The translations under genes were made by a program, and so were the position numbers. Below, in pieces: positions 1-64,000 of a DNA stretch of 64,000 nt (positions within the stretch are counted from its first letter, which is position 1; each line of letters begins with the position of its first letter). Origin of the DNA: Alphaproteobacteria bacterium (GTDB lineage Bacteria; Pseudomonadota; Alphaproteobacteria; GCA-2731375); the NCBI GenBank assembly GCA_965225945.1, contig CBDDBZ010000029.1, positions 103,998 through 167,997 on the forward strand, written 5' to 3'. The notes beneath the pieces are model-generated. The model ran no database searches, had not been told where the DNA came from, and was given only the letters and a program-made list of their open reading frames with translations.

Positions 1-153
1 CAGGCGCATCTAAAATACTGGCAGGAATTATTGGGCCAGGTCGATGGGCCGGTCCGCAGCCCGATGCTGCAGTTGAGCGACGACGAGAAAGCCGTGACCC
101 GCCGCGCATTCGAATCCTGTGGCTTGACGTTAGCCGGTATGGCAGCCGAGTAA
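1..153 (+). CDS. 3' end of a dihydrodipicolinate synthase (DapA)-like aldolase/lyase, partial
   Basis: Frame 1 is open to TAA at 151-153: QAHLKYWQELLGQVDGPVRSPMLQLSDDEK, which resembles the DHDPS-family C-terminal K...G...GPVRxP motif. Confidence 0.55.
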   Translation, partial: QAHLKYWQELLGQVDGPVRSPMLQLSDDEKAVTRRAFESCGLTLAGMAAE

Positions 154-164
154 GGGGGGAGGCC

Positions 165-728
165 ATGACGCCGCATCCCAAATTCACGCCATTCAATTTC
201 TTAAAATGGGTTGATGACAATCAGCAGTATTTAAAACCGCCGATCGGCAACAAACTGCTCCACGCCGGTGGCGACATGATCGTCATGGTCGTTGGCGGCC
301 CCAATACGCGCGTCGATTTTCACGACGATCCTGTCGAGGAATGGTTCTATCAGATACGCGGCGACATGATCCTTAAGATCGCCCAGGACGGGGAGATTTA
401 CGACGTGCCCATTCGGGAGGGCGGGGGTTTTTTGTTACCGCCGCACACACCGCACGCTCCCCAACGACCACAACCGGATTCGGTTGGCCTTGTGGTCGAA
501 TCGCCCCGCATGCCCGGCATGAAAGACGCCTTCGAATGGTACTGTTTTAATTGCAACGCGCGCGTCCACCGGGCCGAATTGTCATTGCTGGACCCGAGCG
601 GCATCGTCACTGAGTTGCCAAAACTCTTCAATGATTTCAACGACAATTCGGAGGCACGCAAGTGCCAGAACTGCGGTACGGTTCATCCCGGAAAAGGCGC
701 CCCACCGGACGGCTGGGTCAATTTATAA
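165..728 (+). CDS. nbaC: 3-hydroxyanthranilate 3,4-dioxygenase
   Basis: LKPPIGNK, VVGGPNTRVDFHDDPVEEWFYQ and PHAPQR motifs; rubredoxin-like CxxC pairs (CFNC, CQNC); GGGGGAGG RBS. Confidence 0.93.
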   Translation: MTPHPKFTPFNFLKWVDDNQQYLKPPIGNKLLHAGGDMIVMVVGGPNTRVDFHDDPVEEWFYQIRGDMILKIAQDGEIYDVPIREGGGFLLPPHTPHAPQRPQPDSVGLVVESPRMPGMKDAFEWYCFNCNARVHRAELSLLDPSGIVTELPKLFNDFNDNSEARKCQNCGTVHPGKGAPPDGWVNL

Positions 729-763
729 AGCCGTCAGTCCTGTGAAAAAGAGTGTGCGTCGGA

Positions 764-2035
764 TTAGCTTTTGTCGCGCCGTGATCGCTCTTCGTGGACA
801 AACCCGAAAGCGCGCAATTGCCGTGGGGTGAAGATAGTCGCGGCTTCTTCATGGCTGAGCATGAACGACCGCGCATCCCAGATCTCCGGGAAGACCCGTT
901 TGTGCAAGGTCCCTCTAAGGTACAGCAGCCCTGAACCGGCACTCCCAAGCGTGGAGATCCTGCCGCCGCCGAGCACCCGCGCCACCATTGCAATGTGCCG
1001 GTCGCGCCAGTTGGCGAATGCCTGGTCCAGCTCAAGCAAGGCTTCGATCAGTGACGCCGGCCATGCCAGCAACGGCTGGCTCGCAAACTGGACCACGAAG
1101 ACAATCGCACGGCGGTGCGGTGCCTTGAGGAAAAATTCGACCTTCTGTCCGGCCTCGCGATTCAGCCGCTTTATCGCCGACCGCTTCAATCCCTGCAGAT
1201 CGCCAAGGATGCGTGAATCGTCGGCATGTGCGGCCACATATGCGTCGCGGTATTTCTTGGCGAACAATTCGCTGTGTTTGGCGTGCGGCCGGGCGCCGCG
1301 CAACGAGGGAAAGGTTGTGCGCTGTAGCCATTCGGTGGCCTTGTCGCGTAGTGTGCCATTCTCACGTATATCGAGCAGCCGTCGTTGCAGTGCTTCGCGC
1401 GACGCGTCCATGCCCTCGAACTCTTGAATGTCGAACTGCTCACGCTTCGCGTTCCTACGGGAATTCCACTGCGCTTGATACTGCGTCAGTGAGTCATATT
1501 CACGCTCGTTGGGGCTCCTCTCGCGCGGCTTCGCGTGTTCTCCCCCTGAACCCCGCTTCAAGAATTTAGCATCGAGTTCGCATTTCTGTTCGGCGTAATC
1601 GAGAAGCCCGCCATCGAGGAGACCCATCAGCCATTCGACTTCGCGAAACCTGAAAGACTGGGTGCCGCTGGCGCCGAACAGATATTTTCTGAAATTGTAG
1701 AAGCTGGTGGTATCCAGCGTTTCGAGTAGCGGCAGATGCTGGTTGATCAAATCGAAGATGGCAGCCGCGCGCCTCACATGGCCTTCGATCACGGGAACAT
1801 CGGATTCGGGCACATAGGCAGGCGGCGGCTGGGAGAGCAACATGCGCGCGTATTCCAGTTCGCTCAGAATTTGCGCAAACCAAATTTCGAATGCCTGATG
1901 GGTCCGAATGAAGAATTGCTCGTCCGGATCATCCCGCAGCGAATCGTCATGCGGTTCCCGGGGGCAAACATCCGGCAACAGATGCGGCAAAATGTAATGT
2001 TCGTAATTCATTGGTTGCTTGTGTTCGGCCGTCAT
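764..2035 (-). CDS. kynA: Tryptophan 2,3-dioxygenase family heme enzyme, long divergent form
   Basis: YEHY..LPHLL, DEQFFIRTHQAFEIWF, GASGTQSFRFREVE, WRDRH...V.R.LG and FPEIW motifs; directly downstream of kmo; GAGGAG RBS before ATG 2035. Confidence 0.8.
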   Translation of the reverse strand: MTAEHKQPMNYEHYILPHLLPDVCPREPHDDSLRDDPDEQFFIRTHQAFEIWFAQILSELEYARMLLSQPPPAYVPESDVPVIEGHVRRAAAIFDLINQHLPLLETLDTTSFYNFRKYLFGASGTQSFRFREVEWLMGLLDGGLLDYAEQKCELDAKFLKRGSGGEHAKPRERSPNEREYDSLTQYQAQWNSRRNAKREQFDIQEFEGMDASREALQRRLLDIRENGTLRDKATEWLQRTTFPSLRGARPHAKHSELFAKKYRDAYVAAHADDSRILGDLQGLKRSAIKRLNREAGQKVEFFLKAPHRRAIVFVVQFASQPLLAWPASLIEALLELDQAFANWRDRHIAMVARVLGGGRISTLGSAGSGLLYLRGTLHKRVFPEIWDARSFMLSHEEAATIFTPRQLRAFGFVHEERSRRDKS

Positions 2036-2084
2036 CTTGTTCTCCTCGTGCCAGAGCATTGTCCGGCCTAATGCAGTATCGAGA

Positions 2085-3428
2085 TCACATTAGATTTTTT
2101 ATGAGATTTTCCGCCTGATGGAAATCGACATCGTCGACCGACGTCACGGACTCGATCAGCTCGTCCAATATCGCCGACTGAACCTTGCCGCGCCTGTAAG
2201 CTTCGGCGTAGGGCAGTAGGTGAAACATGACCATGACGTAACGCGGTATGAAAATATCCGGGTGGCGTTCTTCCAATTTCCAAGCCAGCTCTTTCTTGAG
2301 CAGGAATTTCGGATCCCGGACAGAGTCCCTCATTTCGACGTAATTCTCCAGCGCCATATCGGCGATGGCTTCGGCGTCCGGCTTGCGGTTTTCCTCGAAT
2401 TCGGCAAAGACCTTGATCCAATTGCTGCCATGGCGCTCAATGCACGCGTCGAACGCCACGCAGTCCTCGAACCCAGCGTTCATGCCCTGGCCGTGAAACG
2501 GCACGATCGCGTGCGCGGCATCCCCCATCACCACCGCATTGCCCCGGTGGCGCCATGGAAAACAGCGGATCGTGCCGAGCATCCCGGTGGGACTTTCGAA
2601 GAAGCTGCTGGTCAGGTTCGCCACCAGGGGAACGGTATCGGCGAAACGCCGGTTGAAGAAGGTCTCGACTTCCGCAGTGGATTGCAGGTCCGCAAAGCCG
2701 TCTTCGCCTTCATTCGGTAAGAAAAGGGTGGCCGTGAAGCTGCCGTCGGGGTTGGGCAGGGCGATCAGCATAAAGCCGCCGCGCGGCCAGATATGCAGCG
2801 CGTTCTTGTCCATCGCGAACCCGCCGCCGGGATCGGGTGGGATGACTAACTCCTTGTAGCCGTGATCGAGTATGTCCTCGCTCAACTCTCCGCCGGTTGC
2901 CGTGATGATGGCTTCGCGGACCACCGAACCGCCGCCGTCGGTGCCGACGATCGCGCCACCGGACATTTCGCGCCTCTCGCCGCTGATCTCATCGACGAGC
3001 GCGAGTTTCCCGGCGGCGATATCCAGGCCCTCGCAACGCTGGTTGAAATGAATCGAGACGCCCCTGGCTTCGGCGGCGTTGATAAGGGACTTGTTCAGAT
3101 CCGCGCGGGAGACGGAGTAGATAACCTCTTCGGGTTTGTTGCCGTAGGGTTGCAGGTCCAACTCGCCGGATTCGTGGTGGACCATTCGGCCACGCATGGG
3201 GATCAGACGCCGGTTCAACTCATCCATGAGACCGACCTTTTCCAGGGCATTGATGCCCCGATTTGCGAGTGCCAAATTGATCGAGCGTCCAGCGGAAATC
3301 GCCGCCCGCCGCATATCCGGCTGGCGCTCGTAGACGGTGACGTCGAACCCGCGTCTGGCGAGATAGGTACTCATCAACGCGCCGACCGGGCCGGCGCCGA
3401 TGAGGGTTATCGCGGTGTCGGCAGTCAC
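2085..3428 (-). CDS. kmo: Kynurenine 3-monooxygenase
   Basis: GAGPVG FAD motif, SAGRSINLALANRG, GDAAHAIVPFHGQGMNAGFED; start overlaps the kynU stop. Confidence 0.93.
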   Translation of the reverse strand: MTADTAITLIGAGPVGALMSTYLARRGFDVTVYERQPDMRRAAISAGRSINLALANRGINALEKVGLMDELNRRLIPMRGRMVHHESGELDLQPYGNKPEEVIYSVSRADLNKSLINAAEARGVSIHFNQRCEGLDIAAGKLALVDEISGERREMSGGAIVGTDGGGSVVREAIITATGGELSEDILDHGYKELVIPPDPGGGFAMDKNALHIWPRGGFMLIALPNPDGSFTATLFLPNEGEDGFADLQSTAEVETFFNRRFADTVPLVANLTSSFFESPTGMLGTIRCFPWRHRGNAVVMGDAAHAIVPFHGQGMNAGFEDCVAFDACIERHGSNWIKVFAEFEENRKPDAEAIADMALENYVEMRDSVRDPKFLLKKELAWKLEERHPDIFIPRYVMVMFHLLPYAEAYRRGKVQSAILDELIESVTSVDDVDFHQAENLIKNLM

Positions 3429-4744
3429 GGCGCCCGACCGGGCCGGTCCCGTTCGAGCGTCTTGAGAATCTCCACGAAGCGGTAGCAGTCCTCAAACCGG
3501 TTGTAGAGCGGCGTCGGCGCGACCCGGATCACATCGGGTTCGCGCCAATCGCCGGTAACGCCGGCCGCCTCGAGACGTTTGAACATGCTTTTGCCGTAAC
3601 CGCTTTCGCCCTTCAGCCTAACGGAGAGCTGGCAACCCCGCCGGTACGAATCACGTGGTGAGATCATCTCGACCGTTTCGCCCAACTCCTCGGTCAATAG
3701 CCAATCCAGATATCCCGTCAGGTCCATCGATTTCTTGCGCAGGGGCGCCATGTGCCCGGCATCGGCGAACACCTCAAGGGACGCGCGAATGGCCGCCAGT
3801 GACAGGATCGGCGGGTTGGACAGCTGCCAGCCCTCGGCCCCGGCGATGGGTTTGAAATGCGGTCCCATCTCGAATCGGGTCGCCTTGTCGTGTCCCCACC
3901 AACCGCAGAAACGGGACAGGTCCGCATCGTCGCCGTGACGCGCATGAACGAAGCAGCCGGCTACGGCTCCCGGTCCGGCATTCAGATATTTGTAGGTGCA
4001 CCAGACGGCGAAATCCGCACCCCAATCGTGCAGGCGCAACGGAATATTGCCGGCGGCATGGGCGAGGTCGAAGCCGACCACGCAACCATTTTTGTGGCCA
4101 AGGCGGGTGATCTCGGCTATGTCGAAAACCTGGCCGGTGTAGTACTGCACGCCCGGCACCATGATGAGGGCGATCGACTCGCCTTCCCTTTCGATTATGT
4201 CGCAAACGTCCTCGTCGCGGATCAGCTCTTCACCGTCGCGGGGCGTGAGCAGCCGCATTGACCGCGCCGGGTCGTAGCCATGGAACTTGATCTGAGATTC
4301 CACGGCGTAGTGATCGGAGGGGAAGGCGTGGCTCTCGATCAGGATTCCGTGGCGCGCTCGGGTCGGCCGATAAAAGCTCACCATCATCAGATGCAGGTTG
4401 GCGGTCAGCGAATTCATGGTGACGACTTCCCCCTCCTCGCCGCCCACCAGTTCGGCCATGGTCGGAGTGAGAAATTCATGGTAGGGCATCCAAGGGAACT
4501 CTCCCTCGAAATGGCCCTTGACGCCTACGCGCCGCCAGCTGTCCAGCTCAGCGGCAACATAGTCCGCAGCGGATCTGGGCTGGAGCCCGAGAGAATTGCC
4601 GCAGAGATAGATCTCATCATCGCCATCGGCCGTCTTCGGGATATGGAACCGGTTGCGGAAACCAGCGAGCGTGTCCCGCCGGTCCATTTGCCTGGCGAAG
4701 TCCAGGCCCTTCCTATAAGGGGGCGCCTCGACTGCGCCGTTCAT
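3425..4744 (-). CDS. kynU: Kynureninase
   Basis: YLCGNSLGLQP, DLAHAAGN, DFAVWCTYKYLNAGPG (PLP lysine), GWWGH. Confidence 0.95.
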   Translation of the reverse strand: MNGAVEAPPYRKGLDFARQMDRRDTLAGFRNRFHIPKTADGDDEIYLCGNSLGLQPRSAADYVAAELDSWRRVGVKGHFEGEFPWMPYHEFLTPTMAELVGGEEGEVVTMNSLTANLHLMMVSFYRPTRARHGILIESHAFPSDHYAVESQIKFHGYDPARSMRLLTPRDGEELIRDEDVCDIIEREGESIALIMVPGVQYYTGQVFDIAEITRLGHKNGCVVGFDLAHAAGNIPLRLHDWGADFAVWCTYKYLNAGPGAVAGCFVHARHGDDADLSRFCGWWGHDKATRFEMGPHFKPIAGAEGWQLSNPPILSLAAIRASLEVFADAGHMAPLRKKSMDLTGYLDWLLTEELGETVEMISPRDSYRRGCQLSVRLKGESGYGKSMFKRLEAAGVTGDWREPDVIRVAPTPLYNRFEDCYRFVEILKTLERDRPGRAP

Positions 4745-4875
4745 GTCAGCGCATAGATCACCGGCCGGCAAGGGGCCGCGTCGGTGTGGAAAGCGGGCAT
4801 TTGGAGATTCAGCAGATACAGGCCGTCGCGGATTTCATCGTCGACGAAGATCATTTCGGTGATGGTCTTGTCTCC
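4741..4875 (-). pseudogene. C-terminal stub of a cyclase-family (kynurenine formamidase-like) gene
   Basis: KTITEMIFVDDEIRDGLYLLNLQMPAFHTDAAPCRPVIY resembles the cyclase-family C-terminus; its stop overlaps the kynU start (ATGA); the rest of the gene is absent. Confidence 0.7.
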
Positions 4876-5007
4876 ATCGCAATAACCGCCCAGCAAGATC
4901 GTCCGTCCAGTTCTTAACATGATTGGAACCGCCAGATACACCCGCTACCGCTCCCACCGGCGCGATCAAGCCCAGTTTTCGTATCATGTACGACATCCGA
5001 AGCGGGT

Positions 5008-5646
5008 CATCTGTGGACGGCGCCTTCTTGGCAAGGGTTTTCTCGGTGTCGATGCAGGGCCGGTCGGGTGCCCTCATCTGTACGGCCTGTTTGTGCGGCA
5101 CGTCTGTTCTGGCCGCCGGCGGTCGCCGGGCGCGAATTCCTATGCGGCCTGCGCGACCGGATCCCGGTAGCGCTCTCCACGTGACATGATCACCCAGGCG
5201 ATCCGCGCGATCCGCTTCGCCAGTGCCACAGCGGCCAGCTCGAGCGGCCGATTGGCGACCAGCTTCGCCAACCAAGGCCGTCGCCTGAAGCCGGTCCGGA
5301 TCCCCTGACGGATCACCGCCATGGCTCCGGTGACCAGCAGCCACCGAAGGTAGCGGTTGCCCTGTTTGGAGATCGGCCCGAGCCGGTGCTTGCCGCCGGT
5401 CGAGTCCTCCTTCGCCACCAGGCACGGCGGCAAGTGTTCGAAGAACGACATCACCCGGCTGCGGCGCAGCTGCTTGCGAACAACGACCTCGCCGGCCTCG
5501 TCGACGCCATGAACCTGGAAGACGTTCTTCGCTATATCCAATCCGATCGTGCCAACCTTCATCTGGACGGCTCCTCTTTCAAGTGGTCCGAGACGACTAC
5601 CACTTTGGCACCTAGATGCCGGGTGCGGCGCCGTCCACAGCATCAC
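5008..5646 (-). mobile_element. Internally deleted IS1111-type (IS110 family) element
   Basis: 14-bp sub-terminal inverted repeats CTGTGGACGGCGCC (5011-5024) / GGCGCCGTCCACAG (5627-5640); transposase remnant inside. Confidence 0.8.
5140..5562 (-). pseudogene. IS110-family transposase with a large in-frame internal deletion
   Basis: N-terminal GLDIAKNVFQVHGVD fused at about 5412 to the C-terminal STGGKHRLGPISKQGNRYLR...AVALAKRIARIAW. Confidence 0.85.
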
Positions 5647-5898
5647 TTCCCACCCGTTGGAAGGTGCTCATATTAGGGTGAGTCTCGGGGGTACATCAGA
5701 TGTCGATTCGGCGAAACCCGATATTCGGCCACCGATCTCGGGAATTAGGGGAGACGCCCCGTCGGGGAGGGTCGATTCGGTGATTCGTAGACCCTATGTC
5801 CGTTGAGGTTTCGACGCCGGGACCAGGTGTCCGCCTCAGCATGTAGTTTCGAGGGTTGCACGCGTTTGCGTGCCTATCCTCATACATGGGAGACGGAC

Positions 5899-7014
5899 AT
5901 GACGGACGATATCACCTTTGTTGGCTTGGATGTTTCGAAGGAGACGATTTCGGTCGGGATCGCGCCGGGTGATCCGCGAGAGGCGGTTCATTATTTCGGC
6001 ACCATCGTGTACCGACCGACGGCGCTCTATTCGCTCTGCAAGAAGCTGTCGCGGGACGGCGCGCGTCTTCACTTCTGCTATGAGGCTGGCCCGTTCGGCT
6101 ATTCCCTGCATCGCCGGCTTTTGGACTGGGGCCACACCTGCGATGTGGTGGCGCCCTCGCTGATCCCCAAGCGGCCCGGTGACCGGGTCAAGACGGACCG
6201 GCGGGACGCGCTGAGCCTGGCTTCGTTGTTGCGTGCCGGACAGTTGACCGCGGTCTGGGTGCCCGACGCGAGCCACGAGGCGGTTCGCGCGCTGGTGCGC
6301 CTGCGCCACCTGGCGGCGGGCGACGTGCGCCGGGCCAAGCAGCAGATCCTGGGCTTCTGCCTGATGCATGATCGGGTGTATCGGGCGGGTACGACGCATT
6401 GGACGAAGACCCACCGGAACTGGCTGGTGGATCAGAAGTTCGAGCACGGCGCTCTGGCGCTGACCTATTCGGAATTGCTTGGCCGTCTCGAACGGGCGGA
6501 AGAGATGCTGGCGCGAGCGCGCCTGGAGTTGCGGGAACACCTTGGCGGCTGGGCCTTGTATCCGGTCATGGACGCCCTTCAGGCGTTACGCGGCTTCGAT
6601 TGGGAGAATGCCGCCATGGTCGCGGCGGAGATCGGCGACTTCCAGCGCTTCCCCACGGCGGGCCATCTGATGGCCTACGTCGGCTTGGTGCCGTCGGAAT
6701 ATTCCAGCGGTGATCGACGCAAGCGGGGCAAGATCACCAAGTCGGGCAACGCCATGGTTCGCCGTGTCCTGGTGGAGGCAGCCTGGACCTATCGTCACCC
6801 GGCGCGCCAGTCGAGCCCGATCCGCGCCCGTTCAGCCCATCTGCCGGAGCCGATCCGCGACAAGGCCTGGCAGGCGCAGATACGATTGTGTCGTCGCATG
6901 CGCGATCTGCGCGGGCGCGGCAAACACCAGAACACCGTGCTGACCGCGGTGGCCCGGGAGCTGGCGGGGCACGTCTGGGCCATCGCCCGCATGGTGCCCC
7001 CGCCGATGGCATAA
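5899..7014 (+). CDS. IS110-family DEDD recombinase/transposase
   Basis: VGLDVSK, CYEAGP, VKTDRRDA, GLVPSEYSSG (catalytic Ser region), GKITKSGN, TAVARELAG. Confidence 0.95.
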   Translation: MTDDITFVGLDVSKETISVGIAPGDPREAVHYFGTIVYRPTALYSLCKKLSRDGARLHFCYEAGPFGYSLHRRLLDWGHTCDVVAPSLIPKRPGDRVKTDRRDALSLASLLRAGQLTAVWVPDASHEAVRALVRLRHLAAGDVRRAKQQILGFCLMHDRVYRAGTTHWTKTHRNWLVDQKFEHGALALTYSELLGRLERAEEMLARARLELREHLGGWALYPVMDALQALRGFDWENAAMVAAEIGDFQRFPTAGHLMAYVGLVPSEYSSGDRRKRGKITKSGNAMVRRVLVEAAWTYRHPARQSSPIRARSAHLPEPIRDKAWQAQIRLCRRMRDLRGRGKHQNTVLTAVARELAGHVWAIARMVPPPMA

Positions 7015-7317
7015 ATCGCCGCGCGCCGAGCGGCGAATACCAACACGCCCGCTTGCGTGGGCAGCGGCGGTGGCGGCCACTTGGGGAACTCCCGTTCCTT
7101 GGCTATGGGCAGGATTGCATCCGATGCCCGTCTGTAGAGTCAGGACAGCCCCATCGGACATAGGGACATGCGGTAGTCGATCCGCGGATAAGAGCTTGAT
7201 GGACCGTCGATCAAAGCCGTCCCGCCGCTGCCTTCCAAAGCGGGCGTCAGATACCCAGCACCCGGTGACGAGCCGGGTGAAAGGCCGCGTTCGTGCTTGA
7301 CAGGGAGGACATAAGAG
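7015..7317 (+). ncRNA. Candidate bridge/seek-type guide RNA in the IS110 right end
   Basis: Successive hairpins flanked by segments matching the element-end junction (GACAT 7165-7169, ATAAGAG 7188-7194); inference only. Confidence 0.4.
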
Positions 7318-7406
7318 AGGAGAGGACATAAGAGCCAATAGTTTCCGTTTAGAGATCTCTAATGTTATGGATGCCGAGGCCATCGGCAAGACCTCTTCCC
7401 GATTTT

Positions 7407-7507
7407 AAAAAAAGGTCATTCTATTTTTTCGCCTCCGCTGGCGCTGGCGACACGAGCCACGAAGAGGCCCGCCGCAGCGACCGATAAAGTAGAATGACTC
7501 CTTTTCT
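7407..7507. repeat. REP-like spaced inverted repeat
   Basis: AAAAAGGTCATTCTATTTT ... AAAGTAGAATGACTCCTTTT; related copy at 35989-36057. Confidence 0.6.
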
Positions 7508-7571
7508 GAGTTCATCTCGCTCGCCCGCGGTCGCACTTGTTGCGTCTCATCGGCTTCGTTAGACTTCGTTT

Positions 7572-7630
7572 ATGTCCGAAAGCGCTCAGCGCAGGCTGGC
7601 TGCGATTGTCGCCGCCGACGTGGTCGACTT
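7572..7630 (+). pseudogene. N-terminal stub of a class III adenylate/guanylate cyclase
   Basis: MSESAQRRLAAIVAADVV matches the typical RRLAAIxxADVVGYS start, then the similarity stops. Confidence 0.6.
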
Positions 7631-7726
7631 CGGTTTCATTGCCACCGTTTGCCGAACCTGCCACCCATCGCCGCTCCCGCCCGATCATCCGAACGCCGGC
7701 GTAGAGCTCGTTGAAAGGTCAATCAT

Positions 7727-8149
7727 ATGAACAGCGCTATCCTCACCGGAAGTTGCCTTTGCGGCGCGGTCTCGTTCGAGTTCGAACTGCCGACGCTTTT
7801 CGCCGGACATTGCCACTGCACGATGTGTCGGCGCGCCCATGGTGCAGGCTTCGTGACCTGGGTTGGTGTCCGCGAAGATGGTTTTCGGATCACGGCGGGC
7901 GAGGAAGACGTCGTGCATTACCGAAGCTCGGGTCACACGACGCGAAGCTTCTGCGGACGCTGCGGCAGCTCCATGTTTTGCAATGGCGACAACCACGAAA
8001 ATGTCATCGATATCACCGTGGCCAACCTGCATGGTGACATCGACCGCGAAGTGAAAGCACACGTCTACTATGACTGCCGCGCCAGTTGGCTGACGATCAA
8101 TGACGACCTCAAGAAGCTGGGAGGCGACAGCGGCACGGAGCCGCTATAG
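7727..8149 (+). CDS. GFA/CENP-V family Zn-binding protein
   Basis: GSCLCG, HCHCTMCRR, RSFCGRCGS. Confidence 0.9.
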   Translation: MNSAILTGSCLCGAVSFEFELPTLFAGHCHCTMCRRAHGAGFVTWVGVREDGFRITAGEEDVVHYRSSGHTTRSFCGRCGSSMFCNGDNHENVIDITVANLHGDIDREVKAHVYYDCRASWLTINDDLKKLGGDSGTEPL

Positions 8150-8355
8150 AAAGCCGCGCGGGAAAGCACGACACGCGAGGTGGTGCCGCCCAGGGCGAGG
8201 CCGCCTCAGGCATCGGGGGGGAGACGACCGCCGCCGCCTCGACGGGGGGAAGGGCGAGGGCGGCGGCGGCCGGAGAGGACGGCCTCTCTCGGTCCAATCT
8301 GGGAGACCAAACGGGCGCCAAAGGGGCTGAAATGAGGCGATTTGGTGGCGCCGGC

Positions 8356-9423
8356 TCAAGCCGTCGCCGAGAGCGGTAAATGAACGGACTCGCCGCTCTG
8401 GAGCGAGTGCGCGACCGCGTCGGTGAATTCCATATAGGCGACCCCGGTGGCGAAATCGGTGTGGCTCACCGCTTCCAGGCCTCGCACGGCGTTGACGAAT
8501 TCCTCCTCGACCCGCCAGGCGCCGCGATTCTCCTCGGCGACCCTGACCGGGCGGAGGCCCTCCTCGCCCCGCTCGCCGGCGGCAAGCACCATCGCCTCGC
8601 CCTTGGCCTGCGACAGCAGGAGCGTGCCCATGGACCCGAAGATCCAGACCTCGGCGGCGGCGGGCGCGTGGCCGAGCACGGTGGAGACGTTGAAGCGCAT
8701 CTGCCCGCCCGCCGCCAACCGGCCGATGACGTCGACATGGTCGGGAATGGTCATCGCCACCCGCCGGCCGGTCGCGTCCCGGCGGTGCGCCACCACGGCG
8801 CGGCCCACGGCATGGACGCTGGCTGCCGGGCCGACCCAGCGCATCATCGCCTCGTACCAGATTCCCATGCTCATGGTGTTGTTGCCGGAGAGCTCGCGGT
8901 CGTGGCGCCAGTGAAGGGTTGAATCGGGGTCGGGAAAGCCGCCGCCGGCGGTGATCCGGGCATCCAGCGCGATCAGCTCGCCGATCTCGCCGGCGCCGAT
9001 CATCTGGGCGATGGTGGCATCGAAGGCCAGCGTGTGCGGCGCCGGCACGAGCTGCGCCACCAGCCTCGGGTGGCGGCGCGAGGCCGCCAGCATCGCCCGC
9101 GCCTCCACCGAATCGCGCGCCATTCGCGCCTCGCACAGGACATGCTTGCCGTGCTCCAGCGCGGCGATCGTCATGGCCGCGTGCATGTAGGGCCAGGTGC
9201 CGATACAGACGGCGTCGACCGACGCGTCCTCCAGCACCGCCATCCAATCCTCGGCGACGTTCGCGATGTCGAACTCCGCCGCCACGCGGGACGCCGAGCC
9301 GGTCGTGCGGTTGGAGACGGTGACGAGCTCGACCCCCGCTTGCTCCCGAAAGCCTGGAATATGCCGGGATCTGGTGTTGCCGCCGGCCCCGATCAGGCCG
9401 ACGCGGATGACCTCCGCGCTCAT
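8356..9423 (-). CDS. Gfo/Idh/MocA family oxidoreductase
   Basis: RVGLIGAG, GKHVLCEARMA; GGAGG RBS before ATG 9423. Confidence 0.88.
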   Translation of the reverse strand: MSAEVIRVGLIGAGGNTRSRHIPGFREQAGVELVTVSNRTTGSASRVAAEFDIANVAEDWMAVLEDASVDAVCIGTWPYMHAAMTIAALEHGKHVLCEARMARDSVEARAMLAASRRHPRLVAQLVPAPHTLAFDATIAQMIGAGEIGELIALDARITAGGGFPDPDSTLHWRHDRELSGNNTMSMGIWYEAMMRWVGPAASVHAVGRAVVAHRRDATGRRVAMTIPDHVDVIGRLAAGGQMRFNVSTVLGHAPAAAEVWIFGSMGTLLLSQAKGEAMVLAAGERGEEGLRPVRVAEENRGAWRVEEEFVNAVRGLEAVSHTDFATGVAYMEFTDAVAHSLQSGESVHLPLSATA

Positions 9424-9753
9424 GGTGCGTTCCTCCCACCCTGATGTGTCTCTCGGGCCATGCTTGGCATGACGGGCCGGCCCGGGCAACAGGTAGGACA
9501 ATCGCATGAAGTGACGGCCACGGCCTTGATACCGCGTCAACCGCCGCCAATGGGCCATTGAGGCCCCGCGAGCTGATGGGAGCGAAGCCAAGCGCCCGAA
9601 TGGGTGCGCCCGGCGTCTGAGGGAACGACAAGAACCCAGGGCAATCGCGTTTACTCGATTGCCCTCGGGCAACACGGCCGGCCGCGCTTTTCAGTTTTTT
9701 CGAACCCGTGTTAGAATTGTCGCGTTATCCAGGGATCGAAGCGGGGAAGCGGA

Positions 9754-10605
9754 ATGCAATACCGGAGCATCGAGGTCGAGCCACTGGCCGGCGCGCTGGG
9801 CGCGGAGATCGCGGGTGTCGATATCTCGAGGCCGTTGGCGAACCGCGCGGCCGCCGAGATCCACCGGGCCTTCCTCGACCATCACGTCATCGTCTTCCGC
9901 GACCAGCGACTGACCCCGCCTCAGCAGCTCGCCTTCGGCCGGCATTTCGGAACGCCGAACGAGTACCCCTTTGTCGAGGGGCTGGCCGAAGCCCCCGAGG
10001 TGATCGAGATCCTCAAGGTGGAGACGGACGCCAAGAATTTCGGCGGCCTCTGGCATTCCGACACCAGCTACCTGGAGCGCCCGCCGCTCGCCACCCTGCT
10101 CTATGCCCGCGAGGTACCGCCGGCCGGTGGTGATACCCTCTTCGCCAACACCCGGCTCGCCTACGGGCGGCTGTCGGAGGGCATGAAGGCGATGCTCGCC
10201 GGCCTCCAGGGCGTCAACAGCGCGGCCTTGCGCCATGCCGGCGGGCGGCAAGATACGGCCAAGGGCAATACCCGCATGAAGGCCAAGAACGTCGAGCGGG
10301 CCGACGATCTGGAAGCGGTGCATCCGATCGTGCGCACCCATCCAGAGACCGGCGACAAGTCGCTCTATCTCAACACCGCGCACACGGTCCGATTCGCGGA
10401 CATGACGGAGGCCGAGAGCACGCCGCTGATCGATTATCTGACCGACCACATCCGACGCCCGGAGTTCACCTGCCGGGTTCGCTGGGAGGTCGACACCCTC
10501 GTCGTCTGGGACAACCGCTCGACCCACCACTACGCCGTGAACGACTACCAGGGCCATCGCCGCCGCATGCACCGCGTGACGATCGAAGGCGACGTCCCGC
10601 ACTGA
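9754..10605 (+). CDS. TauD/TfdA family 2-oxoglutarate-dependent dioxygenase
   Basis: WHSDTS, GGDTLF, HPIVRTHPETG, WDNRSTHH. Confidence 0.92.
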   Translation: MQYRSIEVEPLAGALGAEIAGVDISRPLANRAAAEIHRAFLDHHVIVFRDQRLTPPQQLAFGRHFGTPNEYPFVEGLAEAPEVIEILKVETDAKNFGGLWHSDTSYLERPPLATLLYAREVPPAGGDTLFANTRLAYGRLSEGMKAMLAGLQGVNSAALRHAGGRQDTAKGNTRMKAKNVERADDLEAVHPIVRTHPETGDKSLYLNTAHTVRFADMTEAESTPLIDYLTDHIRRPEFTCRVRWEVDTLVVWDNRSTHHYAVNDYQGHRRRMHRVTIEGDVPH

Positions 10606-10648
10606 AGCTCGGTTCGGCCCTCGCAATTTCCGAAGGCTTCCGCGCCTC

Positions 10649-10706
10649 AGGATAAAGGGACACAATACATAACCTCATGAAGATAAGTATTGTGTCACTT
10701 TATCCT
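10649..10706. terminator. AT-rich inverted repeat between convergent TauD genes (REP-like or bidirectional terminator)
   Basis: AGGATAAAGGGACACAATACATA / TAAGTATTGTGTCACTTTATCCT, 21 of 23 positions complementary. Confidence 0.55.
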
Positions 10707-10760
10707 CAATTATCCTCTCATCACCTGGACCGCGGCGCTGGCGACGAGGAAACGACCTAG

Positions 10761-11630
10761 CTAGCCCGGCGCCGTGCCCCGCAGGCAGGTGCGGTGCATG
10801 ACCCGGGCGTGGCGCGCGGCGTCGAAATTTTGGTCGGCTCGGTGCAACAGGCAGCGATTGTCCCACATCACCACGTCGCCCGGCCGCCAGCGGTGGCGGA
10901 AGACGAAGCGTTTTGCCGTCGCATGCGCCTCCAGCTCGGCGAGGCGGGCGCGGCCTTCGGCGATTCGCCGGCCCTCGAAATGGGAGGCGTGCTCGCCCAT
11001 GAAAAGGCATTCGCGGTCCGTGTCCGGGTGGCGACGGACCAAGGGATGGACCCTCGCCGGGGCGTCGCGGATCTCCGCTTCGCTCGCCCGTTCGCCGAAC
11101 TTGAGGCGCGATTGCTCCCAACTGTGCACGACGCGGAGCTTGCCGAGTTCCGCCCGTTCCGCCTCGCCCAGCTCCTCCCAGGCGAGATGCATGTTGGCGA
11201 AGAGGGTATCGCCGCCCGCCGGCGGCAGGCGGATCGCGTGCAGGATGGTGGCGAGCGAGGGCTGGGGCCGGAAGGACTTGTCGGTATGCCAGCGGGTCGA
11301 GGCGACCCGTCCGCTCGGCCGGCCCGCGCCGTCGAGGTTGGTGACGGTGTGGACCAGCGGATGGTCGGCGCCGCGATTGCGGATCGTGTGCCGCTCCAAC
11401 GCGCCGAACTGTTCCGAAAAGGCGACCTGGCGGGTCTTGTCGAGCCGTTGATCGCGGAACGCGAGCACGTGGTGGCGGACGAAGGCGTCGTAGACCGCCG
11501 CGCGCGTGCCCACATCGAGGGGCAGCGCGAGATCGAGCCCGATCACCTCCGCGCCCGCGACCGCGGACAGGGGCCGAATCTCGAAGTTCGCCGCGCCGCG
11601 CGGGCTCGAGTCATCCATCGCCACGGTCAT
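10761..11630 (-). CDS. TauD/TfdA family dioxygenase, second paralog
   Basis: WHTDKS, GGDTLF, HPLVRRHPDT, WDNRCLLHR; the real gene is the C-terminal third of the 826-aa ORF. Confidence 0.9.
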   Translation of the reverse strand: MTVAMDDSSPRGAANFEIRPLSAVAGAEVIGLDLALPLDVGTRAAVYDAFVRHHVLAFRDQRLDKTRQVAFSEQFGALERHTIRNRGADHPLVHTVTNLDGAGRPSGRVASTRWHTDKSFRPQPSLATILHAIRLPPAGGDTLFANMHLAWEELGEAERAELGKLRVVHSWEQSRLKFGERASEAEIRDAPARVHPLVRRHPDTDRECLFMGEHASHFEGRRIAEGRARLAELEAHATAKRFVFRHRWRPGDVVMWDNRCLLHRADQNFDAARHARVMHRTCLRGTAPG

Positions 11631-11747
11631 GATCCACATCCTCCCGAAGCCGGAATTTAATCCCTCGCCGGGGCCAGCGCAAAACGGCCGTTCACGCGAC
11701 ATTCCGAACGCCTCCCTTCGAGGTGCCCGTGGTATGATGCGGTTGCT

Positions 11748-13025
11748 ATGACGTTTCGCCCCTTCGCCCTCGCCCTCGCCCTTGCCCTCGCGGTGCTTCT
11801 GTCGATGCCTCTCGCCGCCAAGGCCGATTTCCAGGCTGGCGTCCGGGCTTATGACAAGGGCGACTATCGGGCGGCCTACGAGGCCTGGCTGCCGCTGGCG
11901 CGAAGCGGCGACCCGGCGGCTCAGCGCAACCTCGGCCACCTCTTCCGCTTCGGTCATGGCGTGGGGCAGGATTTCGCCCAGGCGGCCGACTGGTACGAGC
12001 GCGCGGCCACCACCGGCCTCGCCAGCGCACAGGTCAACCTGGCGATGATGCGGCTCAGAGGGCAGGGCGTGGCCCGCGCCGCCACCGAGGCCGCCTATTG
12101 GCTCGAGCTGGCGGCACGCCAGGGCCATATCCTGGCACAATACAATCTGGGGCTCCTCTATCTGCGCGGCAACGGCGTCGCCGCCGACGAAGGTCGCGCT
12201 CTCGGCTGGCTCAACTTGGCGGCCAAGGGGGGACATCGCGGCGCGCTCGAGCTGTTGAGCCACCTGGTCTGGCAATCGCCGCCGTCCGACCGGCCGAACG
12301 AGGCCACGCGCGGCGCCACCGGACACGCCGTACCCCGGGCCCGGGCCGCGAAGAGCGAGGTCGAAGCGGAACGGCCCCTGGTCTCGGCCCGCAGCCTCGC
12401 GGAGGAGGCCGATGTCCGCGACGGGGAGCCTACCCGGGCCGCGCCAGCGCCGGTCCGCACGAGGCCGGCGGCGGCGGCTGCCTCGAATGCACCGGCCAGG
12501 CCGGGTCCCTTGGCGCCCGATCCGGAGAACCCCGAGGGCGCGGTGATTGGTCTGTTGCAGGCGGCCATCCTCGGCGCGTCGGAGGAAGCGGGCACCCCTA
12601 ACGCCGCGCCCGGCGCCACGGGCGAAGGGGCGGCGGAGACCGATCGCGTCCGCGCGGAGGTGGCGCGGCTGGAGGCGTCGGTACTCGAGGATCCGACGGA
12701 AACCCGCCGGCGCGAAAAGCGGGAGAAGGTGGCCGAGGCGATGCTCGTCTTCAACGGCGGCGATCTCGAGGGCGCGCGGGCAATCCTGGAGCCACTGGCG
12801 CTTTCCGACGGGGCCGACGCGCAATATCGCCTCGGCGAGATGCATGCGAAGACCCCCGGGGCTGAGAATATGGGGGAGGCTTATGTCTGGTTGGCGCTGG
12901 CCGCGGAAAACGGCCACCCCAAGGCCCGACGCGCCCAGTGGGCCGTGTTGGACGCGATGGGCGAGGCCGAGCGGCGGTCGGCCCGGCGATTGTTGAGTGA
13001 GCGTCGCGGCCGGCTGACGCGCTGA
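11748..13025 (+). CDS. Secreted Sel1-like repeat protein
   Basis: Signal peptide, ADFQAG..AY..GDY, repeated AQxNLGxxYxxGxGV units, Ala/Pro linker, C-terminal Sel1 repeat. Confidence 0.88.
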   Translation: MTFRPFALALALALAVLLSMPLAAKADFQAGVRAYDKGDYRAAYEAWLPLARSGDPAAQRNLGHLFRFGHGVGQDFAQAADWYERAATTGLASAQVNLAMMRLRGQGVARAATEAAYWLELAARQGHILAQYNLGLLYLRGNGVAADEGRALGWLNLAAKGGHRGALELLSHLVWQSPPSDRPNEATRGATGHAVPRARAAKSEVEAERPLVSARSLAEEADVRDGEPTRAAPAPVRTRPAAAAASNAPARPGPLAPDPENPEGAVIGLLQAAILGASEEAGTPNAAPGATGEGAAETDRVRAEVARLEASVLEDPTETRRREKREKVAEAMLVFNGGDLEGARAILEPLALSDGADAQYRLGEMHAKTPGAENMGEAYVWLALAAENGHPKARRAQWAVLDAMGEAERRSARRLLSERRGRLTR

Positions 13026-13239
13026 AGCATGATCCGCATCCGCCCAATCACCAGGCCACCCGCTCCCCCGCTCCCCCACCCTCGCGGCTACCATTGCCGC
13101 GTGGATTGGAGGCGGAGCGGGGCGCGACGTAAGTCGCCTGTTAAGGCGCTTGGCCTTACAATCTCGCCGGCACGATCCCACCTTTGGGGCGGGCCGGGCG
13201 TCTCGTCGCGGGGCCGGGGCGAGGAGGATTGTCGAGATC

Positions 13240-14145
13240 ATGCGTGATCCCTACGAGGTCCTGGGCGTCGCCACAGGCGCCGAGGAGGACGAGATCAAGC
13301 GCTCCTACCGACGACTCGCCAAGGAGCTGCATCCCGACGTCAACGACAACGATCCCAAGGTGGCGGAGCGCTTCAAGGAGGTTTCGGCCGCCTACGGGCT
13401 GCTGGGCGACGGCGCCCAACGGGGCCGCTTCGATCGCGGTGAAATCGACGCCGGCGGGCAGGAAAAGAGGCGCTTCCGCTACGCATATGCGGGCGGCCCC
13501 CGGCGCGGCGGCGGCGGGTTCCGCTTCGGTGGCGGCGGCGCCGACGATGTCTTTCGCGAGTTCGCCGACATCTTTTCGCGCCGCGGCGAGCGCGACGGCG
13601 GCCGGATCCGCCAGGGCGGCGATCGGACCTTCAAGATCACGGTCGATTTTCTTGACGCCGCTCTCGGCACCACGCGACGCGTCAGCTTGCCGACCGGCAA
13701 GACCCTGGACGTCCGAATCCCAGCGGGAATCGAGGAGGGCAAGACCATTCGCCTCAAGGGCCAGGGCGATCCCGGTCCCCCCGGCGCGACCGCGGGCGAT
13801 GCCCTGGTCGAGGTCCAGATCCGGCCGCACCCCCACTTCGAGCGCGAGGGCGGGGAGATCCGGCTGAAGCTGCCGGTCACCGTCTACGAGGCCATGCTCG
13901 GCGCCCGGATCGCCGTGCCGACGATCCACGGGCCGGTCACCGTGACGGTGCCCAAGGGCTCGAGCGCCGGGCGCAAGCTTCGCCTCAAGGGGCGCGGCAT
14001 CCCCGGGGAGGACGGCATGGGCGATCAGATCGTCACGCTCGAGATCGTGCTTCCCGAGACGGCGGACGACGCATTGACGGATCTGGTCGAGCGTTGGCGG
14101 GCCGAGCACGCCTACGACGTTCGCCGCAAGGCCGGCCTCGAGTAG
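13240..14145 (+). CDS. DnaJ class B / CbpA-like co-chaperone
   Basis: J domain with HPD, G/F-rich region, DnaJ C-terminal domain, no zinc finger. Confidence 0.9.
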   Translation: MRDPYEVLGVATGAEEDEIKRSYRRLAKELHPDVNDNDPKVAERFKEVSAAYGLLGDGAQRGRFDRGEIDAGGQEKRRFRYAYAGGPRRGGGGFRFGGGGADDVFREFADIFSRRGERDGGRIRQGGDRTFKITVDFLDAALGTTRRVSLPTGKTLDVRIPAGIEEGKTIRLKGQGDPGPPGATAGDALVEVQIRPHPHFEREGGEIRLKLPVTVYEAMLGARIAVPTIHGPVTVTVPKGSSAGRKLRLKGRGIPGEDGMGDQIVTLEIVLPETADDALTDLVERWRAEHAYDVRRKAGLE

Positions 14146-14161
14146 CGCGCCCGTCGAGGTC

Positions 14162-15028
14162 ATGGACGAGGAGCCGGCGCCCAGGGAGTCGAGAGGTCTC
14201 GTCGCCGCCGTCGGCCACGGTCTGCTGGAGGCGCTGCAACGCTTTCTCGCCAACGATGGTCACGTGGTGGCCGGCCACCTGGCGTTTTTCGGCCTGCTGT
14301 CGCTGTTTCCGTTCCTGATCTTCCTGACGGCGCTCGCCGGCTTTTTCGGGCAGACCGAGCTCGGCATCGAGTTCGTGGTCTTTCTCCTCGACAGCATTCC
14401 CGAGGATGTCTCGGATGTGCTGAGCGTGCCGATCATCGAAGTGGTGCAAGACACTCGCGGAGAGCTGCTGACGATCGGCATCTTGCTCAGCCTGTGGACC
14501 GCCTCGACCGGCCTGGAGGCAATCCGGGGCGCCCTCGACCGCGCCTACGGCGTCACCCGTCGCCGGCCGCACTGGCGCAATCGACTGGAGAGCGTGCTGC
14601 TCGTCGTGGTCGCCGCCAGCTGTTTCATCGTCGCCATGCTGACCCTGATTGTGGGGCCGATCGTGTGGGCCGAAATGGAGGCGATGTTGCAGCTGCCGGA
14701 AGGGCTGCGCGCGGTCTGGACTCTGCTCCGCTACGCGGCCGGCGCGCTGTTGATCGTGCTTGCCGTCTCGGCGCTCTATTTTCTGCTGCCGGCGCGGCGG
14801 CTCAGAGGTCGCGGCGTGTTTCCGGGCGCCTTCGCCGTCCTGGTGCTCTGGCTCCTGGCGGCTACCGCCTTCTCCCTCTACCTCGAACAATTCGGCGACT
14901 ACACGGTGACCTACGGCAGCCTCGGCGGCGTTATCGTTACCCTGTTGTTCTTCTATATCCTGGCGGTGATCTTCGTCCTCGGCGCGGAAATCAACGCCAT
15001 GGTCCTGCGTCGCTACGGCGCCGATTGA
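14162..15028 (+). CDS. YihY/BrkB family membrane protein
   Basis: AGHLAFFGLLSLFP, YGSLGGVIVTLLFFY...LGAEIN. Confidence 0.9.
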   Translation: MDEEPAPRESRGLVAAVGHGLLEALQRFLANDGHVVAGHLAFFGLLSLFPFLIFLTALAGFFGQTELGIEFVVFLLDSIPEDVSDVLSVPIIEVVQDTRGELLTIGILLSLWTASTGLEAIRGALDRAYGVTRRRPHWRNRLESVLLVVVAASCFIVAMLTLIVGPIVWAEMEAMLQLPEGLRAVWTLLRYAAGALLIVLAVSALYFLLPARRLRGRGVFPGAFAVLVLWLLAATAFSLYLEQFGDYTVTYGSLGGVIVTLLFFYILAVIFVLGAEINAMVLRRYGAD

Positions 15029-15110
15029 CCTCATGCGCATTTCGTGTAGGATGGTGCCAAGTTATTGAACCTAAAGCGCTAATAGTGACGGCAAGCTGAT
15101 GGAGACGGCA

Positions 15111-15923
15111 ATGGGCGAGCCTCGAGAGCTGCTCGCCGGCAAGCGCGGGCTGGTCATGGGCGTCGCCAACGATCGCTCGATCGCCTGGGGGATCGCCCGG
15201 CGCGCGGCCGAGGCGGGGGCGAGCCTCGCCTTCAGCTATCAGGGGGAAGCGCTGGCCAAGCGGGTCCGCCCGCTCGCGGCGTCCGTCGGCGGTAGTCTGA
15301 TCATGGACTGCGACGTCACCGATGACGCCAGCATGGACGCCGCGTTCGGCGCGATCGAGCGCGAATGGGGCGGGCTCGACTTCGTGGTTCACGCCATCGC
15401 CTTTTCCGACAAGGAACAGTTGAAGGGCCGCTATGTCGATTCGACCGCCGACAACTTCGCCATGTCGCTCGACATCTCGTGTTATTCCTTCACTGCCGTG
15501 GCGCGCCGCGCCGCGCCGTTGATGACGGCGGGCGGCAGCCTGTTGACGCTCACCTATTACGGCGCCGAGAAGGTGGTGCCACACTACAACGTCATGGGCA
15601 TCGCCAAGGCGGCGCTGGAGGCGAGCGTCAGGTATCTGGCCGCCGATCTGGGGAACGACGGAATTCGCGTCAACGCCGTCTCGGCCGGGCCGATCCGCAC
15701 GCTGGCGTCCTCGGGCATCGGGGATTTCCGCTATATCCTGAAGTGGAACGAGTACAACTCGCCGCTCCGGCGCAATACGACGACCGACGAGGTGGGCGGG
15801 GCCGCGCTCTATCTCTTGAGCGATCTCGCCACCGGCGTCACCGGCGAGGTGCATCACGTCGACAGCGGCTATCACGTGATCGGAATGAAGGCGGAGGACG
15901 CGCCGGACATCGCAACGGTCTAG
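15111..15923 (+). CDS. fabI: Enoyl-ACP reductase
   Basis: [44 protein letters not shown]. Confidence 0.96.
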
Positions 15924-15976
15924 AGAGGTTCGATGTCCGGCACATCGGGCGCCGGGCGAACCGGCGGCGGAGTGAC

Positions 15977-17092
15977 ATGTCGCACAATACCTACGGTCAC
16001 CTGTTCCGGGTCACCACCTGGGGCGAAAGCCACGGGCCTGCGATCGGCTGCGTCGTCGACGGCACGCCGCCGCTGCTGCCGCTGGCCGAGGCGGACATCC
16101 AGAAATGGCTCGACCTGCGTCGGCCCGGCACCTCGCGTCACGTCACCCAACGGCGCGAGCCGGACAAGGTCGAGATCCTCTCCGGCATCTTCGAGGGGCT
16201 GACGACGGGGACGCCGATCGCGCTCCAGATCGACAATGTCGACGCGCGATCCAAGGACTACGGACCGATTCGGGAGAGCTATCGGCCGGGTCATTCCGAC
16301 TTCACCTATGATCGCAAGTACGGCATCCGCGACTATCGCGGCGGCGGCCGCGCCTCGGCCAGGGAGACGGCGAACCGCGTCGCGGCGGGCGCCATCGCGC
16401 GCCTAGTGCTCGGGGCCGAGGTGCGGATCCGGGGCGCGCTGGTCCGGATCGGCGAGAAGGCGATCGATCGCGACAACTGGGACTGGGGCGAGGTCTCGCG
16501 CAATGACTTCTGGTGCCCGGACAAGACGGCGGCGGGCGAGTGGGAGGACTATCTCGACGAGGCGCGCAAGGCCGGCTCCTCCCTCGGCGCGGTGATCGAG
16601 GTCCGCGCGAGCGGCGTTCCGGTCGGCCTCGGCGCGCCGATCTACGGTAAGCTCGATGCCGAATTGGCGGCGGCGCTGATGAGCATCAACGCGGTCAAAG
16701 GGGTCGAGATCGGCGCCGGCTTCGAGGCCGCCCGCCTGACCGGCGAGGCCAACACGGACGAGATGCGCATCGAGGAGGGCGCGCCGCGCTTCCTCACCAA
16801 CAACGCCGGCGGCATCCTGGCCGGCATCTCCACCGGTCAGGAGGTCGTCGCCCGCTTCGCGGTGAAACCCACCTCGTCGATCCCGACCCCGCGCCGCACC
16901 ATCGACCGCGCCGGCAACGAGACCATGATCCGCACCACCGGGCGGCATGATCCCTGCGTCGGTATCCGCGCGGTGCCGGTCGGCGAGGCGATGATGGCTT
17001 GCGTGCTGGCCGACCACCTGTTGCGCCACCGGGCGCAAGTCGGCGTGGATGACTCCCAGAGCGTTTCCGTGGACACCGATGCCGGCTCTTGA
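15977..17092 (+). CDS. aroC: Chorismate synthase
   Basis: [37 protein letters not shown]. Confidence 0.97.
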
Positions 17093-17324
17093 TACAAGGC
17101 GCGCCATGCGAGCGAACGGCAGACTCGGCGGCACCGCGCGAATTACCGGCCCGGCCCTCGGCTGAGGGTCGGGATCGGGCGCCTCGCGTCTCACCCCTCG
17201 AACGACGTGGCGCCACCCGCGACAACGAAGCAAAACCCACGATTACTCATACCTTTGGAGATGAGTCTCGACCGCCGGGGCGTTTGGTATGAGACCATCG
17301 AGACGATCACAGTGAGCGCCGATC

Positions 17325-20144
17325 ATGGCTACCGACTATAAAGCCACCCTGCAGCTGCCCAAGACCGACTTCCCGATGCGCGCCGGGCTGCCGAAGCTGG
17401 AGCCCGAGCTGCTGGCGCGTTGGGCCGAGATGCGCCTGTTCGACCGCCTGCGCGCGGAAAGCGCCGGGCGCGAGAAGTTCATTCTTCACGACGGTCCCCC
17501 CTACGCCAACGGCAACATCCATATCGGCCACGCCCTCAACAAGATCCTGAAGGACGTCATCAATCGCTCGCAGCAGATGATGGGCAAGGACGCCAACTAC
17601 GTCCCCGGCTGGGACTGTCACGGCCTGCCGATCGAGTGGCGGATCGAGGAGCGCTACCGGGCCGAGGGCCGCAACAAGGACGAGGTGTCGATCGCCGAGT
17701 TCCGCAACGAGTGCCGGGAATTCGCCGCCCATTGGATCGAGGTGCAGACGGAGGAATTCAAGCGCCTGGGCGTCGAGGGCGACTGGGACAATCCCTACAC
17801 CACGATGACGCACCGAGCCGAGGCGCGGATCGCCGGTGAGTTGATGAAGTTCCTGATGGACGGCTCGCTCTATCGCGGCGCCAAGCCGGTGATGTGGTCG
17901 GTGGTCGAGAAGACGGCGCTGGCCGAAGCCGAGATCGAGTATCACGACCACGTCTCGACCACGGTGCACGTGCGCTTCCCCGTGGTCCGGGCCGGCGCGC
18001 CCGAGCTGGAGGGCGCCTCGGTGGTGATCTGGACGACGACGCCCTGGACGCTGCCGGGAAACCGCTGCATCTGCTTCGGCCCGACGATCGAGTATGACCT
18101 GATCGAGGTGATGGCGTGCGCCAACGACAGCCTCGCCCGCCTCGGCGAGCGGCTGTTGCTGGCCCGCGATCTGGTCGAAACGGTCGCGGCCGAAGTGGGC
18201 ATCACCGGCCACCGCGTGGTTGGGCCGGTGAGCGGACAAGAGCTTGCGGCGAGCACGGCGGCGCATCCCTGGCACGGGCGAGGCTACGATTTCGAAGTGC
18301 CGCTCTTTCCCGGCGATCACGTCACCACCGAACAGGGCACCGGTTTCGTCCACACCGCCCCCGGCCACGGCGCCGAGGACTTCGAGATCGCCGTCGCCCA
18401 CGCCATCGAAGTGCCGCAAACGGTCGACGCCGACGGCAACTATTTCGACCATGTGCCGCTCTTCGCCGGCCAGAACGTCTTCGAGTGCAACGCGGGCCTG
18501 CTCACTGCCTTGCGCGAGGGCGACATGCTGCTGGCCCACGGCAGGCTCCGGCACAGCTATCCCCATTCCTGGCGCTCCAAGGCGCCGCTGATCTTCCGCA
18601 ACACGCCACAGTGGTTCATCTCGATGACGACGACGGGACTGCGCGAGACGGCGCTGAAGGCGATCGACGCGACGCGGTGGGTGCCGCGCCAGGGGCGCAA
18701 CCGGATCCACGCCATGATCGCCGAGCGGCCGGACTGGGTGCTGTCGCGCCAGCGGGCCTGGGGCGTGCCGATCACCGTCTTCGTCGAGAAGGCGACGGGC
18801 GAGCCGCTGCGCGATCCGGCGGTCAACGCCCGGATCCTGGAGGCGATCGAGGCGGACGGCGCCGACGCCTGGTTCGAGAGCGACCGGAGCCGCTTTCTCG
18901 GGGACGAGTACCAATCCGCGGACTACGAGAAGGTCGACGATATTCTCGACGTCTGGTTCGAATCCGGCGCGACCCACAGCTTCGTCCTGGAAGACCGGCC
19001 GGAGCTCGGCTGGCCCGCCTCGCTCTATCTCGAGGGCACGGACCAGCATCGCGGCTGGTTCCATTCCTCGCTGCTGGAATCCTGCGGCACCCGGGGCAGG
19101 GCGCCCTACGATGCGGTGCTGACGCACGGCTTCACGCTCGACGAGCGGGGCCTCAAGATGTCCAAGTCGCTCGGCAACGTCGTCGCGCCGCAGGAGGTCT
19201 GCGACGCCTGGGGTGCCGACATCCTGCGCCAATGGGTGGTCGGTTCCGACTATTCGATGGATCTCCGGATCGGCCCGGATATCATCAAGTCGCAGGTCGA
19301 TTCCTATCGCCGGCTGCGCAACACGCTGCGCTTTCTTCTGGGCAATCTCGACGGCTTCCAGGAGTCCGAGCGCGTGGAGGTTGCGGCGATGCCGGAGCTC
19401 GAGCGCTGGGTCCTGCATCGGCTCTGGGAACTCGATTCGTTGGTCCGCGAGTGCTGCGAGGCATTCGAATTCCACCGGCTCTTCGTCAACCTTTACAACT
19501 TCTGCACCGTCGATCTTTCGGCCTTCTATCTCGACATCCGCAAGGACGTGCTCTACTGCGACGATGTCGGCTCGGCCAGGCGCCGGGCCGCGCGGACGAC
19601 GATCGATCGCGTGTTCGACTGTCTGGTGACCTGGCTCGCGCCGTTGCTCTGCTTCACCGCCGAGGAGGCCTGGCTGCAGCGTGGCAACGATGCCGACGGC
19701 AGCGTGCACCTGCAATTGTTCCCGGCGATCCCCCACGACTGGCGAGACGAGGCGCTGGCCGCGAAGTGGGAGAAGGTGCGGCGCCTGCGCCGGGTGGTGA
19801 CGGGCGCGCTGGAGATCGAGCGGCGCGAGAAGCGGATCGGCGCCAGCCTCCAGGCCCATCCCGTGGTCCATGCGCGGGCGGATACCCTCGCGGCGATGGC
19901 CGGCGTCGACCTGGCGGAAATCGCCATCACCTCGGAGGCGACGCTGGTCGAGGGCGAGATTCCCGACGGCGCCTTCACGCTCGAGGGCATCGACGACATC
20001 GGCGTCGTCGTCGGCGCGGCCGAGGGCGGGCGCTGCGGGCGCTGTTGGCGGGTGCTGGTGGAGGTGAGCGCGGAGAGCCCCGAGGAGGCCCTCTGCGGGC
20101 GCTGCGCCGACGTGGTCGAGGCGGTAGGGGCCCGGGCCGAATAA
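17325..20144 (+). CDS. ileS: Isoleucyl-tRNA synthetase
   Basis: HDGPPYANGNIHIGH, PGWDCHGLPIE, KMSKS, C-terminal CxxC..CxxC. Confidence 0.98.
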   Translation: MATDYKATLQLPKTDFPMRAGLPKLEPELLARWAEMRLFDRLRAESAGREKFILHDGPPYANGNIHIGHALNKILKDVINRSQQMMGKDANYVPGWDCHGLPIEWRIEERYRAEGRNKDEVSIAEFRNECREFAAHWIEVQTEEFKRLGVEGDWDNPYTTMTHRAEARIAGELMKFLMDGSLYRGAKPVMWSVVEKTALAEAEIEYHDHVSTTVHVRFPVVRAGAPELEGASVVIWTTTPWTLPGNRCICFGPTIEYDLIEVMACANDSLARLGERLLLARDLVETVAAEVGITGHRVVGPVSGQELAASTAAHPWHGRGYDFEVPLFPGDHVTTEQGTGFVHTAPGHGAEDFEIAVAHAIEVPQTVDADGNYFDHVPLFAGQNVFECNAGLLTALREGDMLLAHGRLRHSYPHSWRSKAPLIFRNTPQWFISMTTTGLRETALKAIDATRWVPRQGRNRIHAMIAERPDWVLSRQRAWGVPITVFVEKATGEPLRDPAVNARILEAIEADGADAWFESDRSRFLGDEYQSADYEKVDDILDVWFESGATHSFVLEDRPELGWPASLYLEGTDQHRGWFHSSLLESCGTRGRAPYDAVLTHGFTLDERGLKMSKSLGNVVAPQEVCDAWGADILRQWVVGSDYSMDLRIGPDIIKSQVDSYRRLRNTLRFLLGNLDGFQESERVEVAAMPELERWVLHRLWELDSLVRECCEAFEFHRLFVNLYNFCTVDLSAFYLDIRKDVLYCDDVGSARRRAARTTIDRVFDCLVTWLAPLLCFTAEEAWLQRGNDADGSVHLQLFPAIPHDWRDEALAAKWEKVRRLRRVVTGALEIERREKRIGASLQAHPVVHARADTLAAMAGVDLAEIAITSEATLVEGEIPDGAFTLEGIDDIGVVVGAAEGGRCGRCWRVLVEVSAESPEEALCGRCADVVEAVGARAE

Positions 20145-20148
20145 CGCC

Positions 20149-20652
20149 ATGCGCCGTCTCGCCATCGCCGTGGCCCTCGCCGTCCTGATCGTCGACCAGG
20201 CGAGCAAGGCCTGGCTGATCGATGCTCTGGCGGCGGCCGAGGGGGCGATCCGCGTCACCGGTTTCTTCAATTTGGTGATGGTCTGGAACACCGGCGTCAG
20301 TTTCGGCCTCTTCGCCGGCGCCAACCTCGGCCCCTGGCCCTTCGTCGCCTTGTCTGGCGCCATCGTCGTCGCCCTCGCGGTCTGGCTCCGGCGGGCCGAG
20401 ACCGGCTGGCTCGCCGCCGCGATCGGTGCCGTCGTCGGCGGCGCGATCGGCAACGTCGTCGACCGAGTGCTCCGGGGCGCGGTCGCCGACTTCTTCGATG
20501 TTCACCTCGCCGGTCAGCACTGGCCGGCCTTCAACGTCGCCGACATGGCGATCGTCGGCGGGGTCGGCGTCATGCTGTTGGACGCTTTACGTCGGCGTCG
20601 CGAACCGGATAATGGCGAATCGCCTCGAAAGCGAGGAGACCCACATGAATAG
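20149..20652 (+). CDS. lspA: Lipoprotein signal peptidase II
   Basis: DQASK, NTGVSFG, GAIGNVVDR, FNVAD; follows ileS. Confidence 0.95.
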   Translation: MRRLAIAVALAVLIVDQASKAWLIDALAAAEGAIRVTGFFNLVMVWNTGVSFGLFAGANLGPWPFVALSGAIVVALAVWLRRAETGWLAAAIGAVVGGAIGNVVDRVLRGAVADFFDVHLAGQHWPAFNVADMAIVGGVGVMLLDALRRRREPDNGESPRKRGDPHE

Positions 20653-21235
20653 ATCTAATATCGTTTCCTTCGCACGTGCCGCGTCGGCGGCCCTCCTTCT
20701 GCTGACCATGGCCGGGTGCGGTGCATTTCGCGAGGGGTTGGGATTGAACAAGAAGGCGCCGGACGAGTTCGCGGTGGTGAGCCGCGCCCCCCTGGTGCTG
20801 CCGCCCGACTATCAATTGCGCCCACCGCGCCCCGGCGCGCCCAGGCCGCAGCGGGCGCAACCGTCGAGTACGGCGCGGACGGCGCTGTTCAGCTCCGGTC
20901 GACGTCCGCCGGGCACGGCCCGCGCGGTCACCGGCACGGGGGGGGTCGAGTCGGTCGGCGAGTCGGCGCTGTTGGATCGCGCCGGCAGCAAGGGCATCGA
21001 TCCCAATATTCGCCGGGTGATCGAGGAGGAGACGGCCTCGATCACCGAGAAGGATCGGACGCTGGCGGAGCAGCTGATCTTCTGGCGCGAGCGCGAGAGG
21101 CCGGGCCAAGTGATCGACGCGCGGCGCGAAGCCACGCGGATCCGGGAGAACCAAGCGACCGGCCAGCCGGTCACGGCCGGCTCGACACCGATCATCGAGC
21201 GGCGCGAGAAGGGCTTCCTCGAGGGAATCTTCTGA
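20645..21235 (+). CDS. Lipoprotein (DUF3035-like)
   Basis: Lipobox MAGC, PDEFAVVSRAPLVLPPDYQLRPP. Confidence 0.8.
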   Translation: MNRSNIVSFARAASAALLLLTMAGCGAFREGLGLNKKAPDEFAVVSRAPLVLPPDYQLRPPRPGAPRPQRAQPSSTARTALFSSGRRPPGTARAVTGTGGVESVGESALLDRAGSKGIDPNIRRVIEEETASITEKDRTLAEQLIFWRERERPGQVIDARREATRIRENQATGQPVTAGSTPIIERREKGFLEGIF

Positions 21236-21334
21236 TCCGCCCGTCACGCGGCCGTGAGCACCGGCGGCTTGCGCGTGCCGGCCGGAGCCACATATGAGTA
21301 TCCGGCAGTGGCGGCGCGGGATGGCATGGGGCGC

Positions 21335-22699
21335 ATGAAGCTTGGCGTAAAGTCGACGTGTTTGGTATTCGGACTGCTCGCCTCGGCCGCGCTCGCCGCG
21401 CCGGGGAACGCGGCCGGGGGTCTGTTCAATCCCGAGGTCTATACCCTGGAGAACGGCCTTCGCCTGCTGGTGATCCCCGATCACCGCGCGCCCGTGGTCA
21501 ATCACATGGTCTGGTATCCCGTGGGCTCGGGCGACGAGGTGGCCGGCAAGTCCGGTCTGTCGCATTTCCTCGAGCATCTGATGTTCAAGGGAACCGAGAA
21601 GATTCCGCCCGCCGCCTTCTCCAAGATCATTCAGAAGAACGGCGGCGAAGACAACGCCTTTACCAGCCTCGACTACACGGCCTATTACCAGAACGTGGCC
21701 CGCGACAAGCTGGGCCTGGTGATGTCGATGGAAGCGGACCGCATGGTCAATCTCCGCCTCGACGAGGAGGTCGTTCGCACCGAGCGCGAGGTGGTGCTGG
21801 AGGAACGGCGCATGCGGGTCGAGAACGATCCGGGCGCGATCCTCCGCGAGAACATGCGGGCGCTGCAGTACATGTCGCATCCCTACGGCCTGCCGCTGGT
21901 CGGCTGGGAGGAAGAAATCGCCGGTCTGACGATGGCGGACGCGCTCGCCTTCTATCGCCGGCACTACGCGCCCAACAACGCCATCGTCATCGTCGCCGGC
22001 GACGTCACCGGAGCGGAGGCGCTGGCCCTCTCGGAGCAGCACTACGGCCCCCTGAAGCGCCGCACGATCCCACCCCGCAAGCGCCCGCCGATGCCGCCGC
22101 AGCGTGCCGCCCGCCGCGTCGTGCTGGAGGACCAGCGGGTGCGCCAGCCGAGCTTTCGCCGCATCTATCTGGCGCCGAGCCGGCATGCGGGCGAGACCCG
22201 GCACGCAACGCCGCTCCGCTTCCTCTCGCAGATCCTGGGTAGCGGCAGCACCAGCCGGCTCTCCCGCAAGCTCGTGCGGGAGCAAAAGATCGCCACCGGC
22301 GCCGGCAGTTGGTATCACGCCTTCAGCTACGACGGTTCGAGTTTCGGCGTCTGGGCCTCGCCGGTTCCCGGCGGCGGTCTCGAGGCACTGGAGACGGCGG
22401 TCGACGAGGTCTTGGCGGATCTGCTGGCCGGCGGGATCGAGAGCGGTGAATTGGAGCGGACGCGGAACGAATTGCTCGCCTCGACGATTTACGCCCGCGA
22501 CGATCTGGGCTCCGGACCGCGTTTCCTCGGCGCCGCGCTCACCAGCGGCGCTACCGTCGAGGACGTGGAGAGCTGGCCCGACCGGGTTCAGGAGGTCACC
22601 GCCGAGGACATCGTGGAGGCGGCCCGGGCGGTGCTCGACATCCGCCGCTCGGTCACCGGATACCTGTTGCCCAAGGCCGAGGCGGGAGGCGCCAAATGA
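21335..22699 (+). CDS. M16 family zinc peptidase (catalytic subunit)
   Basis: HFLEHLMFKGT (HxxEH), NAFTS, EERRMR; start uncertain. Confidence 0.93.
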   Translation: MKLGVKSTCLVFGLLASAALAAPGNAAGGLFNPEVYTLENGLRLLVIPDHRAPVVNHMVWYPVGSGDEVAGKSGLSHFLEHLMFKGTEKIPPAAFSKIIQKNGGEDNAFTSLDYTAYYQNVARDKLGLVMSMEADRMVNLRLDEEVVRTEREVVLEERRMRVENDPGAILRENMRALQYMSHPYGLPLVGWEEEIAGLTMADALAFYRRHYAPNNAIVIVAGDVTGAEALALSEQHYGPLKRRTIPPRKRPPMPPQRAARRVVLEDQRVRQPSFRRIYLAPSRHAGETRHATPLRFLSQILGSGSTSRLSRKLVREQKIATGAGSWYHAFSYDGSSFGVWASPVPGGGLEALETAVDEVLADLLAGGIESGELERTRNELLASTIYARDDLGSGPRFLGAALTSGATVEDVESWPDRVQEVTAEDIVEAARAVLDIRRSVTGYLLPKAEAGGAK

Positions 22700-24021
22700 C
22701 GCATCCGATCCCCTTCGCCGCCGCCTTGGTGGTGTTCGCGACCCTCTCGGCGGGCGCCGTCGATGCCGCCACCGAGATCCAGGAGGTCGAAAGCCCCGGC
22801 GGCATCACCGCCTGGCTGGTGCGCGAGCCGTCGATCCCGGTGATCGCCCTCAACTTCGCCTTTCGTGGTGGCGGCGCGCTCGATCCGCAAGGCCGCGAGG
22901 GGCTGGCCAACATGGTCTCGGGCCTGATCGACGAAGGCGCGGGGGAGCTGGATTCGCTGGCCTTCCAGACCCGCATCGAGGAGTTGGCGATCAGCTTGAG
23001 CTTCAGTGCCGATCGCGACGGTTTCTTCGGCAATCTCCGCACTCTGAGCCGCAATCGCGACGCCGCCTTCGAGCTGATGCGCCTGGCGCTGACCCAGCCC
23101 CGCTTCGATGCCGAGCCGATCGAGCGGATCCGCCGACAGATCGTCGTGGGCCTCAATCGCGACCAGGAGGATCCCGGCACCGTCGCGGCGCGCACGCTGT
23201 TCAAGGGCGTCTTCGCGTCCCACCCCTATTGGCACACCGTCAACGGCACCATCGAGGGCGTGAAGGCGATCGGGGCCGAGGATCTGAAGGGTTTCGTCCG
23301 CCGGCGCTTCGCCCTCAACAATCTGCTGGTGGCGGTGGTGGGCGACGTGACACCCGAGGAACTGGGCAAATTGCTCGATCGGACCTTCGGCGAGCTGCAG
23401 GCGAACTCGGAACCGTTCCGAATTCCGGAGGCCGAGCCGGTGTTCGACGGGCGCCTCCGGGTGGTCCGTCGCCCGGTGCCGCAGAGTAGCATATATTTCG
23501 CCCTGCCCGGCGTGAAGCGCAACGATGCGGACTGGTACGCGGCGCTGGTGATGAACCACGTGCTGGGGCGCGGCCAATCCTCGCGGCTGTTCGAGGAGGT
23601 GCGCGAGAAACGGGGCCTCGCCTATTCGACCTACAGTTATTTGGCGCCGTTCGAACGCGCCGCCATTTTGGCCGGCGGCGCCGGCACCCAGAACGCCCGG
23701 GTGGCGGAGGCGCTGGCGACCATTCGCCGGGAATTGGAGCGGCTTCGCGACGAGGGCATCAGCGAGGAGGAGCTGCGGGACGCCGTCACCTACATCAACG
23801 GCTCGTTCCCGCTCAAGCTCACCAGCGGCCCACGAATCTCGCGGATCCTGTTGGGCATGCGGTTGAACGGATTGGCGATCGACTATCTGGAGGCGCGGCC
23901 CGGGATCTTCGAGGCGGTCACGCGGGAGGACGTCCAGCGCGTCGCCCGCCGTCTCGTCAGACCCGAGCGGATGGTGACCGTGGTCGTCGGAGATCCCGAG
24001 GGGGTCGAGGACTCGAACTAG
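22696..24021 (+). CDS. M16 family peptidase, non-catalytic partner
   Basis: No HxxEH; SRLFEEVREKRGLAYS; overlaps the upstream stop (ATGA). Confidence 0.9.
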   Translation: MTHPIPFAAALVVFATLSAGAVDAATEIQEVESPGGITAWLVREPSIPVIALNFAFRGGGALDPQGREGLANMVSGLIDEGAGELDSLAFQTRIEELAISLSFSADRDGFFGNLRTLSRNRDAAFELMRLALTQPRFDAEPIERIRRQIVVGLNRDQEDPGTVAARTLFKGVFASHPYWHTVNGTIEGVKAIGAEDLKGFVRRRFALNNLLVAVVGDVTPEELGKLLDRTFGELQANSEPFRIPEAEPVFDGRLRVVRRPVPQSSIYFALPGVKRNDADWYAALVMNHVLGRGQSSRLFEEVREKRGLAYSTYSYLAPFERAAILAGGAGTQNARVAEALATIRRELERLRDEGISEEELRDAVTYINGSFPLKLTSGPRISRILLGMRLNGLAIDYLEARPGIFEAVTREDVQRVARRLVRPERMVTVVVGDPEGVEDSN

Positions 24022-24172
24022 AGCATTCTCCGAACGGATTGAACCGGCAATGGACATCAAGCCCGTCAAGACCGTGGCGGCCGCTCGCTGAATGGCCAAG
24101 TCGGAATTGACGCTTGACCGGACGCTACCCGCGCGGTTCCCTCGAGCGCGGACGCATCGCCGGAGCATCGAC

Positions 24173-25297
24173 GTGAACGACATCCCCGAGACCCCTTATC
24201 TGCTGACGCCGGGGCCGCTGACCACCTCGGCCGAGACCAAGCGGGCGATGCTGCGCGACTGGGGCTCGCGCGACGGCGCCTTCATCGAGCTCAACGCCCG
24301 CGTCCGCCGCCGGCTGCTGGAGATCGCCGGCGTCGTCGACAGCCACACAGCCGTGCCGGTGCAGGGGAGCGGCACCTTCGCCGTCGAGGCCATGCTCGGC
24401 ACCCTGGTGGCGCCGGGCGAGCCGTGCCTGGTGCTCGCCAACGGTGCCTATGGCGCCCGCATGGTCGAGATCCTGCGTCGCGCCGGGCGCGAAGCGGCCG
24501 AGATGGTCGAGCCGGAGGACCGGCCGATCGACCCGGGCGAGGTCGACGCCCGGCTTCGCGCCGAACCCGAGATCCGCCACGTCGCCGTCGTGCAGTGCGA
24601 GACCACGTCCGGCATCCTCAATCCCATCGAGCGTATCGCCGAGGTGGTGGCCCGGCACGGCCGCACGTTCCTGATCGACGCGATGAGCGCCTTCGGCGCG
24701 CTGCCGCTGGGCGCCGCTCCGGTGCCGTTCGACGCGCTCGCCGCCTCCGCCAACAAATGCCTCGAGGGGGTGCCGGGCTTCGGCTTCGTGATCTGCCGCA
24801 CCGACGTTCTCGCCGGGGCCGAGGGTCGGGCGCACTCGCTGAGCCTCGACCTCCACGCCCAGTGGCGCGGCTTCGAGGCCAACGCGCAGTGGCGCTTCAC
24901 GCCGCCGACCCACGTGCTCGCCGCCTTCGACCAGGCCTTGGTGGAGCATCGGCGCGAGGGTGGCGTGCAGGGGCGCGGTGGGCGCTACGCCGAGAATTGC
25001 CGCATCCTGGTGGACGGCATGCGCGCGCTCGGTTTCGAGACCCTGCTGCCCGACGCGTTGCAGGCGCCGATCATCGTCACCTTCCTGATGCCGGCCGATC
25101 CGGCCTTCGTCTTCCAGCGCTTCTATGATCGCTTGGGGGAGAAGGGATTCTTGATCTATCCCGGCAAGCTCACCGTCGCCGACAGTTTCCGCATCGGTTG
25201 CATCGGGCGCCTCGGGCCCGAGGAGATGCGGGCAGCACTTCGGGCGGTCGAGGAGACCCTGGCCGAAATGGGCGTCGAGGACCCGGCGCCCGCCTGA
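24173..25297 (+). CDS. phnW: 2-aminoethylphosphonate--pyruvate transaminase
   Basis: LLTPGPLTTS, DWGSRD, QGSGTFAVE, DAMSAFG, SANKCLEGVPG, WRFTPPTH, IYPGK. Confidence 0.93.
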   Translation: MNDIPETPYLLTPGPLTTSAETKRAMLRDWGSRDGAFIELNARVRRRLLEIAGVVDSHTAVPVQGSGTFAVEAMLGTLVAPGEPCLVLANGAYGARMVEILRRAGREAAEMVEPEDRPIDPGEVDARLRAEPEIRHVAVVQCETTSGILNPIERIAEVVARHGRTFLIDAMSAFGALPLGAAPVPFDALAASANKCLEGVPGFGFVICRTDVLAGAEGRAHSLSLDLHAQWRGFEANAQWRFTPPTHVLAAFDQALVEHRREGGVQGRGGRYAENCRILVDGMRALGFETLLPDALQAPIIVTFLMPADPAFVFQRFYDRLGEKGFLIYPGKLTVADSFRIGCIGRLGPEEMRAALRAVEETLAEMGVEDPAPA

Positions 25298-25436
25298 CGG
25301 CGCGCGCTCACGAGCTCTCAACCAGGTGTGAAAGTCGTACCGGCGCTTCTCGATACCCGGTATGTTACGGTTTCATTACAGCCATCGTAGACCTCTCCTC
25401 GGCGCGTTCCGGGCGTGAGGCCGGAGGATTCGAGCC

Positions 25437-27140
25437 TTGGGCGGCAGCGTTATTCTGTTGAATATCGTCGGTGGGGTGGCGCTCCTGATCTGGGGCACCC
25501 GGATGGTGCGCACCGGCGTCATTCGCGCCTACGGCGCCGGCGTTCGCCACGCGCTCGCCGCCAGCACGCGCAACCGCCTCTCAGCCTTCCTGGTCGGCAT
25601 GGGCGCCACCGCGGCGATGCAGAGCTCCACCGCGACGGCCTTGATGACGGTCTCCTTCGCCTCGCGCGAGTTGATCGGACTGACGCCGGCGCTGGCGATC
25701 ATGCTCGGCGCGGACGTCGGCACGACGCTGGTGGCGCAAGTGCTCTCCCTCGGCATCGGCTGGCTTTCGCCGGCGCTGCTCCTGGGCGGGCTGATCAGCT
25801 TCCTCTCCGCCAGCGGCGGCCGGCCCCGCCATCTCGGGCGGGCGGCGATCGGTCTGGGTCTGATGCTGCTGGCGCTCGACCTCATCGTCCAGGCCTCGGC
25901 GCCGCTCAGGGCGGCGGAGACCTTCGCGCTGGTCCTCGATACCCTCGCCGAGGAGCCGCTGCTCGCCTTCTTGTTGACGATACTGTTGACTTGGCTCGCC
26001 CATTCCTCGCTGGCGATCGTGCTGCTGGTGATGTCGCTCGGCCTCGGCGGCGTCATCGGCTTGGAGCTGGCCTTGGCCATGGTGCTGGGCGCCAACGTCG
26101 GCAGCGCCATCGCCCCGGTGGCGATCACCAAAGGCGGCCCCGCGCCGGCGCGGCGCGTGCCGCTGGGCAATCTCGCCATGCGGCTCGTCGGCGCCCTCGC
26201 CGTGCTGCCCTTCATCACCCACATCGTTCCCTGGCTGGCGCTGTTGGACGACGACGCGGCGCGCCAGATCGTCGACTTCCACACCGCCTTCAATCTCGCC
26301 CTGGCGCTATTTTTCCTGCCGCTGATCGGACCGCTCGCCCGAGGGCTGGAGCGGCTTCTGCCGGCGACGCCGGCGGCCGACGATCCCGGGCGGCCGCGCT
26401 ATCTCGACGAGAGCGAGCTCGACACCCCGGCGGTGGCGATCGCCTCGGCGGCGCGCGAGACGCTTCGCATGGGCGACGAGGTGGCGCGGATGCTGAGCCG
26501 CACCATCGACGTCTTCCGCGACAACGACGCCAAGCTCGCCCGCGCGATCGAGGCCGACGACGACATCGTCGACCGTCTACACGAGGCGATCAAGCTGTAC
26601 CTGACCCGGGTCAGCCGCGGCGAGATGGACGAGGACGAGGGGCGCCGCTACGTCGACGTGCTGACCTTCACCACCAACCTCGAACACGTCGGCGACATCA
26701 TCGACAAGAACCTGATGGAGCTGGCACAGAAGAAGATCACCAACATGTTGACCTTCTCCGAGGCGGGGATGGAGGAGATCGCCACCTTCCACGCCCTGGT
26801 GGTGGAAAACATGCAGCTCGCCTTCAACGTCTTCATGTCGGGCAACGTCGGGCTGGCGCGCCGCTTGATGGAGACCAAAGTGGTGCTCAGGGATGCGGAG
26901 CGGCGCTCGATGGAGCGCCATCTCGTCCGGGTCGGCGAAGGCCGGCCGGAGAGCCTGGAGACCAGCTCGCTGCATCTCGACGTGATCCGCGACTTCCGGC
27001 GGATCAACAATCACCTGACGTCGGTCGCCTATCCGATCCTGGAGGCGGCGGGGGAGCTCAGTGAAAGTCGGCTGAAATCCGAGGCCGCCGTAGGGCGTGA
27101 AGCGGCGTCGGGCGAGCAGATGACGCCGCCGAAAACCTGA
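25437..27140 (+). CDS. Na/Pi cotransporter family protein with PhoU domain
   Basis: QSSTAT, GADVGTT, HSSLA, GANVGS; C-terminal LEHVGD and ETSSLHLD. Confidence 0.9.
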   Translation: MGGSVILLNIVGGVALLIWGTRMVRTGVIRAYGAGVRHALAASTRNRLSAFLVGMGATAAMQSSTATALMTVSFASRELIGLTPALAIMLGADVGTTLVAQVLSLGIGWLSPALLLGGLISFLSASGGRPRHLGRAAIGLGLMLLALDLIVQASAPLRAAETFALVLDTLAEEPLLAFLLTILLTWLAHSSLAIVLLVMSLGLGGVIGLELALAMVLGANVGSAIAPVAITKGGPAPARRVPLGNLAMRLVGALAVLPFITHIVPWLALLDDDAARQIVDFHTAFNLALALFFLPLIGPLARGLERLLPATPAADDPGRPRYLDESELDTPAVAIASAARETLRMGDEVARMLSRTIDVFRDNDAKLARAIEADDDIVDRLHEAIKLYLTRVSRGEMDEDEGRRYVDVLTFTTNLEHVGDIIDKNLMELAQKKITNMLTFSEAGMEEIATFHALVVENMQLAFNVFMSGNVGLARRLMETKVVLRDAERRSMERHLVRVGEGRPESLETSSLHLDVIRDFRRINNHLTSVAYPILEAAGELSESRLKSEAAVGREAASGEQMTPPKT

Positions 27141-27147
27141 GTGTCCG

Positions 27148-27276
27148 ACTCGAAAGGCGCGACCTCGGCCTTGCAATCCGACGTGAACCGACGTCGCGTC
27201 GTCATCTTGACTTTGCCAACCGCCGTTCTATAGACTATCAGCCCTAAAAAATCTTCGGGAGAAGCGGTGCCATCCA
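27148..27276 (-). pseudogene. IS3-family left-end/orfA fossil
   Basis: ATG at 27205 reads MTTRRRFTSDCKAEVA, like IS3 OrfA starts (RRFTxxFKAxVA). Confidence 0.45.
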
Positions 27277-27298
27277 TGGCAAGGCGCGCCCGAATAGG

Positions 27299-27329
27299 GC
27301 CCTACATTTTATAGTGCAAAATGTAGGGC
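27299..27329. promoter_or_regulatory. Perfect 12-bp inverted repeat just upstream of the SBP RBS (operator or 5' UTR hairpin)
   Basis: GCCCTACATTTT-n7-AAAATGTAGGGC. Confidence 0.5.
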
Positions 27330-27342
27330 AAGGGGGAGGACA

Positions 27343-29112
27343 ATGGTGCACAAACTATTCAAATTCAACCTACTGGCGATTGTTTCCCTGGCTGGGTTGC
27401 TCTTGGTCGCATTGGCATTTGGCGAACAGGCGAGGGCGCAACAGAAAGCCTGGCCCGATGCCTATCCCAAGAAGGGCGAAAACGGCGTCCCGGAGTCGGT
27501 CGATAAGCTGACCATCGTCCTGGATAGCTGGGGGGCCAGCGACCTGAACCCCTGGAGCCTCTCCGCCACGAGCTTCCTGGGCGACTATTTCAACCTTCGC
27601 CTCATGATGCAGGATCCCAACGGCGACCTCGCGGCCGCATGGGCCACGTCGGTCGACCATACCCCGGAGGGCCTGACCTTCAAGCTCAACCCCAAGGCCA
27701 CGTTCGCGGACGGCAGCGCGGCGGACGCCGAAGCCGTGAAGCTGAACCTCGAAGGCTTCATGGGAAAATTCGTGGGGAAGTACGGTTATGAGGCGCCGCT
27801 GTGGAACGGCGCCAACGCCAAGGATTTCGTCGAGTCCATCAAGGTGATCAGCTCGACCGAGGTCTTCGTCAAAACCAAGGGCCCCAAGCCGACCTTCATG
27901 TGGAGCCTAGGCGGCAACGGCTACCACATCTATTGGTACGGCAACCCCAAGCGGCTCCTCAAAGGCCCGAAAGCATATCTCGAGGACGCCGCCGGTGGCG
28001 GACCTTACAAAATCAAGCTGTGGGATTCCGGCAACCGAATCGTGTTCGAGCGGCGGGAGGATTTCTGGGCCGACTATCCGCACTGGCACAAGCCCCAGGC
28101 CAAGATCATGGAGCTCCTGACGGTCAAGGACCCCGCGGCCCGCTTCGCCCTGCTCAAGAGTGGGCAGGCGGATATCGTCTATAACCTCCCCTGGGCCCTG
28201 GCCAAGGCCCTTCCCCGCTCCGAGGACGGCGTGCGCGGCGTGAACCCGGGGAAGGGGACCGAGTGGACCCAGACCTATAAAGCCAACGGCATGCTGGTGT
28301 TGACCTTCGGTTGCCCCATCCAGAAACGCGAGGCCGCCAAGCCCGCCGGCCGGAAAGACCAGGGTGGCGTGGACGTTCCACAGTGGAAAGTCTCCAAGGT
28401 CTGCAACGATCATCCGACGCTCGACAGGCGGGTGAGGCGGGCGCTGAACTTGGCCATCGACAAGCGGTCGCTCTCCGCCGGGCCGCACTTCGGGCTCTCC
28501 AATCCGATCGGCTCGATCTACCATGCCGGTTCCTTCGGCGCGCGAGCGGAGACGGTTCAAAATGCGAGCCCCTTCGACCTGAAGGAAGCCAAGCGGCTGA
28601 TGAAGGAGGCGGGCTACGCCAACGGCTTCACGATGGAGGGGCATTTCGGCCAGTTCGCCGGACGTCCCGGCATCCCGGAGGCCGCGGACTTCATCGCCAG
28701 TAGCTGGGAAAAGCTGGGTGTCAAGATGACCTGGAAGGAGCACGACCCCTCGGACTTCATTCGTGGCTTCCGTGCCGGCATCTTCTCCATGGTTCCGGTG
28801 AACCTTCAGACTTGGGGCCGCCAGGACCATGCCGGCGTGGTGGTGGGCTTCTACCATTCGACCAGTGGATACGTGGGGATCTACAACCAAAAGGCGGAGG
28901 ACCTCTTTTACGATGTCAACGCCACCTTCGAACCGGAGGCGATGAAGCGGAAACTGGCGGCTTTGGAAGACGAAGTGCTGGGCCTGGAGGAGACCTTCCC
29001 GCTCTATGGCATGACGCTGGTCAATGCGTATACGGACCGGGTGCTGTCTCATCCCACGGTCGAGTATTCGCCCCACTTCAAGCACTACGATCTCGTGCTG
29101 CAGAGGAAATGA
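27343..29112 (+). CDS. ABC transporter substrate-binding protein (family 5, peptide/nickel type)
   Basis: Signal peptide, ATFADGS, GGGPYK, DRRVRRALNLAID, AKRLMKEAGY. Confidence 0.88.
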   Translation: MVHKLFKFNLLAIVSLAGLLLVALAFGEQARAQQKAWPDAYPKKGENGVPESVDKLTIVLDSWGASDLNPWSLSATSFLGDYFNLRLMMQDPNGDLAAAWATSVDHTPEGLTFKLNPKATFADGSAADAEAVKLNLEGFMGKFVGKYGYEAPLWNGANAKDFVESIKVISSTEVFVKTKGPKPTFMWSLGGNGYHIYWYGNPKRLLKGPKAYLEDAAGGGPYKIKLWDSGNRIVFERREDFWADYPHWHKPQAKIMELLTVKDPAARFALLKSGQADIVYNLPWALAKALPRSEDGVRGVNPGKGTEWTQTYKANGMLVLTFGCPIQKREAAKPAGRKDQGGVDVPQWKVSKVCNDHPTLDRRVRRALNLAIDKRSLSAGPHFGLSNPIGSIYHAGSFGARAETVQNASPFDLKEAKRLMKEAGYANGFTMEGHFGQFAGRPGIPEAADFIASSWEKLGVKMTWKEHDPSDFIRGFRAGIFSMVPVNLQTWGRQDHAGVVVGFYHSTSGYVGIYNQKAEDLFYDVNATFEPEAMKRKLAALEDEVLGLEETFPLYGMTLVNAYTDRVLSHPTVEYSPHFKHYDLVLQRK

Positions 29113-29313
29113 GGCCTCCGGCCCCGTAACACCGACCGCCACGAATGGTGTTCCTAGACCGGCCCGGCCCCCCGTGAGTAGGACTCACGGGGGGTTCGGT
29201 CAGGGGAGGCGACTCGGGGTCGGGCCGGCGGGTCGGGTCGGACCGGCGGGTCGGACCGGCGTGGGGCGGACCGGCCGGGACTTTCGTCGCTTGGCATGAT
29301 TTCGGAGTAGACC

Positions 29314-30246
29314 TTGGGCCGTTATATCCTCAAGCGCATGATCGAGGGAGTGATCACCCTGTGGCTGATCACCTTGGCGGTGTTCTTTATCCTGCGCTTG
29401 GGCGGGGGCAATCCGATCGAGTACATGCTTCCACCCGAAGCGTCGCAAGCGGATATCGACAACCTGACCAAGGCCTATGGCTTCGATAAACCCTTGATTT
29501 ATCAATACTTGATATTCAACAAAAAACTGATGCTGGGCGACATGGGAAACGCCATAGCCTGGGATAAGCGGCCCACCATCGACGTTGTCTGGGAACGAAT
29601 ACCCGCGACCTTTCAACTGACCAGCGCCGCGATGATCCTGGCCGTCGTCTTCGGTGTCCTCATCGGGGCGATTTCGGCCTCCAAGCCCAATTCACTCTTC
29701 GATAGGGTGGGAAAGCTGGTGGCCATCACGGGTCAATCGATGCCCGTTTTCTGGGTGGGACTGCTGCTCATCCTGCTGTTCAGCGTCCAACTCGGGTGGC
29801 TTCCCAGCGCCGGGGGCATCGAGCGCCTGGGGTGGAAGGGCATCATCATGCCCGCCGTCAGCCTCGGGTTTTTTCTGGTGGCGTCTCATATGCGGATCGT
29901 CCGCTCGACAATGCTCGAGGTCCTGGAATCGGACTACATCAAACTGGTCCGGGCCAAGGGGCTGCCCACGCGGATGGTGATCTGGAAGCACGCCTTCAAG
30001 AACGCCTCGATCCCAGTGTTCACCCTGTTTTTCGTCAACTTCGCCGCCCTCGTCTCTGGCGCCGTGGTCACCGAGACCATCTTCGCCTGGCCGGGCATCG
30101 GGCGGTTGTTGGTCGACTCCTTGATTCTGCGAGACTATCCCACGACCCAGACGGTGATCTTCTTCGCGGCGGGCTTCATCGTTTTCATCAACATCATGGT
30201 CGACGTCATGTATGCCTGGCTCGACCCGCGCATTCGGGTGGCGTAG
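29314..30246 (+). CDS. ABC permease (DppB-like)
   Basis: DYIKLVRAKGL, ETIFAWPGIG, RDYP, LDPRIR. Confidence 0.93.
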   Translation: MGRYILKRMIEGVITLWLITLAVFFILRLGGGNPIEYMLPPEASQADIDNLTKAYGFDKPLIYQYLIFNKKLMLGDMGNAIAWDKRPTIDVVWERIPATFQLTSAAMILAVVFGVLIGAISASKPNSLFDRVGKLVAITGQSMPVFWVGLLLILLFSVQLGWLPSAGGIERLGWKGIIMPAVSLGFFLVASHMRIVRSTMLEVLESDYIKLVRAKGLPTRMVIWKHAFKNASIPVFTLFFVNFAALVSGAVVTETIFAWPGIGRLLVDSLILRDYPTTQTVIFFAAGFIVFINIMVDVMYAWLDPRIRVA

Positions 30247-31170
30247 TTGGATGGAGGTGTTGTCGTGAGTGTGGAAGGCGCCATTGCCGAGCCGGTTCCG
30301 CGGGAGCCCGACGATGCGACGAGCGGGTTTTCGCTCCTGGTTCGGAAGCTGCGCGGCGTGTTTCGGGGCGCGCCCCTCTTCTCACTGACATTCCTCGCCA
30401 TCGCCATCATATGTGCCGTCTTCGCGCCTCTGATCGCACCTTACAGTCCGATCTCCACCGACCCGATGAACATCCTCAAGGCGCCGGACCTCTCGGAACA
30501 CCTGCTCGGGACCGATAATCAGGGGCGGGATATCCTGAGCCGCCTGATTTATGGGGCTCAGACCTCGGTCAGGATAGGCGTCCTGTCCGTCCTCCTCGCC
30601 GCGACGGTCGGCACCACGATCGGTTTGGTCAGCGGCGTCTTCCGTGGGTGGACCGACCGTATTCTCATGCGCGTCACCGACATGTTTCTGGCGCTCCCCT
30701 ATCTGATGGTGGCGTTGACGGTGGTCTCGCTGCTGGGATCTAGCGTCACCAACGTCATTCTGGTCATCGGCCTCCTGCGCTGGATGGGCTTTGCCCGTGT
30801 CTTGCGCGGCGAGGTGCTGAAGCTGGTGGAAATGGACTTCGTGCGCCTGGCCCTGGCCTCCGGCGCCAGCCGATGGCGCGTCATGGTCAAGCACATCTTC
30901 CCGAACATCGTCAATACGCTGCTGGTGCTGGCGACGCTCGAGTTGGGTTTGGCGGTCATCGTGGAGGCATCGCTCAGCTTCCTGGGCCTGGGCGTGCCCC
31001 GGCCCATGCCGTCGTGGGGCTCGATGCTGCGAGACTCGCAACTCTACATCTACCTGACCTGGTGGTTCCCCGTCATCCCCGGCCTCGCCATCACCTTGCT
31101 GGTGATGTCCGCCAACCTCACCGGCGATTGGCTGCGGGACCGTCTCGACCCCACGAGGCGGCAGCTCTAA
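30247..31170 (+). CDS. ABC permease (DppC-like)
   Basis: LGTDNQGRDILSRLIYG, SLSFLGLG, PSWG, GDWLRDRLDP. Confidence 0.93.
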   Translation: MDGGVVVSVEGAIAEPVPREPDDATSGFSLLVRKLRGVFRGAPLFSLTFLAIAIICAVFAPLIAPYSPISTDPMNILKAPDLSEHLLGTDNQGRDILSRLIYGAQTSVRIGVLSVLLAATVGTTIGLVSGVFRGWTDRILMRVTDMFLALPYLMVALTVVSLLGSSVTNVILVIGLLRWMGFARVLRGEVLKLVEMDFVRLALASGASRWRVMVKHIFPNIVNTLLVLATLELGLAVIVEASLSFLGLGVPRPMPSWGSMLRDSQLYIYLTWWFPVIPGLAITLLVMSANLTGDWLRDRLDPTRRQL

Positions 31171-31173
31171 TCC

Positions 31174-32205
31174 CTAAACTTCTCGGCCAGGCTCTTCCGG
31201 AGGGGTTTGGCTTTTGTCGATGGCGTGAATGTGATCGGGGTAGAGATGGCACGCCGCCCGCCGCCGAGGCTCCACCTCGGCGAAGTCGGGTCTGGTCTCG
31301 CCGCAAACGGGCATGGCGTAGGGGCAGCGGGTATGGAACGCACATCCCCGAGGCAACTCGAGGGGGCTGGGGACTTCGCCGAGAATGGGAAGCTGCCAGG
31401 ATGGCGTGCGCCCTGGCGGCGTGGCGGCCGCCACGAGCGTGGCGGTGTAGGGGTGAAGCGGACGCGAGGTGACGTCCTCGGCCGGCCCCATTTCCACCAA
31501 TCGCCCCAGGTACATCACGCCGATCCGGTGGCTCATATATTCGACCGACGCCATGTCATGGCTGATCAGTAAATAGGCGATCCCCCGCTCTTTCTGAAGA
31601 TCCTTCAAGAGGTTCAGGATCTGTGACCGAATGGAGACGTCGAGATTCGATACCGGCTCATCGAGAACGATCAGCTCCGGCTCCATGGTGAGCGCCCGTG
31701 CGATACCGATACGCTGACGTTGGCCGCCGCTGAATTCGTGGGGAAACTTTCTTTCACTGCCATCAAGCAGATCCACCGCCTTCAGGGCGTCCCGTATCGC
31801 CGTGCGTCTCTCGTGGCGATTATAGCCATGGATCTCCATGGGTTCGCCGACGATGTCGCCGATCCGCATGCGGGGGTTCAGCGCGCTATAGGGATCCTGG
31901 AAGACGACCTGCACGTGGCGAGCATACTCCCGCCGTTCGCGGCTCGACAGCTTGGTCAGCGGCCGATCCCGGAAGAAGATGCTCCCATCGGTCGGGGGAT
32001 GGAGCAAGAGGATTAGATTCGCGATGGTCGTCTTGCCACACCCGGACTCTCCCACCAGGCTGAAGGTTTCGCCTGCGTCGATGGCAAAACTGACGTCATC
32101 GACAGCCTGCACATGGCCAATGATTTTTCCTCTGAAAATCCCGCTGGTGATGGGGAAGTGCTTCGTCAGTCCACGTACTTCCAACCGGGTCTCAGACATG
32201 GTCAT
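31174..32205 (-). CDS. ABC ATPase (DppF/OppF-like)
   Basis: GESGCGKTT, FSGGQRQR, LDEPVS, HPYT, C-terminal GCAFHTRC. Confidence 0.93.
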   Translation of the reverse strand: MTMSETRLEVRGLTKHFPITSGIFRGKIIGHVQAVDDVSFAIDAGETFSLVGESGCGKTTIANLILLLHPPTDGSIFFRDRPLTKLSSRERREYARHVQVVFQDPYSALNPRMRIGDIVGEPMEIHGYNRHERRTAIRDALKAVDLLDGSERKFPHEFSGGQRQRIGIARALTMEPELIVLDEPVSNLDVSIRSQILNLLKDLQKERGIAYLLISHDMASVEYMSHRIGVMYLGRLVEMGPAEDVTSRPLHPYTATLVAAATPPGRTPSWQLPILGEVPSPLELPRGCAFHTRCPYAMPVCGETRPDFAEVEPRRRAACHLYPDHIHAIDKSQTPPEEPGREV

Positions 32206-33190
32206 CCTCTCGTAGCCAGCATCGGACGCGGCGCGCGTCCGCCAACCGATACACGGGGGGAGGATCGCCGCTGCGGCATTTGTCCATCGCGGCATCACAG
32301 CGTGGAGAAAACGGACAGCCAGGGGGCATGCTGGCCGGATCGGGTGGCTCCCCTTCGACACTCTGGAGGCGTTCGACCTTATCTCCCAGAACGGGGATCG
32401 CACCCAGCAACGCCTTGGTGTAGGGGTGAGACGGCTGAGAGAAGATCTCCTCCTTGGCGCCCATCTCCACCACCAGCCCGCCATAGAACACGGCAATCCG
32501 GTCGCATAGGCTGCCCACGATGCTCATGTCGTGGGTGATGAAAATGATGGCGACACCGGTTTGGGCCTGAAGCTCCTTGAGGAGTTGCAAATACTGCCGC
32601 TGCGTCGTCACGTCCAGCGCGGTGGTCGGCTCGTCGGCGATGAGCAGGGCGGGCATGGGGCCGATCGCAGCCGCGCTGGCGGCGCGCTGGCGCATGCCAC
32701 CGCTGAGTTCATGCGGGAAGTTCTTGATCCGCATCTCGGGCGCCCCGATCTTGACCCTGCGCAGGAGCTCGATGGCGCCTCGGAGGCCCTCTTTCCACGA
32801 CATCTTCTTGTGGACCACGAGCGACTCCGCGACCTGGGTTCCAATCGTGAATACAGGGTCCAAGGCGGCCATGGAATTCTGCAGGATGAGCCCGATCCGT
32901 TTGCCCCGTATGGCCGCCATCTCCTTCTCTGTCTTTGTCGTGAGGTTTTCGCCCTCGAAGAGGACCTCGCCACTCAAGATGCGGGCTCCCCTCGGGAGCA
33001 GCCGCAGGATGGACATGATGGTTATGGTCTTACCCGACCCCGACTCCCCGACCAGGCCCAGAGTTTCCCCGGGCATCACCTCGAAGCTGACATCGTTCAC
33101 GGCCTTGACAACGCCACGGCGCGTAAAGAAATGTGTCTTCAGCCCCCGAGCTTCGAGTAAAGGTCGAAGCTGTTGTCCATTGCGTTGCAT
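32192..33190 (-). CDS. ABC ATPase (DppD/OppD-like)
   Basis: GESGSGKT, LSGGMRQR, ADEPTTALD, GCPFSPRC. Confidence 0.93.
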   Translation of the reverse strand: MQRNGQQLRPLLEARGLKTHFFTRRGVVKAVNDVSFEVMPGETLGLVGESGSGKTITIMSILRLLPRGARILSGEVLFEGENLTTKTEKEMAAIRGKRIGLILQNSMAALDPVFTIGTQVAESLVVHKKMSWKEGLRGAIELLRRVKIGAPEMRIKNFPHELSGGMRQRAASAAAIGPMPALLIADEPTTALDVTTQRQYLQLLKELQAQTGVAIIFITHDMSIVGSLCDRIAVFYGGLVVEMGAKEEIFSQPSHPYTKALLGAIPVLGDKVERLQSVEGEPPDPASMPPGCPFSPRCDAAMDKCRSGDPPPVYRLADARRVRCWLREDDHV

Positions 33191-33442
33191 TGTCGAGTTG
33201 TGCCCAAAGTGATGTTATGTGCATTGGCATTTACGTATAGGTACGTTTGCGCATTTCGAGAACGGCCGCAACACCTTCCTTGAAGTGATCGCTAGCCCGC
33301 AGCGCGGTCGCCGTTCACGGAGAGGAACTACAGAGCTTATTTTCGGCCTCCCCGGGGTGTTGTCAAGCGGGCGCCGCCGCCCGCGAAATTCATAGGTCTT
33401 GTCGGTTTGCCGATTTCTGGGCCGGAGAAACCCAGAAACTTG

Positions 33443-33480
33443 CAAATCCGCCCTCCGAGGCGGCTTGGAGGGCGGATTTG
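33443..33480. terminator. GC-rich hairpin downstream of the peroxiredoxin gene
   Basis: CAAATCCGCCCTCC / GGAGGGCGGATTTG 14-bp stem. Confidence 0.5.
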
Positions 33481-33540
33481 GCCGAAGCAACCCGGGAATA
33501 AGGATCCCGAGTCGTAGCCGCGGGATCTCTTGCCGCTCAA

Positions 33541-34200
33541 TTATTTCGGCTGCGGCACGATCCGGAGGTAGGGCTTGGGCGCTCTCCAGCCGTCCGGGTA
33601 CTGCGCCTTCGCTTCCTCGTCCGAGACGGCGGGAACGATGATCACGTCCTCGCCCTGCTTCCAGTTCACCGGTGTCGCGACCTTGTGCTTGGCGGTGAGC
33701 TGGCAGGAATCGAGAACCCGGAGCACCTCGTCGAAGTTGCGCCCGGTGCTCATCGGATAGGTGAGCGAGAGCTTGATCTTCTTGTCCGGGCCGACCAGGA
33801 AGACCGAGCGCACGGTGGCGTTGTCGGCCGCGGTGCGACCCTCGGAGCTGTCGCCCGCTTCGGCCGGCAGCATCTCGTAGAGCTTGGCTACATTCAGCTC
33901 GGGATCGCCGATAAGGGGATAGTTGACGGCGTGGCCCTGGGTCTCCTCGATGTCCTTGGACCAGGCGAGATGGTTGTCGACGGGATCGACGCTGATGCCG
34001 ATGATCTTGCAATTGCGCTTGTCGAACTCGGGCTTCAGGCCCGCCATGTAGCCGAGCTCGGTGGTGCAGACCGGGGTGAAGTCCTTCGGATGGGAACAGA
34101 GAATGGCCCATCCGTCGCCGATCCACTGGTGGAAATCGATCTGGCCCTCGGTGGTCTCGGCCGTGAAATTCGGCGCTTCGTCGTTGATTCTGAGTGGCAT
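33541..34200 (-). CDS. 1-Cys peroxiredoxin (Prx6 type)
   Basis: SHPKDFTPVCTTELG, YPMSTGRNFDEVLR, ATPVNWKQG. Confidence 0.95.
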   Translation of the reverse strand: MPLRINDEAPNFTAETTEGQIDFHQWIGDGWAILCSHPKDFTPVCTTELGYMAGLKPEFDKRNCKIIGISVDPVDNHLAWSKDIEETQGHAVNYPLIGDPELNVAKLYEMLPAEAGDSSEGRTAADNATVRSVFLVGPDKKIKLSLTYPMSTGRNFDEVLRVLDSCQLTAKHKVATPVNWKQGEDVIIVPAVSDEEAKAQYPDGWRAPKPYLRIVPQPK

Positions 34201-34446
34201 GACGCCCTCCTCCTCTGATGCGACCGCCGTCCCGCGTCCCCCTCGGCCGCGAGCCCTCCGTCGGTCTGAATTCGATGTCGCCACATCATCATATTTCGTC
34301 TCGGCGGCAGTTCAAGATCACAACTTCGCGAACCTCCCCCGGCCTCGCCCGCTCGGGCCGCGGGAGGATCGCCTCTGGCGCCGGACAATGCTATCCCTTC
34401 GGCCGGTTTCGCGGGCCGGCCGCGGGGTGTCGTGGGAGAGGGAACG

Positions 34447-35988
34447 ATGGGCTGGGACGCCGAGGTCGAGGAGATCCGTCGCCGCCGGACCTTGGCGGCC
34501 GGAATGGGAGGGGCCGAAGGCCTGGCTCGCCAGCGCGCCAAGGGCTACCTCGATATCCGGCAGCGGATCGCCGGCCTGGTCGATGCCGACTCGTTCCGCG
34601 AGCTCGGCCCCGCCGCCGGCGCCACGGAGCCCGACGGCGGCTTCACGCCGGCCAACTTCCTCCTCGGTTTCGCCGAGTTGAACGGCCGCCCCTGCATCGT
34701 CGGCGGCGAGGATTTCACCGTCCGGGGCGGCTCGCCCAATCCCGCCGGCCTCCGCAAGAGCACCTATATCGAGGACCTGGCCTGCCACTACCGCATACCG
34801 CTGGTGCGCCTGCACCAGGGTGGCGGCGGCAGCGTGACCGGCGCCGGCGGCAAGGGCGCGAGCGGACCCGTCGGCGGCTCGGTGGCGGAGCGGCCCAGGT
34901 TCCACTCGCTCGCCCGGACGCTGGCCATGGTGCCTGTCGCCACGGCCGCGCTCGGCGCCGTCGCCGGGCTGCCCGCGGCGCGTCTCGTCGCCTCCCACTT
35001 CGCGGTGATGACGGAGGCGTCGCAAATCCTCGTCGCCGGCCCGGCGGTGGTGGAGCGCGCGCTGGGCGAGGCCATGAGCAAGGAGGAACTCGGCGGCCCC
35101 GAAATCCACGCCAAGAACGGCGTCGTCGATGCCGTCGCCCCGGACGAGGCCGGCGCCTTCGAATTGATCCGCCGCTTCCTCTCCTACATGCCGCAGAACG
35201 TCTGGAGCCTCGCCGAGGACGACGATCTGGGCGACGATCCGGACCGGCGGGAGGAAAAGCTCATCCGCGTCGTGCCGCGCAATCGCCGGATTGCCTTCGA
35301 CATGCGCGAGGTGATCGCGGCCATCGTCGACGGGGGCGTGTTTTTCGAGCTGATGCGGGCCTACGGCCCGGGCCAGATCGTCGGCTTCGCCCGGCTCGCC
35401 GGCCAGGCGATCGGCCTGCTCTCCAACGACAGCCGCTACTACGCCGGCGCGATGACCGCCGACGGCGCCCGCAAGGTGCGCCGCCTGATCGAGATCTCGG
35501 ATACCTTCCATCTGCCCGTGGTCAGCCTGGTGGACGAGCCCGGCTTCATGCTCGGCGAGGCGGCGGAGCGGCTCGGCACCATCCGGCCGGGCACCTCGGC
35601 GGTGCTGGCGGCGGCGGAATGCACGGCGCCTTGGGCCTCGGTCATCGTGCGCAAGTCTTATGGCGTCGCCGGCGCGGCGCACTACGGCCCCGATGCCTAC
35701 GTGCTCGCCTGGCCCTCGGCCGAGATGGGCCCGTTGCCGCTGGAGGGCGGCGTCGCCGTCGCCTTTCGCCGCGAGATCGCGGCGGCCGAGGATCCCGACG
35801 CGAAACGCGAGGAGCTGGAGGCGGAGATGGCGTCCCGCCTCTCCCCCTTCCCCCGGGAGGAGTCCTTTGCCCTGCACGCGGTGATCGATCCCCGCGAGAC
35901 GCGCCCGGCGCTCTGCGAATGGATCGGCCGGATCCGCCCGCTCCTGCCGAGCCTCGCCGGCCCACGCACCTTCGGCTTCAAGCCGTAG
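34447..35988 (+). CDS. Acyl-CoA carboxylase beta / carboxyltransferase
   Basis: EDFTVRGGS, LGGPEIH..NGVVD, DEPGFMLG..AE, VIDPRETR. Confidence 0.88.
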   Translation: MGWDAEVEEIRRRRTLAAGMGGAEGLARQRAKGYLDIRQRIAGLVDADSFRELGPAAGATEPDGGFTPANFLLGFAELNGRPCIVGGEDFTVRGGSPNPAGLRKSTYIEDLACHYRIPLVRLHQGGGGSVTGAGGKGASGPVGGSVAERPRFHSLARTLAMVPVATAALGAVAGLPAARLVASHFAVMTEASQILVAGPAVVERALGEAMSKEELGGPEIHAKNGVVDAVAPDEAGAFELIRRFLSYMPQNVWSLAEDDDLGDDPDRREEKLIRVVPRNRRIAFDMREVIAAIVDGGVFFELMRAYGPGQIVGFARLAGQAIGLLSNDSRYYAGAMTADGARKVRRLIEISDTFHLPVVSLVDEPGFMLGEAAERLGTIRPGTSAVLAAAECTAPWASVIVRKSYGVAGAAHYGPDAYVLAWPSAEMGPLPLEGGVAVAFRREIAAAEDPDAKREELEAEMASRLSPFPREESFALHAVIDPRETRPALCEWIGRIRPLLPSLAGPRTFGFKP

Positions 35989-36057
35989 AAAGAAAAAGGG
36001 GTCATTGTACTTTTTTCGGCGGAACGGGCCAAAAAGCAGAATGACCCCTTTTTCTTT
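35989..36057. repeat. REP-like inverted repeat between convergent genes
   Basis: AAAGAAAAAGGGGTCATTGTACTTTT ... AAAAGCAGAATGACCCCTTTTTCTTT. Confidence 0.65.
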
Positions 36058-36083
36058 TCCTTTTTCGTTTTTTCGTGCGGGTA

Positions 36084-37064
36084 TCAGTCCATGCCCCGGA
36101 TCGGTTGGGCCTCGTAGGGCGCCTCCAGGGAGGCGATCTCCGCCTCGCTCAAGGCGATGTCGAGGCCGGCGACCAGCTCGGCGAACTGGCCCGGATTGCC
36201 GACGCCGACCACGGGCGCGGCCACGGCGGGCTTGTGCAGCAGCCAGGCGAGCGCGATCTGGATCGGCTCGACACCCCGCGCCTTCGCCACCGCCGCCGCG
36301 CGATCCGCGATGGCGAAGGCGTTGTCGGTGTAGAGCAGGCGGTGGGCCTTCTCGTCGGCCTTGGCGCGAACCGTCTCGCCGCCGCCCTGGCGGTGGCGGT
36401 TGCCGGCGAGGAAGCCGCGCGCCAGCGGGCTCCACGGCGTGACGCCCACGCCCTGGTCCAGGCACAGCGGGATCATCTCGCGCTCTTCTTCCCGATAGAT
36501 CAGGTTGTAGTAGTTCTGCATCGAGACGAAACGATGCCAGCCGTTCGAGCCCGCCGCGGCTTGCGCCTTGGCGAACTGCCAGGCGAACATGGTGGAGGCG
36601 CCGATGTAGCGCGCCTTGCCGGCGCGGACCACGTCGTCGAGCGCACTCATGGTCTCCTCGATCGGGGTCGCGTCGTCCCAGCGATGGATGATGTAGAGGT
36701 CGACATAGTCCAGGCCAAGGCGCTTCAGGGAGGCATCGATCGCCTCGAAGATGTGCTTGCGGGAGAGCCCGCGTTGCGTCGGCTTCTCGCCCATGGCCCC
36801 GTGTACCTTGGTGGCGACGACGATCTCGTCGCGCCGCGCCATCTCGCCCAATAGCCGGCCCGTGACCTCCTCCGAGACGCCGTTCGAATAGATGTCGGCG
36901 GTATCGAAGAAGCTGACGCCGGCTTCCAGCGCGGCGCGAAACAGCGGCCTGGCGTCGTCCTCGCCCAGGACCCAGGCGAGATGGCCCTCCATGCCGATGC
37001 CGCTGGTGCCGAAGCAGAGCCGCGAGACCTCGAGGCCGCTGTTGCCGAGCTTCGTGTATTCCAT
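36084..37064 (-). CDS. Aldo/keto reductase
   Basis: FDTADIY, ATK, SLKRLGLDYVDLYIIHRWD, SMQNYYNL, PWSPLARG. Confidence 0.93.
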   Translation of the reverse strand: MEYTKLGNSGLEVSRLCFGTSGIGMEGHLAWVLGEDDARPLFRAALEAGVSFFDTADIYSNGVSEEVTGRLLGEMARRDEIVVATKVHGAMGEKPTQRGLSRKHIFEAIDASLKRLGLDYVDLYIIHRWDDATPIEETMSALDDVVRAGKARYIGASTMFAWQFAKAQAAAGSNGWHRFVSMQNYYNLIYREEEREMIPLCLDQGVGVTPWSPLARGFLAGNRHRQGGGETVRAKADEKAHRLLYTDNAFAIADRAAAVAKARGVEPIQIALAWLLHKPAVAAPVVGVGNPGQFAELVAGLDIALSEAEIASLEAPYEAQPIRGMD

Positions 37065-37179
37065 GTCTCCTCCCCGCCCCATCCGCGCGCGCCTCGGACT
37101 CTAACGGATTGACCGCCCGAGGGGGGATCGCCGACCTTGTCGGGGCTAGGCAACCACGAGAGCGAAAAGGGGAGAGGCG

Positions 37180-38532
37180 GTGAGCGAGAAACGACAGCTC
37201 AGGCTGGGCGCCTTCATGCGCCCGGTCTCCATCCACACCGGCGCCTGGCGCTATCCGGGCGGCCTGCCGGAGGCGAACTTCGACCTGGGCCACATCAAGC
37301 GCTTCGCCCAAAGGCTGGAGCACGGGCGCTTCGATGCCTTCTTCATGGCCGACCACCTGGCGCTATTGAACATGCCGATACAGGCGCTCAAGCGAAGCGC
37401 CACGGTGACCTCGTTCGATCCCCTGACCCTGCTTCCGGCGCTGGCGATGGTCACGAAGCGGCTGGGCCTGATCGCCACCGCCTCGACCACCTTCGAGCCG
37501 CCCTATGTCATAGCCCGGCGCTTCGCCTCCCTCGACCACATTTCCGAGGGCCGCGCCGGCTGGAATCTGGTCACTACCTCGAACCCCGATGCCGGGCTCA
37601 ACTTCGGGCTCTCGGAACAGATGGAACACGGGCGACGCTATCGCCGGGCGCGGGAATATTTCGACGTCGTCACGGGCCTCTGGGACAGTTGGGCCGACGA
37701 CGCCTTCATCCGCGACGCCAAAAGCGGCGTCTTCTTCGACCCCGACCGGCTCCACGTCCTGGGCCACGAGGGCGAGTTCTTCTCGGTTCGCGGACCGCTC
37801 AACATCGCGCGGCCCCCTCAGGGCTGGCCCGTGATCGTGCAGGCCGGCGCCTCCGAGGCCGGGCGCCAGCTCGCCGCCGAGACGGCGGAGATGATCTTCG
37901 CCTCGGCCGCCACGCTGGCCGACGGGCAGCGCTTTTACGCTGACGTCAAGGGCCGGATGGCGCCCCTGGGGCGCGACCCGGATCATCTCAAGATCCTGCC
38001 GGGCGCGCTGGTCGTCGTCGCCGACACGGTGGCGAATGCGCGCGAGAAGCGGGCGCTGCTCGATAGCCTGGTGCATTACGAGAGCGCCATCGCCGCGCTC
38101 TCGATCGCGCTCGGCGTCGATGCCTCCGGCTTCGATCCCGACGCTGCCTTGCCGGAGGTGCCCGAGACCAACGCGAGCAAGAGCGGGCGCGATCGCGTGC
38201 TGGCGCTGGCCCGGCGCGAGGGCCTCACGGTACGCCAGCTCGCCGGGCGCCTCGGCGGCTACGCGGGTCTCGCCCTGGTAGGCACGGCGAAGACGATCGC
38301 CGACGAGATGGAGCAATGGTTGGCGACGGATGGCTGCGACGGGTTCAACGTGATGTTCCCTTACCTCCCCGCCGGGCTGGACGATTTCGTCGACCTGGTG
38401 GTGCCGGAACTACAGCGTCGCGGCCTCTTCCGCCGCGAGTACGAAGGCGCCACGCTGAGGGAAAACCTCGGCCTGCCCCGGCCGGAGAATCGGTTTTTCC
38501 CGTCTGCCTCGCAGACGCCATCGAAGTGTTGA
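37180..38532 (+). CDS. NtaA/DmoA-type flavin-dependent (LLM) monooxygenase
   Basis: FDAFFMAD, TASTTFEPPY, GRAGWNLVTT, PVIVQAGAS, TLRENLGL. Confidence 0.92.
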   Translation: MSEKRQLRLGAFMRPVSIHTGAWRYPGGLPEANFDLGHIKRFAQRLEHGRFDAFFMADHLALLNMPIQALKRSATVTSFDPLTLLPALAMVTKRLGLIATASTTFEPPYVIARRFASLDHISEGRAGWNLVTTSNPDAGLNFGLSEQMEHGRRYRRAREYFDVVTGLWDSWADDAFIRDAKSGVFFDPDRLHVLGHEGEFFSVRGPLNIARPPQGWPVIVQAGASEAGRQLAAETAEMIFASAATLADGQRFYADVKGRMAPLGRDPDHLKILPGALVVVADTVANAREKRALLDSLVHYESAIAALSIALGVDASGFDPDAALPEVPETNASKSGRDRVLALARREGLTVRQLAGRLGGYAGLALVGTAKTIADEMEQWLATDGCDGFNVMFPYLPAGLDDFVDLVVPELQRRGLFRREYEGATLRENLGLPRPENRFFPSASQTPSKC

Positions 38533-38690
38533 GTCTCGCGTCGCATTGATCGAAAATCGGACAATTCTTGGGCGCGGCGGAACCGGGATCGGCTCCACTG
38601 TCATGGGCCGATGACGCCCCGGCGGGAGAAACGACAATGGGGACGCTGGTGAATTGCGAAGGCCTGCACGAAACTTCGAGCATTTATGTT

Positions 38691-39715
38691 GGCTCAATTC
38701 GTGAATTGTATGCGTCACCTTGTTACGGCGGCGGCGAGGCAGGCTCGGTCATTGGCGCCGGGGGCGAGGCCGACGAGGTGGAACCAGCTCAGGTAGTTGT
38801 CCAGATAGCGGGTGGCGATGCCGCGGCGGGGACGCAGGAAGTCCTTCAACCGGCTGTGGCGGCTGTTCACCGTCTGCACATGCAGATCGCCCCGAACCCG
38901 TTCCCCCATCGAGCGGTTGAGTGCTTCGTGGCTCACCCCGAGCGCGGCGGCGCACGGTGGGTAGCTCGCGCCGCCGTCGGAGACCAGCAGGGCGTCCTTC
39001 GCGACCACCGGGTCGAGGGCAGCCGTGAGCGCCGCCGCATCGACCCTGGGCAGCACCGCGCTGACCGTCGTTCCGCTCCGGTCCGCCGCCATGAGAACCG
39101 GTACCTGCTCGCGCGAGAGGCCGCGCTTCTTCGCCTTGCCGCCCCGCCGCCGTGCCTTGCGCCCCAGCCCGCGCGCGCCCTTCCGGCTCTCCAGGACGTA
39201 GGTCTCGTCCGCTTCCACGATCCCCTTGAGCACCTCCGAATCGCTCCGCGCCGCCGCCAGAAACCGGTGACGCCAGCGGAACGCCGTGCTCACCGCCACG
39301 TCGCAGCGCGCCGCCGAGGCCTTCACCGTCTCCCCCTTCGCCAGCGACGCCCCGAACGACAGCCAGCGTTCCTTGTGGTGCAAGCCCGACAGCGGCGTAC
39401 CGCTCAGCGCGTTGAAGGTCCTGCCGCAGCCCTTGCACTGGTAGCGCCGCAGACCCCGCGCCATACCGCGCGAAACCGCCCCTTCGCTCGCGCAGTGCGG
39501 ACAGCGCCGGGCCTCGTCCACACCAAGCTCGATCGCGGCCTTCGATGCCTCGCCCTCGCTCCGGCCCGACAGCACCGCGAGCGCCTCGCGCCGCTGCGCG
39601 CGCGTCAGCCCGCGCGCCGCCGAAAGCCACACCTGGAAACCCTTGCCGTCCATAACCCAACCTCCTGACGTTCCAGGCACTCTATCACTAATGCATACAA
39701 TTCACGAATTGAGCC
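38691..39715 (-). mobile_element. IS1595-family element A, copy 1 (transposase 38715-39653)
   Basis: 23-bp TIR GGCTCAATTCGTGAATTGTATGC; CPHC..CKGC zinc finger, EADETY, SDG, NSRHSRLK; flanks TTTATGTT / TTTATTTT. Confidence 0.93.
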
Positions 39716-39723
39716 TTTATTTT

Positions 39724-40753
39724 CCTGATTACGCACTTTACTCAGCCGAATTGATGTGGTACAAATCGTGAACAAATGGCGGTTTTTCAGGGGGTTCACA
39801 ATGCCACGCAACAAGGTTCAGTTCCAGAAGGGGCTCTGCGAGCCGCGTTTTCGTGAGTTGTACGGTAGCGAGGAGCAGTGTCGCGAGGCCCTGTTCCGCT
39901 GGCGCTGGCCGGAGGGCTTCTCCTGCCCCCGATGTGGCGCCACGCGCCATTGCGAGATCGCCGGGCGAAAACTCTACCAATGCGCCGCCTGCCGTCATCA
40001 AGTTTCGCTGACCGCCGGCACGCTCTTCCACGCGACCAAGCTGGCGCTGACCCTGTGGTTCTCGGCGATCTATCACATGACCCAATCGAAGAAAGGGATC
40101 TCCTCCCTCGAACTCGGCCGGCGGCTCGGCGTCACCCAGACCACGGCCTGGAAGATCAAGCAGAAACTGATGCAGTCCATGCTCGAGCGCGATGCCAAAT
40201 TGCCGCTCACCGGGCGGGTGGAGATGGACGATGCCTACCTCGGCGGCCGGCGTTCCGGGGCCAAGCGCGGCCGAGGCGCGCCGGGCAAGACGCCGTTCGT
40301 CGCCGCCGTCCAGACCACGGCGGAGGGCCAGCCCGTGCGCATCAAGCTCCGCCGCGTCAAGGGCTTCCGCAAGAGCGAGATCGCCAAGATGGCCAAGCGC
40401 GACCTGAGCCCTGGGGCGACCGTTTTCAGCGACGGGCTCAACTGCTTCACCGCGGTCACCGCGCAAGGCTGTGCGCATCATCCGATATCCACCGGCTCCG
40501 GACCAGGGGCCGTCGCCGTGCCGGCCTTCAAATGGGTCAACACCACCCTCGGCAATCTCAAGAACACCCTGCGTGGCACCTACCATGCGATCCGGCCTAA
40601 ACACGTTCCGCGCTACCTGGCGGCGTTCCAATACCGATACAACCGCCGCTACCGGCTCGCCGACATGATCGAAGCCCTCGGCCGCGATGCCCTGCATACG
40701 CCGCCCATGCCATATCGGCTCCTGAAGTTGGCTGAGGTTAGTGCGTAATCAGG
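39724..40753 (+). mobile_element. IS1595-family element B (transposase 39801-40748)
   Basis: TIR CCTGATTACGCACT / AGTGCGTAATCAGG; 8-bp TSD TTTATTTT; CPRC..CAAC, EMDDAYLGG, SDG. Confidence 0.93.
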
Positions 40754-40762
40754 TTTATTTTT

Positions 40763-42048
40763 GGCTCAATTCGTGAATTGTATGCGTCACCTTGTTACGG
40801 CGGCGGCGAGGCAGGCTCGGTCATTGGCGCCGGGGGCGAGGCCGACGAGGTGGAACCAGCTCAGGTAGTTGTCCAGATAGCGGGTGGCGATGCCGCGGCG
40901 GGGACGCAGGAAGTCCTTCAACCGGCTGTGGCGGCTGTTCACCGTCTGCACATGCAGATCGCCCCGAACCCGTTCCCCCATCGAGCGGTTGAGTGCTTCG
41001 TGGCTCACCCCGAGCGCGGCGGCGCACGGTGGGTAGCTCGCGCCGCCGTCGGAGACCAGCAGGGCGTCCTTCGCGACCACCGGGTCGAGGGCAGCCGTGA
41101 GCGCCGCCGCATCGACCCTGGGCAGCACCGCGCTGACCGTCGTTCCGCTCCGGTCCGCCGCCATGAGAACCGGTACCTGCTCGCGCGAGAGGCCGCGCTT
41201 CTTCGCCTTGCCGCCCCGCCGCCGTGCCTTGCGCCCCAGCCCGCGCGCGCCCTTCCGGCTCTCCAGGACGTAGGTCTCGTCCGCTTCCACGATCCCCTTG
41301 AGCACCTCCGAATCGCTCCGCGCCGCCGCCAGAAACCGGTGACGCCAGCGGAACGCCGTGCTCACCGCCACGTCGCAGCGCGCCGCCGAGGCCTTCACCG
41401 TCTCCCCCTTCGCCAGCGACGCCCCGAACGACAGCCAGCGTTCCTTGTGGTGCAAGCCCGACAGCGGCGTACCGCTCAGCGCGTTGAAGGTCCTGCCGCA
41501 GCCCTTGCACTGGTAGCGCCGCAGACCCCGCGCCATACCGCGCGAAACCGCCCCTTCGCTCGCGCAGTGCGGACAGCGCCGGGCCTCGTCCACACCAAGC
41601 TCGATCGCGGCCTTCGATGCCTCGCCCTCGCTCCGGCCCGACAGCACCGCGAGCGCCTCGCGCCGCTGCGCGCGCGTCAGCCCGCGCGCCGCCGAAAGCC
41701 ACGCAAATGGAGAGGATAGAGTCTTGCCTATCCGGTTATCACCCACACCCACTATATGTAGTGTGTCTCCTTGGACTGCAGGCAAGGGCCGGCGCAGGCG
41801 CATTGAGGAGGCGATCCGGCTAATTCTTGATTGTTCTGAAAACCGAACCGGAGTTTAATTCACGTCACGTACTTAACATCGGGGGACGGAACGGTGGCGA
41901 CCAAGGGAAAAACGAAGAAACCCACGGCCAGACGGGAAGCTGCTGATGAAACGACATCGTCACACCTGGAAACCCTTGCCGTCCATAACCCAACCTCCTG
42001 ACGTTGCAGGCACTCTATCACTAATGCATACAATTCACGAATTGAGCC
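40763..42048 (-). mobile_element. IS1595-family element A, copy 2, disrupted by a ~260-bp foreign insert
   Basis: Same TIRs as copy 1; TSD TTATTTTT (40755-40762 / 42049-42056); insert at about 41703-41960 separates the transposase start from its body. Confidence 0.88.
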
Positions 42049-42105
42049 TTATTTTTAGCGTCGCCCGCACCACGGAATGCACACGCAAATGGAGAGGATA
42101 GAGTC

Positions 42106-42654
42106 ATGACGAGCGATGGACCCGGCGCCGCCGCGCCCCTGACCATGCGGCAACCCAGGCGCCTGCATCACGCCGCCTGGGTCACCCGCGACCAGGAGGC
42201 GACGCGTCGCTTCTACGAGGACATCATCGGCCTGCCGCTCACCGCCACCTGGGCGGAGAAGGTGCCGTCGACAGGTCGGGAGTATTGCCACACCTTCTTC
42301 GAAATCGGCGATGGCGGGGCGCTGGCGTTCTTCCAATGGGCCGATCAGGACGAGAACCCGATCGAGTTGGCCTCGCCCGGCCACATCGCCTTCGAGTGCG
42401 ACGCCGAGACTCAAGCCGGGATCAAGCAACGGCTGGAGGACGCCGGCTACGAGATCGGCGTCACCGACCACGGCTATTGCGTCTCGCACTATGTCGAGGA
42501 TCCCAACAATCTCAGGCTGGAGTTCACCGTCGACCATCCGGAGATCGAGCGCATCATGACCCAACGGCGTGGCAGCGCGCACGCGGACCTCGAACGCTGG
42601 CTCGCCGGCGACCACAGGCCCAACAACGCCATGCGCCAGCGCCACGCCGAATGA
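42106..42654 (+). CDS. VOC/glyoxalase superfamily protein
   Basis: LHHAAW, FYEDIIGLPL, HTFF..GDG..LAFF, HIAF, DHGYC.S.Y..DPN..RLE. Confidence 0.9.
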   Translation: MTSDGPGAAAPLTMRQPRRLHHAAWVTRDQEATRRFYEDIIGLPLTATWAEKVPSTGREYCHTFFEIGDGGALAFFQWADQDENPIELASPGHIAFECDAETQAGIKQRLEDAGYEIGVTDHGYCVSHYVEDPNNLRLEFTVDHPEIERIMTQRRGSAHADLERWLAGDHRPNNAMRQRHAE

Positions 42655-42875
42655 GGCTCGCGAGCCTCCATGGTGTCGTCGGACGAGGGCGATTGCGTCG
42701 GGCGACGACGAGAACGATTCGGCGAACGGTCTTCATGGCCGACAATGTAGCCCATCGCGCCGGGCGGTGAAGCGGGAGAGCTAGGCGCCTCTCGCGCCCT
42801 ACCCGCCTCGGCACCACGCCGAGGGGGCTGAACCACATGGCCATGAAGCTCGACCGCGCGCCGAGCGTCCGCCGA

Positions 42876-43376
42876 TTATCGTCCGGCGTCCCTGGCCCTG
42901 TAAATTAGCGATGCGGCCTGTGTCGAATAAGAGAATTCGACGCAGCCGAGCAACATGTCGACGACCTTGCCGTCCGGTGAAGGCGGCAGGATCAGACGGG
43001 AGTAACTGCTTATCTGTTCCGATTCGACCGGCCGGTCGCGGAGATAGACGGGCCTCACGTCTCGATAGCAGTGCCAGTAGCTCTCGATCGCTTCGTCGAA
43101 TTTCGCCATGGTGCCCAAATCGCCGAATCGCTTGCCGGTTCGATCTTTCCCGAAGCCGAAGACGGCCCCCGTGCCGAACAGACGAAAGGTGAAGTCCCCC
43201 ACGACCGAAGCGGTGTTCACGAGGATGACGTTGGGCAGAAAGTCGACCATCTCCACCGGATCGATGTCACGCCGGGCCGGCGGGCCGTCCGGCCGGCACT
43301 TGGAGCGCCAATAATCATGGCACTTGCGGAGAAGAGGTTCCGCGATCTGGCTCGGGTGAAAAATTTCGTCAACCAC
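42876..43376 (-). CDS. Stand-alone PAS-domain (PAS_5-like) protein, copy 1
   Basis: YWRSK...P.RRDIDP.EM..FLPNVILV, FRLFGT, RLILP..DG..VDMLL. Confidence 0.78.
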   Translation of the reverse strand: MVDEIFHPSQIAEPLLRKCHDYWRSKCRPDGPPARRDIDPVEMVDFLPNVILVNTASVVGDFTFRLFGTGAVFGFGKDRTGKRFGDLGTMAKFDEAIESYWHCYRDVRPVYLRDRPVESEQISSYSRLILPPSPDGKVVDMLLGCVEFSYSTQAASLIYRARDAGR

Positions 43377-43774
43377 GCGATTTACGCGCCCTTCTCACTT
43401 TTTTTGGATTTATCCGGCGTATGAGCTCGGCTATCCGAATCGCTTCGTTCGTGACCATGACCCGCGTCTCCTGGTGGCCTCTCGATCGGTCCCGCGACCC
43501 GATGTCGCATTCTTCGTCCTGAACAATTATGTCGTCATGCTCGGCCTTTTTTTCAATTTTCTCCTGGAAGTTTCGTTTTGAAAACCATTGATATTCAAGT
43601 GGTTTTTCAACTTGTTTCGGCGAATTTTATAGTCGAATGCAGTTAAATTTTATTTCGAATTTTAGGCAATTTCACGCCGTCCCCTCGAGCCTCAGCCAAG
43701 CCTTCGATTCCACCCGGCTGTTCGCCACTGCCGGGCGAGCTTAGCCGTCGTGGAGGCAGGCGAAGCGGGCCAGG

Positions 43775-43885
43775 GTTCAGGAGGTTGAAGTAGACCTGCG
43801 CGGCATCGAAACGATCGCTCGCGACCATCCGGCGGAGCGGCGCCGCTTCGCCGCGCGCGGTGAAGCCCAGATGGCGGGTGATGGC
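43775..43885 (-). pseudogene. Aldo/keto reductase internal fragment
   Basis: ITRHLGFTARGE...FDAAQVYFNLLNP. Confidence 0.55.
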
Positions 43886-44032
43886 GCGCCGGCGCCACCT
43901 CGCTTCGAGGGGACCGATGTCATGTTCGAAGTCGAATTCCTGGCCGGTAGCCCCCGCGCCATCGTCGCGGCCCTGGCCTTCGTCTGCCGGCCCAAGCTGG
44001 TGGGTTGGTTCGTCGCCTTCCCGCGGCGTCGG

Positions 44033-44575
44033 TCATGGGGGGCCGGTGAGAGCTCCGCTCCGAGCGTGCCCTGACTCGCGTCCGATGTACCAGGCACTCT
44101 TCAATGGCGCTGCGGCGCGCGTCGAATAAGAGAATTCGACGCAGGCGAGCAACATGTCGACGACCGTGCCGTCGGCTGAAAGCGGTAGGGTCAGACGGGA
44201 GTAACTGCGTACCTGTTCCGATTCGACCGGCCGGTCGCGGAGATAGACGGGCCTCACGCCTCGATAGCACTGCCAGTAGCTCTCGATCGCCTCGTCGAAA
44301 TTCGCCATGGTGCCCAAATCGCCGAATCGCTTGCCGGTTCGATCTTCCCCGAAGCCGAAGACGACCCCCGTGCCGAACAATCGAAAGGTGAAGTCCCCCA
44401 CGACCGAAGCGGTGTTCACGAGGATGACGTTGGTCAGGAAGTCGACCATCTCCAGCGGATCGATGTCACGCCGGGCCGGCGGGCCGTCCGGCGGGCACTT
44501 GGAGCGCCAATAATCATGGCACTTGCGGAGAAGAGGTTCCGCGATCTGGCTCGAATCGAACATATCGTCAACCAC
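44033..44575 (-). CDS. Stand-alone PAS-domain protein, copy 2
   Basis: Near-identical to 42876-43376 over about 155 codons, with a different C-terminal tail. Confidence 0.78.
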   Translation of the reverse strand: MVDDMFDSSQIAEPLLRKCHDYWRSKCPPDGPPARRDIDPLEMVDFLTNVILVNTASVVGDFTFRLFGTGVVFGFGEDRTGKRFGDLGTMANFDEAIESYWQCYRGVRPVYLRDRPVESEQVRSYSRLTLPLSADGTVVDMLLACVEFSYSTRAAAPLKSAWYIGRESGHARSGALTGPP

Positions 44576-44710
44576 GCGAATTGTTCGTACTTCTTACTTT
44601 AATAGAAATATTCTCCAAAAGCAAAATCTAAAAATTTCACTGCCTTGTCAGCCGGCGGCCGGCGCGGCAGGATCGCCGTCTCGCCCGCGCACCACCGGGA
44701 GCTCGCCGCG

Positions 44711-45667
44711 ATGACGCCAGTGCAGTCGACGCCGCTGCCGCCGGGCCTCAGCTTCGGCGTTTCCACGCCGAGCCTGATGCCCGACACCATCCGGCCCTGG
44801 GTCGCGCACCTGGAACGGCACGGCTACGACGTGCTCTGGCTCGGCGATCACGTCGAAGGGCCGGTGGCGATGCTGGACGTTCTGATCCAGCTCGCCCAAG
44901 TCACGGCGCTGAGCGAACGGCTGAGCGTCGGCTGTGGGGTCTATCTGGCGCCGCTCCGCCACCCGGTGCTGATGGCCAAGCAGGTGGCCTCGCTCGACCA
45001 GCTCTCGGCCGGGCGGCTGATCTTCGGCGTCGGCGTCGGTGGCGAGTTTCCCAACGAATACGCGGCCTGCGGCGTGCCGGTGAACGAGCGCGGCGCCCGT
45101 CTCACGGAAGCGATGGAGGTCCTGAAGCGGCTCTGGACGGGGGCGCCCACGGCGCATGACGGCCGCTTTCACCAGTTCCCCGAGGTGCGGCTCGAGCCGC
45201 CGCCGGCGCGCCCGGGGGGACCGCCGGTGTGGTGCGGCGGGCGGGCGGAGGCGGCGCTCCGGCGCGCTGGTCGGCTGGGCGACGGCTGGTTCCCCTATGT
45301 GGTGACGCCCGAGATGTATGAGGCCGGCCTCTCGACCCTCCGCCGGGCGGCCGACGCGGCGGGCCGCGAACTCGACGGATTCAGCCTCGCCATCAGCCTG
45401 TTCTGCCGGCTCGACGCGAGCTGCGAGGCGGCGCTGGAGGTCGCGGCAAGGGAACTCAGCCAGCGCTACGGGATGGATTTTCGCCGCGCGACCGAGCGCT
45501 ACGTCGCCCTCGGCCGGCCGGAGGACGTGGCCGAAAGAATCGCCGAATTCCACGTCCTCGGGGTCCGCCACGTGGTCCTCGACATGGTCTCGCCGGCGGC
45601 CGAGCTCGAGGCCCAGATCGCCCGCTTCGCCGAGGAGACCCGCCCGCTCCTCGGCGCTCTCGGGTGA
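44711..45667 (+). CDS. LLM class flavin-dependent oxidoreductase
   Basis: WLGDH, RHPVLMAKQVASLDQLSAGRLIFGVGVG, PPVWCGG, GDGW. Confidence 0.9.
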   Translation: MTPVQSTPLPPGLSFGVSTPSLMPDTIRPWVAHLERHGYDVLWLGDHVEGPVAMLDVLIQLAQVTALSERLSVGCGVYLAPLRHPVLMAKQVASLDQLSAGRLIFGVGVGGEFPNEYAACGVPVNERGARLTEAMEVLKRLWTGAPTAHDGRFHQFPEVRLEPPPARPGGPPVWCGGRAEAALRRAGRLGDGWFPYVVTPEMYEAGLSTLRRAADAAGRELDGFSLAISLFCRLDASCEAALEVAARELSQRYGMDFRRATERYVALGRPEDVAERIAEFHVLGVRHVVLDMVSPAAELEAQIARFAEETRPLLGALG

Positions 45668-45695
45668 GGGCGCGCGGCGAGAGGGGAGCAGAAGC

Positions 45696-46703
45696 ATGAC
45701 CAAGACCTTGAGCATCCGTGAGGTGCGGGAGGTGGCGACCCGGGCGCTCACCGCCAACGGTGCCTCCGAGGAATGCGCCGCCGCCGTCGCCGCCGTGGTC
45801 GCCTCGGCCGAGCTGAACGCCTGTGCCAGCCACGGGCTATTTCGCATTCCGGGCTACGTCGCCAGCCTGGTGAACGGGCGCGCCGATGGCCGGGCGGTGC
45901 CGGTGGTGGAGGACGTGGCGCCCGGGATGGTCGCGGTCGACGCGGCCGGCGGCTTCGCCCCGCCGGCGATGCGGGCCGGACGCCAGCCCCTGATCGAGAA
46001 GACGCGGGCCCAGGGGATCGCCGTGCTCGGGATCCGAAACTCTTACCATTTCGCCGCGCTGTGGCCCGATATCGAGCCCTTGGCGGAGGCCGATCTGATC
46101 GCCCTGGCCTTCGTCAACTCCACGAGCTACATCCCGCCCTGGGGCGGGCGGACGCCGCTTTACGGCACCAACCCCATGGCCTTCGCCTGCCCGCGCGCCG
46201 ACGGCCCGCCGATGTGCTGGGACCAGGCCTCGGCGGCGTTGGCCCGGGGCGAGATTCAGCTCGCCGCGCGCGACGGCCATGCGGTGCCGGAGACGACCGG
46301 TCTCGATGCGCAAGGCAACCCCACCAGCGATCCGGGCGCCATCCTCGAGGGTGGCGTGCAGCTCGCCTTCGGTGGCTACAAGGGCGCTTCGATCGCGCTG
46401 ATGGTGGAGATCTTGGCGGCGGGCCTGACCGGCGGCAATTTCGGCTACGAGGTCGCCCCTCTGGACGACTTTGGCGGCCCCTCCGCGTGCGGCGAATGCG
46501 TCATCGCGATCGATCCCGCGCGGCTCGGGGGCGATGCCTTCGCCTGGCGCGTCGAGCGTTTTTTCGCCCGCATCGTCGCCGACCACGAGGCCCGCCTGCC
46601 GGGCGATCGACGGCTCGCCGCCCGGCCCCGGGTCGAGGCCGAGGGCACGACCATCCCCCTGGCGCTGCACGAGAAGATCGTCGCGCTCGGCGAGGGCGCC
46701 TGA
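45696..46703 (+). CDS. Ldh_2 family (malate/L-sulfolactate/DpkA-like) NAD(P)-dependent oxidoreductase
   Basis: SHGLFRIPGY, HFAALW, GTNPMAFACP, FGGYKG, RLPGDRR. Confidence 0.88.
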   Translation: MTKTLSIREVREVATRALTANGASEECAAAVAAVVASAELNACASHGLFRIPGYVASLVNGRADGRAVPVVEDVAPGMVAVDAAGGFAPPAMRAGRQPLIEKTRAQGIAVLGIRNSYHFAALWPDIEPLAEADLIALAFVNSTSYIPPWGGRTPLYGTNPMAFACPRADGPPMCWDQASAALARGEIQLAARDGHAVPETTGLDAQGNPTSDPGAILEGGVQLAFGGYKGASIALMVEILAAGLTGGNFGYEVAPLDDFGGPSACGECVIAIDPARLGGDAFAWRVERFFARIVADHEARLPGDRRLAARPRVEAEGTTIPLALHEKIVALGEGA

Positions 46704-46959
46704 GAGTCCGACGCCGGGCCGCGATGGAATCGGCAGCACCACCTTCCTCTCGCGCAGGCCCCGGATCTCGCCAGCGCCGGCGCGGACGGGCGCGAGGACG
46801 CGGATTCCTTCCGACGGTCCGGACAGGGGCGGTCTCCCTCGCGGATCGTCGCCGGATCAACCAATCGCGCCCGCGCGGACGCCCGAGCCATACGCGAACG
46901 AGTGTGGGATATTGCACGGCGAAAATCGCTTCGACGCGCCGTAGACGGCGGGCGCCACC

Positions 46960-47719
46960 GTCTGCGGCGCTACCAGTGCAAGGGCTGCGGCAGGACCTTC
47001 AACGCGCTGAGCGGTACGCCGCTGTCGGGCTTGCACCACAAGGAACGCTGGCTGTCGTTCGGGGCGTCGCTGGCGAAGGGGGAGACGGTGAAGGCCTCGG
47101 CGGCGCGCTGCGACGTGGCGGTGAGCACGGCGTTCCGCTGGCGTCACCGGTTTCTGGCGGCGGCGCGAAGCGATTCGGAGGTGCTCAAGGGGATCGTGGA
47201 AGCGGACGAGACCTACGTCCTGGAGAGCCGGAAGGGCGCGCGCGGGCTGGGGCGCAAGGCACGGCGGCGGGGCGGCAAGGCGAAGAAGCGCGGCCTCTCG
47301 CGCGAGCAGGTACCGGTTCTCATGGCGGCGGACCGGAGCGGAACGACGGTCAGCGCGGTGCTGCCCAGGGTCGATGCGGCGGCGCTCACGGCTGCCCTCG
47401 ACCCGGTGGTCGCGAAGGACGCCCTGCTGGTCTCCGACGGCGGCGCGAGCTACCCACCGTGCGCCGCCGCGCTCGGGGTGAGCCACGAAGCACTCAACCG
47501 CTCGATGGGGGAACGGGTTCGGGGCGATCTGCATGTGCAGACGGTGAACAGCCGCCACAGCCGGTTGAAGGACTTCCTGCGTCCCCGCCGCGGCATCGCC
47601 ACCCGCCATCTGGACAACTACCTGAGCTGGACCTCGTCGGCCTCGCCCCCGGCGCCAATGACCGAGCCTGCCTCGCCGCCGCCGTAACAAGGTGACGCAT
47701 ACAATTCACGAATTGAGCC
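46960..47719 (+). mobile_element. IS1595-family element A, copy 3 (5'-truncated, inverted, frameshifted)
   Basis: Matches copy 1 from LRRYQCKGC; 4-bp deletion near 47630; only one TIR (ends 47719). Confidence 0.88.
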
Positions 47720-48181
47720 AAAAACATTATTGTTCGTGTAAAATGTGCTGGATTTTCCTGTCGATCACTGTCGTCCGACAGGCGCGGCGGACCTCCGGCT
47801 TCGCTCGCCGGGAGCCGAGAATCGGGCCTTGCGAGGCGAAAAGAGGTACTCATTCTGGCTTCATTTTTTTTCAAAATCGCTTCGAATCGGCCCAAAATGA
47901 AGGTTTTTGATGGCGCCGTTCTAAAATCACTTCCTCCGAGGTGCGTTTCGCGCCGGCCCGGCCGGCGGCTCTCGGGCGTCGTGGGCGGCGGGGACCGAGG
48001 GGCCGGCGGCGCTCCGGATCGGCGCGGCGGCGTGACCGTGGTCCACACTTGGCCGCCCCTGGGCCGCCCCGCCCGGGTCGCGGGTTCGCCGTTTCGAGAC
48101 CGTGGGCACGTCCCCGCGACGCGACGCGAGAGAAGCTTTTGAGCGAACACTTGTTCGAGGAGGGTGAGCCGCATCCGTCCC

Positions 48182-48457
48182 CTCGCCGGAAGCCATCCAA
48201 CGGGGCGGATGCGGTGCCAGCGGCAGCGGCAGCCGTTTTCGATCTCGCGGGCGATGCGCCGCGCGAGGTCGCCGGCGGCGGAGGGGTCGATGTCCGTGAC
48301 CACGACGGATTAAGTGCACTCGCCGGAAGCCATCCAACGGGGCGGATGCGGTGCCAGCGGCAGCGGCAGCCGTTTTCGATCTCGCGGGCGATGCGCCGCG
48401 CGAGGTCGCCGGCGGCGGAGGGGTCGATGTCCGTGACCACGACGGATTAAGTGCACT
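48182..48457. repeat. 137-bp perfect tandem duplication
   Basis: Units start at 48182 and 48319; two minus-strand ORFs share an identical 40-aa start. Confidence 0.9.
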
Positions 48458-48907
48458 GTCACTGTAATTATGGGGGCTCCTTCGCGGGGGGAGGTGGGAC
48501 GCGCGTCGTGGAGGCGGGTCGACCCTTCGACCGCCGGGGCCAGAATCGTCATCGAGCGCCATGGCCCTCGATTCGGCAAGGCGCTGGCCAAGATGCGACG
48601 AGGAGAGATGTCCGGAGCTGGTGAAAGCAGACGATCCGCGCCCCAGGCCACAGAGTCGTGGTATAGCCAACACCGAACATTCGGCGCACCGCAAGCGACA
48701 GGAAGTATATCGCGCCGATCACGGTCACCACGAGCGCAAGGCTTTGCCGAGAGGGAATTGATTGCTGTTCTTCTTGTCAGCAGAGCCGACCGGCGTACGA
48801 ACCGCCGGTCGGTTGCTCGTTCATGTCTGGAACGACAAGAGAGGTTGTCGCTCCTATGCGGCGTCCGACACGGGTTTGGTCCACGTAAACTGCTTAAACA
48901 CATGCTT

Positions 48908-50239
48908 GTGTAGCGTGAGGTCTGGAAATTTGGCTTCGCCCCGCGCCGGGGTATACCCCGGCGCGGGGCGATCCGTCATTTTGGTTATCCATGAAAGCGT
49001 CCAAACAAACATGGAGAACCAGTATGCGGAAAGACCAGGATAGCGCTGTCGAGGCTTTGGTGGAACAATTGATCGAAGGCGGTAGCGAGAACATGGCGAC
49101 GGTCTTCGCCGGCCTTTTCAATCTCGCCATGCGGATCGAGCGGGAGAGGTTCTTGGGCGCCGGCCACTATGAGCGCACGCCCGAGCGGCGGGGATACGCC
49201 AACGGCACCAGACCCAAGAAGATCGACACCCCGGCCGGTACGGTGAGGCTCGAGGTTCCCAAGACCGCCGGTCATGAGGCGCCTTTTTACCCCCAAGCCC
49301 TGGAGCGCGGACGGCGCTCCTGCCGCGCTGTCATGCTGGCCGTGGCGGAGATGTATATCAAAGGCGTCTCCACCCGTGACGCCGAGGCGGTGATGCGCGA
49401 GTTCGGCCTGGAGAGCCTGTCGTCGAGCCAGGTCAGCCGCGCCGCCAAGCTCTTGGATGGGGAGTTGGATGCCTGGCGCAACCGGCCGCTGGGCGAGATC
49501 CGCTACCTGCTCCTCGACGCGCGCTATGAGAAAGTCCGAGAGGGTGGCGTGGTGCGCGACGCCGCCGTGCTCTCGGTGATCGGCATCGGCCCCGACCAGC
49601 GCCGCCGGGTGCTCGGTGTTTCCTGTGCGCTCTCCGAGGCCGAAGTGCACTGGCGCGCCTTCCTGGAGACCCTGGTTGCCCGTGGCATGCGCGGTGTCGC
49701 CTATATCGTTTCCGATGATCATCCAGGCCTCGGCGCCGCGCGCAAGGCCGTCCTCGGCGGCGCCGTCTGGCAGCGCTGTCAGTACCATCTGGCTCAAAAC
49801 GCCATCCATCACGCCCCCAACCTCGCCATCCGAAAGGCCATCGGCAAGGAGCTGCGCCGGGTCTGGAATGCCGGCGACGGCAAGGCCGCCGAGGCCGAGC
49901 TGGGCCACCTGGTGGCGGCCTACCGCGATAGCGCCCCCAAGCTCGCCGATTGGCTGGAGGCGGCGATCCCCGAGGGCCTCGCCGTCTTCGCCCTGCCCGA
50001 GCGCCACCAAAAGCGCATGCGAACCTCGAACCCCATGGAGCGATCCATCCAGCAGGAGATCAAGCGCCGCACCGTAAAGGTCAGGGTCTTTCCCAACGAG
50101 GCCTCGCTCGAACGCCTGGTCACCGCCATCCTCGTCGAAATCGACGAGAAATGGGAAACCACCGAAAAACCCTACATCACTTGGAAAGCAGAGGATGACT
50201 GATCAACGGCGTTCCGAATTTCCACACATCAGGTTGCTC
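48908..50239 (+). mobile_element. IS256-family element (transposase 49024-50202)
   Basis: GYANG, YIKGVSTR, LLDARYEKVR, SDDHPGL, WQRCQYH, RTSNPMER; imperfect 23-bp TIRs (17 of 23). Confidence 0.9.
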
Positions 50240-50564
50240 AATCCGGCGATTTTCCATCGTCTCGTCATCCGACAACATGGTTTTGGTAGATAGCGTCGTA
50301 TCGCTTAGGGAGTTTCCTGGTGTCGGGTGCATTGTCCGTGTCCTCGGGCGGCTGTCCGATTGCCTTGTGGTGACTTGTAAATGGTTGGTCCGCACCAACC
50401 AGCAAGTGATCGCGGTCACGTCACATGCCGCGACGACCGCCCCTAGCAAGGCGCCGACCCCCCAGCGGTCGTTTACGTCGTCGACCAGAAACCCGCGGAA
50501 AACTGCCGTTTCTGGGTGTTCAAAACCCCCTGTCAAAAGGTTCGGAGTTTCGACCGGTATTTTG

Positions 50565-50720
50565 CTACACCGCACGCAGCCGCCCAGGCACGTCCGAGTC
50601 CCCATTTGATCGGCCCTCCAGGCCCAAGGACAGATAGTTACTGTCTCGGTCAACAGCGTCGGCCGGAAGACCAGTGCCGAGGAAAGCTAAGAGGAGTACA
50701 TAAAGCACCGATGTACGCAT
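50565..50720 (-). pseudogene. Truncated small secreted-protein gene; an IS sits just upstream of its ATG
   Basis: MRTSVLYVLLLAFLGTGLPADA looks like a signal peptide; its ATG lies inside the IS target duplication. Confidence 0.3.
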
Positions 50721-50789
50721 TTTTGAGTCGGACCCGATTTCCTTGGACACAGAATTGGTTTAATCGAAGTGTCCAAGGAGGACCGGAAC

Positions 50790-51200
50790 ATGACCGACAA
50801 TTTTGAGAACAAAGTTGCTGTTGATGGGCCTGTGGTAAACGAGGGCGAGCTTGGCTCGTCCACGTTTTCCCCGGGCCAGGTTTCGCCGGCAGGCCCGCTG
50901 GGACTTGGCCAGCGGTGGACGGTGACGCGCAAGCGTGAGGTTGCCCTGCGGCTTTTGCGTGGCGAGCCGGTGGAACTTTTGTCGCGGCAGTTGGGCGTGG
51001 AGATTTTCCGGCTCGAGCAGTGGCGTGAGAAGGCGATCGCCGGGATCGATGCCTCGCTCAAGGAACGCAAGGGCGATCCGGTAAAGGCGGAACTGGACAT
51101 CGCCATGAAGCGGATCGGGGAGTTGATCATGCAGGTGGAACTGCTGGAGGCCAAGACGGAGACGTCCGGCCCTTTGGGGCGGCGGAGGTCGCGGCGATGA
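50790..51200 (+). CDS. IS OrfA (HTH plus coiled coil)
   Basis: RKREVALRLLRGE...LSRQLGV...WR; AGGAGG RBS; overlaps OrfB, which is in the -1 frame. Confidence 0.85.
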   Translation: MTDNFENKVAVDGPVVNEGELGSSTFSPGQVSPAGPLGLGQRWTVTRKREVALRLLRGEPVELLSRQLGVEIFRLEQWREKAIAGIDASLKERKGDPVKAELDIAMKRIGELIMQVELLEAKTETSGPLGRRRSRR

Positions 51201-52108
51201 GTGCCGCCACCTCTCCCGGCACGGGTTTGGCCTACGGCCTCCAGCGGGTCTGTGCGGCCTGGGGTTTTGCCCGTTCCTCGTTCTACGCCATGAAATCCCG
51301 GCAGCAGGCCACCGCTGAGCGCCCACCAGCAAAGCGCCGGGGACCGAAGCCCTCGATCTCGGACGAGGCTCTGCTGGTGGCCATCGAGGCCGACCTGGAG
51401 GCATCCCCCTGGGAGGGCGAGGGACACCGCAAGGTCTGGGCTCGGCTTCGGGTCTGTCGTGGCATCCGTGTTTCCCGCAAGCGGGTGCTCCGGGTGATGC
51501 GCGAGAACAACCTGCTCTCGCCCCATCGCTGCCGCCGCCGTGGCGGAAATCCCCATGTCGGTGAGATCATCACCCATGCCCCCAACCTCATGTGGGGCAC
51601 GGACGGCGTTCGGGTGTTCACGGTGGACGACGGCTGGGGCTGGATATTCACCGCCATCGAGCATTGGAACGCCGAGTGCGTCGGCTGGCATGTGTGCAAG
51701 CGAGGCGACCGCTTCGCCGCCCTTCAGCCGATCTCCATGGGGCTTGCGAGGCTGTATGCCTCGACCTCCGCCGGTGCGGCGCGGGGGCTGGCCTTGCGGA
51801 TGGATCACGGCTCCCAGTATCTGTCGGACCACTTCACCAACCAGATCAAGTTCTGGGGCATCCAGCCGTCCTACGCCTTCGTCGAACAGCCCCAGACCAA
51901 CGGCGTCGCCGAGAGGTTCAATCGCACGCTCAAGGAACAGATCATCCATGGCCGCATCTACCGCAACATCGCGGAGCTGCGGAACGCCGTCCGCGGGTTC
52001 GTCGAACAGTACAATGCCCAGTGGATCGTGGAGAAGAACGGCTACCTGAGCCCCGCTCAAGCTCGTCAGGCGTGGCACACCGCGATGTCACTCAGGCCCG
52101 CCGCATGA
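51197..52108 (+). CDS. IS OrfB, rve-type DDE transposase
   Basis: GHRKVWARL, WGTD, RMDHGSQY, PQTNGVAERFNRTLKE. Confidence 0.92.
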   Translation: MSAATSPGTGLAYGLQRVCAAWGFARSSFYAMKSRQQATAERPPAKRRGPKPSISDEALLVAIEADLEASPWEGEGHRKVWARLRVCRGIRVSRKRVLRVMRENNLLSPHRCRRRGGNPHVGEIITHAPNLMWGTDGVRVFTVDDGWGWIFTAIEHWNAECVGWHVCKRGDRFAALQPISMGLARLYASTSAGAARGLALRMDHGSQYLSDHFTNQIKFWGIQPSYAFVEQPQTNGVAERFNRTLKEQIIHGRIYRNIAELRNAVRGFVEQYNAQWIVEKNGYLSPAQARQAWHTAMSLRPAA

Positions 52109-52326
52109 GACAAACTTGTGTCCAAGGAACCGGGTGCGATACAGATGTACGCATTTTCACCGTCGGCAACCTTCCCGCAGATAGGTGAGGGTCTAACGCC
52201 AGCACCGTCACCCGAACCGCCTTCCCCGGGCTACGCTCGTCCGCGAGCTGAGCCGGTTTTGAATTATCAGATTGGGTCCATGCCACCGGGGAGTTTCGGT
52301 GCCGTCAAGTCAGGGTGCGTCCGCGC

Positions 52327-52550
52327 CAGGGCCCCGAACTCGGGTTAACGAGCATTTACGGCTTGTTCGGATCGTGATTCCCTGAATCGCCACTGATTCG
52401 GAGGAACCGCGATGGAACTGCAAGTATCGGAGTCTGGTGAGAAGTCCCGCCTTCGGGCGCTGCTGGATCACTTCGGGAAGATCGAGGACCCGCGAGAGCC
52501 CTGGCGGGTGGCGCATCCGTTGCCGGAAGTGCTGTTGCTGGTGGTCTGGA
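52327..52550 (+). pseudogene. ISAs1-family left end and transposase stub
   Basis: CAGGG end; from ATG 52412: LLDHFGKIEDPREPWRVAHPLPEVLLLVV, then truncated. Confidence 0.75.
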
Positions 52551-52896
52551 ACGGTTGCCACCGCGACTACGTCATCGCCGCCAGGCCTTCCTGCGCCGCA
52601 CCCTATTACCAGACAAACTTGTGTCCAAGGAACCGGGTGCGACCGCGGCGCCGGCAAGGCGGCGCAAGCATTTGGTCTCGGCCTTCGACCGGCCGGCTGG
52701 TGTACGCAATTTTCACCGTCGGCAACCTTCCCGCAGATAGGTGAGGGTCTAACGCCAGCACCGTCACCCGAACCGCCTTCCCCGGGCTACGCTCGTCCGC
52801 GAGCTGAGCCGGTACATTTGCGCCGCTTCGCGCCCAAGCCGCCGCGATTATCAGAAAATTGGGTCCATGCCACCGGGGAGTTTCGGTGCCGTCAAG

Positions 52897-53160
52897 TCAG
52901 GGTGCGTCCGCGCCGGCTCGGCGGCGGGGCGGCTCCGTCTCGAGCCGCCCCTCCTCGCCCCGGCGCAGCGCCGCCAGTTCGGCGGCGAGCCGGTCGAGCC
53001 GGTCGTTGGTGGCGTGCTGCTCAACGAGGATCCGGGTGAGGATCGACTTCGTGCCGAAGACGGCGAGCGGCAGGAAGATCCACAGGATCAGCACGAGGAG
53101 CGCGAAAATCGCGATGAAGCTCGTACTGGCGAGCAGTCCCTCGACCATTTCCTGAATCAT
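52897..53160 (-). CDS. Small single-pass membrane protein, hypothetical
   Basis: Hydrophobic stretch FIAIFALLVLILWIFLPLAVFG followed by a coiled coil; GAGGGA upstream. Confidence 0.55.
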   Translation of the reverse strand: MIQEMVEGLLASTSFIAIFALLVLILWIFLPLAVFGTKSILTRILVEQHATNDRLDRLAAELAALRRGEEGRLETEPPRRRAGADAP

Positions 53161-53228
53161 CTAGTGTCCCTCGTGACCCGACGGGCGAGCTTAGCGGGCG
53201 CGGCTGAACTCTTGCAATCGGATTGAGC

Positions 53229-53519
53229 ATGGCTTTCTTCGACAAGCGGGGGGCGTCTTCATTTCCCTTCATGCCGATGTCCCACGGCAGACGGTGCGCA
53301 GCAACCATCGGCAACCGGCAGGTCATGGCCGACCCAGGCGACAAGGGCGAGGCCGGCGACATGGTTCTGGTCTGGCCCAAGAAGCGGGCGCCGATGGTTC
53401 TGCGCCGCCTCGCGCGGTGCAAGCCTTACGGCACCTTCTACTTCGCCACGGCCGGCGAGCAGGTGGTCGCCGTGCCGTGCAACAAGGTTACGGTCATCCA
53501 TGGGGTGATTTTGCAATAG
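53229..53519 (+). CDS. Small protein resembling an isolated S24/LexA-type C-terminal domain
   Basis: VMADP...GDMVLVW...VLRRL...V..IHGVI pattern. Confidence 0.4.
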   Translation: MAFFDKRGASSFPFMPMSHGRRCAATIGNRQVMADPGDKGEAGDMVLVWPKKRAPMVLRRLARCKPYGTFYFATAGEQVVAVPCNKVTVIHGVILQ

Positions 53520-53550
53520 GCCACCACCACCGAAACCCCCCGCCGCCGCG

Positions 53551-53898
53551 TCACCAGGCTCGACGGCTGGGGCCGCGCGGGGCTAATTTGCGGTGCCGCA
53601 CCTGAATTTCGTCGCCCTCCACCCGGACCTCATAGGTCGGGATGGGATCCTCGGCCGGCTCTTCGAGGACCTCGCCGGATTTGACGTTGAAGATGCTGGC
53701 GTGCCAGGGACAGGTTACGGTCTCGCCTTCAAGCTCGCCTTCGACCAGAGGGCCGCCCACGTGGGTGCACAAGTTGCCGAACGCGAAGAATGCACCGTCA
53801 ACGTTGGCGATGACCACCTCTTCACCGTCCAGATCGACGAGCTCCATTTCGCCGGCACCAATTGCCGAAACTTTCGCGACAGTTCGAAAGTCACCCAT
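53551..53898 (-). CDS. Rieske [2Fe-2S] ferredoxin
   Basis: CTH...CPWH motifs; GGAGG RBS. Confidence 0.92.
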   Translation of the reverse strand: MGDFRTVAKVSAIGAGEMELVDLDGEEVVIANVDGAFFAFGNLCTHVGGPLVEGELEGETVTCPWHASIFNVKSGEVLEEPAEDPIPTYEVRVEGDEIQVRHRKLAPRGPSRRAW

Positions 53899-54607
53899 GG
53901 TGAGCCCTCCAATCAAATTTAGGGCGCGATTTCCCGGCCTTGGCCGGAAGGAGGCGATCCCCTTGTCGTCGCGCATCGCCAGTGTAGGCGGTGCATGGCG
54001 TCCGCAAAAGCCGGACGCGCCGTGAGCGTAACGGGCGTGCCCCCGCCGCCGTCCCCTCTCAATCCGACGGCAGGGGCCGCGCGCCGTGGGATGGTGTCGG
54101 ACTCCCCTCCCTTATCGTCGCGCCCATCGAGTGTAGGCGGTTCACGGCTTCCCGGAAACGTCATCACAGTCCGTTTCGGGACAGCAGGTTTCAGGAAACA
54201 GTTTCGGGAGACGAGAAGCGGCGGAAACGCGTCGCGCTCATGCTGGCATCGGCCGTCTCCCGATTTCCATCTCGGGTCCCGTCGGTATATTAGGTTCAGT
54301 CGATCTGAGGCCGTCTGCGGTGGGCCATCATGTGTTGGCCGACCCTTGTACAAAACCAAACGGAATTTCTTAGTTTAAGGTCTTGGCATATAGGAGAAAC
54401 TTACTGAAATTCGTAGTTTAAGGTACTCATTGGTCGTCATCGTGCTGGCCAGTGATTCGGTTGTATATCTTCAGCAATATGTCATGCATGACATCTCGTT
54501 TGGGGCTTGCCCGAACAGGATAAATAATATCATAACTTGGAGAACAACTATTCCGCTAAGCCACCACTGTAGGCTTTCTGGCATTTCCATTGGATTTAAG
54601 GCCCGAG

Positions 54608-55498
54608 TCAATCGTCCAGCGCCATCGGGATCGTCTCGTTTAACTTCGGATATGCGCGCTGCAAGGAGCGTTGAAAATACTCCCATCCAAACGTCGGGGC
54701 CGCCCTCATTAGTGCCATAACGCCGACCAAGTGTTCCCGTAGCTTGGGGTGTCCAATATTAGGCGTGAACCACTGAAAAAGTTTGTTTTTCAGATTACCG
54801 CTCGGAAGCCGTGGGGTTCTGGCCTTCAACTCATCTAGTACTCCGGGCGCCAAGCGCTCATAGACAATATCGTTGGTGTAGCGACCGATCACGGACGGGC
54901 GTTTTATGGCATAGATGCTGGGCCAGCCCTTGAGCCTGCAAATCTCCATGTAAAACTCATATGGGAAGGTCTTGGTCCAAGGCTGGAGTTCTTTGGCTAT
55001 AAACTTTTCGAGAATAACTGCTAGAGCACGCTCCTCCCGTACGTCTTGGTAGCCTGTCGCTTCGTCAACCAGCGCATCGATAGCAAGTCCCGCGAGGCCT
55101 CTCACAAGCATTCCAGCATTTCTTGCGAGATGCTGTTGTGAGGGTAGTAAGGCGTTTGCTTCCCACGCCTTTATGTAGACATTGCAGATGTCAATAATCA
55201 GTCGTGCTGGGTAGCCGTACGCCGTTCTTCCCCCTCCAGGAGGCTGAAATTCGATAGGGGAGGTTAGCGCCGCCGCTAACTCTTTGGAAACAAAGGGAGA
55301 GATGGTTTTCGAGGCCATAATACGGGGTATCTCGGCGCCGCCGACCTTTCCCCCTCGTTTCGCCCCAAACCCGTGGAACATACCCCGCTGGCTAAGGACG
55401 CGCGTCTCACCCTCCAAAACATAGCAGGGTATCTCGATGTCGCCGATCACCAGCGGTCGATCTGGTGCACCTGCAATGACTTTGAGTGGCTTGCTCAT
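54608..55498 (-). CDS. P63C-domain protein (passenger gene)
   Basis: LVIGDIEIPCYVL..ETRVLSQRG, ALVDEATGYQ, PWTKTFP, IGRYTNDIVYERLAPGVL; start overlaps the transposase stop. Confidence 0.82.
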   Translation of the reverse strand: MSKPLKVIAGAPDRPLVIGDIEIPCYVLEGETRVLSQRGMFHGFGAKRGGKVGGAEIPRIMASKTISPFVSKELAAALTSPIEFQPPGGGRTAYGYPARLIIDICNVYIKAWEANALLPSQQHLARNAGMLVRGLAGLAIDALVDEATGYQDVREERALAVILEKFIAKELQPWTKTFPYEFYMEICRLKGWPSIYAIKRPSVIGRYTNDIVYERLAPGVLDELKARTPRLPSGNLKNKLFQWFTPNIGHPKLREHLVGVMALMRAAPTFGWEYFQRSLQRAYPKLNETIPMALDD

Positions 55499-57816
55499 TT
55501 TGTCACTCCCAACCCACGGTGAACGGTGAGGTCGAAGGCCACGAGGGGGTCTGCCTCGCGCAAATTGTAACGATAGCAGAACTCATCCACATACCGTTGC
55601 AGGTGGCGACGGCTGACGCTGTGGAACTGGCCGAACATGCCGCGCTTCAACAGAGCCCAAAATCCCTCAATCGTGTTCGTATGAATGTCACCGTCCACAT
55701 ACCAGTCGGCGTGCTTGATGACGGCATGCGGCAGCACCTTCGCCATGCCGAGGTAGGCTTTGTACTCGTCCGTGATCAGGCTCGCCTTTGAGGTATCGAT
55801 GCGATCCCGCACGAATGCCCGCATGTGCCTGCCTTTCATCTTGTCCTTAGCAACGGCCTTTGCCGTGACATTGCCGCCACGCTCGACCGCGCCGATCACC
55901 GGAGCTTTCTTGGTACCGCGCCCGGGCTTGTGCTTGCCACCGTCACCGTCGCCCTTGGTGCCCTTCCTGGGTTTGCCGCCGACGTAGGTTTCGTCCATCT
56001 CGACGATGCCGGTTAGAAGGTTGCGATGCTCCGCTTGTGACATGGCCTTGCGTATCTGCATGGTGATACGCCAGGCGGTGTTCTTGTTCACGTCCAGATC
56101 GCGGGAGAGTTGCAGCGCCGACAGGCCCTTCTTGGCGTTCAACATCAGCATGACCGCCAAGAACCACTTTTGCAGCGGCATATGCGTGTGGTGAAAGATC
56201 GTGCCGACTGTGACGCTAAACGAGGTCTTGCAGTCGTAGCAGCGATGACGGTGCTGATTGTGTGCGGTATTGAGCGATCCGCAGTATGGGCAACTCGGCC
56301 TGTATCGCACCCGGTTCCTTGGACACAAGTTTGTCTCATGCGGCGGGCCTGAGTGACATCGCGGTGTGCCACGCCTGACGAGCTTGAGCGGGGCTCAGGT
56401 AGCCGTTCTTCTCCACGATCCACTGGGCATTGTACTGTTCGACGAACCCGCGGACGGCGTTCCGCAGCTCCGCGATGTTGCGGTAGATGCGGCCATGGAT
56501 GATCTGTTCCTTGAGCGTGCGATTGAACCTCTCGGCGACGCCGTTGGTCTGGGGCTGTTCGACGAAGGCGTAGGACGGCTGGATGCCCCAGAACTTGATC
56601 TGGTTGGTGAAGTGGTCCGACAGATACTGGGAGCCGTGATCCATCCGCAAGGCCAGCCCCCGCGCCGCACCGGCGGAGGTCGAGGCATACAGCCTCGCAA
56701 GCCCCATGGAGATCGGCTGAAGGGCGGCGAAGCGGTCGCCTCGCTTGCACACATGCCAGCCGACGCACTCGGCGTTCCAATGCTCGATGGCGGTGAATAT
56801 CCAGCCCCAGCCGTCGTCCACCGTGAACACCCGAACGCCGTCCGTGCCCCACATGAGGTTGGGGGCATGGGTGATGATCTCACCGACATGGGGATTTCCG
56901 CCACGGCGGCGGCAGCGATGGGGCGAGAGCAGGTTGTTCTCGCGCATCACCCGGAGCACCCGCTTGCGGGAAACACGGATGCCACGACAGACCCGAAGCC
57001 GAGCCCAGACCTTGCGGTGTCCCTCGCCCTCCCAGGGGGATGCCTCCAGGTCGGCCTCGATGGCCACCAGCAGAGCCTCGTCCGAGATCGAGGGCTTCGG
57101 TCCCCGGCGCTTTGCTGGTGGGCGCTCAGCGGTGGCCTGCTGCCGGGATTTCATGGCGTAGAACGAGGAACGGGCAAAACCCCAGGCCGCACAGACCCGC
57201 TGGAGGCCGTAGGCCAAACCCGTGCCGGGAGAGGTGGCGGCACTCATCGCCGCGACCTCCGCCGCCCCAAAGGGCCGGACGTCTCCGTCTTGGCCTCCAG
57301 CAGTTCCACCTGCATGATCAACTCCCCGATCCGCTTCATGGCGATGTCCAGTTCCGCCTTTACCGGATCGCCCTTGCGTTCCTTGAGCGAGGCATCGATC
57401 CCGGCGATCGCCTTCTCACGCCACTGCTCGAGCCGGAAAATCTCCACGCCCAACTGCCGCGACAAAAGTTCCACCGGCTCGCCACGCAAAAGCCGCAGGG
57501 CAACCTCACGCTTGCGCGTCACCGTCCACCGCTGGCCAAGTCCCAGCGGGCCTGCCGGCGAAACCTGGCCCGGGGAAAACGTGGACGAGCCAAGCTCGCC
57601 CTCGTTTACCACAGGCCCATCAACAGCAACTTTGTTCTCAAAATTGTCGGTCATGTTCCGGTCCTCCTTGGACACTTCGATTAAACCAATTCTGTGTCCA
57701 AGGAAATCGGGTCCGACTCATGGGCAACTCGGCCTGTCGCCCCAGCGAGCAGCCTCAAGATGGGCGATGCAATCTTGTTGTGTGGGAAACCGCTCGAAAA
57801 CCTGTATAATGTTCAT
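55495..57816 (-). pseudogene. IS1595 transposase split by IS insertion
   Basis: Removing 56301-57720 plus one TSD restores MNIIQVFERFPTQQDCIAHLEAARWGDRPSCPYCGS...EMDETYVGG...TDEY...HTNTIEGFW. Confidence 0.9.
56301..57720 (-). mobile_element. Two-ORF IS3-like element, copy 2 (OrfA 57244-57654, OrfB 56336-57247)
   Basis: Proteins identical to copy 1; 14-bp duplication TGGGCAACTCGGCC. Confidence 0.92.
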
Positions 57817-58024
57817 AGCATTCCGCTTTCGTTTGAGCCGTATCAATCTCTAGACAAGATCAATATGGCCCCGACGGAGCGGAATGTCAAGACCTTAAAC
57901 TAGGAAATTCCGAAACCAAAAGAGTTCCGAAACCAAAAGAGTATTGTGCTGCTGCTAGGTACGGTTACTTAAGGAAACCTTCATTTTGAGGTACATCACG
58001 AAAGCTCAATCGAGCGCGCACGCC

Positions 58025-58201
58025 TTGAAGCGCAAGCTTCGAAAATACGTGTCGGACGAATCCGGCGCGACCGCGATCGAGTACGGTTTGATCGTCGCCG
58101 GTGTCGCCGTCGCCATCATCGTGGTGGTGTTCGCCATCGGTTACGAGCTGGACAAAATGTTCCTGGCGGTACAGACGCAGATGGCCAGCAGATACAGCTA
58201 A
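58025..58201 (+). CDS. Flp/Fap type IVb pilin
   Basis: DESG|ATAIEYGLI prepilin motif followed by a hydrophobic helix; start codon uncertain. Confidence 0.85.
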   Translation: MKRKLRKYVSDESGATAIEYGLIVAGVAVAIIVVVFAIGYELDKMFLAVQTQMASRYS

Positions 58202-58320
58202 CTCGCTAAGCCTAGTTGGTGGCAACCGCCACCATGTCGCCGGTTCACTCCAAGTGGTCGGCGACGGGGGATTTACGAGGGCGCGTCGGGTTCGGTGTGT
58301 CCTCGTGCCGTTCGTACGCC

Positions 58321-58710
58321 GTCGTCTGGCGCCTGGACCGGCTGGCGCGGTCGCTCAAGCAGTTGATCACGACCGTCGAGGATCTGGAGCAGCGTGGCGT
58401 CGGCTTCCGCTCGCTCACAGAGGCCGTCAATACCACGACGAACGGCGGGCGGCTGGTGTTCCACATATTCGCCGCCTTGGCGGAGTTCGAGCGCGGGATC
58501 ATCCGCGAGCGGACCATGGCCGGGCTGGAGGCAACGAAGGTGCGTGGGCGCACCGGTGGACGGCCGTCGGCAATGAACGACGCGGATATCACGGCGGCGA
58601 GGGCCATGCTGAGGGCCAACGGCATTTCCGTGGCGGAGGTGGCGGAGCGGCTGCAGGTGTCGCCGTCGACGCTCTACAGGCACCTGCCGGGCGGGCGAGG
58701 GCGTTGGGGT
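58321..58710 (+). pseudogene. Serine resolvase/invertase lacking its N-terminal catalytic segment
   Basis: VVWRLDRLARS, LAEFER..IRERT.AGL, GGRP and HTH STLYRH are present; no YARVS. Confidence 0.8.
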
Positions 58711-59018
58711 GAGCATACGCGGCGGCGAGGGCCACCCATGTCGTCTATCGGGGGTATAGTCTCCGTCGGGCCGGGGTGGCCGATTCGGTCATTGATAGCC
58801 AATACACGAAATTCCACCTTTCTAATGTACCGGTCAAATACCAGATCATTTGCACATCATAACCAATTGCTACTGGCGCAATCTGTTACCGGCTGTCGAG
58901 TGGTCCACTGCTTCGACAGGAGGTTCAAAATTTTGAGTGGAAAACTCGCTAATCGCCGTCGCTTCCCGCATCCCGTCTTTCAGCGATATAGGGTATCCAC
59001 TTCCTTCTCCCTCGCCAA

Positions 59019-60730
59019 GTAACCGGGGCAAAAGGCCGGGCATTTTTTCGTGCAGGGGATTCCTTTTCGGCGCGAGTTGTGAATCAATCCCCGCATGGCC
59101 GAATCGCCCCTGGACGTTGATGCTCTGGATATCGCGGCCCTCAAGGCGTTGGTGTTGGAGCTGCTTGAGCTGGGCGCGGCACGGGATGGCGAGATCGCCG
59201 CGCTACGGGAGGAGAACCGCCGTCTCGAGGGCCTGAACGGTCCCCCGAATATCAAGCCCAGCGGGATGGACGAGAAAGCGCGCTCGCGGGCACAGGCGAA
59301 GGCGGGGCGGTCTGCCAACAAGGCGCGGCGCGGGGCCAAGTTGGGCCGGGTCTCGATTGATGAGAAACGCGTCGTCGACGTCGATGCGCCGGCGGGCTCG
59401 CGCTTCAAGGGCTGGGAGGATTACCTGGTCCAGGATCTGCTCTGCTGGCCGCATAACGTTCTGTTGCGCCGCGAGCGCTGGCTGACGCCGGACGGTCGTT
59501 GCCTGGTGGCGCCCCTGCCGGCGGGGACGCGCGGTCATTTCGGCCCCGAGCTTCGCCGTTTCGTGTTGGCCCAATAGCACGGCGCGCAGACCAGCGTGGA
59601 ACGCTTGGCGAGGCTGTTGCGCGATCTCGGCGTCGATATCTCCAAGCGCCAGGTGATGCGGCTTTTGAACGAGGGCCAGGAAGCTTTTGCCGCCGAGGCG
59701 CAAGCGGTGCTGCGCGCCGGCCTGGAAACCGCGCCCTGGATCAGCGTGGACGACACCGGCGCCCGGCATGCGCACCGCAATGGGGTGACAACCCAGATCG
59801 GCAACGATGCGTTTACCTGGTTCAACACCGGCTTTTCCAAGAGCCGGTTGAACTTCCTGGAGCTGCTGCGGGCCGGCCATGGCGACTATGTGATCAACCA
59901 GGCGGCGTTCTCCTACCTGCGCAAGCGCAAGCTCGCCGGAACCGTGATCGCTCGGCTGGCCGAGGCGGAGAACCACCACTTTGTCGGCGAGGCCGCCTGG
60001 ATGGTCCATCTCGAGCAGCTTGGGATTGCCGCGCTCAAAGTCCATCCCGATCCAGTCAAGGTCGCCACCGAGGGCGCGCTGTGGGGGGCCATCACCGCGC
60101 ACGGGTTGCTCAATGGCGGCCCGGATGGCACGGTTGTTCTGAGTGACGATGCCGGCCAGTTCAACGTCGATCGCCACGCGCTCTGCTGGGTTCATAGCGA
60201 ACGGCTGATCCACCAACTGGACGCTTTCAGCGAGGCTCAGCGCCGGGAGAAGGAACGCATCCAAGCCCGGCTCTGGCGGCTCTACGCCGATCTGAAAGCC
60301 TATCGCGAAAAGCCGACGCCAAGGCGGCGAGGCCAATTGTATCGCCGCTTCGAGGCTCTGTTCACCACGAAAACAGGCTTCATCACCCTGGATCGGCTGC
60401 TGGCGCGTATCCACACCAACAGGGAGGAATTGCTGGTCGTCCTCGAGCGCCCGGAGGTGCCGCTCCACACCAACGGCTCGGAAACCGACATCCGCGCCAT
60501 GGTCACCCGGCGAAAACTGTCCGGCGGCACCCGCTCGCAAGCCGGCAAGCAGGCCCGCGACACCTTCATCGGGCTGATGAAGACCTGCCGCAAGCTCGGG
60601 CTCTCCTCTTGGGATTATCTCGGCGACCGCCTCGAGCTTCCCGACGCCACCCAGGTCCCGCCACTAGCCGACCTCGTCAGACAACGCTGTATGGAAATGG
60701 CTTGACCGCCCGGTGTTTTGCCCCGGGTAC
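59019..60730 (+). mobile_element. Single-ORF IS66-family element; transposase 59095-60705 broken by an in-frame TAG at 59575
   Basis: GTAA...GTAC ends, 8-bp TSD CTCGCCAA; VDDTGARH, LSDDAGQF, LCWVH, HTNGSE. Confidence 0.88.
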
Positions 60731-60796
60731 CTCGCCAATGCGTAACTCATTGAAATTTCAAAGAAAATCGGCAAAATGTAGCCTCTCGTCGATTTC

Positions 60797-62488
60797 GTAA
60801 TAGGGGCAGAACCCCGGGCACTCAGGCTGAGGCGGCGCGCTGCCTGATCAGATCGGGGAGGTAGGCGATAGGCGGGGCATCGGGGACCCCGAGGCGGTCG
60901 CCGAGGTAGTCCCAGAAGGAGATGCCCTGTTTGGCGCAGGTCTTCATGAGGCCGAGGAAGGCGTCGCGGGCCTCGCGGCCGGCCTCGGATCGGGTGCCGC
61001 CGGAGATCTTGCGGCGGGTCACCTGGCAGCGGATGTCGTTCTCCGAGCCGTTGGTGTTGAGCGGCACCTCGGGGCGCTCGAGCACCAGCAGCAACTCTTC
61101 CTTGTTGCCATGGAGCCGGGCGAGCAGGCGATCGAGGGTGGCGAAGCCGGTGCGCCTGGTGAAGATATCGTCGAAGCGCCGGCGAAGCTCGCGTCTTCGT
61201 CGCCGGCGCGGGTCTTCGCGGTAGGCCTTGAGGTCCGCGTAGAGCCACCAGATCCGGGTCCGGATCCGTTCTTTCGCTTGCGCCTGCGCCTGAGTGAAAC
61301 AATCCAGCTTATGGACCAAGCGCTCGGCGTGGACCCAGCAGAGCGCGTGATGGCCGACGTTGAACTGGCCGGCGTCGTCGCTGAGGATGGCGCTGTCTTT
61401 GAGCAGGCCGTGGTCAGTAAGGGAGCCCCAGAGCGCGCCCTCGGTGGCGATCTTGACCGGATCGGGCTGGACCTCGAGGTCCGTGATCCCCAAGGCCTTC
61501 AGGTGGCTCATCCAGATCCTCTCGTCGGCAAAGCGGCGCACCCGGGCCGTTTCCAAACGGGCGACGAGGGGGCCGGCGAGACGGCGTTCGCGCATGTAGG
61601 CCAAGGCCGCGTCATTGACCAGGTTGTCTTCGTGACCGGCCCGCAGCAGTTCCAGGAAGTTCCGCCGGCTCTTGGAAAAGCCGGTGGCGAACCAGGCGAA
61701 ATGGTCGTTGCCGATCTGCGTGCACACGCCGTTGCGCGCCCGATGGCGGGCGCCGGTGTCGTCCACGCTGACCCAGGCCGCGGTCTCCAGGCCGGCGCGC
61801 AGAACCGCGCCCGCCTCGCCGGTGAAGCACGCCTGGTCCTCGTTCAGGAGCCGCATCACCTGGCGCTTGGAGATCGCCACCCCGATATCGCTGAGCAAGG
61901 CTACCAGACGCGCCACCGTGGTCTGGCCCTGGTGGTAGAGGTCCACCACGAAGCGGCGCAACTCCGACCCGAAGTGGCCCTTCACCCCCGCTGGCAAGGC
62001 CGCTATCACCGTCTCTCCCGACGGCGTCACCCAGCGTTGCCGGTGGTAGCGCAGGGTATATGGGCGCACCAAGAGATCTTGGACCACGTAGGGCTCGGTG
62101 CCCTTGAAGCGCGAGCCCGGCGGAACCTCGGCCACAAGGATGCGCTCCTCGTCGATACGCAGCCGCGCGTTCTTCTTGCCCCGGCGGGCCTGTTGGCGCC
62201 GTTCCTTGGTCTTGCGTCGTTCGGCCGCCTTCTTCTCCATGCCGCTCGGCTTGATCTTGGGCCGCCCCTTGAGCCCTTTCAGCCGCGCGATCTCCTCGCG
62301 CAAGGCCGCGTTCTCCACTCGCAGACGCGCGACCTCCTCCAATTGCCGGAGCACCAACCGCTTGAGGTCGTCCAGGCTCAGGGCCTCAATATCCGGGAGC
62401 GATTCGGCCATCGCCCCATTGATTCATACTTCGAGTCCGCTGAGAATCCCCCCAGCTCAAAAAATGCCCGGGGTTTTGCCCCTCTTAC
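60797..62488 (-). mobile_element. Single-ORF IS66-family element with an intact transposase (60822-62411)
   Basis: GTAA...TTAC ends, TSD TCGATTTC / TCGATTTG; same motifs as the neighbouring element. Confidence 0.9.
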
Positions 62489-62853
62489 TCGATTTGGGCA
62501 TAAGTCATTGAATCCACAATGGTTTTTCCGTATGACGAGACTGAAGTGGATACCCTATTCAGCGATTATTGCAATCAAGACTGGATACCAATCAGTCTGT
62601 GTTCGTCGGCGGTCGAACTCGGCGCCCTCGTGCAACAACAGAACAAGATGATGCGCCCGGTCGATTTCTTCCCGATGGAACGCTGTCGTAGAGCGTCGTC
62701 AACCGGCCCCGGCAGCGCGGATTTCTGACGATAACAGAACCGTGCGGCGGCAGGCACTCGACGAAGGCACCGCCGAGGCTCTATTTTCAGGGGTCTGCCG
62801 ACCTATCGGCGCCGAACGCGCCGGAACCGTGACCCGGATAGGAAGGAGTGAGG

Positions 62854-62939
62854 ATGCACTACCGCCGTATTTCCGCCGACTGCCATATCGATCTCTGCTG
62901 GAAGGGCTGCTGCAGAAGGCCGGCGCGCAAGCCATCTAG
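62854..62939 (+). pseudogene. Amidohydrolase-2-like gene reduced to a stub
   Basis: Strong RBS (AAGGAG), then MHYRRISADCHIDLCW, then a jump to a short out-of-frame tail GLLQKAGAQAI*. Confidence 0.55.
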
Positions 62940-62971
62940 GGGGGCGAAGCGATGATGGGAGGAAATCTTTC

Positions 62972-63688
62972 ATGAGTCTCGATGACATCAAAGCGCTCAC
63001 CTTCGATACGGGCGGCACCATTCTGGACTGGCACACCGGCTTCAAGACGGCGCTTGCCGAGGTCGGCGCCAAATACGGCGAGGAACGGGATTGGACGGCA
63101 CTGACCAACGAATTGCGCCGGCGCTCCTTGAAGCGGATGCTGAAACTGGGCGAGCACGAGCCGCCGGCCTATAACTTCGACGGCTCGCACAAGGCGACGC
63201 TGGACGAGATCCTGGCCGAGAACGGCCTCGATATGGTCACCGAGGAGGAGCGCCGCACCATCTGGTGGGACAAGGCGCACAACTTTCAGTGCTGGCCCGA
63301 CTTTCCCGACACCCTGCCGCGGCTGCGCCAGAAGTTCATCTGCGCCTCGTTCACGATCCTGAGTTTCCGCATCATCATCGACACGGCGAAGCGGAACGGC
63401 CTCAGTTGGGACGCGGTGATCAGTTGCGAGGCGATCGGCAAGTACAAGATCCTGCCCGAGGCCTACCAGACCGCGGCCAAGTACCTGCAGCTCGACGTCG
63501 GCGAGTGCTGCATGGTGGCCTGCCACAACTTCGACCTCGACGCCGCCAAGGCGGTCGGCTTCAAGACCGCCTTCGTCCGCCGGCCCGACGAATGGGGGCC
63601 CGAAGGACCGCCCGACCCGACCCCCAACCCGATCCACGACATCGTCGTCGACAGCTTTCCCGAGCTGGCCGACCGGCTCGGCGCCTGA
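62972..63688 (+). CDS. Haloacid dehalogenase type II (HAD superfamily)
   Basis: KALTFDTGGTILDW, WPD, YK..PEAY, MVACHNFDL.AA..VG.KTAFVRRP.EWG. Confidence 0.88.
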   Translation: MSLDDIKALTFDTGGTILDWHTGFKTALAEVGAKYGEERDWTALTNELRRRSLKRMLKLGEHEPPAYNFDGSHKATLDEILAENGLDMVTEEERRTIWWDKAHNFQCWPDFPDTLPRLRQKFICASFTILSFRIIIDTAKRNGLSWDAVISCEAIGKYKILPEAYQTAAKYLQLDVGECCMVACHNFDLDAAKAVGFKTAFVRRPDEWGPEGPPDPTPNPIHDIVVDSFPELADRLGA

Positions 63689-63760
63689 GGCGCGTTTAGG
63701 CTATTCGCCGCCCGCTCAGCCCAGCCTTGCGGTCTTCTGTTCCGCACCCTTGTAGAGGAT

Positions 63761-63866
63761 CTCGCGGACGGCGCCGATCGCCGGCGCCTGGTCCGCCACG
63801 GCTATTTGCCGAACGAGAGGTGCAGATCGGGATCGGCCCGGGTCACGGTTCGCCAGCCCCGGGTTG
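63761..63866 (+). pseudogene. IS256-family transposase fossil
   Basis: With two frameshifts reads DRRRLVRHGYLP-EREVQIGIGP-TVRQPRV. Confidence 0.55.
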
Positions 63867-64000
63867 CAATGTCGTCTGGGGGTACATTCCCCGTCGGGCC
63901 TGGGTGGCCGTTTAGGGCTGGAGTTGCCCCGCTTTCATGGGCTGTCAGAGTTTTGCGCGACGGGGGGGTGGCTCCTCTCGTAGTTGATGGGTGATTGGTA

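Follow-up and report, generated by a model that had tools for sequence, protein, structure and literature searches.

Bridge RNAs have been predicted in the right end of 93.0% of IS1111 elements (Durrant et al., 2024, PMC11208160). The text of that paper describes the group as having a DEDD recombinase, subterminal inverted repeats of 7-17 bp, a short left end and a long right end, the latter containing an RNA with two core-including loops complementary to target and donor. For ISEc11, ISPa11 and ISKpn4, the seekRNA is described as lying in the non-coding region downstream of the gene (Siddiquee et al., 2024, PMC11187229). The same text reports a length of 330-350 aa for IS1111 transposases, gives GL-P----S(t)G as their motif, and places the top-strand match of the guide 5´ of the bottom-strand match, with the two overlapping at the insertion point. 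The bridge RNA of IS621, as described in the texts of PMC11208160 and PMC11208158, has two loops, target first and donor second, each arranged as guide, hairpin and guide; the two guides of a pair read opposite strands, with overlap at the 2-nt core.

Within the stretch of DNA analyzed here (the window, 64,000 nt), positions 5791-7334 on the + strand are an IS110-family, IS1111-type insertion sequence, whose ends were established by comparing its junctions with those of copies in the same genome. Its 3´ non-coding end very likely encodes a bridge RNA (seekRNA) of ~200 nt, located at ~7045-7247 (+). Set against these published descriptions, the element shares with the IS1111 group the recombinase type, the subterminal repeats, the short left and long right ends and a predicted right-end RNA with two internal loops that complement target and donor, the core being included by the target guides and the 3´ donor guide. 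It shares with the seekRNA elements the position of the RNA downstream of the gene, the transposase motif and, in both loops of the window RNA, a top-strand complement located 5´ of the bottom-strand complement. As for ISPa11, whose target is described as lying in REP (PMC11187229), the target is repeated intergenic DNA. The order of the loops, their guide-hairpin-guide arrangement, the reading of opposite strands across a 2-nt core (less well supported for the 5´ donor guide) and the aligned catalytic residues are as in IS621. Because right-end bridge RNAs are predicted so widely in IS1111 elements by Durrant et al., the window element is a further member of a described kind, with a predicted IS1111-type bridge RNA.

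There are also differences. Compared with the IS1111 group as presented in PMC11208160, the window lineage has a transposase of 371 aa, an AG core and, as target, a repeated intergenic element of its own genome; the lineage is not named in the text of that paper and may already be in its catalogue. The transposases of ISEc11, ISPa11 and ISKpn4 are given as 330-350 aa, compared to 371 aa here, and the active short seekRNAs as 82-96 nt with a long form of 154 nt, compared to ~200 nt of conserved structure and basal stem here. The text of PMC11187229 describes target matches only, whereas a donor loop is also evident in the window RNA. In IS621, the RNA is encoded upstream of the gene, the core is CT, and within either loop it is the 5´ side that pairs with the bottom strand and the 3´ side that pairs with the top strand (PMC11208160); here the RNA is downstream, the core is AG and the order of the strands is reversed. 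The parts of the element and its flanks are as follows.

5650-5790, no strand assigned: left flank, belonging to the repeated intergenic element in which the target is found, with ...TTCGTAG at its end and the AG core at 5789-5790
5795-5801 (+): left-hand subterminal inverted repeat, TATGTCC, lying 4 nt in from the element's left end, the reverse complement of GGACATA
5899-7014 (+): transposase/recombinase of 371 aa, apparently intact, of the DEDD/Ser type, with PF01548 and PF02371
7297-7302 (+): TTGACA, facing outward, near the right end
7306-7334 (+): right end, with the tip AGGACATAAGAG present twice, at 7306-7317 and 7323-7334
7324-7330: right subterminal inverted repeat GGACATA, 7 bp, 4 nt inside the right end
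7335-7365, no strand assigned: right flank of the target, starting CCAAT and conserved among insertion sites

The transposase scores 46.8 bits on PF01548 (N-terminal DEDD, RuvC-like domain; cut-off 29), 77.4 bits on PF02371 (C-terminal Tnp domain) and 235.7 bits on the NCBI family model NF033542, "IS110 family RNA-guided transposase" (cut-off 140). Likeness to the IS621 protein can be detected only for residues 3-144 and 227-296 (E 1.5e-12). The positions aligned to IS621 D11, E60, D102, D105 and S241, a list of catalytic residues taken from the text of PMC11208158, are conserved and correspond to the D of GLDVSK, the E of CYEAG, both D of KTDRRDA and the Ser of YSSG. GLVPSEYSSG, aligned with GLTPRRYESG of IS621, fits the IS1111 motif. 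The length of 371 aa falls outside the reported range, which is descriptive and not a defining trait; relatives of 360-371 aa have all other IS1111 features in common. The nearest named relatives, by protein comparison only, are the ISSfr2-like transposases of rhizobial plasmids (PLSDB label), with 52% identity over 99% of the protein.

The ends of the element were defined by searching the window's own genome for further copies and then comparing the junctions side by side, with six left junctions (window, L002, L005, L007, L008 and L009) and four right junctions (window, L002, L003 and L004). The likeness among the left junctions of L002, L005, L007, L008 and L009 ends upstream of window 5770-5790. 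All left junctions read ...TAG and then ACCCTATGTCC, which sets the start of the element at 5791 and the AG core at 5789-5790, and all right junctions read ...GGACATAAGAG and then CCA. The core AG is found on both sides of the element at every junction. The AG core and the right tip GGACATAAGAG had been proposed in an earlier reading of this DNA (the original prediction) and are confirmed by the own-genome junctions. The left end, which it had drawn between AG and ATGTCG at ~5699/5700, was ~90 bp off, so the joined junction and the left-flank strand CTGATGT derived from it are not real. With 108 nt of non-coding DNA upstream of the gene (5791-5898) compared to 320 nt downstream (7015-7334), the left end is the short one. 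The 7-bp subterminal repeat of the window element is at the lower limit of the range described in PMC11208160; in relatives the repeats are 9-10 bp and occupy the same place.

The window copy is 1544 bp long, compared to 1530 bp for the standard copy at L002. The right tip 12-mer is doubled in the window copy because of a 14-nt insertion special to it, which is absent from L002, L003 and L004 in the right-junction comparison; DNA contigs of runs X1 and X2 also lack 14 nt at 7305. Since the period of the doubled tip (window 7303-7334) is 17 nt, it is not a clean tandem duplication. Two other copies in the genome (L004/L005 and L006/L009) appear to be interrupted, with halves ~1.4 kb apart; the halves of L004/L005 overlap by 16 nt at window 6240-6255.

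All copies are inserted at one position of one repeated intergenic element. The unoccupied sites L013 and L014 read ...CTTAG followed directly by CCA(A/C) and carry a single AG, and there is no target duplication longer than the short core. The left-flank repeat has eight own-genome matches (75-100% identity), and the right flanks of L002, L003 and L004 start CCAG or CCAAG and have ...TTAG..TCTAATG in common. We noted that the target repeat is ~170 nt long, intergenic and built with internal repeats of GTCGATTCGG (5650-5790 and 7335-7365; loci L010-L015 and L017), and that the right flank resembles the beginning of another unit of it. The target repeat has no Rfam match. Directly to its left, positions 5140-5646 (-) hold what is left of another, distinct transposase of the IS110 family, a 168-aa frame that joins an N-terminal piece to a C-terminal piece and matches PF02371 only. 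We considered whether the flanking repeat is part of this neighboring remnant, and rejected it after a tblastn search at 15 own-genome loci gave no match to the remnant.

Minimum free energy (MFE) folds of the downstream region contain a long basal stem around several hairpins, including those at 7107-7129 and 7170-7185, and the guide matches described below fall in single-stranded stretches next to hairpins. The predicted RNA has the following parts.

7045-7077 (+): 5´ strand of basal stem P1, pairing with 7216-7247; duplex of -62.1 kcal/mol
7082-7086 (+): 5´ strand of P2, pairing with 7149-7153 and closing the target arm; compensatory changes in 4/5 pairs
7090-7094 (+): 5´ strand of P3, pairing with 7141-7145 and closing the target arm; compensatory changes in 4/5 pairs
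7095-7139 (+): target-binding loop, consisting of guide g1, hairpin P4 and guide g2
7095-7106 (+): target guide g1, 5´ side of the target loop
7107-7129 (+): target-loop hairpin P4, GGGCA...TGCCC, from the MFE folds
7130-7139 (+): target guide g2, 3´ side of the target loop
7141-7145 (+): 3´ strand of P3
7149-7153 (+): 3´ strand of P2
7155-7194 (+): donor-binding loop, consisting of guide d1, hairpin P5 and guide d2
7155-7169 (+): donor guide d1, 5´ side of the donor loop
7170-7185 (+): donor-loop hairpin P5, GCGG...CCGC, nearly invariant in 56 distinct sequences
7186-7194 (+): donor guide d2, 3´ side of the donor loop
7216-7247 (+): 3´ strand of basal stem P1, which includes the "second hairpin" of the original prediction at 7225-7243

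No Rfam 15 model matches window 5000-8000 at E values up to 1, meaning that no curated model fits and nothing more. An alternative helix, ACGGT/ACCGT, overlaps the outer stem of the donor arm.

The original prediction had drawn a different anatomy, with a donor loop spanning 7165-7194, interpreted for a left end at 5700, and a target loop formed by a local hairpin at 7225-7243, with the adjacent GCGTCAG pairing with the left flank. Every motif it named is present where it was said to be (GACAT at 7165-7169, GCGG at 7170-7173, CCGC at 7182-7185, ATAAGAG at 7188-7194, CCGCT at 7225-7229, AGCGG at 7239-7243, GCGTCAG at 7244-7250 and TTGACA at 7297-7302), and CCGCT and AGCGG are able to pair locally. 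With the left end at 5791, however, the strand on which the pairing was based is not next to the element, and the proposed pairing of GCGTCAG with it falls with the misplaced end. The supposed second loop at 7225-7250 is in the 3´ strand of the basal stem, where CCGCT pairs with 7059-7077 and AGCGG with 7045-7054, and this stem is retained in relatives with different sequence. The variable blocks that track the flanks are instead 7095-7106 and 7130-7139, in the actual target loop upstream. We therefore regard the earlier anatomy as extremely improbable. The donor hairpin at 7170-7185 was correctly recognized as the center of a guide-hairpin-guide loop, as was its 3´ guide ATAAGAG as a match to right end plus core. 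For the 5´ donor guide, GACAT does not hold as read against ATGTCG, but is part of a longer match, CGGACATAGGG at 7155-7165. The original prediction is partly supported, right in its main idea and wrong in half of its details.

The structure with basal stem and two arms was examined in relatives, collected by scanning one genome per species. This gave 80 loci from Alpha-, Beta- and Gammaproteobacteria and a few other phyla, with transposases 40-56% identical. Downstream regions had to reach 250 nt, and one was taken for each distinct 250-nt start; the 61 distinct regions so selected were searched with iterated nhmmer, and a homologous downstream region was found in 57 of them. In these, four variable blocks alternate with conserved blocks, exactly at the positions of the matches in the window. 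When 46 sequences were aligned with plain MAFFT and folded with RNAalifold, misalignment of hairpins between groups limited the result to 14 pairs, nine of them with compensatory changes. A covariance model (R1) was therefore built from homogeneous relatives with the structure drawn by hand, using as seed 20 Betaproteobacteria-type sequences with transposases <51% identical and leaving out the window and its closer relatives. R1 had 73 matches in all and matched the window over the full model length (7076-7212, 48 bits, E 4.5e-9).

Across 56 distinct rows, 93.8% of cells are paired, compared to 36-48% when partners are slid by 1-3 columns. Both sides changed in 19 of the 27 pairs of six helices, in an alignment fitted to the model structure. 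None of 500 shuffles reached the observed covariation, again with the alignment fitted to the structure, which favors the structure. At the target-loop hairpin P4, helices 3 and 4 have compensatory changes in 7/8 pairs; P5 has 99.5% of cells paired and one compensatory change (56 distinct sequences). The basal stem is outside R1 and was tested separately, taking the 46 nt before and after each match as a duplex at 54 loci. Cognate duplexes averaged -51.5 kcal/mol, compared to -28.3 kcal/mol for non-cognate combinations from diverged elements, and the cognate partner was the best among the diverged ones in 38/54; the covarying basal stem comprises 28 base pairs. The RNA structure is thus conserved and covarying. 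In L018-L026 the target-loop hairpin has an insertion of ~30 nt. At L053, L055 and L058, a second, partial RNA-like copy is found ~190 nt upstream of the full one (model match, 48 bits), suggesting that part of the RNA region was duplicated in tandem.

The same conservation bears on whether the region could instead encode a small protein. A GTG-start ORF of 76 aa is open at 7070-7300 (+), in high-GC DNA that is rich in such frames, with 44 ORFs of 50 aa or more, in all frames, overlapping 4000-9000. Conservation tracks base pairs and not codons, with indels of 1-2 nt and long hairpin insertions in relatives, and the frame almost certainly does not account for the region.

We next consider the guides of the predicted bridge RNA, beginning with the target loop. 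TTGGCTA at 7099-7105 in g1 reverse-complements TAG followed by CCAA of the right flank and, being complementary to the top strand there, spans the insertion point. GTAG at 7134-7137 in g2 has the same sequence as the left-flank end plus the core, and g2 would therefore pair with the bottom strand; in the window copy this run has four Watson-Crick pairs, or five with a wobble, and it is longer against the left flank of L005. For relatives, the fit was measured as the longest Watson-Crick run anchored at the core, with both flanks known for 46 loci that represent 35 distinct target-loop regions. For the right flank, the run averaged 5.91 nt with the element's own flank and 3.33 nt in mismatched pairings (35 distinct RNAs), with g1 runs of at least six in 24/35 own pairings compared to 56/1178 mismatched ones. 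The corresponding averages for the left flank were 4.69 and 3.35 nt (35 distinct RNAs), with g2 runs of at least five in 20/35 own and 122/1182 mismatched pairings, a weaker signal than for g1. The observed sum for either flank was reached in none of 5000 permutations, which ignore relatedness. The fit of g1 was 9/9 in L039, L044 and L049. Guide matches are found at the same structural place in all groups, despite widely differing sequences. In L018-L026, g1 is CGGGTTT and the target is TAG plus CCCG, and the core would pair by U:A and a U:G wobble instead of CT.

On the 3´ side of the donor loop, ATAAGAG at 7188-7194 in d2 is identical to the right tip plus the core, which would make d2 pair with the bottom strand. 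About two 7-mer matches are expected by chance (estimated for 285 nt of region and a site of 62 nt, both strands counted), and the lone match of ATAAGAG in the window is not beyond chance; it becomes significant only when its position, homologous in relatives, is considered. The relatives' right ends were placed where the 7-mer immediately after the donor hairpin occurs again, and this 7-mer recurs at the right tip in 62/66 loci, where the chance of a given 7-mer in 380 nt is ~0.02. Three main variants of the 7-mer change jointly with the tip (ATAAGAG at 10 loci, ATCAGAG at 17 and ATATCAG at 37).

The 5´ side is different. In the window, CGGACATAGGG at 7155-7165 in d1 is the reverse complement of element positions 2-12, an exact match of 11 nt. 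Element position 1 is mismatched by d1 in the window, and pairing extends over the 10 nt after it. In relatives, pairing with the left end is confined to the final 3-5 nt of d1, and in no group does d1 pair with the A of the core. Given the short pairing and the unpaired A, d1 is less well supported than the other three guides. When the left end of relatives was sought as the reverse complement of d1, there were 2-5 mismatches in 10 at scattered distances, with the window excepted, and left ends were located through the subterminal repeats instead (at most one mismatch in nine at 53/61 loci). Covariation of the loops with ends and targets among homologs, on which the original prediction turned, is seen for g1, g2 and d2. 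One reading of the window copy is that d1 has lengthened in this lineage until it covers 11 nt at the left end and with them the entire subterminal repeat, so that the RNA rather than the protein would read the repeat, and that the 14-nt extra tip would be left over from an RNA-guided exchange in which a donor-like site took the place of the normal target. We consider this combination unlikely.

The complementarities could also be by-products of repeats, if the region were only end DNA recognized by protein, with subterminal repeats, recombinase sites and half of a junction promoter, and encoded no functional RNA. The GGACAT of the d1 match overlaps the subterminal inverted repeat, so that some self-complementarity is expected, and the production of the guide RNA is itself a prediction. 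The outward-facing TTGACA near the tip is conserved as well: TTGACA or TTGAAA is found at the same place in 22 of 32 distinct joined-end sequences of relatives (window copy excluded), and the joined ends of relatives would give TTGACA-17 nt-CATCAT. In the window element, the spacing to a -10-like hexamer is poor, with 18 nt to ACCCTA and 22 nt to TATGTC. A promoter scan of 5700-7450 found no sigma-70-like site, and two terminator-like sites found in a scan of the same interval are on the minus strand and within chance. Six helices with compensatory changes and a covarying basal stem speak against this reading. So do guide blocks that complement flanking host DNA, which is outside the element and differs between relatives. 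The NCBI family model is named for an RNA-guided transposase, and, in the experiments described in PMC11187229, the downstream region of other IS1111 members yields an RNA required for transposition. An end made of protein-recognized DNA only is, on this evidence, highly unlikely. The programmable IS110/IS1111 recombinase with a downstream guide RNA put forward in the original prediction is upheld by the protein domains, NF033542, the R1 match and the guide matches.

In one study, two metatranscriptome libraries yielded contigs that span 7047-7231 and 7072-7254 with 100% identity, coinciding with the predicted RNA. The RNA-library contigs leave 6304-6772 and 7255-7375 uncovered, from which nothing is concluded. 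As these contigs carry no end or strand information and DNA carry-over is possible, they give only a weak hint of guide-RNA expression. No circle junction, excision joint or empty site was seen in the contigs of four runs.

By analogy with the family, the RNA would be made, bound by the recombinase and direct recombination. In such a model, the long basal stem would carry two arms, the target-binding loop belonging to the first and the donor-binding loop to the second, with the hairpin at 7107-7129 separating the target guides and the hairpin at 7170-7185 separating the donor guides. In complex with the DEDD/Ser recombinase (5899-7014), this RNA would keep the excised circle's joined ends together with the target, ...TTCNTAG/CCAA... 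of the repeated intergenic element, and strand exchange would take place at the AG core.

The element leaves the known mechanism unchanged. It provides a well-resolved natural example of a predicted IS1111-type bridge RNA, with the ends, the core, the target repeat and all four guide segments mapped, and is accompanied by ~50 diverged relatives in which guides change with targets. Such sets are useful for working out the pairing rules of the less-studied IS1111 branch, namely the reversed guide order, the AG core and the short, imperfect 5´ donor guide, and also help in the choice of programmable recombinases.
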